A stretch of DNA of 63,990 bases, filler included, from Bdellovibrionota bacterium (GTDB lineage: Bacteria; Bdellovibrionota; Bdellovibrionia; Bdellovibrionales; JAEYZS01): NCBI GenBank assembly GCA_963169515.1. It is 7 parts of 7 records of this genome, joined end to end, with 100 filler letters (N's around TTAATTAATTAA, not from the genome) between each part and the next. Parts side by side here need not be neighbours in the genome. Positions count along the whole stretch, not along the records: positions 31,147 to 36,260 come from CAUJEF010000042.1; 6 more parts are not named here. One strand, 5' to 3'. Shown piece by piece: positions 1-63,990 of the stretch. The position numbers and the translations under genes were made by a program. Every line of letters begins with the position of its first letter. Positions within the stretch are counted from its first letter, which is position 1. Below the pieces are notes generated by a model. The model was not told the origin of the DNA and did no database searches. It saw nothing but the letters and a program-made list of their open reading frames with translations.

Positions 1-365
1 AAAATTTAGGAATTGCCTTTCAAATGATTGACGACATCATCGATTATGAAGAGTTGGGCGGCAAAGATTATTCCAAAGACTTTAAAGAAGGATTAATGAA
101 CTTTGTTATTGCGGATATGCTGAAAAATAACCCACAACTGAAGGTCGCGTTGGCAAACCACCTCGGACAAGGCTTTGATGACGAGCCATGGGCGAGGGCC
201 CAACTGGAAGCTTCGAAAGAAAATATTCGTGTTCAATCCAAAATGTATTTGGATATGGCGGAAGAAGGCTTTGAGACGATCAAACGCTTTAGCAATAATG
301 ACTCAGTAGATTGCGTTCAGTCGATCGAAGGATTGCTAGAGTTTTTGCGGATGAGGAAGTTATGA
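1..365 (+). CDS. Polyprenyl diphosphate synthase (IspB/HepT family), C-terminal part, 5'-truncated
   Basis: Frame open from the window start reads NLGIAFQMIDDIIDY (second Asp-rich motif), then GKDYSKDFKEG; stop overlaps the aroF start (ATGA). Confidence 0.85.
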   Translation, partial: NLGIAFQMIDDIIDYEELGGKDYSKDFKEGLMNFVIADMLKNNPQLKVALANHLGQGFDDEPWARAQLEASKENIRVQSKMYLDMAEEGFETIKRFSNNDSVDCVQSIEGLLEFLRMRKL

Positions 366-1372
366 TTATCGTATTAGATAAAAGGCATACTTCTGAACAA
401 AAAACACGCCTAGTGAATTTTATCCGTGAGCGTGGTGGCAAGCCCAGCGAAATGACCTTGCGTGACCGTTTGGTTGTTACGTTTAACGAAAGTTTAAACG
501 GGAAATTGGATTTCTTAGCTTTTGCTGGTGTCGAGCAGGTGGTTACAACACAAACAGAATTTAAAAAGTCATCATGGGAAACCCAATCCGAACCGACTCG
601 AATCAAAGTTGGGAATGCTGAAATCGGGCCGGGTCGATTTAATGTGATTGCGGGACCATGTGCCGTCGAATCTGCAGATCAATATTTGCGTATCGCACAT
701 AAAGCTAAAAAGGCGGGTGCACATTTCCTGCGCGGCGGTGCTTTCAAACCGCGAACCTCTCCATTTTCATTTCAGGGATTGGGGCGTTCAGGGCTTGAAA
801 TTTTAGCTGAAGCTCGAAAAGAAACTGATCTTCCAATTATTACAGAAGCTCTTGATGTCCGCGACGTTGAGTTCGTGTACAAGGTGACCGACGTGATTCA
901 AGTTGGGTCTCGCAATATGCAAAATTTTCCGTTGTTAAGAGAGGTCGGAAAAACGGACAAGCCAGTCCTATTAAAACGAGGGTTGGCAGCGACAATTCAA
1001 GAATGGTTGTTGGCAGCGGAATATGTGCTAGAGGGTGGAAATTCCCAAGTTGTGCTTTGTGAACGTGGTATTAGATCGTTTGATCAAGAAACTAGAAACT
1101 TTTTGGATTTAGCGGCCGTCCCAATTGTGCATGGTAAAAGCCATCTGCCAGTCCTGGTGGATCCATCCCATGCTCTTGGACGAAGGGATTTGGTGGCACC
1201 GATGACAAAAGCTGCGTTAGCGGCTGGGGCCAACGGCGTCATGATTGAAATTCATGACGAACCTGAAACTGCTCTATCCGATGGATTCCAGGCTATTCAT
1301 CCTGACAATTTAGAAGATATCATCAAAGATTTAAAAAGGATGGGGGCGGCCTTAGATATATACGTGCCGTGA
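362..1372 (+). CDS. aroF: DAHP synthase type I-beta with N-terminal regulatory domain
   Basis: IAGPCAVES, RGGAFKPRTSP, QVGSRNMQN, LLKRG, CERGIR and DPSH motifs; start moved to ATG 362 (GAGG SD, ATGA overlap). Confidence 0.95.
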   Translation: MIIVLDKRHTSEQKTRLVNFIRERGGKPSEMTLRDRLVVTFNESLNGKLDFLAFAGVEQVVTTQTEFKKSSWETQSEPTRIKVGNAEIGPGRFNVIAGPCAVESADQYLRIAHKAKKAGAHFLRGGAFKPRTSPFSFQGLGRSGLEILAEARKETDLPIITEALDVRDVEFVYKVTDVIQVGSRNMQNFPLLREVGKTDKPVLLKRGLAATIQEWLLAAEYVLEGGNSQVVLCERGIRSFDQETRNFLDLAAVPIVHGKSHLPVLVDPSHALGRRDLVAPMTKAALAAGANGVMIEIHDEPETALSDGFQAIHPDNLEDIIKDLKRMGAALDIYVP

Positions 1373-2574
1373 TGGAATTAAAAAACGTAAAACTTCCTGG
1401 TGATAAATCTCTTTCCCACAGGGCTCTGATCCTTGCGGCCCTTCGGACTGGTACCACCGAACTTGAAAACATATCTACGGGTGAAGACGTTAAGAGCACT
1501 TTGAATTGCTTGCGCAGCCTTGGCGTTCAAATAGAAAATTTAGATTCAAAGCTGATTGTAAAAGGTGTCGGATTGCAAGGATTTAAAAAGCCTTTAGCAC
1601 CACTGGACTGCGGAAATTCAGGCACAACCATGAGACTATTTATGGGTCTTCTCGCTGGGCAGAATTTTGAAACTGTTCTTATCGGGGATAAATCTTTGTC
1701 TTTGCGACCCATGAAACGCGTCGCTGAGCCGCTTCGACAAATGGGGGCCTGTATTGAATTGACCAACGGGAACTATGCCCCGATTCGAATCCTTCCGGCA
1801 CAGCTGGGACCATTAAAATACGATCTTCCGATGGCATCGAGCCAGGTAAAATCGGCATTGATGTTGGCAGCTATAATTTCAAATCAAAATGTGGTTTTGG
1901 GTGGCGAATTGCACAGTCGTGACCATACCGAACGTATGCTTCCCTATTTTTTTGATAACAGTGACAAGATGCTGTCGTGGAAGGTGCCCGGCGATATCTC
2001 GTCAGGAAGCTTTTGGATTGCAGCTGGGTTATTAAGGGGAGTTAAAGTAAAACTTGAAGACGTTCTTTTAAATCCAACGCGCCTTGGTTTTATAAATGTA
2101 TTGCGTGATTCAGGGGTGAACATACACCTGGACCTTCATTCGGAAGAACCGGAACCACGTGGTGATATTACAGTTCAGCCAAGTGCCATGATGCCTTTTC
2201 GTTTAGGCAAAAACCAGATCCCGTATCTGATCGACGAAATTCCATTATTGGTTTTGCTCGCAACACAAATCAGTGGACGGTCTGTTATTACGGGGGCTGA
2301 GGAGCTCCGGTACAAAGAATCTGATCGCATAGTGAAAACGGCCGAAGTTTTTCGACAGCTAGGGGGATATGTAGAAACGACCTCAGATGGTTTCCTTATC
2401 GAAGGCAAGCAATCTTTAAATGGCGGTCTCATTGATACTTTTCAGGATCACCGTTTGACCATGATGGCCGCCGTTGCGGGGTTGGTGTGTGAAAATCAAG
2501 TGAGTTTTTCTGAAACGGATTCAGCGAAAGTGTCTGATCCTTATTTCTTTAATGAATGGAAAGAGTTTTTATGA
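1369..2574 (+). CDS. aroA: EPSP synthase
   Basis: PGDKSLSHR, DCGNSGTTMR, SSQVKSA, RDHTERM, ELRYKESDR and DHR motifs. Confidence 0.95.
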   Translation: MMELKNVKLPGDKSLSHRALILAALRTGTTELENISTGEDVKSTLNCLRSLGVQIENLDSKLIVKGVGLQGFKKPLAPLDCGNSGTTMRLFMGLLAGQNFETVLIGDKSLSLRPMKRVAEPLRQMGACIELTNGNYAPIRILPAQLGPLKYDLPMASSQVKSALMLAAIISNQNVVLGGELHSRDHTERMLPYFFDNSDKMLSWKVPGDISSGSFWIAAGLLRGVKVKLEDVLLNPTRLGFINVLRDSGVNIHLDLHSEEPEPRGDITVQPSAMMPFRLGKNQIPYLIDEIPLLVLLATQISGRSVITGAEELRYKESDRIVKTAEVFRQLGGYVETTSDGFLIEGKQSLNGGLIDTFQDHRLTMMAAVAGLVCENQVSFSETDSAKVSDPYFFNEWKEFL

Positions 2575-3365
2575 AGGCCGGTTTGGTAGGTTATCCAATT
2601 TCCCATTCACTTTCGCCGCAGATTTTTTCTATTTTGTCGAGAAACTACGATGTGCCACTGCAGTACGACACAATAGAAATTCATCCATCGTATATGGAGT
2701 CTTTCATAAATGAATTTCCATGGAAAAATTATTTGGGCTTCAACGTAACAATTCCATATAAAGAAGTTTTTAAAAACTACATGACTAGACTGGATCCAAT
2801 GGCGGACACAATAGGTGTCGTCAACGTGGTTAAAGTTGAGGGTGATGAACGCATTGGCTATAACACAGATGTGTTTGGTTTTTTAAAATGTTTGGAGGAA
2901 GAAAATATTCAACTATCGGGCAAAGACTGTGTGATTTTTGGAACTGGTGGAGCAGCAAAAGCGGCCATTCACGGTTTAAAATCTTTGGGTGTGAAATCCA
3001 TTACGGTTGCAACGAGACATCCGGAACAGTTGAAGTATTTGGGAGTCCCTGTTGAAAACTATTCGGCCGAGATGGAAGCGGATCTTTATGTGAACGCCAC
3101 TCCGCTTGGAACTAAAAATTTTCACGAAAACGAGTCCCCCTATATGGGGACATTTAAGCCGGGCGCCATAGTTTTTGACATGGTTTATCAGCCAACAAAG
3201 ACAGTGCTTATGAAACATGCCGAAATGAATAGTGTGCGAGCCATAGGTGGGCTCAATATGTTAATTTGGCAGGCGTTGAAAACTTGGGAAATTTGGTTTG
3301 ATAAGGAAGTACACCAGTACAAACCAGATGTTTATAAAAAAATTCTTACAGGGGTCACATCATGA
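2571..3365 (+). CDS. aroE: Shikimate dehydrogenase
   Basis: GYPISHSLSP, NVTIPYK, GYNTD, GTGGAA, NATPLG and DMVY motifs; start at ATGA overlap 2571. Confidence 0.95.
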   Translation: MKAGLVGYPISHSLSPQIFSILSRNYDVPLQYDTIEIHPSYMESFINEFPWKNYLGFNVTIPYKEVFKNYMTRLDPMADTIGVVNVVKVEGDERIGYNTDVFGFLKCLEEENIQLSGKDCVIFGTGGAAKAAIHGLKSLGVKSITVATRHPEQLKYLGVPVENYSAEMEADLYVNATPLGTKNFHENESPYMGTFKPGAIVFDMVYQPTKTVLMKHAEMNSVRAIGGLNMLIWQALKTWEIWFDKEVHQYKPDVYKKILTGVTS

Positions 3366-4441
3366 TTCGATTTTTAACAGCAGGTGAGTCCCATGGGAAG
3401 GCTTTGATCGGAATTATCGAGGGTATCCCTTCCGGTCTCGGAATTTTGAAATCCGAAATCCAGTCGGAACTTATCCGGCGAAAGCAAGGTTATGGACGCG
3501 GGGACCGTCAAAAAATTGAAACAGAAGAGCTAGAAATTCTTTCGGGAGTTCGAGCGGGGAAGACATTGGGAAGCCCGATTGCTATTCAAATTCCCAACCA
3601 GGACTGGAAAAATTGGCAAGAAATAATGTCTGTGGAATCAGAGTCGCAGGAGGGCAAGATTGATGTTCCCCGACCTGGGCACGCAGACTACGCTGGCGCT
3701 GTTAAGTATCGACATTTTGATATGCGAAATGTCCTTGAGCGCGCAAGCGCACGTGAAACTGCAATGCGGGTAGCGATTGCAACCATCGCACGGAAGTTTT
3801 TATTTGATCTGGGCGTTCAAATTACAAATTGTGTTATTGAGATCGGCGGCGAAAAGGATTCCTCAAAATGGAATGATTTGATCGATCTTGCCCGTAAAGA
3901 GGGAAATACTTTGGGAGGAATATTCGAAGTGTGCGCAACAGGGCATATCATGGGACTTGGAAGTTATGTGCAGTGGGATCGCCGTATTGAGGGCAACATT
4001 GCAAAAGCGTTTATGTCTTTGAACGCGATCAAGGGCGTAGAAATTGGTCTGGGATTCGAAACCGCACGCCTGATGGGGAGCGAGGTTCATGATGAATTTA
4101 TCCTAAGGGAGCAAGGCGTTGGGTACCGCTCTAACAATTCAGGCGGTGTTAATGGTGGGATCACAATTGGCGAACCGCTTACTGTTCGTGCAGCTATGAA
4201 GCCGCTGTCCACCTTGAGGAAACCTTTGAGCTCCATTTCTTTAAAGACGAAAGAGAAAATTGAGGCTCATTATGAGCGTTCTGATGTTTGTGCTGTATGG
4301 TCAGCCGCAGTTATTGGGGAATCGCTATTGGCATTGGTCCTTGCGGATGAATATTTGACAAAATTTGGCGGCGATTCAATGACTGAAATCAAAGAAAGAG
4401 TATTTGAATGGAAGAAAAAAGCGGAAAAAATATTTTTCTGA
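3362..4441 (+). CDS. aroC: Chorismate synthase
   Basis: TAGESHG, PRPGHAD, ERASARETA, NAIKGVEIG and ERSDVCAV motifs. Confidence 0.95.
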   Translation: MIRFLTAGESHGKALIGIIEGIPSGLGILKSEIQSELIRRKQGYGRGDRQKIETEELEILSGVRAGKTLGSPIAIQIPNQDWKNWQEIMSVESESQEGKIDVPRPGHADYAGAVKYRHFDMRNVLERASARETAMRVAIATIARKFLFDLGVQITNCVIEIGGEKDSSKWNDLIDLARKEGNTLGGIFEVCATGHIMGLGSYVQWDRRIEGNIAKAFMSLNAIKGVEIGLGFETARLMGSEVHDEFILREQGVGYRSNNSGGVNGGITIGEPLTVRAAMKPLSTLRKPLSSISLKTKEKIEAHYERSDVCAVWSAAVIGESLLALVLADEYLTKFGGDSMTEIKERVFEWKKKAEKIFF

Positions 4442-4938
4442 CCGGCTTCATGGGAAGTGGCAAGACAACGGTTGGTAGGTATTTAGCCAAAAAACTAGCC
4501 AAGACCTATGTTGATTTGGATCAGACGATTCAAGAGCGCTATGGAATGAGTATCGCTGAAATTTTCCTAAAATATGGCGAGGAATTTTTTCGCGAAAAAG
4601 AAGCTGAAATTTTAAAACTTTTGTCTGCAAAGAAAAATCAAGTTGTGGCCCTGGGCGGCGGTTCGCTGATCCGGTTTGAAAACTTGAAAGCAATAAAAGA
4701 CAAGGGTACCGTTGTTTATTTGCGTGCAGAACTGTCCACTCTTTTAAAAAGGCTGGCGTTTGAAAAAGAGAGTCGACCTCTTTTAAAGAATAAAACTGAA
4801 AAAGAGATGGAAGAGCTGTTTAATAAACGTCATTTGGCTTATAAAGATGCCGACATTTCGGTTAACACAGATGAACTGTCGGTTGCAGAAGTGACAGAGC
4901 TTATTGTGGAAGGGATCAATAAATGCCAGAAGTATTAG
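4408..4938 (+). CDS. aroK: Shikimate kinase
   Basis: GFMGSGKTT P-loop, DLD, GEEFFR, LGGG and RPLL motifs. Confidence 0.95.
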   Translation: MEEKSGKNIFLTGFMGSGKTTVGRYLAKKLAKTYVDLDQTIQERYGMSIAEIFLKYGEEFFREKEAEILKLLSAKKNQVVALGGGSLIRFENLKAIKDKGTVVYLRAELSTLLKRLAFEKESRPLLKNKTEKEMEELFNKRHLAYKDADISVNTDELSVAEVTELIVEGINKCQKY

Positions 4939-6038
4939 AAGCCACAGGGGCGAGATTGAGTGGATTGAAACCAATTGAGCATTTAAAGTATCCCATCATT
5001 ATTGATCCATCTTCATTGCTGGAATTTCATGAATTTCTTCGAAATAAAAACTATTCAAATTGTGTTTTATTCGTGGATCGCAAATTAAAAACGCACAAAG
5101 CGCGGGTCCAAAAGCTCATTCAGCATGTTTACCCGAAATCGATGACCATAGATTTAATTGGTAATGAAAGCTTGAAGTCATTCAAGGCGCTCTATCCGCT
5201 ATACAGTAAGCTTTTAAAGAAAAAAATAGACCGTAAATCGGTTTTTGTATCCCTTGGGGGAGGCACCATAGGGGACGCCATTGGGTTTTTAGCGTCGACG
5301 TATTTGCGTGGAGTGGATTGGATAAACATCCCGACGACACTACTAGCTCAAGTGGATTCGTCGGTTGGCGGGAAGACCGGCATCAACCATGAACAAGGGA
5401 AAAATTTAATCGGGACATTTTATCAGCCCAAGGCCGTATTTATTGATCCGCAATTTCTCAAAACCCTTCCCAGGCGCCAAATGATGTCCGGTTTAGCGGA
5501 AACTCTGAAATATGGATTGATTTTAGATAAATATTTCTTTTATGAATTCTATAATTCTATGGAAATGGCAATGGGCGGCCAGGCCTCTGTATTGTGCGAC
5601 TATATTTTGCGAAGTGTGCGTTGGAAATCCCAGGTTGTTGCGCAAGATGAAAGAGATACTTCGGGAAGTAGGCAAATTCTGAATTTTGGTCATACGTTTG
5701 GACACGCTTTAGAAAAAATCTTTTACGGAAAAATATACCACGGCGAAGCTGTTGTTTATGGTATGAAGTTTGCAATTTTGATGTCGCACTTCAAAGGCTT
5801 GTTAAATGCAAAGGAACTGGCCGAGTCCTTTGAAGTTTTGGGCCGCTTTGAGGTTCCGAAACTACCAACTTTGAATGAAGGTCGTTTGTGGAAGCTTATT
5901 TTGTCTGATAAGAAGAACGAACGTGGTGCGGTTCGAATGGTTCTGCTCAAAGGAATTGGGTGCGCTGCTCCCAATCAAGAAATCAGTCGGCCTGAGTTTT
6001 CAGAGGTTTTTAAAATCTTCAGAAAGTTGGAAGTGTGA
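4923..6038 (+). CDS. aroB: 3-dehydroquinate synthase
   Basis: LGGGTIGD, PTTLLAQVDSSVGGKTGIN, LNFGHTFGHA and HGEAV motifs. Confidence 0.95.
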   Translation: MPEVLEATGARLSGLKPIEHLKYPIIIDPSSLLEFHEFLRNKNYSNCVLFVDRKLKTHKARVQKLIQHVYPKSMTIDLIGNESLKSFKALYPLYSKLLKKKIDRKSVFVSLGGGTIGDAIGFLASTYLRGVDWINIPTTLLAQVDSSVGGKTGINHEQGKNLIGTFYQPKAVFIDPQFLKTLPRRQMMSGLAETLKYGLILDKYFFYEFYNSMEMAMGGQASVLCDYILRSVRWKSQVVAQDERDTSGSRQILNFGHTFGHALEKIFYGKIYHGEAVVYGMKFAILMSHFKGLLNAKELAESFEVLGRFEVPKLPTLNEGRLWKLILSDKKNERGAVRMVLLKGIGCAAPNQEISRPEFSEVFKIFRKLEV

Positions 6039-6490
6039 ACATTTTAGTCGTGCATGGGCCCAATCTAAATCTTCTGGGTGAGCGTGAACCAAATATTTAT
6101 GGAAAATTAACGTTAAGAGAGATCAATCTGCGATTAAAGGCCATAGCGAAAAAAGAGAAGGCAGCATTACGCGTGTTCCAGTCTAATCGTGAGGGCAACA
6201 TTATTGATTTTATTCATAGAAATCGAAAGTGGGCAGACGGGATTCTTATTAACCCGGGTGGATTGACCCATTACTCGATTTCCTTGCGGGACGCGATTGC
6301 CGCAGTAAGTTTGCCGACGGTTGAGGTTCATTTAAGCAATATCAATAAGCGTGAGAAGTTTCGCAAAACAAATGTAATTCGTGATGTGTGCGTGAAACAA
6401 TTCATGGGTGAAAGTGACGAATCTTACATCAAGGGGCTTCTCTATTTAAAGCGTTTATCCGGGGGTGTTCGATTTGGAGAAAAGATATGA
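6035..6490 (+). CDS. aroQ: Type II 3-dehydroquinate dehydratase
   Basis: HGPNLNLLGEREPNIYG, INPGGLTHYS and EVHLSN motifs. Confidence 0.95.
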   Translation: MNILVVHGPNLNLLGEREPNIYGKLTLREINLRLKAIAKKEKAALRVFQSNREGNIIDFIHRNRKWADGILINPGGLTHYSISLRDAIAAVSLPTVEVHLSNINKREKFRKTNVIRDVCVKQFMGESDESYIKGLLYLKRLSGGVRFGEKI

Positions 6491-6897
6491 TTTGGAAAAA
6501 AAATGCGACACTAGAACAGCTTAATTCTGCCAACAAACATACAATGATGGAGGCCATTGGGATCGTATATACCGAGATCGGCGAGGACTATATCACTGCA
6601 AAAATGCCGGTCGATAAGCGAACGCATAATCCCGTTGGATTACTTCATGGCGGAGCGTCGGCTTCGCTTTCAGAAACCTTGGGCAGTATAGCGTCTTATT
6701 TAATTGAAGATGCATCAACGCCGGTGGGTTTAGAAATAAACGCCAATCACTTGCGTTCAGAGACCGCGGGTTATGTCTACGGGACGGTTCGGCCGATAAA
6801 GTTAGGAAAAACAATTCATGTTTGGGAAACAAAAATCACAAATGAAAAAAATGAATTGGTTTGCATCAGTCGCCTGACCGTTTTCATTAAGAAGTAA
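6487..6897 (+). CDS. menI: Hotdog thioesterase, probably 1,4-dihydroxy-2-naphthoyl-CoA hydrolase
   Basis: MPVDKRTHNPVGLLHGGAS.SLSETLGS and GLEINANHLR (YdiI/MenI family); men cluster context. Confidence 0.8.
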   Translation: MIWKKNATLEQLNSANKHTMMEAIGIVYTEIGEDYITAKMPVDKRTHNPVGLLHGGASASLSETLGSIASYLIEDASTPVGLEINANHLRSETAGYVYGTVRPIKLGKTIHVWETKITNEKNELVCISRLTVFIKK

Positions 6898-6899
6898 AT

Positions 6900-7382
6900 T
6901 TATTTTTTTGCCATTTCGTAACAGCTTTCAATCTGTTTTGCGATCAAAAGAACTTCATTGTTTTTGATCTCGATGCAATCAACCCAGTCATTTAATTTTA
7001 TGGGGGCGCCTTTGCTTTGTATTGTTGCTTGGAATTCGCGATATTTCTTATTACATTCTTGGGCCGGATAGGAAAATGGAACGTCTTCAGGAACTTTGTC
7101 GGCAGCAATAAGTGTTATTATTTGGCCCGCGATAGATTTTTCATAAAGTAAATTTTTGAGGACATCTTTTGAGATCTTTTTTATTTTTGTGTCGATGAAT
7201 TGGTCAAGAGAGATAAGATGGCCACGAAGTTCCTTTAATGTATCGGGGCACACGCCTAAATGTTTTGCGTACGCTGATTTGAATTCTGCTTCTAACGTCT
7301 TGGTGTCAGGCGAATCGGACGCAGTTTCAGCAGCCGGATTGGGTAGGAGCATAAATTGCAAGACTAAAAACAATTTTATCAT
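6900..7382 (-). CDS. Small exported hypothetical protein (4 Cys), coupled to the upstream SLT gene
   Basis: Start moved to ATG 7382, which overlaps the SLT stop (ATGA); signal peptide MIKLFLVLQFMLL. Confidence 0.7.
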   Translation of the reverse strand: MIKLFLVLQFMLLPNPAAETASDSPDTKTLEAEFKSAYAKHLGVCPDTLKELRGHLISLDQFIDTKIKKISKDVLKNLLYEKSIAGQIITLIAADKVPEDVPFSYPAQECNKKYREFQATIQSKGAPIKLNDWVDCIEIKNNEVLLIAKQIESCYEMAKK

Positions 7383-9124
7383 CTTCGGCCGCCTTGGTTC
7401 TGTTGTGGCTTGTACGTTGGTACGTTTTCTGCCGGTCGCGTCACTGGCTTGCGTTTGCTTTCTGGGCAGGCACCGCAAACGTCTTCTTCTACCCCTGTTG
7501 TTTCGAGACACATACCCTTCGCTTTTGAAGAAGCCGTACATTGGCATTGTCTATCATTGCAGGCAGTGCCATCACCAATCCAAATGGTTTGCTTTGGGTT
7601 ATCTGGGTCTTGGCATTTCCACCTCATTGGGCCCCGACGTGGGGCTGCGCTTTCTCGTATACGATCAACTGATGAATTTTTTCTTGCATTTTCATTAAGC
7701 ATGCATCTTTGAATTCCGATTGCGTGCTTTTTTCCTTCAAATGAAATTTTGCCGTCAATTAAATTTTGGGTCCAGTCGTCCATAGATTTGGATTTTGCTA
7801 TGACGGCAAGAACGGGGCCTTCCCCGGTATTGTATGCGGTCACGGCAGCAGTGTACAATTGGACCTTTTCTTTGTCAGAAAACATCGCTAGTTTTTTTCC
7901 CAATGGCATATTTAAAACTTTGAGATCTTCATTTTTCTTTTCTACATTTCTGTTTTGCTTAAATTCAGCTTCAATTTTATTCTTTAAAACTGCATTGATT
8001 AAGATTTGCAATTTATCGGCAAGAAGTGCGGTGCCTTGTCCGATGGCTGCTTTTGGATCTGCTGTAATGGCAGACGCCAGCCTGTCGGCCTCACCCACAT
8101 TCTTTCGAGGTGGGTTGAACAATTTTGAGCTTATATATTTGGGTTCAAGACCCACCTTGGCTGCATATTTTTCGTATTTATCAATAAAGTCTTTTAGATA
8201 AGGTTCGTTTTTCATTTCCTTATGAAATCTTTTAAACCCCACATATGTTACCTGCATAATGCCTGAGGCACCGGTCGAACTTTTAGCGGAGACATCAAAT
8301 CCCTCACTTTCTTGGAAGCTCAAGCACGCAACAACCGTATAAGGCAAACCAAAAGTTATTGATGCATGGTGAAAGTAGGTTTTTAGTTCAGTCCTGTATT
8401 TCTCAAAATCCTCATCTTGGCATCCGTGTCGAAAGGTATTGAAGTAGCTGTCTAATTCGGAGTACCCAGATCCTCCATAGGTTCGAAACATATAACCCGT
8501 GCTCACGGTCGGTTTTGATATATTATCAATGGGAGGTAAAGGGACGTTCGTCGCATCGGCATATCTTTCAACTGTCGCACTGGTTGCTTGAATTTCGCAT
8601 TCGCGCGGGACGCATTCCGCGCCCTCGGCATATTTTCCGCGAATTTTATAAAACAATTTTCCAGGTGCTTCAGGATTTCGAGTATCAATTTTACTGTAAC
8701 TTTCTTCAAAGAAAAACTCTCTAAAGCTTGAATCTTCGGGCATGACGATGGATTGTTCTCCGCCCTGTTTAATGCGTTGGATGCTGGCGTTTGGTTTGAC
8801 GGTAACAGTTTCTAATTTTACTTTTGGATGTTTTTCCAACGGAAAAATAAGCTGGTATTCACGGCCTTTTTCATCTTGGACCTGAATGTATTCTTCCCTG
8901 CCCAAATTGCATGAGACGAAATTTTGTCCGGTGGCCACAACTCGCACCGATTTTCCATTTTTCAAGCTCATAATGATATCGCCGTTGGCCTTATAAAATT
9001 GCCGTGGGTAATTACACTTCACTGCGGGGCCAGGGTTTGGAATTGGAAAGGGACTCGAGCTTTTGGATTTTAGTGTCCAAAAAACAGCGAAAGGAATGAT
9101 CAAAAAGACACGGCTCAAGGTCAT
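7379..9124 (-). CDS. Exported lytic transglycosylase (SLT/GH23 domain) with Cys-rich C-terminus
   Basis: FQES (catalytic Glu), SSTGASGIMQV and AYNTG motifs; hydrophobic N-terminus. Confidence 0.8.
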   Translation of the reverse strand: MTLSRVFLIIPFAVFWTLKSKSSSPFPIPNPGPAVKCNYPRQFYKANGDIIMSLKNGKSVRVVATGQNFVSCNLGREEYIQVQDEKGREYQLIFPLEKHPKVKLETVTVKPNASIQRIKQGGEQSIVMPEDSSFREFFFEESYSKIDTRNPEAPGKLFYKIRGKYAEGAECVPRECEIQATSATVERYADATNVPLPPIDNISKPTVSTGYMFRTYGGSGYSELDSYFNTFRHGCQDEDFEKYRTELKTYFHHASITFGLPYTVVACLSFQESEGFDVSAKSSTGASGIMQVTYVGFKRFHKEMKNEPYLKDFIDKYEKYAAKVGLEPKYISSKLFNPPRKNVGEADRLASAITADPKAAIGQGTALLADKLQILINAVLKNKIEAEFKQNRNVEKKNEDLKVLNMPLGKKLAMFSDKEKVQLYTAAVTAYNTGEGPVLAVIAKSKSMDDWTQNLIDGKISFEGKKHAIGIQRCMLNENARKNSSVDRIRESAAPRRGPMRWKCQDPDNPKQTIWIGDGTACNDRQCQCTASSKAKGMCLETTGVEEDVCGACPESKRKPVTRPAENVPTYKPQQNQGGRR

Positions 9125-9130
9125 CCTATT

Positions 9131-9158
9131 GGATCGGTTAAACTGTGTCTGGAATTGA
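9131..9158 (-). promoter_or_regulatory. Putative sigma28 (FliA) promoter of the SLT gene
   Basis: Minus strand TCAAT-N15-ACCGATCC, 6 nt before ATG 9124. Confidence 0.5.
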
Positions 9159-9366
9159 GGTCTAAGTATCGAATACTATTGGGTAATATACTGCCAAGGT
9201 CGAGGTGTTTAAGGGGCGTGCAAACCATGAGGTTTTTTCACTGTAGACAAAGGGCTGGACTGTCACTGTTTCCTAAGTCATTTCAATACTGTGACCGTTT
9301 TCGCGGAATGTTTGTAAAAACTTCCGGTGGGAAATATTCAAAACTCTCTAAATCGGTCAATAGCGA

Positions 9367-9382
9367 TGGTACCCGAATTGCT
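9367..9382 (+). promoter_or_regulatory. Putative sigma54 -24/-12 promoter
   Basis: TGGTACCCGAATTGCT (GG-N10-GC), 31 nt before ATG 9414. Confidence 0.65.
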
Positions 9383-9413
9383 CTGCTTTGATTGACACTA
9401 AGAAGGGGTAAAA

Positions 9414-11126
9414 ATGTTTTCAAGATTCATCAGTACAGTCACGGCAATTGTTATTGGCTGTAATATTGCGTTCGCCGATGAGAATACGCAAGCGATGATT
9501 CTTGAACCAAGCAAAGAAGCAAGTCATCATTACAGCTTTGACGTGGCAGATATGCTAAAGCCGGGAAAGGCTGGGTACTTTGCACTATCGCCAGCCCATA
9601 AAGTGATTGGGCCAGTATATTCTAAAGAAAACGCTTCTGAATATATAAAAGAAATTTTTGGTCTGTTAATTCAAGCGGCCGATTCTATCGCAAGCGAATA
9701 CTATAAGGTTGGCTATGACGATAATGTTACCTATTGGACGTTTTTAGTTACGGCGCTTGCAATTCCCCATCATGAGAGCAAATTGATGCACGCCCGCCTT
9801 GCAGATCGCGACTTAAAAAGGCTGCCAATGTGTTCAAGCGATTATAACGAACTTCGCGCAATTAATTCTTCAAAAGTACTTTCTGTATTGCAAATGATTT
9901 ACAGAGAACCAACAGATCCGATTTTGCCAAACTGCTCTGTGATCAATAAAGAGCCGTCCGTTCAGCAGGTTTTAATTTCTACGGTGAATAAAGAGGACGT
10001 TGGGTTCATGCAACTTAATGGTCGTGCTTTTCGAGAGGCTTTAATGCCTGATGTTTATCTGAACGTGAATAACTCTGCGCGATTCGGCACTTACCATTAT
10101 TATGATAAATTCAGGGAAATTCGGTCCAATTTTGCAAAATACTCTTGTATGAAGGGATTGAATCCGTATTCGGACCATGAGCTTACAAAAGCATCTATGC
10201 AATTCCAGTTGGTTCAGGGCACATGGGGATCCTACAATATTGGCAATACATTGAGCGCATCGGTTTGCCGATTTTCAAACAAGGCTGCGCGAAACAACGA
10301 ATACGATCAAGATTTTAAAAAACATCTCGAAGCTTTGGTTATTTTGAATACAAGTATCTATCATAAATATTTGCCAGAGAACTCCGTAGAACGCAGGGCG
10401 CTTGACGAGATCATTTACAATTTTAGAAGTATTTTTACTAAGGACAGCGAGGTCGAGCGTAATGAAAATGTACAGGCCGTTTTAGAGACGGACTATATTT
10501 CAAAATATTCTGGCGGATCTAGCAAGACTGTTTTCACCCCAAACTATTACATAAACACACCTACACTTATATTGCGGCATGCCCCCAGTTTTGATCCACA
10601 ATGGGCATGTGGAAAAGCACACGTAAGTAGCTTAAAGGTAGCAAAGAAAGCCCCGAACTTACATGTCGAAAAAGTCTGGGATTTTCTGAATCCGACCACA
10701 AAAAAACATGAAAAATGGGCTCAAGTGCGCGTTTCCAAATACGCCGACAATATTGAAATGACCTCAGAAGAAAACTATTGTTACATCTATGGGCGAGATG
10801 CTTTTTTTGTCGATGCGAATTTGATTTCAAAGGTGCAAAACAAAGGGCTAACAAATACCGATCTTGTCGGTACGGTCACACAAAGACCCCGAAATCCAAA
10901 TATTCTTGAGTTTTACTCGTGGGATTCGTCGATTATTGGGCAGGTCAAGCCACTTTCTAAATTAAGTATTGTGGAAATGGCGTTGCAAGAAATTAAGGTT
11001 CGAGATCGGATCTCGGGTGATCTTAAATCGCGAAATATAAAGTGGTATAAGATTTTAATTCCAGACGGCAGTGGGCGATTTGGCTGGGTTTCAGAGCAAA
11101 CATTCGATATTGTGACGGAGAAATAG
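9414..11126 (+). CDS. Exported protein: divergent lysozyme/SLT-like domain plus C-terminal SH3b-like domains
   Basis: Signal peptide (AFA-DE); HHES, DVGFMQLN, NSARFG..Y and WGSYNIG echo the SLT motifs; C-terminal WYKI...GRFGWVS. Confidence 0.6.
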   Translation: MFSRFISTVTAIVIGCNIAFADENTQAMILEPSKEASHHYSFDVADMLKPGKAGYFALSPAHKVIGPVYSKENASEYIKEIFGLLIQAADSIASEYYKVGYDDNVTYWTFLVTALAIPHHESKLMHARLADRDLKRLPMCSSDYNELRAINSSKVLSVLQMIYREPTDPILPNCSVINKEPSVQQVLISTVNKEDVGFMQLNGRAFREALMPDVYLNVNNSARFGTYHYYDKFREIRSNFAKYSCMKGLNPYSDHELTKASMQFQLVQGTWGSYNIGNTLSASVCRFSNKAARNNEYDQDFKKHLEALVILNTSIYHKYLPENSVERRALDEIIYNFRSIFTKDSEVERNENVQAVLETDYISKYSGGSSKTVFTPNYYINTPTLILRHAPSFDPQWACGKAHVSSLKVAKKAPNLHVEKVWDFLNPTTKKHEKWAQVRVSKYADNIEMTSEENYCYIYGRDAFFVDANLISKVQNKGLTNTDLVGTVTQRPRNPNILEFYSWDSSIIGQVKPLSKLSIVEMALQEIKVRDRISGDLKSRNIKWYKILIPDGSGRFGWVSEQTFDIVTEK

Positions 11127-11127
11127 T

Positions 11128-12063
11128 ATGCGCAGTTGGTTTTATATCGCATTTATTGTGGCGGTAATGTGGTTTGCAATATCTCATTTTTCAGATACAA
11201 GCGCTCGAACCAACAGGATCAAAAAACTTTTTAGTTCTAAGAAGACAATGGTTGCCCAAGCGTATGTAGAACAAGAAGTGAAATTATCTGCTCCGGAAAT
11301 TGCAAAACCTAAAAAACAGACAGAAGAAAAAGATGTGCTGTCAGAATTGATTTTATCTCCTGAGCAGCAAGATATTTACACTGTTTTGGACGAAAATAAA
11401 CATTTGTGGGGTGAAATCTTTGATCAATCAAAAGGAGCAGTTTCTAAACTGGGAAAATGTTTGAAAACATTAGACCGATGCGGAGAGCGTCGCGACAATG
11501 GGTATTTTGACCCTAATCGTACCTCAACTCATGCCGATTTGAATCGTGTTTTGATGGCGATGCAGGAAATTGTACGGCAAAGTCCAAGTTTCTATAACGA
11601 TCTTAACCGCAATGAAATTATCGGATTGACTGAAATAAATAACAACAATACCCCGATCTTGGCAGCCCAGCTTTTGCTTACTGGAGATGTTAGTGATGGT
11701 GAATTTTCGCAAATGCTTAGCAACGCAAAAAGTTTAACAGGTCCAGTGCGAGCAATGTACTTGAGTGTTTTGGCAAACCCTCCGGCCCCTTTGAAACAAG
11801 CCCATGTAAGCGCCGTCTTTGCAGCCCTGGCCAACCGTAACGACAGATATACAGCGATGGAAGTACAAAAAAAACTTGCACAATACAATTTAACACAAAG
11901 CCAATTTGTAGCTGCAATCAAAAAATCCTGTTACCTAAGTAACGATGGTTCCGGTGAAAATCTGTGGCCAATCGTTCGCCGCAATATTGCCGTTCAAAGC
12001 CAGGCCATGGGCTACATCCTCAACCCCGATAAATTAGGGTGCCAGGCACCCATTGTCCGCTAG
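11128..12063 (+). CDS. Membrane-anchored/exported hypothetical protein
   Basis: 311-aa ORF starting 1 nt after the upstream stop; N-terminal hydrophobic helix. Confidence 0.75.
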   Translation: MRSWFYIAFIVAVMWFAISHFSDTSARTNRIKKLFSSKKTMVAQAYVEQEVKLSAPEIAKPKKQTEEKDVLSELILSPEQQDIYTVLDENKHLWGEIFDQSKGAVSKLGKCLKTLDRCGERRDNGYFDPNRTSTHADLNRVLMAMQEIVRQSPSFYNDLNRNEIIGLTEINNNNTPILAAQLLLTGDVSDGEFSQMLSNAKSLTGPVRAMYLSVLANPPAPLKQAHVSAVFAALANRNDRYTAMEVQKKLAQYNLTQSQFVAAIKKSCYLSNDGSGENLWPIVRRNIAVQSQAMGYILNPDKLGCQAPIVR

Positions 12064-12091
12064 GCGGACGCGGACTGGTATCAGATGCCGT

Positions 12092-13327
12092 TTAAAGGTC
12101 TTTGGAGGTTTTCAAGTTTTCTGGAAGTTGAGAGAAGGGTAGGATTTCTTTGGGTATGTGTAGGCCTGAAAGGCGTTCTTTCAAATAATCCTGTAGATGA
12201 TTCGAATTGAATTTTTCAGCCTCAACGTAGGCCAGTGGGACATAGCCGTATTCAGGATCAGGGATTGAAATAACTCGCGTTTGAAACACGCCAGGATAAT
12301 TTAGCAAGATTTTCTCAATCGTTTCGGGTTGGATATTTTCACCGCCGCAGACAAACATACGGTCTTTACGTCCAGTAACGATCAAATTTTCCCGTTGGAA
12401 ATGTCCAAGATCATGAGTGTGGTACCAACCGTCGGCGTCAAAGGGCGAGGTGGCTTGATCAAGAAAGCCTTTAAACAGAGTTTTGCCACGAACCAATATT
12501 TCACCGTTTACAATCTTGAGCTCGCGACTTGCAAGCAGGCGTCCAGAAGTGTCCAGATCAAGCCCCATTTGGGTGGTTGTGATCTGTGAGGCCATTTCTG
12601 TCATCCCATAAGATCGGTATATAGGAAGCCCGGCTTGAGCTGCTGAATCAACCAAGGCATTGGGGAACGAGCTTCCCCCAAGTAATACGGCTTTAAAATA
12701 AGTTTGGAATGGATTTTGAATATAGCGAAACAATTGCGTGTGCACCATAGAAATATGTGAAATGGCAGGATCATTTATGGATGAAAAATACGCACATCCA
12801 CCTCCGACAAGTGCTCTGAAGAAAACCGAAATGCCTCCGACATGGTATAGAGGTAAGTTTACAAGCCAATGATCGCCGGGACCAAACGGGATATTTTTAT
12901 TTGAGCCCAACGCATTTTCGATAAAATTTTGAAAAGTCAAAACCACGGCTTTGGGAACAGTATTTGTGCCAGAGGTGAACAGTACTATTTCGCTTTCATG
13001 TAAATCATGTCTAAGGGATTTCTTGCCCTCTGTATATGGGGGGAGTGCTTTCAAAACAACTGGAATGTTGTACTGATCTAAAATGTTTTGGATCTGTTCG
13101 CTTCGAAGACGGGTTGGGATGAGTACAGGAATCGCCCCCACATTTGCAAGCGCGAAAACTGCGACAAAGTATTCGATTCCTGACTGCATTTGAACGGCAA
13201 CATATTCACCATCAGTGATTCCATATCTCCGGATACTGTCTGAAACGCCTGAAACTGTATTTTGAAAATCAATTCCGGTTAATTTGCATTTTTGATTTTG
13301 TACTAAAGTTTGATTTTGAAAATCCAA
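12092..13327 (-). CDS. menE: o-succinylbenzoate-CoA ligase
   Basis: FTSGTN..PKAV, LPLYHVGG, SYGMTEMASQ and GRKD..F.CGGENIQPE.IE motifs; men operon. Confidence 0.9.
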   Translation of the reverse strand: MDFQNQTLVQNQKCKLTGIDFQNTVSGVSDSIRRYGITDGEYVAVQMQSGIEYFVAVFALANVGAIPVLIPTRLRSEQIQNILDQYNIPVVLKALPPYTEGKKSLRHDLHESEIVLFTSGTNTVPKAVVLTFQNFIENALGSNKNIPFGPGDHWLVNLPLYHVGGISVFFRALVGGGCAYFSSINDPAISHISMVHTQLFRYIQNPFQTYFKAVLLGGSSFPNALVDSAAQAGLPIYRSYGMTEMASQITTTQMGLDLDTSGRLLASRELKIVNGEILVRGKTLFKGFLDQATSPFDADGWYHTHDLGHFQRENLIVTGRKDRMFVCGGENIQPETIEKILLNYPGVFQTRVISIPDPEYGYVPLAYVEAEKFNSNHLQDYLKERLSGLHIPKEILPFSQLPENLKTSKDL

Positions 13328-14155
13328 TTAAAACTCCAGCGCAGGTGATAGTGAATTTGTGAGGCGATCAAGGTGTTGTTTGATCTCCTCCATTGATGGA
13401 ATTAACAGTGTTCCATTTTTTTTTGTGATTGCGAATAGCGGCTCTGCAAATATGTCTAAAGTATCAAGTCCGTGTACTTTGTTTAGATTTGCGGCATGCG
13501 CAATATGTGCAATCCCCAAAGCCGACTCATAGGCTGAGCTGAGTATCGCATTTTCAGGCGCATGACCTACTAAAGTAGGTTTTATAATATGAGATTTAGA
13601 CATCGGAATATCTTCCACGCTATCAACGGCAAATGGAATTTGTAATTGACAGAGGCGTCGATAGTTCTCTTGGTTGTGAATAAAAGGGTCTTCAAAATAA
13701 TCAAAGCGGTCAGAGGGAATTGCTTGGGCGAGATCGACAGCTTCATTAAATGTCAGTTTCTGGTTGCCATCTAGCCGAAGCATAAGATGTGTCTGTGAAA
13801 CAATTTGCTTTAATATATGGGGTGTGATCCCGTGATTTGTTTTAATTTTTATATGTGTGTATCCTTGAGCATCGAAGGTTTTTGCTTCTTCCAAAGCGTT
13901 GGCATTTTCTGTAATCAAGCCATTAATTCTAACGATTCGAGCGGGTGCCTGTGAAATCATTTTGATCGCACAAGCCATTCCCCATTTCAATGATGGAATA
14001 AAATTTTTTGAAAAGCCAGGAAGAGGGCTCACTTCACCATAGCCAACGCGGCTCCGGTCATCGGTGAGTTTTAAAATTCCAATGGAACGTGTTTTTAGGC
14101 CGAGCACCAAGCGCTTTAGCGGAAGATCAATGTGATATATTGCTACTTTAGCCAT
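13328..14155 (-). CDS. menC: o-succinylbenzoate synthase
   Basis: GYGEVSPLPGFS, KIK, LRLDGN, YFEDP, IIKPT, SSAYES and GLDT motifs. Confidence 0.85.
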   Translation of the reverse strand: MAKVAIYHIDLPLKRLVLGLKTRSIGILKLTDDRSRVGYGEVSPLPGFSKNFIPSLKWGMACAIKMISQAPARIVRINGLITENANALEEAKTFDAQGYTHIKIKTNHGITPHILKQIVSQTHLMLRLDGNQKLTFNEAVDLAQAIPSDRFDYFEDPFIHNQENYRRLCQLQIPFAVDSVEDIPMSKSHIIKPTLVGHAPENAILSSAYESALGIAHIAHAANLNKVHGLDTLDIFAEPLFAITKKNGTLLIPSMEEIKQHLDRLTNSLSPALEF

Positions 14156-15026
14156 TATAAAACCATGCTATTGAATTTACGATAGAGAATAGAATTAAAA
14201 ACTGTGCTGTATGCGAAAGAAGAGAATTTAATTGAGCTCGGTCATTAAAGGTCCAAATAACTTTAAGCATGGGGATGGCGAAAACAAAAAGGCCTAATGC
14301 TAAGAGAGTGCTCCGTGGCGAAAGGCCAGAGTAAAAATACACGATAGATAAAACAAACGGAATCAGAATACATACGGTGTATTGGGCTTTACCAAAAACT
14401 TCTCCAAAGCGGACAACAACTGTTTTTTTGTCTGACTTTTTATCTTCATGGACATCGCGCACATTATTCACAGTTAAAATAGCAACTGTAAGAAACCCTA
14501 ACGGGATGCTTAGCAGAAACGGAAGGGTCCCCCACGTTTTGGTTTGCAAATAAAAGGTCCCCATAACCGCTACAGGGCCAAAAAATATAAATACAAATAA
14601 ATCACCTAGACCGAGATAAGCGAGTGGATAAGGTCCCGCTGTATACGATATTGCACAAAGAATGGATGCAATCCCAATGGTAATGATTGGAAGGCCGCCG
14701 ACCCAAGCCAGAACGCCTCCACCAAGCAGTGCCAATCCAAATACAATTTGGATTGCAGTTTTCATTTGAGGAACTGTTACAAGGTTTGCCGACATCACAC
14801 GGGTGGGGCCTTTTCTATCTTTTGTGTCGGCGCCATGCTTGTGGTCATAGTAGTCATTCACAAGGTTAGATCCGATTTGTAAAAGTGTGGCCGTTACAAG
14901 AATAAGAATAAAGAGTGGGTAGCTGATTTGTACATAAGGGTTGGCCATGGCAGTTCCAAGTAAAACTGGAGCCAATGCCGCGCCAAGAGTTTTTGGTCGA
15001 ACTGCCATGAGCCAAACTTTAACCAT
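14148..15026 (-). CDS. menA: 1,4-dihydroxy-2-naphthoate prenyltransferase
   Basis: RPKTL, NLVNDYYD...G.D, YTAGP.PLAY.GLGD and NNVRD..ED motifs. Confidence 0.95.
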   Translation of the reverse strand: MVKVWLMAVRPKTLGAALAPVLLGTAMANPYVQISYPLFILILVTATLLQIGSNLVNDYYDHKHGADTKDRKGPTRVMSANLVTVPQMKTAIQIVFGLALLGGGVLAWVGGLPIITIGIASILCAISYTAGPYPLAYLGLGDLFVFIFFGPVAVMGTFYLQTKTWGTLPFLLSIPLGFLTVAILTVNNVRDVHEDKKSDKKTVVVRFGEVFGKAQYTVCILIPFVLSIVYFYSGLSPRSTLLALGLFVFAIPMLKVIWTFNDRAQLNSLLSHTAQFLILFSIVNSIAWFYNG

Positions 15027-15028
15027 AC

Positions 15029-15850
15029 TTATGGACGCTTTGGAAATTGGTCAAAATTTGGTTTACGCTTTTCAATATAGGCATTTTTACCTTCTTGGGC
15101 TTCTTCAGACATATAAAATAATAACGTGGCGTTGCCCGCAAGTTCTTGTAATCCAGATTGCCCGTCACAGTCTGCATTGAGCGCGGCTTTCAAACAGCGA
15201 ATTGCAAGAGGGGATTTTTCCAAAATTTCTCGGCACCATTGAACCGTTGTTTCCTCCAATTGTGCGTAGGGGACAACTGTATTTATCAGTCCCATATCTA
15301 AGGCCTCCTGAGCGCTGTACTGACGACATAGGAACCAAATTTCGCGCGCTTTTTTTTGCCCCACAAGGCGAGCCATGTAGCTTGCCCCCCAGCCACCATC
15401 GAAAGATCCCACTTTTGGACCTGTTTGGCCGAATATGGCGTTGTCCGCAGCAATCGTGAGATCACACATCATATGTAAAACGTGCCCCCCACCGACAGCA
15501 TATCCTGCCACCATTGCTATGACAGGTTTGGGACAAGTTCGAATTTGGCGTTGGAAATCAAGAACATTAAGTCGGAATTGACCAGATTCATTATCTTTGT
15601 AACCCGCTTCTCCGCGGATGCGCTGGTCGCCCCCAGAACAAAAGGCCTTTTCACCTTCGCCGGTGAGAATAATTACGCCAACACTTGCATCAAAACGTGC
15701 ATCATCGAGCGCATTCATCATTTGATCCACGGTCTCAGGACGGAATGCATTTCGAACTTCAGGACGATTGATGGTGATTTTGGCAATGCCGTTGTATTTG
15801 TGGTACTTGATATCTGAATATTTTTTTGCTTCTGTCCAATCGAATTTCAT
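15029..15850 (-). CDS. menB: 1,4-dihydroxy-2-naphthoyl-CoA synthase
   Basis: [40 protein letters not shown] and KKAREIW motifs; ATG 15850 with GGAG SD. Confidence 0.97.
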
Positions 15851-15864
15851 ATGATCTCCCAAAT

Positions 15865-16587
15865 CTAGTTCAACGAATTAATAAATCCCTTCAAAAGCTG
15901 AGCATAATTCTGCGGCTTTTCAAAGTGTCCATTGTGGCCGGCGGAATCCATAATCTTTATCGCAATTTTAGGGTTCTGAGCACCTATGCGCTCTGCAATA
16001 TCCCTGTATTTCTGATCGCGCTCCCCAGCTAAAAACAAAGTTGGTATGCCAATTTCACCAATGATTTGCCAATGGTTAGGGTTGGTTGCGGGACTTGAGT
16101 CAACCAATAACTTGGGATAGATCGGCAGATGATGTTTGATTCTTTCTTGGACCATGGCGCGATAAGCGACCCGATGGTCCTTATCAAATCCAAATATAGG
16201 TTGTTGGTACCATTCGATATAAAAGCGATCGGGGTTTTCATGCAACAGCATGGCCCATTTTAAGTCTGAATCCAGCCGAGATTTCCGTTCTTCGTTTGTC
16301 TTAATGCCGGGATTCACGGATTCTAGGGTCAGGGATGAAAAAAATTCTGGTCGTTTACTATAAAGCTCGAGAAGAATGCGCCCTCCGAGAGAATACCCAA
16401 TAAAATGGCTCTTCCCAAGCGACCGAGTGTATTCGTAAATCGAGTCCGCCAGGGATTGAACATCATATCGATGCAATTTGGGGAATGAAATGGGAACGCA
16501 GTTAAATTCATCCAGATAGTTAATGACAGGAAGCCATTCCATGGGGGAGCCCAGAAATCCATGAACAAAAACGAGGTTAGGCTTCAC
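15865..16587 (-). CDS. menH: SHCHC synthase (alpha/beta hydrolase)
   Basis: [26 protein letters not shown] and AGHNGH motifs; GTG start at 16587 inferred. Confidence 0.9.
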
Positions 16588-18277
16588 TTTTTTGAAAGTC
16601 CTGCAAAAGTTTTTTATGAAACGTGTAGTTTTCAGCACGATTTGTTTCGATTTCGATTATTGAACAAAGCGGTGAGTGCTCAGCCATTTCCAGGGCGTCA
16701 AAAAATTGTTTCGGAGAATGTGCCTTAAAAAAATTGGTGTCAAAGCCCGATAGCAATTTTTCAAAATTCTGGTTATGTGGCATGCCAAAATACTTTTCGA
16801 AAGCCTCTTGTTCTTGTGCTACTGGAAGAAAAGAAAAAATTCCGCCGCCGTTATTGTTAATAAGGACGATTGTAATTGGACTCTCAGTCTTTTCGAGCAA
16901 GGCAAGGGAATTGAGATCATGAAGTGCTGCTAAATCCCCAATCAGCGCGTAGGTACGTCTGTTCGAGGCCAGTGCCGTCCCCGCCAGTGTCGCCAAGTTT
17001 CCATCGATACCACTAGTGCCGCGGTGTGAAAACGTATGAATTTTTGTTTCGGTACAGCTTCCATAGCGATCCATGTCCCGCACGGGCCGCGACGAAGACA
17101 AATAGAGATTACATTCGGCCTGCGAAATGAACTTTGACAGTGCAAAGGCCACGTAAGGTTCGGTCAGATTTTCCGGCGATTCAAAATAGGAGTTCAAAAA
17201 TTTTTCAGTCTTATTTTCTAGTGTCTTCCATACGAATAAATCTTTAGCGGATTGCACATTTTTAATATGTGCATTCAGTTTGGCGACAGTAGCATGAAGT
17301 ACCGTTTTCGGCAGATGCAGCGGGTCCATACGTTCGGTGGATGATGTTACCTGTACTATTTGTGCGGACGTATTTTTTAGGAACTGAGTTAAATTTTTAG
17401 AAGTCGGTGCTCCACCGATTTGCAAAATGACATCCGGAGAAAGGTCTTTTTTAATCTCAAGAATCAAATCACAGTGAGATATAATATTGGATGAAAATCG
17501 GAAACCCGATTGAATGTCTGGTAGAACGGGCCACTGTAATAGATCAATTAATTCCTTGACTGCGGCAAATTCAGAAATCTGTGATCCAAGAACCACCAAT
17601 CCATTCTGTGCGGTTGAAATCAGATCGGTATTTATTTCTGCTGAAATTGTATTTCTTGAGTATTGTGTGTAGGGAGCAGATGAATTTAGCCAGTCTTGAA
17701 ATTTTTTAGAAGGAGCGAAGTGGAACTCCGAAACTTTTGGCGGAACAAGTGGCTCCTGAAACATCCAATTAAGATGAACGGGACCCGGCTGCAATTGGCT
17801 TGATTTATAAAAGCTTGTGTCCATTGTCGTGAGAAGGCTTTCTATGGGGGTAGTTGCATTTGGGGATGGAATATCTGAAAAGAAGCGAACATATTTCCCA
17901 AATATTTGATTTTGGTCGATAGCCTGATTTGCCCCACTGTCGCGCAATTCGAAGGGGCGGTCAGCACTGCAAATGATCAACGGAATGTGACTATAAAAGG
18001 CTTCGATCACAGCGGGGTAAAGATTTGCAACCGCAGTCCCAGATGTTGTAATTACCATTACAGGCTTTTGTGTAAATCGTGCGCATCCAAGAGCATAAAA
18101 GCCTAAGCCGCGCTCATCGAAGTGAACATGCTTCTTTAATTTTTTGTTTTTATGAGCGGCGAGGACCAGAGGGGTGGATCGCGATCCTGGTGCAATAAAC
18201 ACGTGCTCGCCACCGAGACGTTGAAACTCCTCTAAGGCCACATAGGAAAAAAAATCATTGAAAGAATTAAAGTTCAT
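16577..18277 (-). CDS. menD: SEPHCHC synthase
   Basis: PGSRSTPL, DERGLGF, TTSGTAVANL, ADRP, RGTSGIDG, GDLAALHDLN and NNNGGGIF motifs. Confidence 0.97.
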   Translation of the reverse strand: MNFNSFNDFFSYVALEEFQRLGGEHVFIAPGSRSTPLVLAAHKNKKLKKHVHFDERGLGFYALGCARFTQKPVMVITTSGTAVANLYPAVIEAFYSHIPLIICSADRPFELRDSGANQAIDQNQIFGKYVRFFSDIPSPNATTPIESLLTTMDTSFYKSSQLQPGPVHLNWMFQEPLVPPKVSEFHFAPSKKFQDWLNSSAPYTQYSRNTISAEINTDLISTAQNGLVVLGSQISEFAAVKELIDLLQWPVLPDIQSGFRFSSNIISHCDLILEIKKDLSPDVILQIGGAPTSKNLTQFLKNTSAQIVQVTSSTERMDPLHLPKTVLHATVAKLNAHIKNVQSAKDLFVWKTLENKTEKFLNSYFESPENLTEPYVAFALSKFISQAECNLYLSSSRPVRDMDRYGSCTETKIHTFSHRGTSGIDGNLATLAGTALASNRRTYALIGDLAALHDLNSLALLEKTESPITIVLINNNGGGIFSFLPVAQEQEAFEKYFGMPHNQNFEKLLSGFDTNFFKAHSPKQFFDALEMAEHSPLCSIIEIETNRAENYTFHKKLLQDFQKSEA

Positions 18278-19485
18278 TTTAATAGCTCCATGTATTGGGC
18301 TGTTTTTGCATCCAATTCATCCCACTCTTTTTTAGGGTCAGACTCATCCACAATGCCACAACCTGAAAAAAGGCGAATATGATTATCATTGGTTTGTGCC
18401 GACCGAATATTCACAAAAAATTCTGAAAAATGCTTCGTCACAACTCCAAATGGGCCACCATAGTATTCACGCTGTATAGGTTCGTGTTTTTGTAAAAAAC
18501 AGAGTGCACTATCCGTGGGGGTGCCACCGAGTGCTGCCGTGGGGTGAAGGTTACGTATCAAATCAGAAAAACCAGTATCGTATAATTCGGCGTCAACTTG
18601 AGTGACCAAGTGTTGCACTTTTGAAAGTTTTCGGATGCTTGTTTTAGTGAAATTGGGGTTTAAAGAAAGTCGGCGAAGCTTTTCAGCAATATCTTTAACG
18701 ACAAGATCGTGTTCAAAACCTTCTTTTTTTGATCCTAAAAGCTCTTTTTCCAAAAGAAGGTCTTCCTCATGATTTTTACCCCGTGGGCGGGTTCCGGCCA
18801 AGGCCTCTGTATAGAGCGCGCCGCCTTCGATGCGAAAAAGGCGTTCGGGGCTTGCCGAGATCCACTGGGTTTCATTGTCCCATTGGAATAGAGATTTATA
18901 GGTGTCCACATTCAATTTTTTAAGCAGATAATAAGGTAGTTGTTTAGTTTCTGAAATTTCGATATCGGTCACTCGTGCGAGAACTACTTTTTTAAGTAAG
19001 GCATCGGATTGGGCTAGTCGGACTATCTTGGCCCAGGTTTCAAACTTCGGGTGTTGTTCGGTTCTGATAATTGAAATGTCTTTTTTTTTAACTTCTGAAA
19101 TTTGCAAATTTATTTGTCCCTTGAAATCGTCAGGGGATTCGGTTTTCCAGCGCCGCGCAGTCAGGGTATAGTCAGCCCCATCTTGTACGAACTCAAAACG
19201 AGGAATTTGAAACTTTATACTCTCGTTGCGGAGGAAATAGGGCGCCCCAACAAAAAGTTTCAAGTCCTGATCCTCTTCGGAGTTAAAGAAATCTTCATAA
19301 TCTTCCAGTGTCCAAGACTCAAATGGAAGGGGCGATTTTGGGGACTCAAGCAGGTTTCCAAATCCAGCAACAGACCAGCCATGATCACGCAGTTTCAGAT
19401 AAACTTTACTGTCAGCATTCTGTGCGGAAAGCCAGCTCAACAAATCAGTTCCAGGAACTTTTGATGAGACGCTTATTAATTCCAT
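18274..19485 (-). CDS. menF: Isochorismate synthase
   Basis: KKVVLAR, ASPERL, TEALAGT..RG, EH..V, LHPTAALGG.P, IRSA and GCGIV motifs. Confidence 0.9.
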   Translation of the reverse strand: MELISVSSKVPGTDLLSWLSAQNADSKVYLKLRDHGWSVAGFGNLLESPKSPLPFESWTLEDYEDFFNSEEDQDLKLFVGAPYFLRNESIKFQIPRFEFVQDGADYTLTARRWKTESPDDFKGQINLQISEVKKKDISIIRTEQHPKFETWAKIVRLAQSDALLKKVVLARVTDIEISETKQLPYYLLKKLNVDTYKSLFQWDNETQWISASPERLFRIEGGALYTEALAGTRPRGKNHEEDLLLEKELLGSKKEGFEHDLVVKDIAEKLRRLSLNPNFTKTSIRKLSKVQHLVTQVDAELYDTGFSDLIRNLHPTAALGGTPTDSALCFLQKHEPIQREYYGGPFGVVTKHFSEFFVNIRSAQTNDNHIRLFSGCGIVDESDPKKEWDELDAKTAQYMELLK

Positions 19486-19531
19486 GCTTTTTCAGTTGGC
19501 TCCATGGGTTTGACACCAATGTATATTGAAG
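19476..19531 (-). CDS. menG: Extreme C-terminus of a probable UbiE/MenG methyltransferase (cut by contig end)
   Basis: Reads (A)SIYIGVKPMEPTEKAWN*, resembling the UbiE/MenG end 'GIASIYxGxK'; stop overlaps the menF start. Confidence 0.5.
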
Positions 19532-19631
19532 NNNNNNNNNNNNNNNNNNNNNNNNNNNNNNNNNNNNNNNNNNNNTTAATTAATTAANNNNNNNNNNNNN
19601 NNNNNNNNNNNNNNNNNNNNNNNNNNNNNNN
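19532..19631. other. Artificial contig linker
   Basis: N44-TTAATTAATTAA-N44. Confidence 0.99.
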
Positions 19632-19952
19632 AAACCAACCCGACACAGCCCCATAAACAAGGCCCATTAGTAAAGACACGACCGCTGTGTAAACTCCCAC
19701 AGCCATCGATACTCGCGTTCCATATATCACTCGCGATAGAATGTCTCGGCCTAGCGAGTCTGTGCCCAACCAGTTTTGTGTATTAGGAGGCCTCTGAAGC
19801 TTGGTTACATCTTGAGCATCAAATTCATACGGAGAAATCAACGGAGCGATTAATGCTACGACGATCATAAATAAAATGAAATACCCAGACCAAACTGCAG
19901 CCTTATTTTTTTTCAGTCTTTGAATGCTTTTCTGTGTTAAGCTTTTAGACAT
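19632..19952 (-). CDS. oppC: Oligopeptide ABC permease OppC (3'-truncated)
   Basis: KKNKAA, WLGTDSLGRDILSRVIYGTRVS. Confidence 0.9.
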
Positions 19953-21040
19953 CAGGCCAACCGAATCCGTGGATCAGCCACTGAATAAAATACGTCAACG
20001 AGCAAATTGCTTGCGACAAGAACGATTGAGTAAACCATAGCAAGGCCCATTACCAATGGATAATCACGGTTTTGCACACTCATCACAAAGTGTTTTCCCA
20101 TTCCTGGGATAGCAAAAATATGTTCAACGATAAACGCGCCCGTCAGAACATCGGCGATCAAAGGGCCAGAATATGTCAAAACCGGAATTAATGAATTGCG
20201 CAGAACATGCTTAAAAAGCACAACCTGATACCCCAAACCCTTTGCATAGGCCGTACGAATGAAATCATTTTTAATTACATCAAGGGCGCTCGAGCGCGTA
20301 AGACGTGCAATCATCGCCGCTGGTCGCAGGCCCAATGTAATCACTGGCAGAATGTAATATTCGGGTCCTTCCCACAATCCCGGTGGTAGCAACTCCAATT
20401 TAAACGAAAAAAATAAAATCAAGAGCGCCGCAATCAAAAAACTGGGCAGTGTCACCCCGCCCATAGCAAAAAACATGGAAATGGTATCCCATTTCGTGTT
20501 GTGTTTTGACGCCGCAAAAACGCCTAATGGAATCCCAATCAAATAGGCCACAATCAAAGAATAAATTCCCAATTTCAACGAAACTGGGAATGAGTCTTTT
20601 ATGATTCCTGCCACTGGACGGCTGACATACTTGTATGACTCTCCAAGATCGCCAGTCAAAACGCCTTTCATGTGCTTATAGTATTGAGCCCAAAGGGTGT
20701 CGTTCATTCCATATTTTTTTTCTAAATTTGCAATCACTTCCGGGGGAAGTTTTTTATCCGCATCAAACGGCCCCCCTGGAATTGCTCTCAGCAAAATAAA
20801 AACTGTCGTTAAAATAAAAAATAGCGTAAATCCGGCTTCTCCGAGGCGACGAAAAACATAGGGCAATAAATGTTTCTTAACGATAACAAAAAGCAATCCC
20901 GCGCAAACTGTAGCTATTGTTGTCCACATCAAAACTTCAAAGGCCATTGTGTCGGGCCAAAAAAAGCTAAATACCAGTGTCGACATGATCAAAAGCGACA
21001 AGCCGTATTTTATTGCGGATCGAACCTTATCACTGCTCAA
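19952..21040 (-). CDS. oppB: Oligopeptide ABC permease OppB with N-terminal extension
   Basis: PGGPF, GDLGESY, FIRTAYAKGL, KHVLRNSLIP and IFAIPGMG motifs. Confidence 0.92.
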   Translation of the reverse strand: MSSDKVRSAIKYGLSLLIMSTLVFSFFWPDTMAFEVLMWTTIATVCAGLLFVIVKKHLLPYVFRRLGEAGFTLFFILTTVFILLRAIPGGPFDADKKLPPEVIANLEKKYGMNDTLWAQYYKHMKGVLTGDLGESYKYVSRPVAGIIKDSFPVSLKLGIYSLIVAYLIGIPLGVFAASKHNTKWDTISMFFAMGGVTLPSFLIAALLILFFSFKLELLPPGLWEGPEYYILPVITLGLRPAAMIARLTRSSALDVIKNDFIRTAYAKGLGYQVVLFKHVLRNSLIPVLTYSGPLIADVLTGAFIVEHIFAIPGMGKHFVMSVQNRDYPLVMGLAMVYSIVLVASNLLVDVFYSVADPRIRLA

Positions 21041-22613
21041 GCGTCACCGTTTTGTAAATGCGTTTGTCGATAGGATTAAACTTGTAACCCTTCACTCGCG
21101 AATTGCGCATATACTGCCTGCGACTATAAAACCAAGGCATAATAGGAACTTCATCCTGCAAGATCGCTTGAGCTTGATGGTAGAGAGCTTTTCGTTTGCC
21201 CGTGTCCAATTCTGCCATGGCAGATTCGATCAGCGAATCATACTTTGCATTACTCCATTTACCTCGATTATTTCCCGATTGGGACAACCACAAATTTAAT
21301 AAATTATCTGGGTCCGGATAGTCCGCACCCCACGCCAGACGCCAAACAGCCGGACAATTTTGAGTCAGTCGTGCGATGTAAACCTTCCAATCCTCATTTT
21401 GAATTTCAACCACTAGGCCTAAATTTTTCTTTAACTGGGCCTGGATGTTTTCTGCCGTGCGCTTATTATTTTCATTCGTATTGTAATTTATTGTGAGTTT
21501 TGGAAATTTAGCCAAATCTGAAAACCCCGCCTCTTTCAACAACGCTTTTGATGTTTGCGGGTCGAATGGAACTTTCATCCCCGCCTCATAAGACATCATC
21601 CCTTCGGGAACAAATGTCGAAGCCGCAACATGACCCACGTTGTGCATTTTTACCAATTCTTCGCGATCAACGGCCATATAAATAGCTTTACGAACCTTGG
21701 GATTGTCAAATGGCTTAATATGCACGTTGAAACCATAATACTGAGTGGTCAACTCCGGAGCCGAATAAAATTCTTTGCGATCTCTTAAGCGGGAGATCTC
21801 CGTATACGGAACTTCAGGAATAATATCTAAACGCCCACCTTCGAACAGGCTTAGAGCTGTCGACTGTTCCACAACCATATAACCCAAAACATTTTTTAAC
21901 CATGGCTTGGGGCCATAGTAATTTTCGTTTCTTTCTAAAACCAAGTTTTTGTCATGATCCCAAATTTTCAGCGTGAATGGGCCAAGAGTGACAATATTGC
22001 CTGGATTCGTCCATGCCGTTTTATATTTCTCATATACATCTTTACGAAACGGAAATGTTGATGCGTGTGTCATAAGCATGGGTAAAAAAGCAACCCCGCG
22101 CTCAAGGGTAATTTCCAATTTGTATTTATCCAATATTTTTACCCCCACTTCGCTAAAGTTTTTGATCTTTCCCGCAGTATAGGCTTGAGCATTCTTAATT
22201 GAATGAAGAAAGTAAGCGTATTCTGCTGCTGTTGCAGGATTCAGAAGTCGCTCCCACCCATCCACAAAGTGCTGTGCTTCAAGCTCAACGCCATCCGTCC
22301 ATTTCACACCTTGACGCAGTATAAACGTCCATTTCTTCGCATCTTTAGTTGTCGACCACTCTGCTGCAAGAGCCGGTATCGGCCTCATTTCCGGATCGTC
22401 GAGATCAAACTGAGTAAGCCCTTCCATGATGTTATCCATGACATTTGCCGAAGTTGTATCTGTGGCTTTGTGCCAATCGACGGTCGGAGGCTCGCTCATT
22501 AGATTCACTCGAAGAGTTTCCCCCATTTTAAGACCATACTCCAATTTTTGTTCTTTTTTTGTGCAACCAAATAATAAAAGAAAAGAAATTAGAAAAACAC
22601 TTGCCCTTAACAT
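21030..22613 (-). CDS. oppA: Oligopeptide ABC substrate-binding lipoprotein
   Basis: Lipobox LLFGC; MEGL, WTF.LR...KWTDG, KPFDNPKVRKA and WGADYPDP (SBP family 5). Confidence 0.92.
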   Translation of the reverse strand: MLRASVFLISFLLLFGCTKKEQKLEYGLKMGETLRVNLMSEPPTVDWHKATDTTSANVMDNIMEGLTQFDLDDPEMRPIPALAAEWSTTKDAKKWTFILRQGVKWTDGVELEAQHFVDGWERLLNPATAAEYAYFLHSIKNAQAYTAGKIKNFSEVGVKILDKYKLEITLERGVAFLPMLMTHASTFPFRKDVYEKYKTAWTNPGNIVTLGPFTLKIWDHDKNLVLERNENYYGPKPWLKNVLGYMVVEQSTALSLFEGGRLDIIPEVPYTEISRLRDRKEFYSAPELTTQYYGFNVHIKPFDNPKVRKAIYMAVDREELVKMHNVGHVAASTFVPEGMMSYEAGMKVPFDPQTSKALLKEAGFSDLAKFPKLTINYNTNENNKRTAENIQAQLKKNLGLVVEIQNEDWKVYIARLTQNCPAVWRLAWGADYPDPDNLLNLWLSQSGNNRGKWSNAKYDSLIESAMAELDTGKRKALYHQAQAILQDEVPIMPWFYSRRQYMRNSRVKGYKFNPIDKRIYKTVTLEQ

Positions 22614-22630
22614 ATTCGTCCCCTGGTGAT

Positions 22631-25132
22631 TTACCATCCGGTTATCGGATGATCGGTGCCTGGCACCGTTATATCATCCCAGGTTTCTTTGGCAATTGAT
22701 CCTGCATATTTGACGTGGACTGGTTCGGCTAGCCACTTAAAGTCTTCCTGCTTTAAAGCATCCGGTTGATAGATGCTTTTATAAAGGTAATAATTTTTTA
22801 TAATTTCTTTTGCGTAATTACGGGTTTGTTTAAATGGAATGTGGTCAATAAACTCGTCCATGTCCAGGCTTCCAAACGCTTGCAACCAGCTTCCTACGCG
22901 ATGCGGACCCGCATTATAGGCCGCAGCAACTAACGGCAACCGTCGATCGAACATATCAGATAGACGTTTTAAATACCTAGTGCCAATTCGAATGTTCTTT
23001 TCTGGTTCCAATAAATCTTGCGGGTCAAACGTCTTTTCTTTCAAAATAAGAGCGACCCTTTTTGCAGTATACGGCATGACTTGCATCAGCCCAAGCGCTC
23101 CAACCGGCGATATGGCACGAACCTTATAGTGACTCTCTGTTCTCATCACACTCCAAATTACTTCGCGAGGAACGCTGTAATCCTTTGAAAACTTAGTAAT
23201 CCAATCCACAAAGGCCAGCGGGTATGTTCTCTCCCATAATTTGAGGGCCGTTTTGAAACCACCGCGTTTTCTTTCGTCACTAAAATAAGTTTCTCCAATG
23301 TAACTTGAACGGTGAAATGCCCCGCCCTCCTCATATTCTGACGCAAGCGACTTTAAAAAGCTCTTATTGCGCGTTCTGCGCTCAATCGCGTGAAGTTCTT
23401 GGTTTGCGAGCGCGTTCAAACCCAACATACGAAGCTGTCTTGCCTTGATAAAATTCATATTCAACCGCGGATCTTTCAGATGACTCAATAGATCCTTTTG
23501 AATGTCAGAATCTTCTTCGACCGCAAGTTCGTCGTCTACCTCAGAAACCTCAGCCGCATCCCCCCGCTCCTGAACCTCGACATCACCGGACATGGCTTCT
23601 TCATCCGTTTCCGATTCATCAACTTCATCTGCCGTAATAAGTGGCTCTGTCGCAACATTTTCGCCAACCATTGGGGATGGAGCCAAGCCCTGCGCCAACA
23701 ATAACGGGTTCATAGAACTTCTTGCCGGCACCGGGGATTCAGCCACCGCTCTTTGTGCCACGGGGACAACTGGAATGTCTAGTAGGCGTGCGCGCGCTGC
23801 AATTCCATAATAACTTCCCATTGGATCTTGCGCCAAAGATTCAAATTCAATTCGCGCGGCTTGTGTTTTTCCCGATTTCAAAAGCGCCACAGCTTTCCAA
23901 TAGGCAACCTGATTCAAAGAAAAATAACTTCGTCGTCGAAATTTTTTATGTGCAAGTTTCGTAAAATCTTTGAGCGCGGCTTCGTAATCTCTTTTCAAGT
24001 ATTTCGACCACGCTATCAGGTAAGCCGTCGCATCTCCATACATCCGGTCACCAGGAAACATTTTGATGTAATTTTCAAATTTTTGAATAGCACCATCGTA
24101 ATCCTGCGATTGATAGCTAACAAACGCAGCCTGAAACAAGGCCTCTTTGCCCATTTTCGAACGTGGTTGGATTTTATAGGCTTGCAAATAAAAAGCTGTT
24201 GCTGTTTGTGCCTGACCCAGGCGATGAGCCGCTTTTGCCATCAGCATTAAGTAATTTCTGTCGCCTTTTCGCTGTTCATAGTGCGGTAAAAGAATTTTTA
24301 AAGCTTCCTCTACTTCGCCTTCGTTTGCTAAAAAACTCCCATAGATCATGTCCACATAAAATTTGGTAAGCTCTGTAGTGCGCTTATAAAGTTCAAGTAT
24401 TTCTGTGCGAGCTTTCTCAGAATGTCCTGCGTACTGCAGCTGGCGGACACGATTTTTTTGATCTTTCAACGATGCCACACAGTTTGCATTCTGACCATTC
24501 AGCGTCGCTTTTCTTAAATCCAAAGTCCAATCTTTGACAAGATCGTGCTCCGGGTATTTGTAATATATTTTTCGAATCCAGTTGCACGCTTTATAGTTCC
24601 GTTTTAATCCCATTTCAGAAAGTGACAAGTACCATAATACGTGTGGGTACTGTTCAGTCCGACGCATTTTTCTTTCTAGAGTAGAAAAATGTACCAGAGC
24701 TTGTTTATAATTTTTTTGCTCGTATGCAATTTCACCCAATGCAAACTGGGCATCATATTTTCGAAGTGATGGCGGCTTTTCATAAACTACCTTTTGAAAA
24801 TACTGCTTCGCTTTTTCCAAATCATTTTTGCGGTGATAAACCATACCCAAATTGTATTCGGCATAGTCACGCAGCTCGGTCTTAAGCTCTATACTCTGTG
24901 TAAAAAAAGTGATCGCATCATCGTCGCGCTTTTCTTGAAAAGCACGAATCCCTTCAGCAAACGCAGCCATGGTTCGAGCATCGGACGCAAGTCCGCCGAC
25001 ATTCCCTTTGGACAAAACAGAAATGGCTCGCTTGAGCTGGTCAGGAGCAACGTAGTCTTCCTCCCATAAAACGCTAGCTGCAGCCTGAAAGTTTGCGAGA
25101 AATGCAGCCGTAACAATAAGCGTTAGTTTCAA
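22631..25132 (-). CDS. slt: Slt70-like soluble lytic transglycosylase with TPR repeats
   Basis: MRTES, SPVGALGLMQVMP, NIRIG..YL and AAYNAGP motifs; TPR-like helices; signal peptide. Confidence 0.9.
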   Translation of the reverse strand: MKLTLIVTAAFLANFQAAASVLWEEDYVAPDQLKRAISVLSKGNVGGLASDARTMAAFAEGIRAFQEKRDDDAITFFTQSIELKTELRDYAEYNLGMVYHRKNDLEKAKQYFQKVVYEKPPSLRKYDAQFALGEIAYEQKNYKQALVHFSTLERKMRRTEQYPHVLWYLSLSEMGLKRNYKACNWIRKIYYKYPEHDLVKDWTLDLRKATLNGQNANCVASLKDQKNRVRQLQYAGHSEKARTEILELYKRTTELTKFYVDMIYGSFLANEGEVEEALKILLPHYEQRKGDRNYLMLMAKAAHRLGQAQTATAFYLQAYKIQPRSKMGKEALFQAAFVSYQSQDYDGAIQKFENYIKMFPGDRMYGDATAYLIAWSKYLKRDYEAALKDFTKLAHKKFRRRSYFSLNQVAYWKAVALLKSGKTQAARIEFESLAQDPMGSYYGIAARARLLDIPVVPVAQRAVAESPVPARSSMNPLLLAQGLAPSPMVGENVATEPLITADEVDESETDEEAMSGDVEVQERGDAAEVSEVDDELAVEEDSDIQKDLLSHLKDPRLNMNFIKARQLRMLGLNALANQELHAIERRTRNKSFLKSLASEYEEGGAFHRSSYIGETYFSDERKRGGFKTALKLWERTYPLAFVDWITKFSKDYSVPREVIWSVMRTESHYKVRAISPVGALGLMQVMPYTAKRVALILKEKTFDPQDLLEPEKNIRIGTRYLKRLSDMFDRRLPLVAAAYNAGPHRVGSWLQAFGSLDMDEFIDHIPFKQTRNYAKEIIKNYYLYKSIYQPDALKQEDFKWLAEPVHVKYAGSIAKETWDDITVPGTDHPITGW

Positions 25133-25196
25133 TTTAAATCCCCACGTTTTTACCCATTTATTGAATAAGGTAATTCAAATATGATATCGGAATCTG

Positions 25197-25708
25197 ATGG
25201 CAAAAACGAGATCCATTTTTAGTTGTCAAAATTGCGGTGCCCAGCGCCCAAAATGGGAAGGAAAATGTCCTGAATGTGGCGGGTGGAATACACTCATAGA
25301 AGAGACCTCTTTGACCACCGACAAACGTCGAGGCTGGGATATTTCTAGCGATGCTGAAAATACAGATCGTGTTTGGAATTTGGCAGAAACATTAGAGCTT
25401 CCTGAATCAAAAACCCAAAGAGTTTCAACAAAAAATTTTGAGTTTGATCGCGTTCTGGGTGGGGGTCTAGTGCCCGGGAGCTTCATACTTTTGGGTGGCG
25501 ACCCTGGCGTCGGAAAAAGCACACTTCTTTTACAAATGTGCCGGGGGCTTGGCGAAAGTAATTTAAAAATAATGTACATATCAGGCGAGGAAAGCGTGCA
25601 GCAAACTTCGCTTCGAGCACGAAGACTAAGCGTAATTTCAAAGCAAGTAGAAATTGGCAGCGAAAGCAATCTAGAAATAATTTTAAATTTAGTAAAAAAA
25701 TCGCGCCC
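25197..25708 (+). CDS. radA: DNA repair protein RadA/Sms (3'-truncated)
   Basis: CQNCG...KWEGKCPECGGWNT zinc finger; EFDRVLGGG, GDPGVGKSTL and YISGEES motifs. Confidence 0.97.
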
Positions 25709-25808
25709 NNNNNNNNNNNNNNNNNNNNNNNNNNNNNNNNNNNNNNNNNNNNTTAATTAATTAANNNNNNNNNNNNNNNNNNNNNNNNNNNNNNNNNNNN
25801 NNNNNNNN
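25709..25808. other. Artificial contig linker
   Basis: N44-TTAATTAATTAA-N44. Confidence 0.99.
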
Positions 25809-27733
25809 AACCGCTGACAGGGTCAACAGCAGAAAAACACGATGCCTTCATACATATTCAAAGCTCAAATCACTCTGAGTTGCGAGTGATTGAGCGATTT
25901 ACGGGATCACAATTGATTCAAGGCGAGCCCGACGCATCTAGTTTTCCGAGCGGTGGGATGAGATCGACGTTCGAAGCGCGAGGTTACACGGCATGGGATC
26001 CAACATCGCCGTTATTTATTTTTGAGGGTGAAGGTTCTAGAACGCTTTGTATCCCGACGGTGTTTTTTGGATATCATGGAGAAGCTTTAGATCACAAAAC
26101 ACCGCTGTTACGATCAAATTCGGCGGTTAATGAAAAGGCATGCGAGTTTCTAAAGCTGCTGGGCGATGTCGACGTGAAAACTGTAACGTCAACACTCGGT
26201 GCGGAACAAGAATATTTTTTGATCGACCGTAGGTTTGCAGCCCTTCGCCCAGATATCATAATGACGGGGCGAACCTTATTAGGAGCGCCTCCTCCACGCG
26301 GACAACAGCTGGAAGACCACTACTTTGGATCAATTCCAACGCGTGTTCAAAATTTCATGGAAGAGTCGGAAAAGGAACTTTATCGTTTGGGTATTCCGGT
26401 AAAAACACGTCATAACGAAGTGGCCCCAAGCCAATTTGAGATCGCTCCGATTTTTGAAAACGCATCAATTTCTGCTGATCACAACACGCTTACAATGGAA
26501 ACACTAAAACGCATAGCAAACAAACAAGGACTTTTCTGTTTGCTTCATGAAAAGCCATTTGCCGGGCTGAATGGCAGCGGCAAACATTGCAACTGGTCCA
26601 TGAGCAACGACAAAGGGGAAAATTTATTAGAACCCGGGAAAACTCCGCATCAAAACCTAAGGTTTCTGGCGGTGCTTGCAGTAATTCTAAGGGCGGTAAA
26701 TGATCACGCGGATATGTTGCGCGTTGGTATTGCGTCGCCGGGGAACGATCATCGGTTGGGAGCAAATGAAGCTCCGCCGGCGATCATATCTGTATTCCTT
26801 GGTTCATTATTGAGCGACATTGTTCATAATATCGAAACCGGGAAAAAAATGGGGGAATCTGTAGAGACTAAAATGATCAACCTTGGTGTCAGCACGATCC
26901 CGGATATTTCCCGTGACTATACGGACAGAAACAGAACAAGCCCATTTGCCTTCACAGGAAATAAATTTGAGTTTCGCGCGGTAGGGTCCTCGGCGAATAT
27001 TTCACAACCGGTTTCAATTTTGAACGCTGCCGTAGCAGACAGTTTTGCGAAATCAACGAAGCAGTTATCGGCCATGTTGGCAAAAACTTCGAAGCGTGAT
27101 GAGGCCGTGATGGATTTCGTCAAAGAAGTTTTTGTCGAAACAAAACGTATTCAATTTGAGGGTGACAACTATTCGCAAGAGTGGCGAGATGAGGCAAAAA
27201 AACGCGGACTCCCAATTTTGTCGAATACGGCAGAGGCCATGCAAGTTTATAAGTCGCCAGCGGCTACCCAATTTTTAGTTGAGCAAAAAGTTTTAACTGA
27301 AGCAGAGCTGGTTTCGCGGTTTCATATTTCTTTAGAGCGTTTCATTAAAACATTGCAAATTGAAATAGCAACCCTGGATGAAATCACAACAACTTATGTT
27401 ATCCCGGCAATTGAAAAACAATTGGCCATATCGCAAGCAATTCTTAAAGACGCAACGACGAGCGGGCTAAAGGCGCAATATAAAACACGCGTTACGGACC
27501 TCGAAGAGGTGTTGGGATCGATATTATCAACTCTTGGGGAAGTGCATACCGTTGTAGAAAAAACGAATGCGATTCATGACGAGTTTGAAAAAACCCAAAG
27601 GATTCAATCAGAGATAGTTCCTTTGCGAGACACTTTGCGGAAGGCGTGCGACAAAGCAGAAACGCTGGTGTCTGACGAGCTCTGGCCGTTACCCAAATAT
27701 CGTGAGATGCTATTTACTCATCAAATTTCTTAA
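25809..27733 (+). CDS. Glutamine synthetase type III (5'-truncated)
   Basis: [66 protein letters not shown] and [18 protein letters not shown] motifs. Confidence 0.95.
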
Positions 27734-27737
27734 AAAA

Positions 27738-28325
27738 TTATTTTTGCCTTGCGGTCGACGGTTTTGTCGACTGCAAGCTTTGTTGGCCCTGGGCGTTTTG
27801 TGCGTCGATTAAATTGAACTCACAAAGAACAGTCTTTGCGGACTCTGGATCTGAAACATCAAGGTCTCTAACCATTACAAGAGTATCTGGATCGACGGCA
27901 AGATCTGCCGACGTTTTTCCATTTAATTCGTCTGCATTTTTAAAAGAAAAGTAGAAATTTTTAAATTCAGCCTTTGGATTTAAATCCCGCTGTTCTGGGG
28001 TTAGGAGGGTATCGCGAATAACGACAGTAAGGCCATGATTTGAGAGCGCCTTGGCCTCTTGAGCGATCGGGTAGTCTGCAGAGTCAAATGTACAAAGAAT
28101 CTTTGTAATGGATTGGTTTTCCTTTGGCCGGCTTATTAAATACCGAACAGTTTGGTTGTCTTTTGTCTTTTCAGACCGAATTCCGAGTTGTACCTGTGAT
28201 TTTGAAACTCCGTAGGCATTAAAAACAACGCCATTGAAGAGCTCGCTGTCGGTAAGCTTATCTTCCTTTTTAAATTGGCATCCGACGAGTAAGGTCAACA
28301 CGAGTAATAAAGCCGCTTGTTTCAT
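27738..28325 (-). CDS. Hypothetical lipoprotein
   Basis: Lipobox LVGC; GAGG SD. Confidence 0.75.
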   Translation of the reverse strand: MKQAALLLVLTLLVGCQFKKEDKLTDSELFNGVVFNAYGVSKSQVQLGIRSEKTKDNQTVRYLISRPKENQSITKILCTFDSADYPIAQEAKALSNHGLTVVIRDTLLTPEQRDLNPKAEFKNFYFSFKNADELNGKTSADLAVDPDTLVMVRDLDVSDPESAKTVLCEFNLIDAQNAQGQQSLQSTKPSTARQK

Positions 28326-28349
28326 ATATACCTCAATGTGCAGTTATTA

Positions 28350-28365
28350 TTCAAACATCGTGCCC
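28350..28365 (-). promoter_or_regulatory. Putative sigma54 promoter (GA variant at -12)
   Basis: Minus strand GGGCACGATGTTTGAA (GG-N10-GA). Confidence 0.45.
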
Positions 28366-28436
28366 ATTATTAGACACACTCTCTTTGCTTAGCAGAGATT
28401 GAATTGTTTAAGGTTTTGACAGTGGCCGAATTGTGC

Positions 28437-29330
28437 TCAATTGAGTTCGCAATGAACCTGCATTCGAAAGTCCGTATCCGAACTTTTGCAGTCCAAAGTC
28501 ACAGAGAGGTCTGTCTTCTGTCGCAAGATTCGGCCGGAACAAACGCTTTGCGTGCGGTCCCTCTCGATATGCAGTTTTTTTATGGGCTCGGCAAATTGAA
28601 AATATGCTCTTTTGTTTAAAAACTCGTAACGTCGCGAGAGGGTAAATGATCCAGTTCCAGAGAGATCAGAGATATCGACTTCTTTCAGGCGAACAATGGC
28701 GCTCCTGTGAAAATTCGGATCAAAATAAACGCTGTCACCAGAATTTGACCCGAACTCGTAAGCTGCAATTTGCAGAGTATCCTGATTCGGAAAGTAATTA
28801 CACGTGATGGTGGGACTATCGGAGCTACGGAAGTAGCCCTGGTAGTTCCAACCGCCAGAAATGACCTCTTCCAAGGTTTGGGTTTGAAAGGAAAAATCAA
28901 CGGTTTGTTTAATGTTGGGTGGGGATATTTGATTTATACGTTGAATTCGAGAGTACACGAAAATTTTGCGTGTCCGAAGTTTTTCAAGAATGACAAGCAT
29001 GGAATCGGTTAACTCGAGGATATCGTATGTAACGACGACACGACCTTCACTATTCAATTCTGTAACTCTTTGGCCATCAATTTCTAAGACATTTTTGTAT
29101 TTAAACATGAACCCGCGATCATCAAATGAATACTTTGTAACATTGTCACCATCATAATGAACTTGAAATGTAACTTTTCCGTATAGAGTCTCACGGGGAA
29201 GAAGGTCGGGTCCCGAAGGACTGTTTCGGGTCGCTTTCAGCTCCCAAAACCCGTCAAGCCCGCTTGCGCCGCTCGCATTTTCTATAAGCATTATCGCAGA
29301 AAAAATTGCAGTCCATCGTCTGCAACACAT
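28437..29330 (-). CDS. Exported hypothetical protein, N-terminal lipocalin-like beta domain
   Basis: Signal-like N-terminus, then L.G.W.L and Y.I.ELTD..LV patterns. Confidence 0.6.
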   Translation of the reverse strand: MCCRRWTAIFSAIMLIENASGASGLDGFWELKATRNSPSGPDLLPRETLYGKVTFQVHYDGDNVTKYSFDDRGFMFKYKNVLEIDGQRVTELNSEGRVVVTYDILELTDSMLVILEKLRTRKIFVYSRIQRINQISPPNIKQTVDFSFQTQTLEEVISGGWNYQGYFRSSDSPTITCNYFPNQDTLQIAAYEFGSNSGDSVYFDPNFHRSAIVRLKEVDISDLSGTGSFTLSRRYEFLNKRAYFQFAEPIKKLHIERDRTQSVCSGRILRQKTDLSVTLDCKSSDTDFRMQVHCELN

Positions 29331-29382
29331 TCCAAACCTTCCTATATAGTAGTTTCACCATTAACTTAGTGTGATCCAAAAA

Positions 29383-29398
29383 TGCAATTCAAGTGCCT
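29383..29398 (-). promoter_or_regulatory. Putative sigma54 promoter
   Basis: Minus strand AGGCACTTGAATTGCA (GG-N10-GC). Confidence 0.65.
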
Positions 29399-29610
29399 GC
29401 GAGTCGGGGGCATTATTCCCTACAATGCGCAGGTGATAAAACTGCACCAGATTGTGGTGCGCTTTGACCACATCACAGCAACGATATCAATTTGCACCGG
29501 TGCCAGCTCCCTCTGCTGGTCCTATTTTGCTTTTAAATAAAAAATAAACGGTCTTTAAATTGCTTGATTGAATTTCATGATAAATTAATAAGCTACTTTT
29601 TAGGGGGAAT

Positions 29611-31046
29611 ATGAAAAAACGAATGAATCTTCTTGCGTCAGCAACGTGGCGCATCGTGATGTCTTTCTTATTTGCATTCGGCAACATCGAATATGTATCT
29701 GCCCAAACGGCGTCGAATCGTGGAATGTCAGATAATGAGCCAATCTCTATTGTTTACGATGAACAGGCTGAACTTCAATACGGAGAATATGCCGAGCTTG
29801 AACTTTCCCTGAAGGCGGATGGCTTGACAATTACTCAAGCCCAACTCAATCAAAAAGAAATTTTTTGGGAAGCAGAAGACACAGTTCTGCCAGCGGGGAT
29901 GCAGTTGGAAGCTTCTACTGCAACAAAGTTTTTATTGTTCGGCACCCCGGAGTTTGTTGAGCAATGGTGTTTTACCCTTCGGGCGACGACATACGACGGC
30001 GAGTATTCCACTGCAAAACGAGTTTGTTTCAACTCTAAAGATACGGAAGAAATTCCACATCCAATGTTAGAGACTCAACGGCAGTTGCCAACAGCGATTG
30101 TTGATGAATTATATCAGCAAAAGCTCATGATTGGTGCCGCACATGCGCAAAAAGTCTCAGGTGAAGTGATAGGAAAGCTGCCTAGCGGTGTTGAAGTAAA
30201 TGTTAAAACAGGCCAGCGATATTTCATTGTTAAATCGCGATTTAAGCAGGCAGGGATGGTTGAATTCGCGGTTCGCGTGATCAACGAACAAAATCTAACT
30301 CTTGCAAAACAGTATTTGGTTGAAGTTCTCGATAAGGGACAAAGCTATAGCTGTCCACCGGGTTATTATTTCGATGTAAATGTTGGCTATTGTGTGCAGA
30401 ACCAGTTAGATCAATGTCCCCCGGGAACTTACTATGACCCAGAATACAATAGTTGTATCGAGTTCCCAAACGCAAACGAATGTCCATCCGGATATCACTT
30501 TGACCACTTCGCAGGTTACTGTGTAAAAAACAGTACGCCTCTGTGTCCATTAAACTATGAATACAATGAATATTATCAGCGCTGCGTACGCCAGCCCTAT
30601 ACGTGCTCTTGGGGTGAAACATACAATTGGTCTATTAAAGAATGTGTGCCTGTGTTCCAGTCTTGCCCGATGGGTACGCATTACAGCTACACTCACCAAC
30701 AGTGTGTACCGAATTACAGCTCGTGTCCTTACAATTACTATTGGGATACATACTATAATCAATGCCGTCCGACTGCTCGCGTTTGTGATTGGGATGAATA
30801 CTACTCGCCAGTTATAGGCCGTTGTGTGCCAAAGCATTCGTATTGTGCCCCAGGTTGGAGTTGGGATTACGTCTACAATAGATGCGAGCCAATACGACGG
30901 CCTATCCGCTGTCGGCCTGGAGACTATTGGTCGGATTGGGAGCAGCGTTGTGTTCCTTATCGTCGCCCGGTACCGCCACCGCGCCCGGTTCCACCACCGC
31001 GCCCGGTACCACCACCGCGCCCGGTACCACCACCGCGCCCGGTACC
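29611..31046 (+). CDS. Exported protein: Ig-like domains, about 10 Cys-rich repeats, (PPPRPV)n tail; 3'-truncated
   Basis: LPAGM..GTP and LPSGV (putative Ig); repeats C-P-x-G-x-x-[YFW]-[DN]-x5-C-[VI]; Pro-rich repeat runs into the gap. Confidence 0.8.
30964..31046 (+). repeat. 18-bp tandem repeat (CGCCCGGTACCACCACCG), about 4.6 copies, coding RPVPPP
   Basis: Units start at 30964, 30982, 31000, 31018 and 31036 (partial, at contig end). Confidence 0.95.
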
Positions 31047-31146
31047 NNNNNNNNNNNNNNNNNNNNNNNNNNNNNNNNNNNNNNNNNNNNTTAATTAATT
31101 AANNNNNNNNNNNNNNNNNNNNNNNNNNNNNNNNNNNNNNNNNNNN
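31047..31146. other. Artificial contig linker
   Basis: N44-TTAATTAATTAA-N44. Confidence 0.99.
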
Positions 31147-31315
31147 AGAAGGCGTGGACAATGCCTACACAGGAAAAGACGTGCTGTATTTTTCTTACCT
31201 CCTCAGCCGAGCCACACAAAGCCGTCTGCCCAAAATTGCGGGGATGCCCGTCTATCAGTCTATGACCATCCGCAATTGGAACACGACGACAAAACTTCTA
31301 GCGTTGATGTCGTAG
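31147..31315 (+). CDS. DUF1697-family protein, C-terminal fragment (absent from ORF track)
   Basis: EGVDNAYTGKDVLYFSYL...YQSMTIRNWNTTTKLLALMS*; T.RNWNT is the family's C-terminal motif. Confidence 0.8.
31301..31309 (+). repeat. Left 9-bp direct repeat GCGTTGATG (cassette boundary)
   Basis: Identical to 36002-36010; lies in the last codons of the DUF1697 gene. Confidence 0.6.
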
Positions 31316-31442
31316 TATCTATTACGTAGAGTAAGTTGGTCATCCCTTCAAAATTCATCATAAATATTAGTTGCAATAATGGTGGTACTCGAATAAAATA
31401 AATTAGATTCTAAAAGAGGGAAAACCCTCAAAAGGATAACTC

Positions 31443-32675
31443 ATGGCAACAGATAGAATTAACGCTGGTTTGAATGCCTTCCAACAAGGAAATATAGAAC
31501 TTGCGAGACAGATACTCACTGAAGTTGTCAAATCTGATCCGCAGAACGATCAAGGATGGACTGCACTTGCGTCTTGCTTGCAGGATGATCGTCAGAAAAA
31601 ATACTGTATGGAACAGGCGTTAAAAGCAAACCCTAATAATTTACAAGCACGCCAGTTCTTTGATCCTTCAATGATGAAGGAAGATACAGCGCCAGTAGAA
31701 TCGGTTCCTAGACCTGAACGACACCAATCTAAATTTAATAACTCTTCCACATCAAATCTTCGCAAACAATCGAACCGTTCAAGAAAAAACATGACGGTTT
31801 TTCAACTTTTGGGGAAGAACCTTACTCCAGCCGAAGATGAAATCACAGTACGGACCTATCATTGTACAAGTTTATCTTCTAGATTACTTAATCTAAAAGC
31901 GCAAGGATATCTTGTCGTCACCAACAGGCGCGTTATTTTTCATGCCTACGGATCGTCATATACTGGCGCGAGCGTTATGCAAAGCGAAATACCCGTTGAA
32001 GATGTTTCAGGCATAACTCATTACAAGGGAACAATTTTCAGCCTTTCTCATTTACTTAGCGCTTTAGCGGTTGTATTTTTTCTATCTCCGTTTTTATTTG
32101 GCGTTTTCGTAGGGATATTCAGCATCGCCATAATCTTTTTTCAGGCATTTAGCAGTATATTGCAAATCGCCTGGTTGGCTTTGGGAATTATTATTGCTAT
32201 ATCCTCCTTTTCGATCTCTTCTAAGAAAATATGGCGTTTAATTACTTTAATGGCGGGTATTGTCCTTTTGAATATTGCAATGACGGGGGGGGGCACAGGG
32301 CTTGTAAATATGCTTTCAAAACAAGGAGGAAACTTCTTAACCAACACTATAGATCTAGCTAACGGCGCAGCCTCTGCCATCACATCTGTAATTGGGGCTC
32401 TTGCAAGTTTTGGCTTTGGCATTTATTCGCTTTTTTGCATCTACATGTACACACAAAGAGAAACGATCTCTTTAGCAATCGGGTCAAAAGGCGGCTCTAG
32501 CACGCCTATTGCGATTTCGGGCATATCGGGATTTGGTCACAATGCCGCTGCGGTAAAAGCTTTAACCGCAGAACCTGCCGCCGATGTTGACACGATGATC
32601 AAAGAACTTGGAGCGATGATTACCGACATTCAATCCATTGGCAATTATGGGGTTGAAAAGTGGCGAGTGGATTAA
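31443..32675 (+). CDS. TPR + split PH/GRAM-like domain multi-pass membrane protein
   Basis: N-terminal TPR (ARQIL..VVKSDPQN..GW...ALKANPNN..AR); GYLVVTNRRVIF; several TM helices; paralog of the next gene. Confidence 0.8.
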   Translation: MATDRINAGLNAFQQGNIELARQILTEVVKSDPQNDQGWTALASCLQDDRQKKYCMEQALKANPNNLQARQFFDPSMMKEDTAPVESVPRPERHQSKFNNSSTSNLRKQSNRSRKNMTVFQLLGKNLTPAEDEITVRTYHCTSLSSRLLNLKAQGYLVVTNRRVIFHAYGSSYTGASVMQSEIPVEDVSGITHYKGTIFSLSHLLSALAVVFFLSPFLFGVFVGIFSIAIIFFQAFSSILQIAWLALGIIIAISSFSISSKKIWRLITLMAGIVLLNIAMTGGGTGLVNMLSKQGGNFLTNTIDLANGAASAITSVIGALASFGFGIYSLFCIYMYTQRETISLAIGSKGGSSTPIAISGISGFGHNAAAVKALTAEPAADVDTMIKELGAMITDIQSIGNYGVEKWRVD

Positions 32676-32678
32676 CCC

Positions 32679-33536
32679 ATGAAGACATCAGATCTCTTTT
32701 TCCAGTTAAGCGACGGCGGCGAACAAGTTGTGCGTTCGTATCAATGCACGGAATTTCGCCAGTGGTTTTCGCGCCCAACGATCGGATACCTTACGATCAC
32801 GAATAAACGACTTGTTTTTCACAGCATAGGAAAATCCCTCACAGGGAAAAGCTATTTGGTAAACGAAATGCCTTTAGAGGACGTGGCGGGGATCAGCGTT
32901 TACGAGGGCGTCTCGGTAAATTGGATTGCCGTCGCGCTTTTTTCCTTTATCACATATTTTTTTGCGACAGCAATTCTCACTCTATTCACTTCTATAGTTT
33001 GGGCATATTTAATCGCTTTCCTTCTCATTCTCCCTCATGTTGTTCTGTGGCTTTTAAAAAGCAATATTTTGGAGAATTCTATCCGTGAACAGGTTTTCTC
33101 AACTATAGATGGATTTTTTAACGGCTCACTTAAAGCGCGTGATTATCTCGATATCGTTATGAGGTACACGCGCTATCCCTTTAACTTTGGCTTATTGTTA
33201 ATTGTATGGGGGATTAACAAACTCGTCGAGCAGAGTAGTGTTCCATTCTTGAGTTCTCTGATATTGTTCGTAGCGTTTGTGGTAATTTGTTTTAACCTTT
33301 TTGGTCGTGGGCATACATTTAGTTTGCTAATTGGCTCGAAAACCATGAAAGATACTGGTATCTTGATCTCAGGCAACATTTCACAGGCGTTTTCAGTAGG
33401 AAATAATACCGCTCTTCAAACGCTTGCCGCGAGCCCATCGATAGATGCAGAAGCCGTTACACGGGAAATTGGGGCTTTGATTATGGATGTTCGGCATCTT
33501 GGGGATTTGGGAATTAAGAAATGGCAACAAAAATGA
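32679..33536 (+). CDS. Split PH/GRAM-like domain multi-pass membrane protein (paralog of upstream gene)
   Basis: GYLTITNKRLVFH...EMPLEDV; about 4 TM; C-terminal EIGALIMDV..LGDLGIKKW. Confidence 0.8.
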   Translation: MKTSDLFFQLSDGGEQVVRSYQCTEFRQWFSRPTIGYLTITNKRLVFHSIGKSLTGKSYLVNEMPLEDVAGISVYEGVSVNWIAVALFSFITYFFATAILTLFTSIVWAYLIAFLLILPHVVLWLLKSNILENSIREQVFSTIDGFFNGSLKARDYLDIVMRYTRYPFNFGLLLIVWGINKLVEQSSVPFLSSLILFVAFVVICFNLFGRGHTFSLLIGSKTMKDTGILISGNISQAFSVGNNTALQTLAASPSIDAEAVTREIGALIMDVRHLGDLGIKKWQQK

Positions 33537-33560
33537 GAACTTCTCTATAGAAGGTGAAGA

Positions 33561-34652
33561 ATGCAAAATATTACGAATGAAGATTGGAAAGATATAAACA
33601 AACGAAGAAAAGAACAAGGGGACTTGCATGAATCTGCCACGCTTAAATCTATTGGCGGCGATGCAACAAATCTGAATGATGTTAAGAAAAACTTTCCAAC
33701 ATTTGATATATCGTCTTCACAAGAAATCTGCTCCGTAAAATCACATATTTCACAAGATGGAGCATTAACTGAACAAAACGTAAACAGCTATTTTCATGAT
33801 TTTGAACATATGCTTGGCTGGGGAAGAGATTTAACATATAACGAATTAGATGGAAAATTACTTCCTATAGAGCAAGACGCAAAAAGAATTGCAGATTTAC
33901 GGGAGCGCGGAGTGCCTATTCCTGAGTCGATATCGAATGCTTCATCTGATCAGATCGTAGACTATCTTAAGCATGATACAGTTATGCGAATCCCTCAAGA
34001 TCATGTCTCGGCTGTGCAAGATGAATTAGAAAGAAAAGCCAGAGAGATACCTGAAAATTATTATTTATCAAATCCGCCTACAGAGAATGAAATTACTACG
34101 TTGCGTGATAGAGTCAAATCGACAGGAATGACTGCTGAGGAAACATTGAATCAACTAAGTGTGGATAAATCCAATGCCAAAAGTGGGCAGTTGGTTTATG
34201 AAGGCGATGATCCGCACTTGGCTATGCCGCCAAGCGATCCATCCAAACGCGAGTATCTTATTGGCAGTCCTCATAACGACTATGAAGACTATAAAGAAAT
34301 CCTTAACGCAGAAGATCGGCACAAGCTCGGACAGCAATTAAATACAGCGCAGATTGGAACTCCATTAGAAAATCTCCAAACCGCATCAAGCGCGATTATT
34401 TCTTCTCAGCAGGTAAACCAAGAATCATCAACCCAAACCCAAATGGATCAATATTTTCATGACAAGCATGGGCATGCCCCTTATACTACTCCAGCATATC
34501 CTTCAAACGATCAGGCAAGCTTGACAGACAATAAGCAAAATATAACTCCTGTTCAATCCACATCTACTTCATCAGAGCAATCCTTATCAAAAGAAACACA
34601 AGCAGATTCAGAAGATAATAACGAAGATTATTATTATTCCTATGGGCAGTAA
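33561..34652 (+). CDS. Hypothetical protein with PD-(D/E)XK-like N-terminal domain and low-complexity acidic/Tyr C-tail
   Basis: GDLHE...NFPTFDI...EICSVK; ends DSEDNNEDYYYSYGQ. Confidence 0.6.
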   Translation: MQNITNEDWKDINKRRKEQGDLHESATLKSIGGDATNLNDVKKNFPTFDISSSQEICSVKSHISQDGALTEQNVNSYFHDFEHMLGWGRDLTYNELDGKLLPIEQDAKRIADLRERGVPIPESISNASSDQIVDYLKHDTVMRIPQDHVSAVQDELERKAREIPENYYLSNPPTENEITTLRDRVKSTGMTAEETLNQLSVDKSNAKSGQLVYEGDDPHLAMPPSDPSKREYLIGSPHNDYEDYKEILNAEDRHKLGQQLNTAQIGTPLENLQTASSAIISSQQVNQESSTQTQMDQYFHDKHGHAPYTTPAYPSNDQASLTDNKQNITPVQSTSTSSEQSLSKETQADSEDNNEDYYYSYGQ

Positions 34653-34655
34653 CTG

Positions 34656-35963
34656 ATGAAAAAAGATGTTCAGGTCTTTGAAGGAAACGAGCTCAAATTA
34701 TCATCACCTGCCATGTCGGGAAATTCAGCAAGGTGTTTTTTATATGGCGTGGATGGAATTGGTAGCGAATCAAAAATCCCACTGACCGACGATCTTTTGA
34801 GCAGGCATTTGTTGTTTTTAGGCGGGATTGGCTCTGGGAAAACCAACGCCATCTATCAAATTATCGCTCAACTAAGAAGAACCATGACTGCGAACGATGT
34901 AATGGTTGTCTTTGACACAAAAGGCGATTTCTATAAGGAATTCTATCGCAAGGGTGACATCGTTATCAGTAATGATAGTAAGGCGACTGGCTCGAACAGA
35001 GTAAATTATTGGAATATCTTCAACGAATTAGGACAGGATGCTTCTACGGAAGCGAATATTATTGAAATTGCCAGAACCTTATTTTTCGAGAAAATTCAGC
35101 GTTCAACACAACCGTTTTTTCCAAATGCCGCGAAGGATTTATTTAGCGGCATTCTGTATCATTTTGCCAGGTCTGGTAATCAGCACGAAATGAACAATGC
35201 GCGACTGCGTTCATTCTTAGATCAATCCCCTTCCGCTGAAATCCGCAATATGTTGCAAATCCATGAAGATTTAAAAGCAATGGTAAGTTATATTGCCGAT
35301 GACCGCTCTCCGCAGACACAAGGAGTCATTTCAGAATTGCAACAAATGGCTCGTGAGATTTTGGTTGGCAATTTTAAACAGGCAGGCACGCTTTCCATGC
35401 GCGAAGCAGTCCGCCAAAAAGGTGGAAGGATTATTTTCGTAGAATATGATTTAGGAATAGGCAATATGCTGACGCCGATTTATCGTCTGCTACTTGATTT
35501 GGCGATAAAGGAGGCGTTATGCAGGGAAAAAAGCGAAGGCAATGTATGGTTCATTATTGATGAGTTTCGCTTAATTCCACACCTGCAACACATAGACGAT
35601 GGCGTTAACTTTGGAAGAAGTCTAGGGGCAAAATTTATTATTGGCGTTCAGAATGTAGAACAGGTCTTTCACGCCTATGAAACCTCTCTCGCAAAAAGTA
35701 TTTTATCAGGCTTTATGACAACCGTTGCTTTCCATGTTAATGATTTGGCGACCAGAGAATTTATTCAAGGAATATTTGGAAAAAATCGAAAGCGTGAAGC
35801 ATATATGGCTACCGTTCAATCAAGAGGTATTGTCGAACAAGTTCGTGATGCAAATGTTGTTGAAGATTGGGACATATCGAAACTCCCAATAGGTTGCGCG
35901 ATCATTGGAATGCCTGAGCAAGAACCATTTGTATTTCAATTTCAACGATATAAAAATCCTTGA
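34656..35963 (+). CDS. TrwB/TraD/VirD4-like type IV coupling-protein ATPase, lacking N-terminal TM anchor
   Basis: HLLFLGGIGSGKT (Walker A), VFDTKGDF, WNIF, PFFPNAAK, WFIIDEF (Walker B), GRSLG..FIIGVQ..Q. Confidence 0.85.
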   Translation: MKKDVQVFEGNELKLSSPAMSGNSARCFLYGVDGIGSESKIPLTDDLLSRHLLFLGGIGSGKTNAIYQIIAQLRRTMTANDVMVVFDTKGDFYKEFYRKGDIVISNDSKATGSNRVNYWNIFNELGQDASTEANIIEIARTLFFEKIQRSTQPFFPNAAKDLFSGILYHFARSGNQHEMNNARLRSFLDQSPSAEIRNMLQIHEDLKAMVSYIADDRSPQTQGVISELQQMAREILVGNFKQAGTLSMREAVRQKGGRIIFVEYDLGIGNMLTPIYRLLLDLAIKEALCREKSEGNVWFIIDEFRLIPHLQHIDDGVNFGRSLGAKFIIGVQNVEQVFHAYETSLAKSILSGFMTTVAFHVNDLATREFIQGIFGKNRKREAYMATVQSRGIVEQVRDANVVEDWDISKLPIGCAIIGMPEQEPFVFQFQRYKNP

Positions 35964-36001
35964 TATTCCTAACTACTGAACCCCGATAGGATTAACAATT
36001 G

Positions 36002-36010
36002 GCGTTGATG
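36002..36010 (+). repeat. Right 9-bp direct repeat GCGTTGATG
   Basis: Context TTG GCG TTG ATG GAA AAA GGA TAA reads LALMEKG*, an alternative DUF1697 ending. Confidence 0.6.
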
Positions 36011-36026
36011 GAAAAAGGATAAAGCG

Positions 36027-36260
36027 ATGAATGCAAGGCAATTCATCGAACGGCTGAAAGCGCTTAGTTCAAAACAAGCGGAAAAGTTCAATGCGCCTCT
36101 CGCCGCGGATAAAAGCGACGCCATCATGGGCGTGCGCATGGGACAAATCTTTGCGCTGGCAAAAGAATCAATGAACATGGAACTTGATGAAGTGGAAAAA
36201 TTGCTAGACCACCCTGCCCACGAAGCGCGAGTCGGCGCGGTCAGCATTATGGATTTTCAG
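36027..36260 (+). CDS. DNA alkylation repair protein (AlkD-like), 3'-truncated
   Basis: GVRMGQIFALAKE...EVEKLL....HEARVGAVSIMDFQ. Confidence 0.75.
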
Positions 36261-36360
36261 NNNNNNNNNNNNNNNNNNNNNNNNNNNNNNNNNNNNNNNN
36301 NNNNTTAATTAATTAANNNNNNNNNNNNNNNNNNNNNNNNNNNNNNNNNNNNNNNNNNNN
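36261..36360. other. Artificial contig linker
   Basis: N44-TTAATTAATTAA-N44. Confidence 0.99.
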
Positions 36361-37642
36361 CAATACAATTGGCGCTTTAATCGCAGGGCAGAGGTTGCGG
36401 GATTCGCTGCAAATTGGAATTTCAATGGCTCAAATTGGCGAGTTTTCTTTTATCATTGCAACCTTGGGTTTGACATTAAAGGTAACGGATGAATTTCTCT
36501 ACCCTGTTACCGTTGCTGTTGCCGCAATAACGTCCTTGCTCACCCCATATATAATCAAAAATTCAGATAAGGTGATTAAATTTACAGAACAGCGGTTGCC
36601 CTTGAATCTGCGTAAAAATCTTGAAAGATATAGCGCCGTTGCATACGGGGTCTCATCACAGAATACTTGGCGTGATTTGCTTAAACATTTAAGCCTTACT
36701 GTGATTGCTAACTCGGTCATTGTAATTGCCATTTTTCTTGTCGCAAGTAGCACTTTGCCTGAATTTTTAAATCGTTATGTCTCTGATCGTCTTCTGCTAC
36801 GTCTTTTAAGTTTGACGGCAGCCATTGTGGCGTCGGCTCCGTTTTTGTGGGCGCTGGGTATACATCGACCACGAGCTGAAAAATTTCAACAGTTCTATAA
36901 TGATCCTCGTGCACAAGGTCCAATGCGCGTATTAGGTCTTCTGCGTATAGGCTTTGCACTTTTGCTGATCACAATTCTTCTGACTCGCTTTATCAGTGTC
37001 GGCGCCACACTTATTTTTAGTTCTGTCACGGTTGTCGTGATTGTATTAATGTTCTCAAAGTATCTGCGCTGGCTATATGGGTGGTTTGAAGGACACTTTA
37101 TTGAAAATCTAGCAGACAACACAAAACAGACGGCCACAAACTATTCAGTGCCTATGCTTGCGCCCTGGGACGCTCACATCGAGCAATTCCTGATCTCACC
37201 AGAGTCTGAAATGATTGGGCGATCCCTGCAAGATATTAAAGTGCGTGAAAAATTCGGGGTTACCATTGTCATGATCGAGCGTGGAAAAAACAAAATCACT
37301 GCCCCAGACCAGTACCAGTGCATATTCCCCCACGATCGGGTTTTTGTAATTGGAACGGACGAGCAAATCGAAGCATTCAAATGCGCGGCAGAAGCAATGC
37401 ACATGGATAAAGAGTCCTGGCCGGCAAATTACGCCTTGGAACGCTATCTCATTTCAGAAAAATCCCCATTTCTTGGCCAAACCATTCGACATTCAGGTAT
37501 TCGCGAAAACACTCACGGTCTGGTAGTTGGAATTGAACGCCTGGGAACCCGGATCTTGAATCCTGATAGCATGCTTGCCTTAGAGGTCGGCGACATCCTA
37601 TGGATTGTGGGGGATCCAAATCGGATAAGGAAATTAACCTAA
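36361..37642 (+). CDS. CPA2 cation:proton antiporter with two TrkA-C domains (5'-truncated)
   Basis: MAQIGEFSFIIA; LAPWDAH; two RCK-C repeats (REKFGVTIVMIERG; RENTHGLVVGIER). Confidence 0.9.
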
Positions 37643-37671
37643 ATGCTTGAAATGGCATTGTTTTTTGCGTA

Positions 37672-37699
37672 TCAAGTTAAGACTTACTTAGCCCGATAA
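37672..37699 (+). promoter_or_regulatory. Putative sigma28 (FliA) promoter
   Basis: TCAAG-N15-CCCGATAA, 7 nt before ATG 37707. Confidence 0.6.
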
Positions 37700-37706
37700 G
37701 GTAAAT

Positions 37707-38432
37707 ATGCATAACTTCAAGATATTCCTCTTAGCCTTTTTGTTATTGTCACCAACTCTTGTTCGCGCACAAGATTCTTACGACGCTTACGATCCATTTG
37801 CAGATTACAGTGAGTTTGAAGAAGCCAGTGAAGAAGAGGCTGATATCAATTTTTTTAAAAATGGGCGTTTTCTGGCCCTGGGATTAATCGTTGGCTACCG
37901 CAGCTTTTCAAGCACTCTTGGTGAAATTTACGACGGTGGCGCAAATTTTGGTGTCGCACTTAATTACTTTTTTGATCTTAAATTTTCGATGGTGTTTAGC
38001 TACACATCAAGCGACCATCCATACGACATTCCGTACGGTGCAATCCGCCAATCCGGGACCGTTGGAATGTCCGGCGTCGGTTTCGATGTCCGGTACTATT
38101 TGAATACACAAAACGTAACAAAAGGCCTTGCAAAGTTTAATCCTTATTTGAGTGCTGGATATACCACTACGACCCTGACACAAACTATATCCGGACAAGC
38201 TGATATAAGAAAAAATAGTGCTGGAGCTTTCGATCTTGGGTTCGGAACTGAATTTCCTCTTATGCGTGGAAAAATGTATGTCGGTCTGGAATTCCAATAC
38301 CAACTTATCAACTGGCCTGGTGAAAACACAAAGTTGATCATTGACGACGGAACTGGTACTCCGGTTGAAACTAATTACGTACCTGCCGGTGATGCATATC
38401 GGATTTTATCTAGCATTGGAATTAATTTTTAA
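37707..38432 (+). CDS. Outer-membrane beta-barrel protein
   Basis: Signal peptide, acidic N-terminal segment, amphipathic beta strands, C-terminal GINF. Confidence 0.8.
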   Translation: MHNFKIFLLAFLLLSPTLVRAQDSYDAYDPFADYSEFEEASEEEADINFFKNGRFLALGLIVGYRSFSSTLGEIYDGGANFGVALNYFFDLKFSMVFSYTSSDHPYDIPYGAIRQSGTVGMSGVGFDVRYYLNTQNVTKGLAKFNPYLSAGYTTTTLTQTISGQADIRKNSAGAFDLGFGTEFPLMRGKMYVGLEFQYQLINWPGENTKLIIDDGTGTPVETNYVPAGDAYRILSSIGINF

Positions 38433-39816
38433 AAACGCCCCAAACATTCACGATCACTGCAAACAGAATAAATAAAGGAACTACCCAACGGATAAGAAAC
38501 TGCCAATCTCCAAACAAGGCGATTGTTTCCGGCTGATTTGGATCAATAAATAAATTTTTCTTTTGCTCAGTCTTCATTCCGTACCCAACCGCAAGCGCAA
38601 TACCCAGCGCCACCAGAGGCAGAATCCAATTTACTACAAAGGTATCGAAAAAGGTAAGAATTGGCATTTTCAAAATTTTTATATCCTTCAAAACTGAACT
38701 TGAAAGTGCGGGCAAAATTGCAATGCCAAAGGCGATAAATCCCATGCGGCGAGCCGCTCTGGGACGCGTGAACTTATGCCGGTCCACAAGATTTGAAACG
38801 CTGGCTTCTAGCAGTCCGATACTGGATGCAAGTGCTGCAATATAGAGACACAGCAAAAAAGCCACGCCAATTAATTTCCCACAGCCAAAAGACTCGCACT
38901 GTACTTGATCGAAAAGCCTTGGGAGAGCGTCAAACATCAAACTTGGTCCAGTCGCATGGGTTTTTAATGTGAACACGAGCGGAAAAATTAAAAGCCCCAC
39001 ACACAGCGACATGGCCGTGTCCAACACCACCATCCAAAAGCTCACCGGGGTCACACGACTATCTTCACGAAGGGAGCTTCCAAAAACTGCTATCGTTCCC
39101 ATACCAATACTGAGCGTAAAGCATACATGGCCGATCACTTGGGTCAATGTGCCCGATGAAATATCAGAAAAGTTTGGATAAAAAAGATACCGAATAGCAT
39201 CGCTTGCACTGGGTAACATTAGTGATCTTATAACTAAAAAAATAATCAAAGCAAAAAACAATGGCATTAACCATCCTAGCGATTTCTCAATACCCTCCCG
39301 CAATCCTTTTGATACTGCAACTGCTGTAATCAAAATATGGACGAACGTAAGCCCTACTTGAGTATATCCTTGTGTGGCTAAATTGTTTAAAAGCTCGGGG
39401 CCCTCGGTTTCCGTAACACCAAACACACTAGCCGCATACATCCCCAAAAAGTACAATACCCAACCGCATATCACAGCGTAGTAAGCCAATAACAAAACGC
39501 TCGCATAATTTGCAAATCGACCAATCCATACCCACAGATGAGTGCGCTTTAAAAGCCGAGGGGCCAACATCGACTCACGCGTCAGTTGATCAAGGGCCCC
39601 AATCACCGATTGCTTGTAAGCTTTGCCTAAAATGATTTCAGTGATAACCAGCGGAAGGCCTAGAATTAAAGCTGAAAATATGTAGGGTATAACAAAGGAC
39701 GCGCCATCGTTTGCTTCGACTACAAACGGGAACCTCCATAAGTTACCCAAGCTAAAAGCAGAGGCAACAATAACCAGGTAGTAACCATAGCGAGTGCTCC
39801 ACGCAGTTTTTCTCAC
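38422..39816 (-). CDS. Sodium-dependent transporter (NSS/SNF family)
   Basis: W.TR.G, LGNLWRFPF, F.IPY, GIEK, FTLSIGMG and GPSLMF..LP motifs. Confidence 0.9.
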   Translation of the reverse strand: MRKTAWSTRYGYYLVIVASAFSLGNLWRFPFVVEANDGASFVIPYIFSALILGLPLVITEIILGKAYKQSVIGALDQLTRESMLAPRLLKRTHLWVWIGRFANYASVLLLAYYAVICGWVLYFLGMYAASVFGVTETEGPELLNNLATQGYTQVGLTFVHILITAVAVSKGLREGIEKSLGWLMPLFFALIIFLVIRSLMLPSASDAIRYLFYPNFSDISSGTLTQVIGHVCFTLSIGMGTIAVFGSSLREDSRVTPVSFWMVVLDTAMSLCVGLLIFPLVFTLKTHATGPSLMFDALPRLFDQVQCESFGCGKLIGVAFLLCLYIAALASSIGLLEASVSNLVDRHKFTRPRAARRMGFIAFGIAILPALSSSVLKDIKILKMPILTFFDTFVVNWILPLVALGIALAVGYGMKTEQKKNLFIDPNQPETIALFGDWQFLIRWVVPLFILFAVIVNVWGVFKN

Positions 39817-41159
39817 GGCCCGTGCTCGACCTTATCGCTCTTGCGCGAAGTTTTCATAGCGTGAATCCGGATTGGAATTCCCTGCAAACCCCACTCTTCT
39901 TTGATTTGTTTTGCTAGAAACCTTCTATACGATGTTGTAACCCCCTGAGGAAGGTTGGCAAAAGCAATGAAGCTAGGTGGATATTGTTTTGTTTGAGTGA
40001 GATAGAAAAATTTAACATTTTTTGTACCACAAACTGGGGCAGGCGCTTTTCGGATCACTTTTGTAAAGAATCTATTTAATTCCGCCGTAGGAATTTTCAA
40101 TTGAACCTTATCCCAAATGTCATCAATACGGCTGAATAATGAATCTATACCGGCACCAGTTTTTGCACTTGAAAACTCGATGGGTACATCGTCAAAAAAA
40201 TGGAATGTTCGCTCCACCTGTTTCCGAAATTTCTTTTTATACTCAGGATTCGTTTTTTTTGCGACATCCGTTTTATTTGCAACGACAATCACTGGTTTAT
40301 GGTGTTCAGCAACCAATTGCATGATTTTTGCTTCTTGTTCGGAAAGTGGCTCTGTCGCATCCACAACGAGCAATATAAAATTCGCTCGCTGAATAGAATC
40401 AACCGATTTAAAAGAAGCAATAATTTCTACGTCATCGCTTCGCTTTGCCTTTTTACGCAGTCCTGCGGTGTCGATGATTACATATTTTCGATTGCGGCGC
40501 TCAATGGGAATATCAATGGCATCCACTGTAGTTCCCGCAATCTCGCTAACAAGGACTCGTGATTCACCAATCAACTGATTGCACAAGGAACTTTTTCCCA
40601 CGTTTGGCTTGCCTACGATGGCGATTGTCAAATCTGGATTTGGTTCTTCACTTAAATCTTTATTTGCAAACAAAACAACCCATTCTAACATTTCCGTAAT
40701 TCCCATTCGGGTCTCAAACGCTGCGGGATGCAAATCAATTCCAAGCGCATAAAATTCAGCCATTTGTTCCTCAAGACGACTGAGACTATCCATTTTATTC
40801 ACCAAGGTATAAAATGGTTTACCTGATTTCTTGATCACAGAGAGCAATGTTTTATCATCAGGATGCAATCCTTCCCGACCGTCTAGCACAAAAACAATTG
40901 CATCTACTTTTTTGATTGTTTCTAAAACTTTTTGCTTAATAAGCGCGGGGATTAGATCTTTTGAATCCGTTACTCCGCCCGTATCCAATATGTCGACCTT
41001 TACGCCAGCCCATTCGCAAGCCCCGTACTGAACATCCCGGGTCACTCCCGGTTGATTTTTTACAACCGCACGCCGAGAATTTGTTAAAATATTAAACAAC
41101 GTCGACTTCCCAACATTGGGGCGCCCAACAATTGCAATTTTAGTTTTGTTGGACAACAT
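39813..41159 (-). CDS. der: Ribosome biogenesis GTPase Der
   Basis: Two G domains (GRPNVGKST, GVTRD, DTGG; GKPNVGKSS, GTTVD, DTAG). Confidence 0.97.
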   Translation of the reverse strand: MLSNKTKIAIVGRPNVGKSTLFNILTNSRRAVVKNQPGVTRDVQYGACEWAGVKVDILDTGGVTDSKDLIPALIKQKVLETIKKVDAIVFVLDGREGLHPDDKTLLSVIKKSGKPFYTLVNKMDSLSRLEEQMAEFYALGIDLHPAAFETRMGITEMLEWVVLFANKDLSEEPNPDLTIAIVGKPNVGKSSLCNQLIGESRVLVSEIAGTTVDAIDIPIERRNRKYVIIDTAGLRKKAKRSDDVEIIASFKSVDSIQRANFILLVVDATEPLSEQEAKIMQLVAEHHKPVIVVANKTDVAKKTNPEYKKKFRKQVERTFHFFDDVPIEFSSAKTGAGIDSLFSRIDDIWDKVQLKIPTAELNRFFTKVIRKAPAPVCGTKNVKFFYLTQTKQYPPSFIAFANLPQGVTTSYRRFLAKQIKEEWGLQGIPIRIHAMKTSRKSDKVEHGP

Positions 41160-42036
41160 AACCGAGTTCTTCCATTAATTGTGGATTTTTAATCCAATTT
41201 TTTTTAACGCTTACATGGAGCTCCAAATACACTTTTTTGTTGAGCATCTTTTCCATGTCTTTACGTGCCTGCATTCCAATTTGCTTTAGCATTTGACCCT
41301 TTTGACCGATAACAATTTTTTTATGTGATTCCTTTTCCACAACCAGGTCGGCATGAATTCTGACCAGTCCAGGGAGTTCTTCAAACTGGCGAACAAGAAC
41401 CGCAAGGTCATATGGTATTTCCTCGAATAACATTTCAAAGCACTTTTCCCGTACCATCTCGCCCGCAATATATCTTACTTTTTCTGTTGTATAGACATCG
41501 TCGTCATACAAAGGGGCGGGCGATTCTGGCAGAAGCGTCTTAATCACTTGCTTTATTTTTTGGCGAGCTTGTTCTGGATCTTTCAAAGCAGAAATCTCTA
41601 TCACTGGGACTTCCAAAATTTCCAATTTTGTTCGTATTACAGATGCACGATGGCCCAAGCCCAAATCTTTCTTGGTCACGACCGCTGCCCACGGTTTTTT
41701 CGCATTTTTTACCAATTCTAAAATATTTTCTATGGGTTCTGGAGACTCGGCGTCGACATTCAGTATAGCAAGAAGCGCGTCAGAATCTTTAATTACACCC
41801 CTGTATTCTTCAATTAAAAAAGAATTTAGTCCCTTGTCATTTCGAATAACCCCTGGTGCATCGACGAAAATCGCTTGAAAATCATCTTCAGTTAGAATTC
41901 CTGTAATCCGTTTGCGCGTGGTTTGTGGTTTTTTTGAGACAATCGAAATCTTTTCCCCAATTAAGGAATTTACAAGCGTGCTTTTGCCCGCATTAGGGAT
42001 TCCAATTAAACCAATAAAGCCGGCCCTGTAGTTCAT
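41140..42036 (-). CDS. era: GTPase Era
   Basis: PNAGKSTL, SIVSKKPQTTR, EEIPY and VIGQKG motifs (KH domain). Confidence 0.97.
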   Translation of the reverse strand: MNYRAGFIGLIGIPNAGKSTLVNSLIGEKISIVSKKPQTTRKRITGILTEDDFQAIFVDAPGVIRNDKGLNSFLIEEYRGVIKDSDALLAILNVDAESPEPIENILELVKNAKKPWAAVVTKKDLGLGHRASVIRTKLEILEVPVIEISALKDPEQARQKIKQVIKTLLPESPAPLYDDDVYTTEKVRYIAGEMVREKCFEMLFEEIPYDLAVLVRQFEELPGLVRIHADLVVEKESHKKIVIGQKGQMLKQIGMQARKDMEKMLNKKVYLELHVSVKKNWIKNPQLMEELGYVVQQN

Positions 42037-42725
42037 TACAATGTCTCCAATGCCTTTTGGGCCGCATTTTGTTCTGCTTGCTTTTTACTTTTACCCGAAG
42101 ATCTCGCCAAGGGCTGGCCCTTGATTTTAACTTCGACTTCGAAAGTTTTTTGATGCTCAGGCCCTGTAGCACCCACAAGAGCATATTCTGGAACAGCCTG
42201 ATGACTCTTTTGAATAATTTCTTGCAATCGAGTTTTGTAATCCGTATCAAATTGTGCATTTTGCAAAAGCTGCATCCGCTCAGAAAACAATTTGGCTACT
42301 GTAATGTACGCGACTTGAAAACCCTGATCCAGATAGAGAGCGCCAATAACAGCCTCCAGTGCCGATGCTAAAATGCGTGGATTTTGCAAAATATCTCGCT
42401 CTGATTTTCCAACCCGTAAAATCTGATCTATCCCAAGATTACACGCTAGATCCGAAAGCGAAGATTCATTAACAAGACTTGCACGCTTTTTTGTAAGATC
42501 CCCTTCCGTGTTATTGGGAAACTCGAACATCAAAAGATCACTCAGCGCCAAATCAAAAACGCTATCCCCTAAAAACTCGAGGCGTTCGTTATGAATTTCA
42601 CCACGGTTTTGTGCATGGGGGTTTACGCTTTTATGGGTAAGGGCTTGCTCAAGCAGACGAATATTTGAAAATTGTGCTCCAAGGCGATCTTGTAGCATTT
42701 TTAAGGTAATCAAGGATCTCTCCAT
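42036..42725 (-). CDS. rnc: Ribonuclease III
   Basis: NERLEFLGD; DYKTRLQE; SKKQAEQ (dsRBD). Confidence 0.97.
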   Translation of the reverse strand: MERSLITLKMLQDRLGAQFSNIRLLEQALTHKSVNPHAQNRGEIHNERLEFLGDSVFDLALSDLLMFEFPNNTEGDLTKKRASLVNESSLSDLACNLGIDQILRVGKSERDILQNPRILASALEAVIGALYLDQGFQVAYITVAKLFSERMQLLQNAQFDTDYKTRLQEIIQKSHQAVPEYALVGATGPEHQKTFEVEVKIKGQPLARSSGKSKKQAEQNAAQKALETL

Positions 42726-42766
42726 ATTGAGAATGGTCCAATAAATTTGCCCTATAGATATCGAAT

Positions 42767-44074
42767 TTAGCCTAAAGCGTCAAGAGCTATACCCTTAAGA
42801 TAGCCATCCATGCGAGACTTGATGGAATAGTCGTATCCTGTTATTTTTACTTGGATTTCTGCACAAGATCCATTTGCTATTGGTAGATTACCGCTAAGGT
42901 CCACCGGCCAATAATCGCGGGAAAGCCCCATTTGGTTTTTTAACACTAGCACAGATTTAACCTTTCCAACCTGATCTAAGGCAGCTTGAGCATATCGTTC
43001 ACTTGATAGGTTCCTGAGCTTTTCTGATCGGAGCTTACGTTCACGCGGGGGCACCGGATTTTCAATTCGAATTGCTTTTGTACCCGGCCGCTCACTGTAT
43101 GGGAAAACATGGATGCGGGTCCACGGCAAACTGGATAATCGGTCATAAGTGTCTTTAAATTCAGCGTTGGTCTCGCCTGGGAAGCCTGTGATCACATCCA
43201 TACCCACAAAGACGTCAGGAATTTTTGCAATTCTGGTTAGAGATCTTGCGACATCTTCGGCTGTATATTTTCGGCGCATATCTGCTAGCACCTTTGTGTT
43301 GGCGCTTTGAATGCTCATGTGGAAATGGGGACACATTCTTGAATCAGCATATATATCCAGTAAACGATCAGAAATTTCAATTGGCTCTAAGCTGCTCAGG
43401 CGTACCCGTGGGATTTTTGTTTTGGTTAATATTGTTTCGATCAAATCTTCAAGTTTTTTGTCTTTGTCCTCATAATCTCCGATATGAACGCCCGTCAGGA
43501 CGACTTCGCTTGCCCCATTCCAAGAAAGTTCTTGAACACGATCGACGAGATCTTGAACAGGGATACTCCGACTTTTTCCACGAGCAAAAGGAATAATACA
43601 ATATGTGCAGAAACTATTGCACCCATCCTGGATCTTTAGAAACGTGCGCGTGTGCCGCTCTTCAATCCCGCCACCGGCCTCTAAATCTTCTTTTCGGAAA
43701 ATATTTGATTGGAAAACCTTCTGTGTAAGCTCACCATTCAAGTGTTGGCGAATTAGATTCTCGATGTCTCCCTTGTGGGAATTGGCCACGACCAAATCTG
43801 CACCCGACAAGTTGGCAAATTGATCCGTATCTACCTGTGCTGCACACCCTGTAACAACAACAGTGATGTTTGGATTTTTTAGCTTTATTTTTCTAACAGC
43901 ACGGATCGCTTCCCGGGTTGCCTCTTGCGTTACTGCGCAGGTATTCAGAATGTGGACCTGCGGCGTTTCGGATGAGGCAAATCCGTCTTTTTTTAAGCGC
44001 TCCTGGAGAAGTCCAGTATCGTAAGTATTTACCTTACAGCCGAAAGTTTTAATTTTATATTCTAGACGATCCAT
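42767..44074 (-). CDS. mtaB: tRNA t6A37 methylthiotransferase
   Basis: [32 protein letters not shown] and [11 protein letters not shown] motifs. Confidence 0.93.
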
Positions 44075-45195
44075 CCACCACCCAAAAGATCACGATTGCG
44101 GTATACGACTGCCGCTTGCCCGGGCGTTACCGCACGCACGGGTTCATTAAATACTATTTTTGCACCTTTTTCAGTTTTGTGAACACGGCCTTGTGCCCCA
44201 CGATGAGCATAGCGAATTTTAACGTCCAAAAGCTCGTCTTCTTCGAACTCATTAAGCCAGTTTGGATTTTCAATCACAATCTCTGTCTGATACAGATATT
44301 GCTCTTCGCCAATCCATACCGTGTTGGTTTCAAAATCAGTTTTAATAACAAACAAAGGCTGACTATGATTGTATTCCAATTCTAAACCCTTACGCTGGCC
44401 GTAAGTAAAATTATGAATGCCCTTATGGGTCCCGATTACAACACCTGAAGGATACAATCGAAACTGCCCGCCATGGATCAGGTCAGGGCTCACTTGAGAT
44501 TCTACAAACTTTGCATAGTCGTTCTTTCCCACAAAGCAAATTCCTGTGGAGTCCTTTTTTCGCGCAACCAATAGATTTTTTTCTTCGGCAATTTTACGAA
44601 CGGAATCTTTTTTCAGGTGCCCCACTGGAAATAACAAGCGGGGAATCACTTTTTTATTCATAGTAAACAAAAAATAGGTCTGATCCTTCCAATCATCTTC
44701 GCTGGTGCGAATACAGGGCTTACCCATTGGATCTATTTCAATCGATGCATAGTGACCTGTTGCCAAATGATCGCATCCCAATTCATACATTTTTTGTATC
44801 AGGTGATCAAATTTCAAATATGTATTACAGTTCACACATGGGAGAGGCGTTTTTCCTGAAAGATAATTTTCGACAAACGGATCGATAACGTGGGCCTTAA
44901 ATTTTGCTTCACAATTCATAACATAGAATGGAATATCCAATTTTTCAGCGACGGCACGAGCATCGTCCACGTCCACGCTCGAACAGCAGGTACCGTTCCC
45001 TTCTTCAATACTACATTCGGTGTAATCCCAAACCTGCATCGTAATGCCAACAACATCATAACCCTGTTCCACAAGCAGCGCCGCTGCAACAGAACTATCC
45101 ACACCGCCACTCATGGCGACAAGGACCTTTCCTTTTTTTCGATTTTCACGGACGTCAGGGGGGACGTCTTTCAGACAAAACGTAGGCATGCTCAT
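44062..45195 (-). CDS. mnmA: tRNA 2-thiouridylase
   Basis: [34 protein letters not shown] and AVTPGQ motifs. Confidence 0.97.
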
Positions 45196-45229
45196 AAAAT
45201 CCTCACATCAGATTAATGGTCTGCAGAGT

Positions 45230-46393
45230 TTATTGTTCGTCGGCCTTACTTAATAGCCGCACTCTTTGTGTGACTTTATTTAATGTTTCGAGGAAAAAAT
45301 CAACTTCTTCTTTTGTATTTTCCCACCCCAAGCTAATTCTAAGGCTATTTTGAGCCTCAAGGCGGGACCATCCCATTGCTCGCAAGACGGGACTTGGCTC
45401 GTTACTGCCTGAACTGCAGGCGGCACCAGTACTCACAGAAAAGCCCTCTAAATCAAGATTCATAAGCATGGTTTCACCATCACATCCCTCAATACGCAGA
45501 TTGGTCGTGTTCGGCAGACGCTTCTGGCCTGTCCCATGCACTTCAATTCCTGGAATTTTAACAACCTCGGACTCTAAATAGTTCCGCAACTGCTCGACGT
45601 TTTTATAATGGACCGAGACTTCATCCTTTTTGCCGCACATATATCCCAATTATGCAATCGAAAGGGTGTTTTCGGTTCCCGCGCGACGATTTCGCTCTTG
45701 CCCCCCACCATGGATAAGATTCTCTAATCTTACACCCGTCCGCACATACAAAACTCCAACCCCCTTCAAAGCATAAAATTTGTGTCCTGAAAAGCTTGCC
45801 AGGTCAACTTCGAGCTCTGAAATATTAAGCGACATTTTGCCCAACGCCTGCACGGCATCGGTGTGAAAGAGCGCCCCCTTTTCATGTGCGATCTTTGCCA
45901 TTTTCCTTATTGGGAAGACGTGGCCTGTTTCATTATTGGCAAGCATACACGAAACAAGAGCCGTATCGGATCGAACTTGTCTTTCAAATTTTTCTAAATC
46001 AATTTCGCCAAATTTATTCACATCAATATATTCAACGTCAGCACCCTGTCTTTTTAGAAATTCAAATGTTTCTAAGACGCTTGGATGTTCCACCGTGCTG
46101 ACAAGATAATGATTTTTAGCAATGGCCGTCGATTTATTGTTTTGAAAAAAAATACCCTTGATTGCAAAATTATTACTTTCGCTCCCACCCGCAGTAAAAA
46201 TGACTTCCAATTGATTTACGTGGATTAGGTCTGAAAAATTCTTACGAGCTTCGCGGATAATTGTCTTAGGTTCGCGTCCAGATTGATGAATGCTCGATGC
46301 ATTACCCCAACTTTTGAGCCACTGGCCACTCCGCTCCAAAATCTCTGGGTGAATAGGTGTTGTTGCATTGTGGTCGAAATAAATTCGTTTCAT
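45230..46393 (-). pseudogene. iscS: Cysteine desulfurase (IscS/NifS) interrupted by an in-frame TAA at 45650-45652
   Basis: IYFDHNATT, NNETG, HTDAVQ, SGHKF, RAGTEN-SIA*LGY... continues in the same frame to STGAACSSGS; may be a sequence error. Confidence 0.85.
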
Positions 46394-46401
46394 TGGGGCG
46401 T

Positions 46402-46430
46402 ACAATATCGCTTTTGAGGTAGTTTTGCAA
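46402..46430 (-). promoter_or_regulatory. Putative sigma70 promoter of the iscS-mnmA operon
   Basis: TTGCAA-N17-TATTGT, 8 nt before ATG 46393, no SD. Confidence 0.45.
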
Positions 46431-46450
46431 AGAAACGATTTTTGCACATT

Positions 46451-48904
46451 TTATGAAGCCTGGTTTACCTCGCGGCGGTCGAACCCCGGAACTTGGTATA
46501 AATAAATCCAGGTTTCGCAACCTCTAGCCCAAACAAGAGTCGTTCTCGTAATATTTCCATTATCAAGAGTGATAAACAATTGGTCTGGCGTCACAGGTCC
46601 CAAAATCGTGCCCCGTGGGCCATAGACATACCATTCACCATCTTTTAAATCCTGCTGATATTCTGGCCCAGGAATGGGAATGCTTACAGTTGGCAGTGGA
46701 TTTCTTTGCATTCCAGGAAGGCGCCATACAGGGGTTGTTTCTGCATCACCTTCCTTAAAAGCGTGTACCTTGCCAGCATCAATTTGTAAGCTTTTTGCTT
46801 TTAAAATTATTTCCTTCAAACTAAACGGTCCTTCGGGCTCTGAACTCTTTGAATGATCTACAAGATACCATTGTGGGTCGTCTTGGTTTACCACTACAAA
46901 GCTACTGACTGTTTCAGTTCGCGCTTCCTGGTCAGGTAACGTCAATTTATGTGTTTGTGACGCAATTTCAGTTTTCGTCAGAGCCTGTGCTGCCACCACA
47001 TCAACTTTTGATTCTTCCGCCTCAATAGCTTCACCCGTTGGGCTGTTGATGGCCGCAATCTGTTCGCTTGTGAATACCGAATGTAATTGCTTACTTTCAT
47101 CTTCATACCCGATTACTTTATATACCTTTAAGTTTTCTGTTTTCCCCTTGGCCTTGAGGAACAATGTTGGACCGCAAACAATTCCGCGTTCCTTCACCAG
47201 CATATAAGTGCTTTCGCTGATCAGAAAGTCCGAAGACATAACCTTTGTCGCTGCTTCAATGCGTGCCGCCTGGTTAACGGTATCGCCAATTACTGTATAC
47301 TCTAACCTCTCCTCAGACCCAATGTTACCAGCTAAAACATCACCACTGTGAATGCCAATTCCTATCTTTAATTCCTTCTGACCCGCTTCACGTTTTTTAT
47401 TGTTAAATTCAACCATAAATGAACGCATCTCAAGCCCCGCACGGACGGCATTATATGCGTCATCTGGGGTTGTGTTTGGAATACCCCACTCTGCCATAAT
47501 CGCATCGCCAACATATTTGTCGACCACACCATTCCAGCGATAAATAATTTTTACCATCTCGGTCATATATTCATTCAACATCGCAACCACCTGGTCTGGC
47601 GTCATCTCTTCAGACATTTTGGTAAATCCGCGGATATCGCTAAAAAATACCGTACAATGTTTCCGCTCTCCCCCCAGTTTGATTTCACCTGATAATAATT
47701 TTTTTGCTATTTCCTTAGAATGAAACTTTGCAAACGCACCTTTAAGTTTCTCACGCTCTTTTAAACCTTCTGTCATATTTATAAACGCAGTCGAGAGCGC
47801 GCCAATTTCATCTGTGCTCGAAGCCCGAAGATCCACATTATAGTTACCCTCTACAATCTGCTCCGTAGCCTCAAATAGGCGCTTGATAGGAGATGTCAAA
47901 GACTGAGAAAACAAAAAATTCATTATAAACGCCAAGCATACGACAATCACCATGACCAAAAATGAACGATATTGAACCCGATTAATTGTCGCTAGTGCCT
48001 GGCGCTTTTGAACCTCCGAAATCACACCGATACCTGAAATATTTAATTTTTTAAACGCTCCCAAATAGATCTCGCCATCATCACCCAGATATTCCATTTG
48101 ATGATTATCCATTTTGCTTTCTGTCAACTTCCAAACAATGGGATTTGCTGAAAGATCGGTTCCATCTATGGCCCCTTGACTCATATTAACTTTTGAATGG
48201 GCAAGCAAACGCCCCTGCCGATCTACTAAATACGACACATGAAAGCTTTTGTTTGAAAATAACTTTAGAATCGGATCATGGCGAACATCCGCTCGAAAAA
48301 ACCATTTCCCTTTTAAAAGCTTTAATTTTTCTGCAGGACCAAGTTTTGGAGAAATAGCAACTGCGCTTTTCGAGTCTTTGCTGAAAAAAGACATGCTAAA
48401 AAGCGGCACACCCAAAAACGGAGACGAGTTCACAATACTGACCTTGTCAGGATCGTTCAGTTGTTCTAGCAAAACATGCTCGCGGGGCTTATCACGCAGT
48501 TGATCTGCCGTCATACCAAACTCTGCAAGAATGTTATCCGGCACAACGGTATATATGTGAGTGAGCGAGCCGTTTTCGCTTACTTGGTAAGCATAAAAGC
48601 TTACAATATCTTCAGATCCAGCCAAAGTATTTAAGATAGCGCGAGCGGCCTCTTCTTTGTTCGCACTTCGGGTTGAAAATTGTGCCATCAGCGTGAGACG
48701 GTTGAAAGAGTCTTCAAAAATGGCTTGTACACGTTCCCCCAGGTGTTCCGCAGTCTCTTTGTTTGTTTCTTGAACACGCGTGATTGAATCCTCTTGAAAT
48801 AGGTCCGACGCAATGTAGACCACGACACCAATTGACACCATGACAAGCACGGTAACCATAAAGATTATTTTGGTTGCAATACCAATCGAATATCTTAGTT
48901 TCAC
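46451..48904 (-). CDS. Membrane class III adenylate cyclase (periplasmic sensor-HAMP-cyclase) with two C-terminal GYF_2-like domains
   Basis: 2 TM; HAMP (DEIG.L...F..M); FSDIRGFT, DKYVGDAIMA, YTVIGDTVNQAARIE; WY...GPFS and WY...GPVT...LVW..G...W. Confidence 0.9.
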   Translation of the reverse strand: MKLRYSIGIATKIIFMVTVLVMVSIGVVVYIASDLFQEDSITRVQETNKETAEHLGERVQAIFEDSFNRLTLMAQFSTRSANKEEAARAILNTLAGSEDIVSFYAYQVSENGSLTHIYTVVPDNILAEFGMTADQLRDKPREHVLLEQLNDPDKVSIVNSSPFLGVPLFSMSFFSKDSKSAVAISPKLGPAEKLKLLKGKWFFRADVRHDPILKLFSNKSFHVSYLVDRQGRLLAHSKVNMSQGAIDGTDLSANPIVWKLTESKMDNHQMEYLGDDGEIYLGAFKKLNISGIGVISEVQKRQALATINRVQYRSFLVMVIVVCLAFIMNFLFSQSLTSPIKRLFEATEQIVEGNYNVDLRASSTDEIGALSTAFINMTEGLKEREKLKGAFAKFHSKEIAKKLLSGEIKLGGERKHCTVFFSDIRGFTKMSEEMTPDQVVAMLNEYMTEMVKIIYRWNGVVDKYVGDAIMAEWGIPNTTPDDAYNAVRAGLEMRSFMVEFNNKKREAGQKELKIGIGIHSGDVLAGNIGSEERLEYTVIGDTVNQAARIEAATKVMSSDFLISESTYMLVKERGIVCGPTLFLKAKGKTENLKVYKVIGYEDESKQLHSVFTSEQIAAINSPTGEAIEAEESKVDVVAAQALTKTEIASQTHKLTLPDQEARTETVSSFVVVNQDDPQWYLVDHSKSSEPEGPFSLKEIILKAKSLQIDAGKVHAFKEGDAETTPVWRLPGMQRNPLPTVSIPIPGPEYQQDLKDGEWYVYGPRGTILGPVTPDQLFITLDNGNITRTTLVWARGCETWIYLYQVPGFDRREVNQAS

Positions 48905-48912
48905 AATACTAA

Positions 48913-48964
48913 ATATCGGTTTTTACAATATCTATCTAAAGGTTACCATTGTGAATTCCGACTT
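48913..48964. promoter_or_regulatory. Back-to-back putative sigma28 promoters
   Basis: Minus: TTTAG-N15-ACCGATAT-N8-GTG(48904); plus: TAAAG-N15-TCCGACTT-N6-GTG(48971); -35 boxes overlap at 48936-48941. Confidence 0.55.
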
Positions 48965-48970
48965 CAAAAA

Positions 48971-51142
48971 GTGGAGATCCAGCTTTCCTTGTTCCCCACT
49001 AGCCTTTTGGAGAGTCGCAACGTGAATGATCATCTTAAGAACTTTCTAATTGTAGTTCCAGTACTGCTCATTGGGCTCTATGCGGGGCTGCATTTGTGGG
49101 AAGACTACAGTATTGAAAATTCATCCGATGATGAGGTTGAAGATGAAGTTAATATTGGAATTGTTTCCACCGTATCGGAAAACATAAAAAGAAAATCGTC
49201 CAGCTCCCTATATTGGGTTCGCGTCGAACCTGGTGACAAAGTTTTCTCTAAAGACTCCATCCGAAGCGGTGGGAATTCATTTGCAACAATACAATTGTTT
49301 AACTCGAGCGAAATCGACCTTAACGAAAATAGCCTGATCACGCTGGAAGAGGTCGGCCAAGAAATGAGTGTAAATTTCAAGGCCGGGGACATACAAACCA
49401 AGTCTGGAAACAGCAAACTGTCGATTCAGGTAAACAACTCAACCCTTCAGTCACAAAACTCAGAGTTGAAACTGAAAACAGGAGCCGATAAAAAAGCGGA
49501 AATCATTGTCCAGAAAGGTATGGCAACCTTAAAAGGACAAGATAATAAAATTACTCAAATTGCAAAAGAAAATATTTTAAAAATCGATGAGAAAGGTTTG
49601 ACCGAATCGTTTCAGCTTGCTGTGGCTTTAAATACGCCGCAAGATCGAGCAATAGTTTTAGATGAACGAGACGAAATAAAGTATCCATTCACCTGGGCTA
49701 TTTTAAATGAAAATGTAAAAAATCAAATTTTTGAACTTTCTCCGTCAGCGCAATTCCCAAAAGATAAAACATATGCAAAATTTGCGCAGAGGGCGATCAG
49801 TGCACCTATCAAAAAAGGAATAACCTATTGGCGCGTCGGCTGGAAATCCAATGATAAAATTTATTATTCAGAGACTCGGCGTCTTACGCTGAAAGAAGAT
49901 AAGCGGATCCAATTGATTGAACCGGCTCATCAAACTGTTGTACAGCTTTCACCAAATCAGAACTCGGTAGAGTTCACATGGAAATCCGATGAAAAAGCGA
50001 AGTTATTTGTGATTGAAATCTCAAAAAATAAGGAATTTACTCAGCTTTTAAATACAGAAACAGTTACAAAAAATACATTTAATATTAAACCACAGTCTGA
50101 AGGCACCTATTGGTGGCGAGTTCAAGCGTTCAGCGACGCCAACGAAGTGATCGGAAAATCCGCCGGATCCCAGTTCACAGTCAAAAAAATTCTGCCTCAA
50201 CTTCCAATCTTAAAATCTCCTGCAAATGGGACCTTGTGGACATTAAGTGACCCCCTTTTGTTCGAGTGGCAACCAATGCCAGAGGCCAAATCATATCGTA
50301 TTAAAATTACATTGGATTCCAGTCAGAAAAATATACTGCAAACAAACATGCAGGCGGCGACCAGTTATTTGTGGAGGTGGAGCCAGCCCGGAATATTTTA
50401 TTGGAACGTCGAAGCCCTGAATGAAAAAAATGAGCCAATCGGGCAAAGCTTAATATATAAAAATCAAATTTCGCCTACTGTCTTAGGGCCTGCGATCACT
50501 CTCCTCACCCCAGATAACCAATCCACTGTCACTCGTGAACGACGAGATCCGATCGACCCAGTCGTATTCACTTGGAAACTGGAAAAACCTCTTAAAGGAA
50601 ATTTTACACTTGCAATTTCAGAAACCGCAGATTTTAAACAAGCCCTAAAGAAAGACAATATTGAGGGAACACGTTATGCCCTGCGTATGTCTACATCTGC
50701 AAATTACTATTGGAAAATTTTATGGGCCGATCCGAACGACCCAACAAAAAAAGAGGAGAGCGCCACATTTGTAATCAAATTTCGTCTGAGTTCGAAATTG
50801 CCATCGCCACAGTTGGTCGAACCCATTCATGAAACCACAAAATACGTGGCTGACAAACAGGAACAGGACTTTAGGTGGTACAAATCGAAAGATGCTGAAA
50901 GCTACCACATCGTCCTGGAGCGATATAATCCGAACACAAAAGAAACCATTCCGGTAATGGACAGAATCACCAAAGGGACACACATTAAGAGCCCGCCCCT
51001 GGAGCCAGGCACGTATCAATGGTCTGTTTCCAGCTTAGATAAAGAAAACATTGAAGGTCCGACAGGAGAAGTGCGAAAATTTACTGTAGAGATTAAGAAA
51101 GAGCTTTCAGCTCCAAAGTTGAACGCTCCAATGGTGAAATAA
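48971..51142 (+). CDS. FecR-domain protein with multiple FN3/Ig-like repeats
   Basis: TM helix, then D.IR.G..S.A.I...SEI.L.ENS (FecR); repeated P.L..P...F.W and YWWRV units; alternative start GTG 49022. Confidence 0.8.
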   Translation: MEIQLSLFPTSLLESRNVNDHLKNFLIVVPVLLIGLYAGLHLWEDYSIENSSDDEVEDEVNIGIVSTVSENIKRKSSSSLYWVRVEPGDKVFSKDSIRSGGNSFATIQLFNSSEIDLNENSLITLEEVGQEMSVNFKAGDIQTKSGNSKLSIQVNNSTLQSQNSELKLKTGADKKAEIIVQKGMATLKGQDNKITQIAKENILKIDEKGLTESFQLAVALNTPQDRAIVLDERDEIKYPFTWAILNENVKNQIFELSPSAQFPKDKTYAKFAQRAISAPIKKGITYWRVGWKSNDKIYYSETRRLTLKEDKRIQLIEPAHQTVVQLSPNQNSVEFTWKSDEKAKLFVIEISKNKEFTQLLNTETVTKNTFNIKPQSEGTYWWRVQAFSDANEVIGKSAGSQFTVKKILPQLPILKSPANGTLWTLSDPLLFEWQPMPEAKSYRIKITLDSSQKNILQTNMQAATSYLWRWSQPGIFYWNVEALNEKNEPIGQSLIYKNQISPTVLGPAITLLTPDNQSTVTRERRDPIDPVVFTWKLEKPLKGNFTLAISETADFKQALKKDNIEGTRYALRMSTSANYYWKILWADPNDPTKKEESATFVIKFRLSSKLPSPQLVEPIHETTKYVADKQEQDFRWYKSKDAESYHIVLERYNPNTKETIPVMDRITKGTHIKSPPLEPGTYQWSVSSLDKENIEGPTGEVRKFTVEIKKELSAPKLNAPMVK

Positions 51143-51389
51143 TGCTGTTGAATCTATTATTATTTCTTATGGCCTTTAGTGGAGCCCGCGAAGTGAGCTT
51201 CAGTTGGGAGCCATTCGAAAATGTTTTGGGCTACCAGATTGAAGTTTCAGAAAATGCAAAATTTGATACAGAGCTTAAAGTAAAAAAGGTTATGAAAATA
51301 CCAACCCTTACGGTGGATCTTCCCATGGGCACCTACTACTATCGTGTTCGCGCCATTGATCAGCAAAAGCGACCCGGTCACTGGTCAGA
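51142..51389 (+). CDS. Exported FN3-like protein (3'-truncated)
   Basis: Signal peptide; FSWE...YQIEVS...GTYYYRVRAID...G.WS. Confidence 0.75.
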
Positions 51390-51489
51390 NNNNNNNNNNN
51401 NNNNNNNNNNNNNNNNNNNNNNNNNNNNNNNNNTTAATTAATTAANNNNNNNNNNNNNNNNNNNNNNNNNNNNNNNNNNNNNNNNNNNN
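51390..51489. other. Artificial contig linker
   Basis: N44-TTAATTAATTAA-N44. Confidence 0.99.
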
Positions 51490-51935
51490 GAGGAGTAGAC
51501 GCAGATGTAATTTTGCCAAGCCCTTATTCCAACGATGAAATTGGTGAAAAGACCTTGGATTACTCACTCGCTCCAAAAACAATCGAACCTTTTACGTCTA
51601 TAGACGCCTATGTGGACAAGGGCGAACAAAGATGGGATATAGTCGAGGGTACAGTCGTAAGCTCACTTCGTGAACATTCAAAAAAGCGAATTGACGCCGA
51701 TCCTGAGTTTAAAAAAATTGTAGACGAGATCCAAAAGACAAAAGCCAAAGGCAAAACGGTTGTGCTAACAGAAATTCTCGACAGCAAAGACAAAAAGAAA
51801 GAGGACAAAAAGAAAAAGGCAAATGCAAAGAAGAAACTTGAGGAATACCTGAAGCGTCCGGACGTAAAAGAAGCCGTGAATGTTTTGGGCGACTTTGTGA
51901 ACAGCAGACCAATTTCTCCGGTTGCAGGAACATGA
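51490..51935 (+). CDS. prc: Tail-specific (C-terminal processing) protease, C-terminal fragment
   Basis: GVDADVILPS...IGE..L.Y.L; S.KRI..DPEF; D..EAVNVL.D (DUF3340-like end). Confidence 0.75.
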
Positions 51936-51953
51936 TGCCCTTTTCCAGTAGGT

Positions 51954-52982
51954 ATGACAAAAAAATCTACAAAGAAACCGATTATGCGTAAACTGCCTCT
52001 CAGCAAAGAACTGTTGCTGAAGATGCATGATTTGATGGTTAAATCACGGGTTCTTGAAGAACGTCTGATTAAAATTTATAAAATAGGCGAAGCGTATTTT
52101 TGGATCGGAGCTCCTGGCGAAGAAGCCTGGGGTGTCCCGCTCGGGCTTTTGGTGAATAAAGGCCAAGGCATCAACCACGACTGGCTCCACCTTCATTATC
52201 GGGGGACCCCAACATTGATCGCCATGGGTCTTACCATGGAAGATGGAATTCGTTTGATCATGAACAGGGCGACAGACCCTTCAACGGGTGGTCGAAATTT
52301 TTCAAACCATTACTGTTTTCCAAAATGGAACGTGGCGCCGATAACGTCACCTATCGAGGTTCAATATTCGCAATGCTTGGGAACCGCGTGGGTCCAAAAG
52401 CGTGAAAAAGCCAAGGGTATTACAATTGTTACGGGCGGTGATGCTGGTACGGCCGAGGGAGACTTTGCGTCCTGCCTGGTTTGGTCTTCGCGTCCTGGGC
52501 GTGAATTACCCATCTTGATTACAGTGCAGAATAACCGCTGGGGCATTTCAACCAGCTACGATGGCCAACATGGGGAAGAAAAATTGGCAGATCGTGGAAA
52601 GGCATTTGGGATTCGAACGCTCACAATCAATGGCAATGATCCAGTTGAATCGTATTTGAGCCTCAAGGAAGAATTGGAATATGTTCGGAAAAATAAAAAA
52701 CCGGTATTGCTTGAAGCCAATGTGTCTCGACTTTACGGTCATTCTTCTGCGTCAGGAGCGAGTTTTGTAGCCAATGAAGCAGACTGCATAAAGCTATTTG
52801 AAGAGAAACTTTTGAAATGGGATTTGATAACGCGAGAAGAGATTAAAGATATCTATTTTCGATACGATGAAGAATCCAAAGCGACGACGGAACGTGTTCG
52901 TGGTGAACCAGCCCCGGCGGGGGAAACAATTTGGGATCACGTTTATGCAGATAATGAAAACGGCGACTGGAGGAAATTCTAA
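51954..52982 (+). CDS. TPP-dependent 2-oxoacid dehydrogenase E1 alpha (probably branched-chain)
   Basis: GDAGTAEGDF...QNNRWGIST TPP motif; GNDP; RLYGHSS. Confidence 0.9.
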   Translation: MTKKSTKKPIMRKLPLSKELLLKMHDLMVKSRVLEERLIKIYKIGEAYFWIGAPGEEAWGVPLGLLVNKGQGINHDWLHLHYRGTPTLIAMGLTMEDGIRLIMNRATDPSTGGRNFSNHYCFPKWNVAPITSPIEVQYSQCLGTAWVQKREKAKGITIVTGGDAGTAEGDFASCLVWSSRPGRELPILITVQNNRWGISTSYDGQHGEEKLADRGKAFGIRTLTINGNDPVESYLSLKEELEYVRKNKKPVLLEANVSRLYGHSSASGASFVANEADCIKLFEEKLLKWDLITREEIKDIYFRYDEESKATTERVRGEPAPAGETIWDHVYADNENGDWRKF

Positions 52983-54034
52983 TGGCAACGATGGCCCAAG
53001 CCATTCGATTAGCGCTCCACTATGGCGAAAAACATCTCGATGTGAAAGATATTTTCGGTCAAGATGTTGGAGCTCCGCTGGGTGGTGTGTTTACTGTCAC
53101 TCAAGGGTTGGAAACAACATGGAATACCCCGTTAGATGAACGCGGAATTATCGGAATGGCGACTGGGATTGCCATGACGGGTCAGCGGTGTGTGGCGGAA
53201 ATTCAATTTTCAGATTATATTTTCAACACAATCGATTTATTAAAACTTGTTGGGAATATGTGTTGGGCATCAAACGGGCAAGTGAATATGCCGCTGGTGT
53301 TGATGACCCCGAATGGTGCGGGAATCCGAGGCTCGATTTACCACAGTCACAGTTTTGATTCATGGGCGTCGCGTATGCCCGGATGGAAAATTGTTATACC
53401 TTCGAATCCGTTGGACGCTTATGGATTGATGTTGTCTGCGATCCAGGACCCCAACCCGGTATTGTACTTGAAGCCAAAGGCTTTGCTTCGTGTTCGTGGT
53501 GATGAGCCAATCCCCGGTGAGCCGGAAAACGAAAATGAATTAAAATCCATGATTGATGCGCCACTGGGTGATCGTACCAAATGGAAAGCAAAGTGGCCCG
53601 CAGTGAAAGAGTATTTGGTTCCAATTGGGAAGGCCAGGGTCGTGCACCCAGGAGATCAGGTGACGGTTGTGGGTTTCGGCCGCCCGTTGCCAATTTGCAA
53701 AAAAATAGCTGAAGAATTGGCGGGCGAGATTTCAGTTGAAGTGATTGATCTTCGGTCTATCTATCCCTATGACTGGCAGGCCATAAAAGAATCTGTTCAA
53801 AAAACAAAGCGGATTTTGTTTGTTAATGAAGATACAGAGGTTACGAACTTTGCGGAACATTTGGCAAATCGGGTGACAAGCGAGTTGTTCTTTGAAATCT
53901 TGGCACCGCCGCGGGTTGTGGCTGCTAAAAATGTTCCGGGCATTGGTTTACATCCTAATTTAGAAGAAAATACCGTCCCCAATAAAGAAGAAATCGTCCA
54001 CCACATAAAAGAGCTAATTCAAATTCAACCGTAG
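52982..54034 (+). CDS. 2-oxoacid dehydrogenase E1 beta
   Basis: GQDV...GGVF.VT.GL, NTPLDERGI, AEIQF.DY, YHS.S and EVIDLRS motifs. Confidence 0.9.
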   Translation: MATMAQAIRLALHYGEKHLDVKDIFGQDVGAPLGGVFTVTQGLETTWNTPLDERGIIGMATGIAMTGQRCVAEIQFSDYIFNTIDLLKLVGNMCWASNGQVNMPLVLMTPNGAGIRGSIYHSHSFDSWASRMPGWKIVIPSNPLDAYGLMLSAIQDPNPVLYLKPKALLRVRGDEPIPGEPENENELKSMIDAPLGDRTKWKAKWPAVKEYLVPIGKARVVHPGDQVTVVGFGRPLPICKKIAEELAGEISVEVIDLRSIYPYDWQAIKESVQKTKRILFVNEDTEVTNFAEHLANRVTSELFFEILAPPRVVAAKNVPGIGLHPNLEENTVPNKEEIVHHIKELIQIQP

Positions 54035-54106
54035 ATATTGCATATATCTATAACTTGATTTTTTCTCCCACTATGATTTGCTTAAGGTAGCATAAAGGGG
54101 GAGTTA

Positions 54107-54700
54107 ATGAAAAAACTTGTCTTGTTTATTGTCGTGGTAATGGGACCGCTATCTGCGGTAGCATACCAGGGGCGTGTGACGGTCACACAAACATTAAATC
54201 TAAAAGTGTCAGAAGGAATGGGTACTATTCCTCAGGGCATATATGATTTTACAATGTCTCAACGCTCAAAAAAACTTTTGTTTGAAGTAAGGCTTGCTGG
54301 GGACGACAATAATCCGGTGTTCAAAATCGTCTCACCAAAGCCGTTTCCAGCCAGCGGAACATTTCAAATTCCATCCACTTTGAGTGGCCAACCGTATGAT
54401 GTTCAAGGGGACATTAAGACCTCTCAAAGTGTTTCAAACCCTATGTGGGAACGTATTCAGTGTCAGGCGGAAATAAAAAAGTATGTCTGTCACACGACGC
54501 CTAACGGACAGCAAGTTTGTAAATGGGAATGGTATTTGGTAAATGGCTATCAAGATCAACAGTTCCAATACCGCAATGAAAACCGCGATATTATGGTTAT
54601 TCTTTTGGCCGCGAACACTGGAACCATCGAGGCACGATTTGATGGTAACGAGCAATATTCAACGAAGGATATTTTGTATATGGGGCCTTGCGACTATTAG
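54107..54700 (+). CDS. Exported hypothetical protein (4 Cys)
   Basis: Signal peptide MKKLVLFIVVVM..SAVA; GGGGAG SD. Confidence 0.75.
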   Translation: MKKLVLFIVVVMGPLSAVAYQGRVTVTQTLNLKVSEGMGTIPQGIYDFTMSQRSKKLLFEVRLAGDDNNPVFKIVSPKPFPASGTFQIPSTLSGQPYDVQGDIKTSQSVSNPMWERIQCQAEIKKYVCHTTPNGQQVCKWEWYLVNGYQDQQFQYRNENRDIMVILLAANTGTIEARFDGNEQYSTKDILYMGPCDY

Positions 54701-55284
54701 ACTGAAACGTGGGGATTGCTCTTAATAAAAAAACGTAATCCCCATTCAGCGGCTTCTTCAGCGTAGTCGATATTAATTCGCGGACCTGTTTCGACAGCGG
54801 CATCATTTTTCCCATTTTCAATAAATAGTTCTCCATTTTCAAAAAGCTTCAGCGCGTTTTGCGACTTATCGATATTCAGAGCACAGCAAAGTTTCCCTGG
54901 TCCGCTAGTCAATTTTTTTAGATCATCTGTCTTTCTGAATTTTTTCATAAGGTGAATGCCTTCCAGAGGCTCGAGGGCGCGGATAAGTACGGCCTCGGGG
55001 TGTTTTGTTGAGCGAGTGACTACATTCATGCAATGATACATACCGTAAATTAAATAAACATAACTGTGGCCGCCACCTAAATACATGGTTTGTGTTCGCG
55101 TTGTGAATTTTCCACCATAAGAATGGGCCGCTTTGTCTGAAATACCAAGGTATGCTTCGGTTTCAACAATAATCCCAGAAATGCGTTGCCCCCTATAAAT
55201 CCGAATAAGTTTTTTTCCAAGAAGGCGTTTTGCAACTTGCTCAGTATTTTTACAATAAAAAGATTGGGCAAGAACCTTTCCCAT
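54697..55284 (-). CDS. mpg: DNA-3-methyladenine glycosylase (AAG/MPG family)
   Basis: IVETEAY, YVYLIYGMY, AVLIRALEP, GPGKLC and PRINI motifs. Confidence 0.93.
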   Translation of the reverse strand: MGKVLAQSFYCKNTEQVAKRLLGKKLIRIYRGQRISGIIVETEAYLGISDKAAHSYGGKFTTRTQTMYLGGGHSYVYLIYGMYHCMNVVTRSTKHPEAVLIRALEPLEGIHLMKKFRKTDDLKKLTSGPGKLCCALNIDKSQNALKLFENGELFIENGKNDAAVETGPRINIDYAEEAAEWGLRFFIKSNPHVSV

Positions 55285-55285
55285 A

Positions 55286-55597
55286 TTAAGTATTTTCCTT
55301 AATCCATTTCAGATATTCAGGTGCGCCACCTTGGATGGGTAAGCTCACAATGCATGGGTTTTTGTAAGAGTGAACGGAGGTAATTACATCCGTCAGTATT
55401 TTCATGTGCTTTTTTTGAGTTTTGGCGATGATAACGGCTTCATGGGCTGTTTCCACTTTTCCATCCCATCGATAGATAGAGTCGATAGAAGGAAAAATAT
55501 TCGCACATGCGACAAGACGCTTCTGCACGAGAAGTTTTGAAATTTTAAGAGCTTCACTTCGACCTGACGTTGTTATGAAAACAGAAACTAAAGACAT
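55286..55597 (-). CDS. cutA: Divalent-cation tolerance protein CutA
   Basis: LVACAN, SIYRWDG, E...IAKT and HSY..P motifs; ATG 55597 with GAGG SD. Confidence 0.93.
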   Translation of the reverse strand: MSLVSVFITTSGRSEALKISKLLVQKRLVACANIFPSIDSIYRWDGKVETAHEAVIIAKTQKKHMKILTDVITSVHSYKNPCIVSLPIQGGAPEYLKWIKENT

Positions 55598-55623
55598 AAA
55601 TCCCCTCACCTTCGGGGCTATTT

Positions 55624-56694
55624 TTACGCCCCTGGCTTTTTTGTTGTCGGGTACGAACGCTGTTGCATGATTTCACGTTTGCGCTTTTCCCAGCGTTCAA
55701 GCGCTAGCTTTCTCATATCTTCGACATTATCGAATTCGTCAACAATCTCGACGCCAAGTAACGTTTCTACAGCGTCTTCGAGTGTGACAAGGCCTGTTGT
55801 GCTGCCATAATCATCTACGCAGAGGAATAAATGCTCTCTTTGCTTAACAAAGTCATCTAGCGCGACTGATACAGGTTGGTTGTAATTAATATTTTGAATG
55901 GGGTGAATAAGCTCTTTCAATTGCTTATTCCCTTCGTCTTTGCTGTATGATTCCATGACCTCATAGAGCAAAACCATTCCCGTAATGCGGTCCAAATCGC
56001 CTGAATAAACCGGAACGCGCGAAAAAGGAACGTCTTTGTTTTCATCAATGAACTTATTCACAGTGGTTTCTTCGGGGTATGCCATCATCACTGATCGGGG
56101 AGTCATGATATCTTTGATAAATATATTATTCAGACGAAGAACATTTTTAATAATCGCGGTTTCTTTTTTTAACAGTGTGCCCTCGGTTTCGCCAATATCT
56201 GCATGAACGATCATTTCCTCACGGGTCATGCGTGTGGACGGTCCCTTACCTAATCGTCTTCCAATGTATTGGGCAAAAAGGACCATCGGATAAACGCTAA
56301 AAATCATCCAACGGATAATATAGGCAACCAGAGGAGCCAATCTTTTCCAGTAACGTGCACCGAGAGTCTTTGGGATAATTTCTGCAATGACAAGAATCCC
56401 AACTGTTAAAATTCCAGATCCGAGTGCTAAATAAGCATCGCCATAGATTTTGAGAATTTGTGCGCCAAAGGCTGCACCCCCGATTGTGTTGGCAATGGTG
56501 TTGAAAGTGAGAATTGCTGCCAGCGGTTTATCGATATTGTTTTTAAGGCTATAGAGCAGGTACCCTACTTTGCTGTGGTTTCGCTTTAAAAGCTCAATAT
56601 GACTGTGTGTGACCGACAAAATCGTAGATTCGGCAATGGAGCTCATAAATGAAACAGCGATGGTTATTACAACGATGGCAATTAATAAATCCAT
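55624..56694 (-). CDS. CNNM (DUF21)-CBS Mg/Co transporter (hemolysin-like)
   Basis: S..E..LS, ILTFNTIAN, EIIPKTL, IMTPR, FSRVPVY, VDDYG...GLVTLED.VE..LG.EI.DE. Confidence 0.9.
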   Translation of the reverse strand: MDLLIAIVVITIAVSFMSSIAESTILSVTHSHIELLKRNHSKVGYLLYSLKNNIDKPLAAILTFNTIANTIGGAAFGAQILKIYGDAYLALGSGILTVGILVIAEIIPKTLGARYWKRLAPLVAYIIRWMIFSVYPMVLFAQYIGRRLGKGPSTRMTREEMIVHADIGETEGTLLKKETAIIKNVLRLNNIFIKDIMTPRSVMMAYPEETTVNKFIDENKDVPFSRVPVYSGDLDRITGMVLLYEVMESYSKDEGNKQLKELIHPIQNINYNQPVSVALDDFVKQREHLFLCVDDYGSTTGLVTLEDAVETLLGVEIVDEFDNVEDMRKLALERWEKRKREIMQQRSYPTTKKPGA

Positions 56695-56724
56695 GAGTTT
56701 CCAATAGTATCAAGGATGGGTTTT

Positions 56725-56763
56725 AAAAAAAAGAAACCCTGCTTCATAAATCCGCAGGGCTTC
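56725..56763 (-). terminator. Intrinsic terminator of fusA
   Basis: Minus strand GAAGCCCTGC-loop-GCAGGGTTTC followed by T8. Confidence 0.75.
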
Positions 56764-56793
56764 GTTTGAACGCAAAACAAGACCAAGGTCTGG

Positions 56794-58902
56794 TTATTTT
56801 TTATGCTCTTCCTCACGTTTTTTCTGATATTCCTTCTGCATTTCTTCCTGAACATTTCTCGGAACTTGCGCGTAACGTGAGAATTCCATCGTGAATTCGC
56901 CCTTACCCTGGGTTGCCGATCGCAAATCTGTCGAGTACCCAAACATTTCTGTTAAAGGCACTTCAGATTCGATCACGGTAAAACCTTCGTTTGTTGAAGT
57001 GCCGTTAATCATCCCACGGCGTTGGTTGATTTGCCCCAGCACCGCGCCTTGGTATTCTTCTGGAATCTGAACTTCAACTTTCATAATCGGTTCTAAAATT
57101 GTTGGGGCCGCACGCATAAACGCTTCACGAACAGCGGTCATCGCGCAAATACGAAACGCCATCTCGCTTGAGTCCACGTCATGGTAGCCGCCGTCATTGA
57201 TTGTCATACGCACGCCAAGAACGGGCATACCGATCAACAAACCTTTTTTCAGTTGCTCTTGGAAACCTTTATCGCAGGCAGGAATAAATTCTCGAGGAAT
57301 TGATCCGCCAACGATTTTGTTAACAAATTCGTAACCTGGTCCGCCCGTAGGAAGGGGTTCCATGATACCGCCGATTTTTGCGTATTGACCCGAGCCACCC
57401 GTTTGTTTTTTGTGAACAGTCATAAAATCGACGGCTTTTGTAACTGTTTCGCGGAACGCCACTTGAGGTTTGCCAGTCACAACTTCGCAATTGAATTCGC
57501 GTTTCATGCGTTCAACGTAAATTTCAAGATGAAGTTCGCCCATACCGTTAATAATTGTTTGGGCGGATTCTTCATCGCGGTGAACCCGAAATGTTGGATC
57601 TTCTTTTGTAAATTTATTCAACGCTTTTGAAAAATTATTGGCATCCGTTTTGTTTTTTGGTGCGATGGCAAGACTGATCACGGCGTCTGGGACAAACATC
57701 GACGTCATTACGAGACTGACTGTTCCGTCAGTGAATGTATCACCAGATGCGCAGTCCACACCGAACAATGCAACGATGTCGCCGGCTGATGCTGTTTCGA
57801 TCTCTTCCATTTCGTCAGAATGCATACGCACCAGACGTGGAACTTTTAGTTTTTTACCGTTTACAATGTTCGTGATGAAGTCGCCTTTTTTTACGGTGCC
57901 TTGGTAAATCCTCATGTAGGTCAACTGGCCATAACGGCCGTCATCAAGCTTAAACGCCAGCATAACAAGCGGTTTTTTAGAGTCTGATTCAAGCTTTACA
58001 CGCTCTTCGTTTTTATCGACATCCAATGCGATATTTTCAACTTCAGTTGGGTTTGGAAGATAATACCCCACGGCGTCCAACAACGGCTGAATCGCTTTAT
58101 TTTTATATGCAGATCCGCACATGACTGGAACAAATTTCAACGACACTGTGGCTTTACGAACCCCTGCTCTCAACTCTTCATTTGATACAGGTTCTTCGGC
58201 CAAGAATTTTTCGGCAATATGTTCATCAAAATCTGCCACGTTCCCAATTAATTCCTGGCGAGCGGCTTTTGCCTCTTCAGCCATGTCGGCTGGAATTTCT
58301 TTTACGATAACTTTTTCGCCCTTGTCGCCTTCGTTGTAGTAGGCCTTCATTTCAATAAGGTCGACCACACCAACGTGGGCGTCTTCAAGGCCGACAGGCA
58401 ATTGGATCATTGCTGCATTTAGTTTCAATTTGTCGCGAATTTGTTGGCAAACGCGCTTTGGATTTGCGCCTGCGCGGTCACACTTATTTACAAATGCAAT
58501 ACGAGGCACGTTGTATCGGCGCATTTGTCGATCTACCGTCATGGTTTGCGATTGAACCCCAGATACCGAGCAAAGAACAAGAATTGCGCCGTCAAGAACG
58601 CGCAACGAACGCTCCACTTCGACTGTGAAGTCCACGTGGCCCGGAGTATCGATGATATTAATCTGGATATCTTTCCAACGGGCATAGGTTGCTGCGGATT
58701 GAATCGTGATGCCCTTTTCTCTTTCAAGGTCCATCGAATCCATTTTTGCGCCCACGCCATCTTTGCCGCGAACCTCATGAATTTGGTGAATGCGGCCAGT
58801 GTAAAATAAAATACGCTCAGTTAAAGTTGTTTTACCTGAATCAATATGCGCAGAAATACCAATGTTTCGAACTTTTTCTAAAGGCACCTTTTCTTGTGAC
58901 AT
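56794..58902 (-). CDS. fusA: Elongation factor G (spdEFG1/mtEFG1-like)
   Basis: [42 protein letters not shown] and [11 protein letters not shown] motifs. Confidence 0.97.
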
Positions 58903-59046
58903 AAATCTTTCCTTACAGATTTGAAGTTGAACTAAAAAAAGCCAATCTGCAGTCGACTACAGCCTAGGGCAAATAGACTTTTGATGTTGAATTAAAGGGG
59001 TTAACATAAGAAGCTAGGGGAATCAAAGAAAGCGGATATTGCCAAC

Positions 59047-60519
59047 ATGCGTTACAAAGATAAAAAACAAGTTCTTTCAGAGGTGTTTAAGCACTCAGAG
59101 TTTCGAGGAGATCAGGGGTCTGTCATTGACCATGTATTGGGCAAAAACCATGCGCTCGTGTTAATGCCAACGGGAATGGGAAAAAGCCTTTGCTATCAAA
59201 TTCCCGCCCTGATGCAAGAAGGTCTGACGCTTGTGATCTCTCCGTTGATTGCGCTTATGAAAGATCAGGCGGACCAGGCTCGAAAGCGTGGGATTAAGTG
59301 TGCCGAAATCAATTCTAGCCTGGATCGCGATGAGCGCGAAAAACGATATGCGAAGTTAAAAAATAAAGAATACGAGCTTCTGTACGTTGCCCCAGAAAGA
59401 TTCCGTAACGAAAGTTTTTTAAAATCCATTAAAGAAAATAAGATTTCGCTTCTTGCCATTGACGAAGCCCACTGTATTTCAGAATGGGGACATGATTTTA
59501 GGCCAGATTATACCCGGATAAAAGAGTTTAGAGAATTCCTGGGAAATCCAACAACGATGGCATTAACGGCGACGGCGACAGAGGATGTACAAGCCGATAT
59601 TTTAAAACAAATTGGATTAATGCCCACAGAAGTAAAAACTTTTAACACAGGGATTAAGCGTCCAAATTTACATCTTTCGATTCATGACATTTATGGATTA
59701 GATCAAAAAGTTCAAAAATTTGTGATGCTCCATAATTACTGGAAAGGGGCGGCTATTGTTTACTTTTCATTGGTGCAAACATTGGAAGCCTTTTCCAAAT
59801 CCATTGATAAAGTAAGCATTGAGCACGTGATTTACCATGGGCAGCTTCCACGAAATAAACGTGAATTGAATCAAAACCAGTTTTTGAAGGGGGAAACGCC
59901 ATTAATTTTGGCGACCCCTGCATTTGGTTTGGGCATTGATAAGAAAGACATTCGAATGGTGGTGCACGCAGAAATTCCGTCGTCGATCGAGGCCTATTAT
60001 CAAGAGATCGGGCGCGCGGGGCGAGATGGTGAAATATCCCATTGTCATTTACTGTACGACGAAGATGATGTTAGCATTCAAACGGATTTTTTAAAATGGG
60101 CCCATCCCGATCCTGGATTTATTAATACAGTCTATAATTTGATAGAATCGAATCCAAAGGCAGTAAACCAAGAAGGTTACGATTATCTTCGGCAGAAGTT
60201 GAATTTTTATAACTCTCGAGATTTTCGGGTTGAAACGACATTGAATTTGCTTGAACGGTGGGGATTTATCGAAGGTGACATAGAAAGTAAAAATGTAAAA
60301 GCAATTCAAAGGCCAACTGGGCACTTGGTTGACAAAGATTTGTTCCAGAAAAAGCTAAAATATAGCCAAGAAAAGTTATTAAGGATGGTTCAGTATACGA
60401 TCCAAGAGACCTGTTTGATGAAATATATTTATAATTATTTTGGTTTAATGGATCAGGCGGCCTGCGGTCACTGCGGAAACTGTCTTGATATACAAGGAAC
60501 AGACCGTGACATTTTCTAG
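59047..60519 (+). CDS. recQ: RecQ-family DNA helicase (short, no HRDC)
   Basis: MPTGMGKS, DEAHCISEWGHDFRPDY, ALTATA, YYQEIGRAGRDG; C-terminal C..YF...CGHCGNC. Confidence 0.93.
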   Translation: MRYKDKKQVLSEVFKHSEFRGDQGSVIDHVLGKNHALVLMPTGMGKSLCYQIPALMQEGLTLVISPLIALMKDQADQARKRGIKCAEINSSLDRDEREKRYAKLKNKEYELLYVAPERFRNESFLKSIKENKISLLAIDEAHCISEWGHDFRPDYTRIKEFREFLGNPTTMALTATATEDVQADILKQIGLMPTEVKTFNTGIKRPNLHLSIHDIYGLDQKVQKFVMLHNYWKGAAIVYFSLVQTLEAFSKSIDKVSIEHVIYHGQLPRNKRELNQNQFLKGETPLILATPAFGLGIDKKDIRMVVHAEIPSSIEAYYQEIGRAGRDGEISHCHLLYDEDDVSIQTDFLKWAHPDPGFINTVYNLIESNPKAVNQEGYDYLRQKLNFYNSRDFRVETTLNLLERWGFIEGDIESKNVKAIQRPTGHLVDKDLFQKKLKYSQEKLLRMVQYTIQETCLMKYIYNYFGLMDQAACGHCGNCLDIQGTDRDIF

Positions 60520-60530
60520 GGTTCGCTCGT

Positions 60531-60630
60531 NNNNNNNNNNNNNNNNNNNNNNNNNNNNNNNNNNNNNNNNNNNNTTAATTAATTAANNNNNNNNNNNNNN
60601 NNNNNNNNNNNNNNNNNNNNNNNNNNNNNN
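60531..60630. other. Artificial contig linker
   Basis: N44-TTAATTAATTAA-N44. Confidence 0.99.
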
Positions 60631-61286
60631 CAAATTAAAAACGAAAATAAAAGAAATGTGATGCCATATTTATCAGCTTCCATGGGCGGCCAGAAAACGT
60701 AATAGCATGCAACTGACGTGCATATCGTAAGAAACAAAATCTCTAAAATTTTTTGAAACGAGAACTCTCGATTCCGAATCCTAATGTAAAATTTAATCAA
60801 AAACGGCCCTAAAACCATGTGACTTAAAAAATATCCAATACTCCAAGGTCTTAAAATTTCAAAAAAATCGTCTCCTTCCGTAATTGTGAGAGCGGTAGCC
60901 CCAATTCCTGCTGCAAGCGCGGAAGCTGGTAGAGCGACTAAAAAAATATAAATCAACACAGAACGAAACGACCGCAAAGCATTCTCAAGTCGGGGTTCTA
61001 ATTTTCGAAATACATGAGCGCCCAGAGCAATGGCGAAGCTGTTACCCAGTGAAATAAATAGTGCATCAACAATCGAAGGGTTTACCATATAATTGGTGAA
61101 AAAAGAACCCACCGCAATAGCCGGCCAAAACTGAGTCCCGAATAAAATCAAAAACGCCAAAGAAATCCCGGCCGGTGGCCAAACGAGGGTGGCATGAAGC
61201 GCAACCGGATAAAACATAAGGCCGATTTTCCCACCTAGAATATACAGAACTACCAGCGCGAGAAATTTTAGAAGATTTTTAACCAT
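60631..61286 (-). CDS. MASE1-domain membrane sensor protein (3'-truncated)
   Basis: Y...K.GL......VWPPAGI.LA....G...WPAI..G; GN; W..G motifs. Confidence 0.85.
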
Positions 61287-61609
61287 GTCGTTGAGCAAGC
61301 TCCTTTTTGAACTTTGGCGGTTTTCAATTGGCGGTTTTAAAAAGCGGCAGCTTGTCCTCTGCCCCTTTTTTTTGAGTTTTCAAACCCCGCTACACCTTCT
61401 TCTTCAAAAACTCTAGACCTCAAAAAAATTGTCATCAAAGGAAAACACGCAAGTTCGCGTTATCCCGACATCTGAAACATCATTAAATATTTCTCGCAAG
61501 TTACTGAATTGATTAATTATTGTGCATATTGATTGCTAGATTAAATATCTAATCCATTGACCTTATTGTTCAAGTGGAGTTAAGTAAGCCCTTGCTCAGC
61601 AAATTTTGT

Positions 61610-61686
<77 letters not shown>

Positions 61687-61696
61687 ATTTTCGGTG

Positions 61697-62659
61697 CTAC
61701 GGTTCTATCGGTAAAACATCCAAATCTTTGGCTTTGATTTTACGAATCTCTTCAGGGATCGACTGCAAAATTGCGTCTGCAAGCGTTTGTATCAAGTCGC
61801 TTTTATAATGTTCCCGTCGATAGACCAAGCCCACTTCCCGGGCTGGGATCGGACGATCAAAGGGAACAATTGTAGCTTGTCGACCTAATTTATCAACGGC
61901 CATTGCGGGTAACAATGTGTAGCCGCCATACGTTTCAACAAGACTTTTCAATGTTTCAAGGCTACCACTTTCGAAGCTAAATTTCCGATTCGCACTTTTT
62001 GTATCTTTCAATGCACAGACGTCCAACATTTGATTTCGTAAACAGTGGCCCTCTTGCAGTAACCATATGTCGTCCAATTTTAGGTCCGAGTTTTTGACTT
62101 TCTTCTGTCGGCTCAATTCGTGGCCCTTTTTGCAAAGAACTGAAAATGGCTCGTAGTACAATGGCAGCTCGTGAATTTTAGGAACCTTTAATGGGGTCGC
62201 AAGAATTCCAACATCGATTTCATCGTTATTAAGTGCTTCGATAATACTGTCGGTTTGCATTTCATAAATTGTGAGTTCTAAATTGGGAGCTTCCTTTTCC
62301 AAAGTCTTTAAAAGTCCAGGCAATAAGTACGGTGCAATCGTTGGAATTACACCCACCACCAGCTTCCCCGTCGTTTGCGTGTTTTGTCCTGATTCGACGA
62401 TGGCTTCGATTTTTTTGGCTTCGTTAAGAACGCTTTTAAACTGTTCGATTAGTTTTTCGCCCGCCGCTGTCAGTAAAATAGGCTTTTTGGAGCGATCAAA
62501 TATTATGACACCCAAATCCTCTTCCAGTTTTTGGATCTGCATACTGAGGGTCGGCTGTGTCACGTGGCAGGCCTCGGCGGCTTTTGCGAAATGGCCGTGT
62601 TTATGAACCGCCAAAACATATTCGATCTGGGTAAACGTATAATTGATTCTTGTTGCCAT
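61697..62659 (-). CDS. oxyR: Peroxide-sensing LysR regulator OxyR
   Basis: HFAKAAEACHVTQPTLS HTH; EGHCLRNQMLDVC redox Cys pair; GSLETL; divergent from ahpCF. Confidence 0.95.
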   Translation of the reverse strand: MATRINYTFTQIEYVLAVHKHGHFAKAAEACHVTQPTLSMQIQKLEEDLGVIIFDRSKKPILLTAAGEKLIEQFKSVLNEAKKIEAIVESGQNTQTTGKLVVGVIPTIAPYLLPGLLKTLEKEAPNLELTIYEMQTDSIIEALNNDEIDVGILATPLKVPKIHELPLYYEPFSVLCKKGHELSRQKKVKNSDLKLDDIWLLQEGHCLRNQMLDVCALKDTKSANRKFSFESGSLETLKSLVETYGGYTLLPAMAVDKLGRQATIVPFDRPIPAREVGLVYRREHYKSDLIQTLADAILQSIPEEIRKIKAKDLDVLPIEP

Positions 62660-62665
62660 AATCCC

Positions 62666-62694
62666 ATTGTAACGCAATAGACAAAATCTATCAA
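62666..62694 (-). promoter_or_regulatory. Putative sigma70 promoter of oxyR
   Basis: TTGATA-N17-TACAAT, 6 nt before ATG 62659. Confidence 0.65.
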
Positions 62695-62712
62695 TATTAA
62701 AATATTATCGAT
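62677..62712. promoter_or_regulatory. OxyR binding site
   Basis: Perfect ATAG-N7-CTAT at 62677-62691, with a degenerate second half ending CGAT. Confidence 0.75.
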
Positions 62713-62776
62713 TTAACTGCATGATGAAAATTCGCGATAATTAAGGGAATAACAAAGCTCTTAGGAGGAGTAAAAT

Positions 62777-63343
62777 ATGGGAACCATTATTAATAGCAAA
62801 ATACCTGAGTTCAAAGTTCAGGCATATCATAGTGACGCATTTAAAACCGTAAGCGATAAAGATCTTATGGGTAAATGGTCAGTCTTTTTCTTTTACCCCG
62901 CGGATTTCACATTCGTCTGTCCGACGGAACTGGGTGACCTTGCGGATAAATACGATACTTTAAAAAACGCAGGTGTAGAGGTTTATTCCGTAAGCACAGA
63001 TACCCACTTTACCCACAAAGCATGGCATGACGCTTCGGAAACGATTAAGAAAATCAAATTCCCGATGCTTGCAGACCCAACCGGTCACTTGTCACGCGCG
63101 TTTGGCGTACACATTGAGTCTGAAGGATTGGCGTACCGTGGGACATTTCTAGTGGATCCAGAAGGTCGCATTAAAATCGCAGAAATTCATGACAATGGCA
63201 TTGGACGTAATGCAGACGAGCTTGTTCGTAAAGTGCAAGCGGCCCAGTTCGTAGCGTCTCATCCAGGTGAAGTCTGCCCAGCGAAATGGCGTCCGGGCGA
63301 TAAAACATTAAAACCTGGCTTGAACCTTGTGGGTAAAATCTAG
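62777..63343 (+). CDS. ahpC: Alkyl hydroperoxide reductase subunit C
   Basis: FYPADFTFVCPTE, STDTHFTHKAW and GEVCPAKW motifs; AGGAGG SD. Confidence 0.98.
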   Translation: MGTIINSKIPEFKVQAYHSDAFKTVSDKDLMGKWSVFFFYPADFTFVCPTELGDLADKYDTLKNAGVEVYSVSTDTHFTHKAWHDASETIKKIKFPMLADPTGHLSRAFGVHIESEGLAYRGTFLVDPEGRIKIAEIHDNGIGRNADELVRKVQAAQFVASHPGEVCPAKWRPGDKTLKPGLNLVGKI

Positions 63344-63369
63344 AGGAAAAAAACAACTCGATTTGCTGC

Positions 63370-63400
63370 CCACTCCATTTGCCGTGGGCAAATGGAGTGG
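63370..63400 (+). other. 14-bp stem-loop between ahpC and ahpF
   Basis: CCACTCCATTTGCC-GTG-GGCAAATGGAGTGG. Confidence 0.75.
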
Positions 63401-63422
63401 CAAATGGAGTTTTGGGGTGGTT

Positions 63423-63990
63423 ATGTTGGACACAGAAATCAAAGAACAATTGAAATCGTTATTCGCGCCATTGGAAAAAAAGATTGCAATGGTATACGCA
63501 CCGAGTTTCCACGCAGATCAAGCTGAGCTTGTATCCATGCTGGAAGCCGTTGCATCGACCAGTTCCACGTTGAGTGCCCGACTGTTACCACCCGAGGACG
63601 GTAAGCAATCAAAAAGCCCGACCTTTTATATTGAGGTCGATGGTGTCCGTACTGGAATTACCTTTACCGGTATTCCGGGCGGCCACGAATTTAACTCTTT
63701 GATTCTTGCGATCTTAAATGCGGGCGGAAAAGGGAAACTCCCCGACCCCGCATTAACCCGCAGGATTCAAAGATTAAGAGGTCCGATCAGTGTTAAAACT
63801 TATATTTCACTGACCTGCGAAAATTGTCCTGACGTTGTTCAAGCAATGAATCAAATGGCGTTGCTGCACGGGAATTTCAAACATGAAATGATCGATGGCG
63901 GCTATGTTCAAGACGAAATCGATGCATTGGGCATCCAAGGCGTTCCAAGCGTCACTGCTAATGGCAAGATGATCCATTCAGGACGAATTA
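63423..63990 (+). CDS. ahpF: Alkyl hydroperoxide reductase subunit F (3'-truncated; absent from ORF track)
   Basis: MLDTEIKEQL, GIPGGHEFNSLILA, SLTCENCPDVVQA and GIQGVP motifs. Confidence 0.95.
   Translation, partial: MLDTEIKEQLKSLFAPLEKKIAMVYAPSFHADQAELVSMLEAVASTSSTLSARLLPPEDGKQSKSPTFYIEVDGVRTGITFTGIPGGHEFNSLILAILNAGGKGKLPDPALTRRIQRLRGPISVKTYISLTCENCPDVVQAMNQMALLHGNFKHEMIDGGYVQDEIDALGIQGVPSVTANGKMIHSGRI

Follow-up and report, generated by a model that had tools for sequence, protein, structure and literature searches.

The window, that is, the whole analyzed stretch of 63,990 nucleotides, contains a cassette of four genes (A–D) that are encoded on one strand and separated by gaps of 3, 24, and 3 nt (Table 1), as had been reported in a preliminary description. 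The same description regarded the cassette as bounded on both sides, which is an artefact of the apparent bounds being contig joints. The window consists of seven concatenated contigs, each mapped exactly onto it, from a MAG with 173 contigs, and the joints, when read directly, are spacers of the form N...TTAATTAATTAA...N. Because the window was joined from seven contigs, its genes beyond contig C42 belong to other contigs. On its own contig, the cassette is flanked just by the last 55 codons of a gene upstream and, at the other end, by the initial 78 codons of a neighboring DNA_alkylation-family gene, which does not recur near the cassette among 80 related loci. The MAG to which C42 is assigned is diderm (BamA and LpxC are present); no outer-membrane component was seen for the cassette, and no immunity gene was recognized in the cassette or on its 5.1-kb contig.

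Table 1. Features of the four-gene cassette and its contig (positions refer to the window).
Feature	Position	Strand	Description
Contig C42	31147..36260		5,114 bp; contains the whole cassette; N and TTAATTAATTAA spacers on either side
Gene A	31443..32675	+	410 aa; TPR-like N-terminus (residues ~1–70), disordered stretch, PH/GRAM-like domain interrupted by hydrophobic membrane insert
Gene B	32679..33536	+	285 aa; paralog of A; split PH-like domain
Gene C	33561..34652	+	363 aa
Gene C, N-terminal domain	33561..34160	+	Residues 1–200; predicted restriction-endonuclease fold (PD-(D/E)XK-like), toxin-type
Gene C, linker	34161..34619	+	Residues ~201–353; polar/acidic, low complexity; pLDDT <50 from residue 206; disordered
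Gene C, tail	34620..34652	+	NEDYYYSYGQ and stop codon; shared tag; last residues of the protein
Gene D	34656..35963	+	435 aa; TrwB/VirD4-family ATPase; Walker A G56–T63 (GGIGSGKT), Walker B D302–E303
DNA_alkylation-family (HEAT-like) gene, start	36027..36260	+	Cut by contig end; Pfam PF08713, E 2.5e-5, 24.5 bits (cut-off 21)

The products of genes A and B are paralogous membrane proteins, as previously proposed. They share 25% identity (alignment A2), fall into one family cluster, and both match the Pfam model GRAM below its threshold (E-values down to 3.5e-4; 2.5e-3 for gene A, which also has a match to TPR_19 under the cut-off at 1.8e-4). Gene A has hydrophobic segments at residues 196–260, 262–281, and 309–327. 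In the AF2 model of gene B (pLDDT 88.5, pTM 0.79), strands at residues 17–79 and 211–230 enclose insert helices at residues 82–208, and a C-terminal helix spans residues 257–284. The modeled fold of the family is a PH/GRAM-like domain, with a seven-strand sandwich and a C-terminal helix cap, that is interrupted by a membrane insert of four to five helices. VIA-align matched the gene B model (residues 1–275) to PH-like domains at Z 8.4–6.6, including Lam6 (Z 8.4, rmsd 4.0, 106 residues aligned), 4tyz and DENND3 (both Z 8.3), and the bacterial PH domain 3hsa (Z 7.3), with PTB and FERM-F3 domains at Z 6–6.8; Foldseek also returned PH domains (E about 0.014). Residues T41-N42-K43-R44 and W282 of gene B are near-invariant. 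Because a signal peptide is lacking and the modeled N- and C-terminal halves lie on the same side of the insert, the PH-like domain is probably cytoplasmic. The family comprises 1,403 representatives at 50% identity (E ≤ 0.001), has no Pfam model above its cut-off, and is without any current annotation.

Gene C resembles an interbacterial toxin. The best VIA-align match of the model of its N-terminal domain (pLDDT 86.9) is CdiA-CT EC869 (4g6u_A; Z 6.0, rmsd 3.9, 117 residues aligned), followed by HamA (Z 5.4), PaqCI (Z 5.3), and then mostly PD-(D/E)XK nucleases, all at modest Z-scores of ≤6.0 compared with the tool's caution line of 8. The nearest named clusters in the ESM Atlas, CDI_toxin_EC869_like and Tox-REase-2/5/7 (score 0.83–0.87, a lead only), likewise suggest a relationship to the CDI toxin EC869; Pfam and Foldseek yielded no match. 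Residues E24, D49, S58, V59, K60, and H62 are invariant (alignment A1), and together with the structural neighbors, the acidic E24 and D49 and the S58-V59-K60 motif are consistent with the earlier assignment of the protein as nuclease-like. The linker can be aligned among close relatives only and differs in length between homologs, and a tail like that of gene C is unique among the 5,844 frames of at least 80 aa in the MAG.

Judged by its nucleotide-binding domains and intact Walker A and B motifs, gene D belongs to the TrwB/VirD4 family of type IV coupling proteins, as initially described, with Pfam matches to TrwB_AAD_bind (E 2e-45, 155.8 bits, cut-off 20.5), T4SS-DNA_transf (E 2.3e-15, 56.8 bits, cut-off 20.1), and TraG-D_C (E 2.3e-10); its match to FtsK_SpoIIIE (E 0.016, 15.1 bits) is under the cut-off of 24. 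The closest solved chain in a profile search is TrwB (1e9r, E 9.5e-18). Residues G56, G59, G61, K62, D302, and E303 are invariant among 59 sequences (alignment A3), and homologs from different phyla share 55–75% identity with 72 invariant columns. No hydrophobic or membrane segment was found in gene D, which means that the N-terminal anchor of type IV coupling proteins is absent and that the protein is soluble. Two longer forms among its relatives also carry no membrane-domain fusion; their N-termini are either low-complexity or HD-CE. In the latter case (P0138, 56% identical), the HD-CE domain is joined to the N-terminus of the ATPase; no A/B gene is present within 8 kb upstream, and the contig ends 280 nt past the gene.

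The genomic context of these genes was compared among 80 related loci (±10 kb each), 48 of which have sufficient flanks (at least 5 kb upstream and at least 3 kb downstream). All 48 possess an A/B-family gene. In 46 cases it lies on the same strand; in the other two it is either encoded on the opposite strand or found 6.1 kb upstream. Wide recurrence within ±10 kb is limited to D (76/80 loci) and A/B (66/80 loci). A hand count of record titles assigns 73 of the 80 loci to Bacillota (50) and Chloroflexota (23). The core is widespread in Chloroflexota and in Clostridia, among the latter gut Lachnospiraceae, Oscillospiraceae, and Faecalibacterium. Housekeeping genes (polA, dnaA, and tldD, for example) lie on the flanks, and tyrosine-recombinase genes are found near 10 loci. 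The system is not phage-borne; a search of 2.9 million viral contigs yielded one distant match. The claimed absence of relaxase, VirB4, VirB6/8, and pilus genes, which the window alone cannot establish, was judged from the related loci. VirB4, relaxase, VirB6/VirB8-like, and pilin genes are absent from C42 and from the scanned representatives of clusters present in at least 3 of the 80 loci (singletons were scanned in part).

By contrast with the fixed core, the gene directly before D is hypervariable and encodes an HNH nuclease, an NS-type nuclease, an ADP-ribosyltransferase, a PD-(D/E)XK protein, or an HExxH peptidase. The proteins in this cargo slot that pass Pfam cut-offs for toxins or nucleases (4 of 58) have unrelated, N-terminal domains (Tox-HNH-HHH, 130 bits; ADPrib_exo_Tox, 88.6 bits; Endonuclea_NS_2, 54.5 bits; PDDEXK_1, 27.3 bits); in a further family, an HExxH motif lies at residues 87–107 in all nine members. 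What the cargo-slot proteins retain is an acidic linker and the C-terminus (D/E)-Y-x-Y-G-[YM]-G-[YM]. A strict version of this tail is present in 30 of 62 cargo-slot proteins vs. 20 of 987 other ORFs, and 12 of these 20 ORFs occupy the next position upstream. Of the 62 proteins, 28 have Y at tail position −7, 38 have G at −4, 44 have Y or M at −3, 43 have G or S at −2, and 40 have Y or M at −1, and the mean net charge of residues −50 to −10 is −6.8, compared with −0.6 in other ORFs. Small helical, non-enzymatic proteins also bear the tail; none of them matches WXG100 at E ≤ 0.05. The preliminary description had named precisely this pattern, a constant core beside a third gene that varies but shares the C-terminal tail, as support for export, and the homologs indeed co-occur.

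Some small upstream genes look immunity-like in sequence. Matches to IFS (immunity factor for SPN) lie at or below the family cut-off of 30 bits (L050, 30.1; L051, 27.3; L068, 23.6), and a small gene beside an HNH toxin has a weak match to SUKH-2 (E 0.006) below the cut-off. The IFS-like genes are located upstream of the cargo, and of the four toxins that accompany them, three have an N-terminal domain in common; the partner proteins of two small-protein families (clusters c20 and c26) have no detectable common domain.

No named system in PADLOC-DB v2.0.0 has all its components matched by the cassette. Genes A, B, and C are without match, and gene D matches only mad8 (E 6.4e-16) and HerA models (E 1e-6 to 1e-2). 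Only three of 54 related proteins have a match, each of them weak, and the count for the 49 cargo-slot proteins is likewise three weak matches, leaving 46 with none. The eight-gene operon of MADS is not present on the short contig C42, where the mad8-like gene is the only match. A literature search likewise found no publication that matches the cassette.

The fixed core accompanied by changing, tail-bearing toxins points to a mode of toxin handling or export that has not been described, and we give roughly even chances to the cassette being a minimal module for toxin export that is powered by the coupling ATPase and independent of conjugation. Beyond the gene families, folds, strict co-occurrence, cargo variability, and shared tail observed in these loci, we infer binding, direction of transport, and export. 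Gene D would form a soluble, hexameric ATPase resembling type IV coupling proteins, which would act at the membrane together with oligomeric A/B on proteins whose tag consists of an acidic, disordered linker and the C-terminal motif. The tail may be read either by D or by the PH-like domain that A/B expose to the cytoplasm; a motor descended from a DNA pump would then draw the polyanionic linker through its pore, and the N-terminal toxin domain would be pushed outward via the membrane part of A/B. The putative cargo in the window is gene C, a candidate toxin with a restriction-endonuclease fold related to CDI toxin EC869; elsewhere, different toxins, which immunity-like genes accompany in some loci, and the small helical proteins that bear the tail would take its place. 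More tentatively, the loci may encode a protein secretion system of a new type, made up of only a soluble coupling-like ATPase and a polytopic split-PH protein in the membrane. Its substrates would be polymorphic antibacterial toxins and small helical proteins, marked by the C-terminal tag Y-x-Y-G-Y-G-Y and by the polyanionic linker, which may mimic DNA for a motor of DNA-pump origin. The preliminary description had offered both an export and a defense reading; the pattern among the related loci, the invariant D49 and K60, the PD-(D/E)XK-like folds, and the lack of a matching PADLOC system or publication support it in part, but its premise of a bounded operon rests on contig joints. Several findings count against export, namely, that the IFS and SUKH matches are at or under the family cut-offs, that the partners of clusters c20 and c26 have no detectable common domain, that no immunity gene was recognized on the contig, and that the MAG is diderm, yet no outer-membrane component was seen.

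Export also has to be weighed against a membrane-associated defense or conflict system, in which the TrwB/HerA-like ATPase would sense or translocate invading DNA at the membrane and hold variable effectors by their tails, with small inhibitors in some loci. Infection would lead to their release or activation within the cell, with abortive infection as the outcome. A constant NTPase with interchangeable effector domains is typical of defense systems. The tyrosine-recombinase genes near 10 loci and the matches of D to mad8 and several HerA models point in the same direction, and MADS is reported to include an ATPase–nuclease module, MAD7-MAD8 (PMC13662399). The HD-CE–ATPase fusion in P0138 ties an effector-like domain to the motor, which is compatible with an effector that remains attached to it and, like the mad8 match, counts against export. 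Nevertheless, we consider defense rather unlikely, given the missing PADLOC matches of A, B, and C and the few, weak matches in the cargo slot. Polymorphic-toxin families (Tox-HNH-HHH, ADPrib_exo_Tox), in some loci beside immunity-like genes (IFS, SUKH), would be unusual for defense effectors, the same tail is borne by small, non-enzymatic helical proteins, and in Anaerolineaceae, the locus is placed between polA and tldD/pmbA, with no evident defense island.

If the tail were instead a degron-like or docking tag that recruits toxins and the small helical proteins to an unfoldase at the membrane, the cassette might serve a cytoplasmic or membrane-side handling of proteins without export, for example regulating toxin–immunity pairs or passing proteins between the cells of a filament. 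A short C-terminal tag behind a disordered linker is reminiscent of the tags read by ring ATPases, and the PH-like domain, which is cytoplasmic by predicted topology and resembles PTB and FERM-F3 domains, belongs to folds that bind Tyr-containing tails (PH/PTB). This explanation seems improbable, as the 80 loci contain neither a recurrent protease nor any other recurrent enzyme that would act downstream, and transport accounts better for the strict association with a polytopic membrane family and toxin-type cargo. Least probable is a decayed conjugative remnant or a DNA-transport device, such as the archaeal Ced importer, in which the ATPase would still move DNA, in release or uptake, and C would process that DNA. 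Although D belongs to the TrwB/TraD/VirD4 family, has intact Walker motifs and weak NCBIfam matches to CedB (E 0.0026) and CedD (E 0.011), and is accompanied by a nuclease-like protein, ADP-ribosyltransferases, HExxH peptidases, and NADase-like proteins are as common in the cargo slot as nucleases. The conservation of D across phyla argues for selection rather than decay, and both the housekeeping flanks and the lack of VirB4, relaxase, and pilin among the scanned cluster representatives speak against a conjugative remnant.

Should the export reading hold, a conjugation motor would have been reused without any type IV channel, yielding a compact apparatus for toxin delivery in two large phyla that mostly have a single membrane and include abundant gut commensals. 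It would extend the short list of Gram-positive secretion routes, provide a simple sequence tag for finding cargo in genomes, and offer a small model for the recognition and movement of proteins by coupling ATPases. If the cassette served defense, it would represent a new ATPase system bound to the membrane, whose interchangeable effectors are tethered by their tails.

Among known systems, the X-T4SS, which comprises VirD4, X-Tfe effectors with a C-terminal XVIPCD domain, and X-Tfi immunity proteins, resembles the cassette loci in its VirD4/TrwB-family ATPase, the combination of an N-terminal toxin with a C-terminal recognition element, and the adjacent immunity genes, to which the immunity-like genes of some cassette loci may correspond. 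The cassette loci differ by the lack of recurrent VirB1–11 channel genes, a D without N-terminal membrane domain, a tag of about 10 residues after an acidic linker instead of a folded domain of about 120 residues, and a split-PH family without Pfam model above cut-off as membrane partner. This bacteria-killing system is reported from Xanthomonas and Stenotrophomonas (PMC6759196, PMC8740702, PMC10933484). The closest solved structure to D is TrwB of R388 (1e9r, 1gl6), with the TrwB_AAD_bind match and intact Walker motifs in common. TrwB, the canonical type IV coupling protein, is anchored by transmembrane helices of its own and cooperates with a relaxosome and with a channel of the VirB type, whereas D is soluble, encoded with A/B and toxin-like cargo, and free of membrane-domain fusions in its longer relatives.

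Type VII secretion (FtsK-type ATPase EssC/EccC, WXG100 proteins, LXG toxins) shares with the cassette loci a ring ATPase of the FtsK-HerA superfamily, small helical substrates (putative in the cassette loci) beside large toxins, and mostly monoderm hosts, and its immunity genes may have a counterpart in the immunity-like genes of some cassette loci; a ‘reverse’ toxin, whose toxin domain is N-terminal, is reported (PMC10730906). It differs in its unrelated membrane parts, the marginal match of D to FtsK_SpoIIIE, and the missing WXG100 match. HerA/mad8-type modules (MAD7-MAD8 of MADS; HerA with Sir2 or a nuclease) also place a P-loop ring ATPase beside a nuclease; to our knowledge, they have no counterpart of the membrane pair or the tail motif. 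MADS is reported to be an eight-gene operon (mad1–mad8) with a methyltransferase, a kinase, and two ATPase–nuclease modules (PMC13662399); methyltransferase and kinase genes are not present on C42, and C has no PADLOC match. In polymorphic toxin systems, the toxin forms the C-terminal end of a large protein that delivers it, and the immunity gene follows (Zhang et al. 2012, PMC3482391). CdiA-CT EC869 and the Tox-REase families are the closest to gene C in structure and Atlas clusters, whereas the toxin domain of gene C, which lacks a Pfam-level match, is N-terminal, stand-alone, and C-terminally tagged.

Membrane proteins of the A/B family and ATPases homologous to D, which in the cassette flank the gene of the nuclease-like, tail-bearing protein C, co-occur at the related loci. 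A total of 80 such loci were fetched around D homologs, with flanks of up to 10 kb; by a hand count of their titles, they derive from Bacillota (Clostridia; 50), Chloroflexota (23), Verrucomicrobiota and allies (5), Leptospirales (1), and Prevotella (1). The cultured carriers among them include Clostridium grantii DSM 8605 (L080), Peptoniphilus catoniae (L035), and Faecalibacterium sp. An122 (L065). In 46 of the 48 loci whose flanks reach 5 kb or more upstream and 3 kb or more downstream, an A/B gene lies on the same strand between −6 and +4.5 kb of D; in the remaining two, the gene is encoded by the other strand (L008) or sits 6.1 kb upstream (L050). Two adjacent A/B copies are present in 23 loci, all within Chloroflexota according to the gene-order listing, and one copy in 42. 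When all ORFs of the loci are clustered, D (76 loci) and A/B (66 loci) alone are widespread, followed by a zinc-ribbon membrane protein (14), the C family (11), a tyrosine recombinase (10), a second zinc-ribbon membrane protein (10), and an SH3 lipoprotein (10). Families of VirB4, relaxase, VirB6/8, and pilin are absent from the scanned representatives of the recurrent clusters, and the flanks of the loci include polA, dnaA, and tldD/pmbA.

The four ORFs of the cassette are real, and their close packing, with gaps of 3, 24, and 3 nt, is as stated in the preliminary description. Its statements that the cassette is bounded on both sides and has no conjugation genes nearby are not supported by the window, because it consists of seven joined contigs (C38, C40, C41, C42, C43, C45, and C73) of a metagenome-assembled genome (MAG; 173 contigs, 2.38 Mb, 96% complete) and C42 is nearly all cassette. 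Gene neighborhoods spanning the spacer joints are not real. Besides the cassette, C42 carries the 3′-terminal 55 codons of an upstream gene without a Pfam match and the start of a DNA_alkylation-family gene, which begins 63 nt 3′ of D and does not recur as a neighbor in other loci. A scan for promoters and terminators gave counts no different from chance. On C41, an ORF with a sub-threshold stretch matching CBM_14 (chitin-binding) reaches the contig end within a short tandem repeat (cgcccggtaccaccac...), and was therefore probably cut by the assembly at the repeat.

Features of the cassette contig and the joints, in window positions
Feature	Position	Length	Strand	Remark
Contig C42	31147-36260	5,114 bp		filled by the cassette
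Gene A	31443-32675	410 aa		
Gene B	32679-33536	285 aa		
Gene C	33561-34652	363 aa		
Gene D	34656-35963	435 aa		
DNA_alkylation-family (HEAT-like) gene start	36027-36260	78 codons	that of D	truncated at contig end
CBM_14-like ORF	29611-31046	495 aa		reaches end of contig C41
N spacers around TTAATTAATTAA	19532-19631, 25709-25808, 31047-31146, 36261-36360, 51390-51489, 60531-60630			

Judged by its sequence, D is an ATPase of the TrwB/TraD/VirD4 family. It matches the Pfam models TrwB_AAD_bind (2e-45), T4SS-DNA_transf (2.3e-15), and TraG-D_C (2.3e-10), its match to NCBIfam TraD_Ftype (4e-25) is far under the equivalog cut-off, and the nearest solved chain is TrwB (E 9.5e-18). Both Walker motifs, A (GGIGSGKT, residues 56-63) and B (D302-E303), are intact and do not vary among 59 homologs; D has no hydrophobic segment. 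The protein is strikingly conserved: among 2,717 matches, which include other coupling proteins, the best 120 are 66-97% identical, with sources labeled, among others, Roseiflexus, Anaerolineales, Verrucomicrobia, Leptospirales, Victivallales, and Desulfosporosinus; the 97% identical P0001 is encoded on a 150-kb contig. D was not found fused to A/B, and the N-termini of long D ORFs are low-complexity sequence only. The sole relative among viral contigs (L083, 7983-9299; 40% identical) lies beside vWA-like and Sel1-repeat-like genes, assigned by sequence motifs and without a family scan, and has no A/B gene at its locus; it probably belongs to another system that uses a related ATPase.

A and B are paralogs (25% identity) whose only Pfam matches, GRAM and bPH, are both sub-threshold. 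The AF2 model of B (pLDDT 88.5) has five strands (17-79), helices (82-208), further strands (211-230), and a C-terminal helix (257-284). In VIA-align, it matches PH-like domains over residues 1..275 (Lam6, Z 8.4; 4tyz, Z 8.3; DENND3, Z 8.3; the bacterial PH domain 3hsa, Z 7.3) and PTB and FERM-F3 domains (Z ~6-6.8). Together, model and matches identify A and B as predicted PH-like domains that are split by a membrane insert. The family has no Pfam model above cut-off and no named Atlas cluster, and comprises 1,403 representatives at 50% identity (E <= 0.001), 507 of them with E <= 1e-30.

The third gene of the cassette occupies the position immediately 5′ of D, which in the related loci is a variable cargo slot, encoding proteins of 83 to 962 aa in many unrelated clusters. 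Four of 58 pass a Pfam cut-off, in every case with a domain near the N-terminus: Tox-HNH-HHH (L037), ADPrib_exo_Tox (L080), Endonuclea_NS_2 (L050), and PDDEXK_1 (L008). Sub-threshold matches suggest the presence of metallopeptidases (DUF6782 in five, SprT-like in one) and five ADP-ribosyl-cyclase-like proteins; an HExxH motif is located at residues 87-107 in all nine members of the metallopeptidase-like cluster.

Gene C encodes an N-terminal domain (residues 14-200; invariant E24, D49, S58, V59, K60, and H62), a polar, acidic linker of variable length, and the tail ...EDNNEDYYYSYGQ. The domain model (pLDDT 86.9) has no Foldseek match in PDB at E <= 0.001. The best VIA-align rows are CdiA-CT EC869 (Z 6.0, rmsd 3.9, 117 aligned), HamA (Z 5.4), and PaqCI (Z 5.3), followed by R2 endonuclease, further CdiA-CTs, TseT, and many restriction enzymes. 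Because these Z values are modest, the predicted restriction-endonuclease-type fold is a supported lead, not proof. Independently, the ESM Atlas places C nearest to clusters with CDI_toxin_EC869_like and Tox-REase-2/5/7 (scores 0.83-0.87; again a lead only). The possibility that C is a fusion of a small upstream protein with a cargo is rejected, since homology is confined to residues 14-200 and the extra length is linker.

Although their N-terminal domains are unrelated, the cargo-slot proteins have similar ends. Counted from the C-terminus (n = 62), the prevalent residues are D/E at −8 (33), Y at −7 (28), Y at −5 (22), G at −4 (38), Y (31) or M (13) at −3, G (34) or S (9) at −2, and Y (26) or M (14) at −1. 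A strict rule (four or more Y/G/M/F among the last eight residues, one G or more, and an upstream stretch with a net acidic charge) is satisfied by 30/62 cargo-slot proteins versus 20/987 other ORFs; 12 of these 20 are encoded one gene further upstream, and 10 of those have a clear ...Y.YGYG[MY] ending. A looser rule captures 43/62 versus 176/987. Residues −50 to −10 contain on average 10.1 acidic residues (5.0 elsewhere) and a net charge of −6.8 (−0.6 elsewhere), and 84% of residues −60 to −8 are polar or small (versus 58%). The extra tail-bearers of Anaerolineaceae are helical proteins of 105-137 aa. Within the MAG, C alone has the tail (1 of 5,844 frames of at least 80 aa). A complex prediction with D, B, and the C-terminal 64 residues of C including the tail scored 0.00 without controls, which is neutral on binding.

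Some loci encode small proteins upstream of the cargo. One family matches Pfam IFS, the immunity factor of streptococcal NADase (cut-off 30; L050, 30.1 bits; L051, 27.3; L068, 23.6), and of the four toxins that are its partners, three have an N-terminal domain of ~100 residues in common. The small gene beside the HNH toxin has a weak SUKH-2 match (E 0.006), and the other small families have no comparable domain sharing among their partners. In the window, there is no small gene between B and C.

In a diderm variant (L028, L030, L031, and L032, from Victivallales, Limisphaerales, Verrucomicrobia, and Kiritimatiellia), tail-bearing proteins of 83-121 aa precede D (except in L030, where D starts at the contig edge), and a protein of 807-935 aa with an A/B-like N-terminus and a TPR end follows it, succeeded in L030 and L031 by a PEGA/TPR protein of ~700 aa. 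Five clostridial loci (L038, L046, L047, L052, and L062) have a conserved trio 3′ of D, consisting of an F5/8-type-C (NADase_transloc) protein, an Amidase_3 lipoprotein, and a zinc-ribbon/C-type-lectin membrane protein, and Anaerolineaceae have an SH3_3 lipoprotein there. The envelope proteins of the latter two groups may or may not be part of the system.

The composition of C42 (tetranucleotide distance at the 93rd percentile among the 5-kb chunks of the MAG; GC within 1 SD) is compatible with the MAG. Its architecture (A plus B, with a C-family cargo) is of the Chloroflexota type, D was found neither in 40 relatives nor, at E <= 1e-40, in any of 300 other genomes of the phylum, and the DNA_alkylation flank fragment has no close ortholog among 40 relatives. 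Either C42 was acquired horizontally, as a rare event, or it was mis-binned.

There is an even chance that the cassette is a module that picks out tagged toxins and transports them through the membrane. Such a function fits the fixed A/B-D core, the toxin-type cargo, in which enzymes at the N-terminus are combined with a shared tag at the C-terminus, the immunity-like partners at some loci, and the predominance of single-membrane phyla; the acidic linker would serve a motor descended from a DNA pump. Against export stands that the MAG is diderm (BamA and LpxC are present) and that the cassette lacks an outer-membrane part and a recognizable immunity gene. The similarity of D to the PADLOC models mad8 and HerA also argues against export and for a role in defense or conflict, as does one relative with a fused HD-CE domain. 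A search for longer D relatives yielded two proteins, one with a disordered N-terminus and one (P0138; L086, 8001-10400) with HD-CE (PF24391) joined N-terminally to a D-type ATPase (56% identical). The latter is from a metagenome contig labeled Bathyarchaeota that stops 280 nt past the gene and has no A/B gene within 8 kb upstream; at the closely related loci L088-L090, A/B, tail genes ending in GQGM or GQGI, and D are present as usual. PADLOC finds nothing for A, B, and C and only three weak matches among 49 cargo-slot proteins and five neighbors. A role in defense or conflict is possible, with a lower probability than export.

Full-text searches of the open-access literature returned nothing that describes this combination of genes or the tail, nor are they described in the term-matched passages of PMC12857230, PMC3482391, PMC7159879, and PMC8195603; an open-access search for HD-CE returned only unrelated medical papers. 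A review of T4SS diversity covers systems without VirD4 and conjugation with VirB4/VirD4 only (PMC12857230), and its term-matched passages contain no VirD4-like protein alone with such partners. As putative coupling-ATPase-dependent toxin handling, the cassette would be a novel form of a known kind, and there is a substantial chance that it represents a distinct secretion type. The closest known logic is the VirD4-dependent delivery of X-Tfe toxins, and type VII secretion provides a looser parallel.
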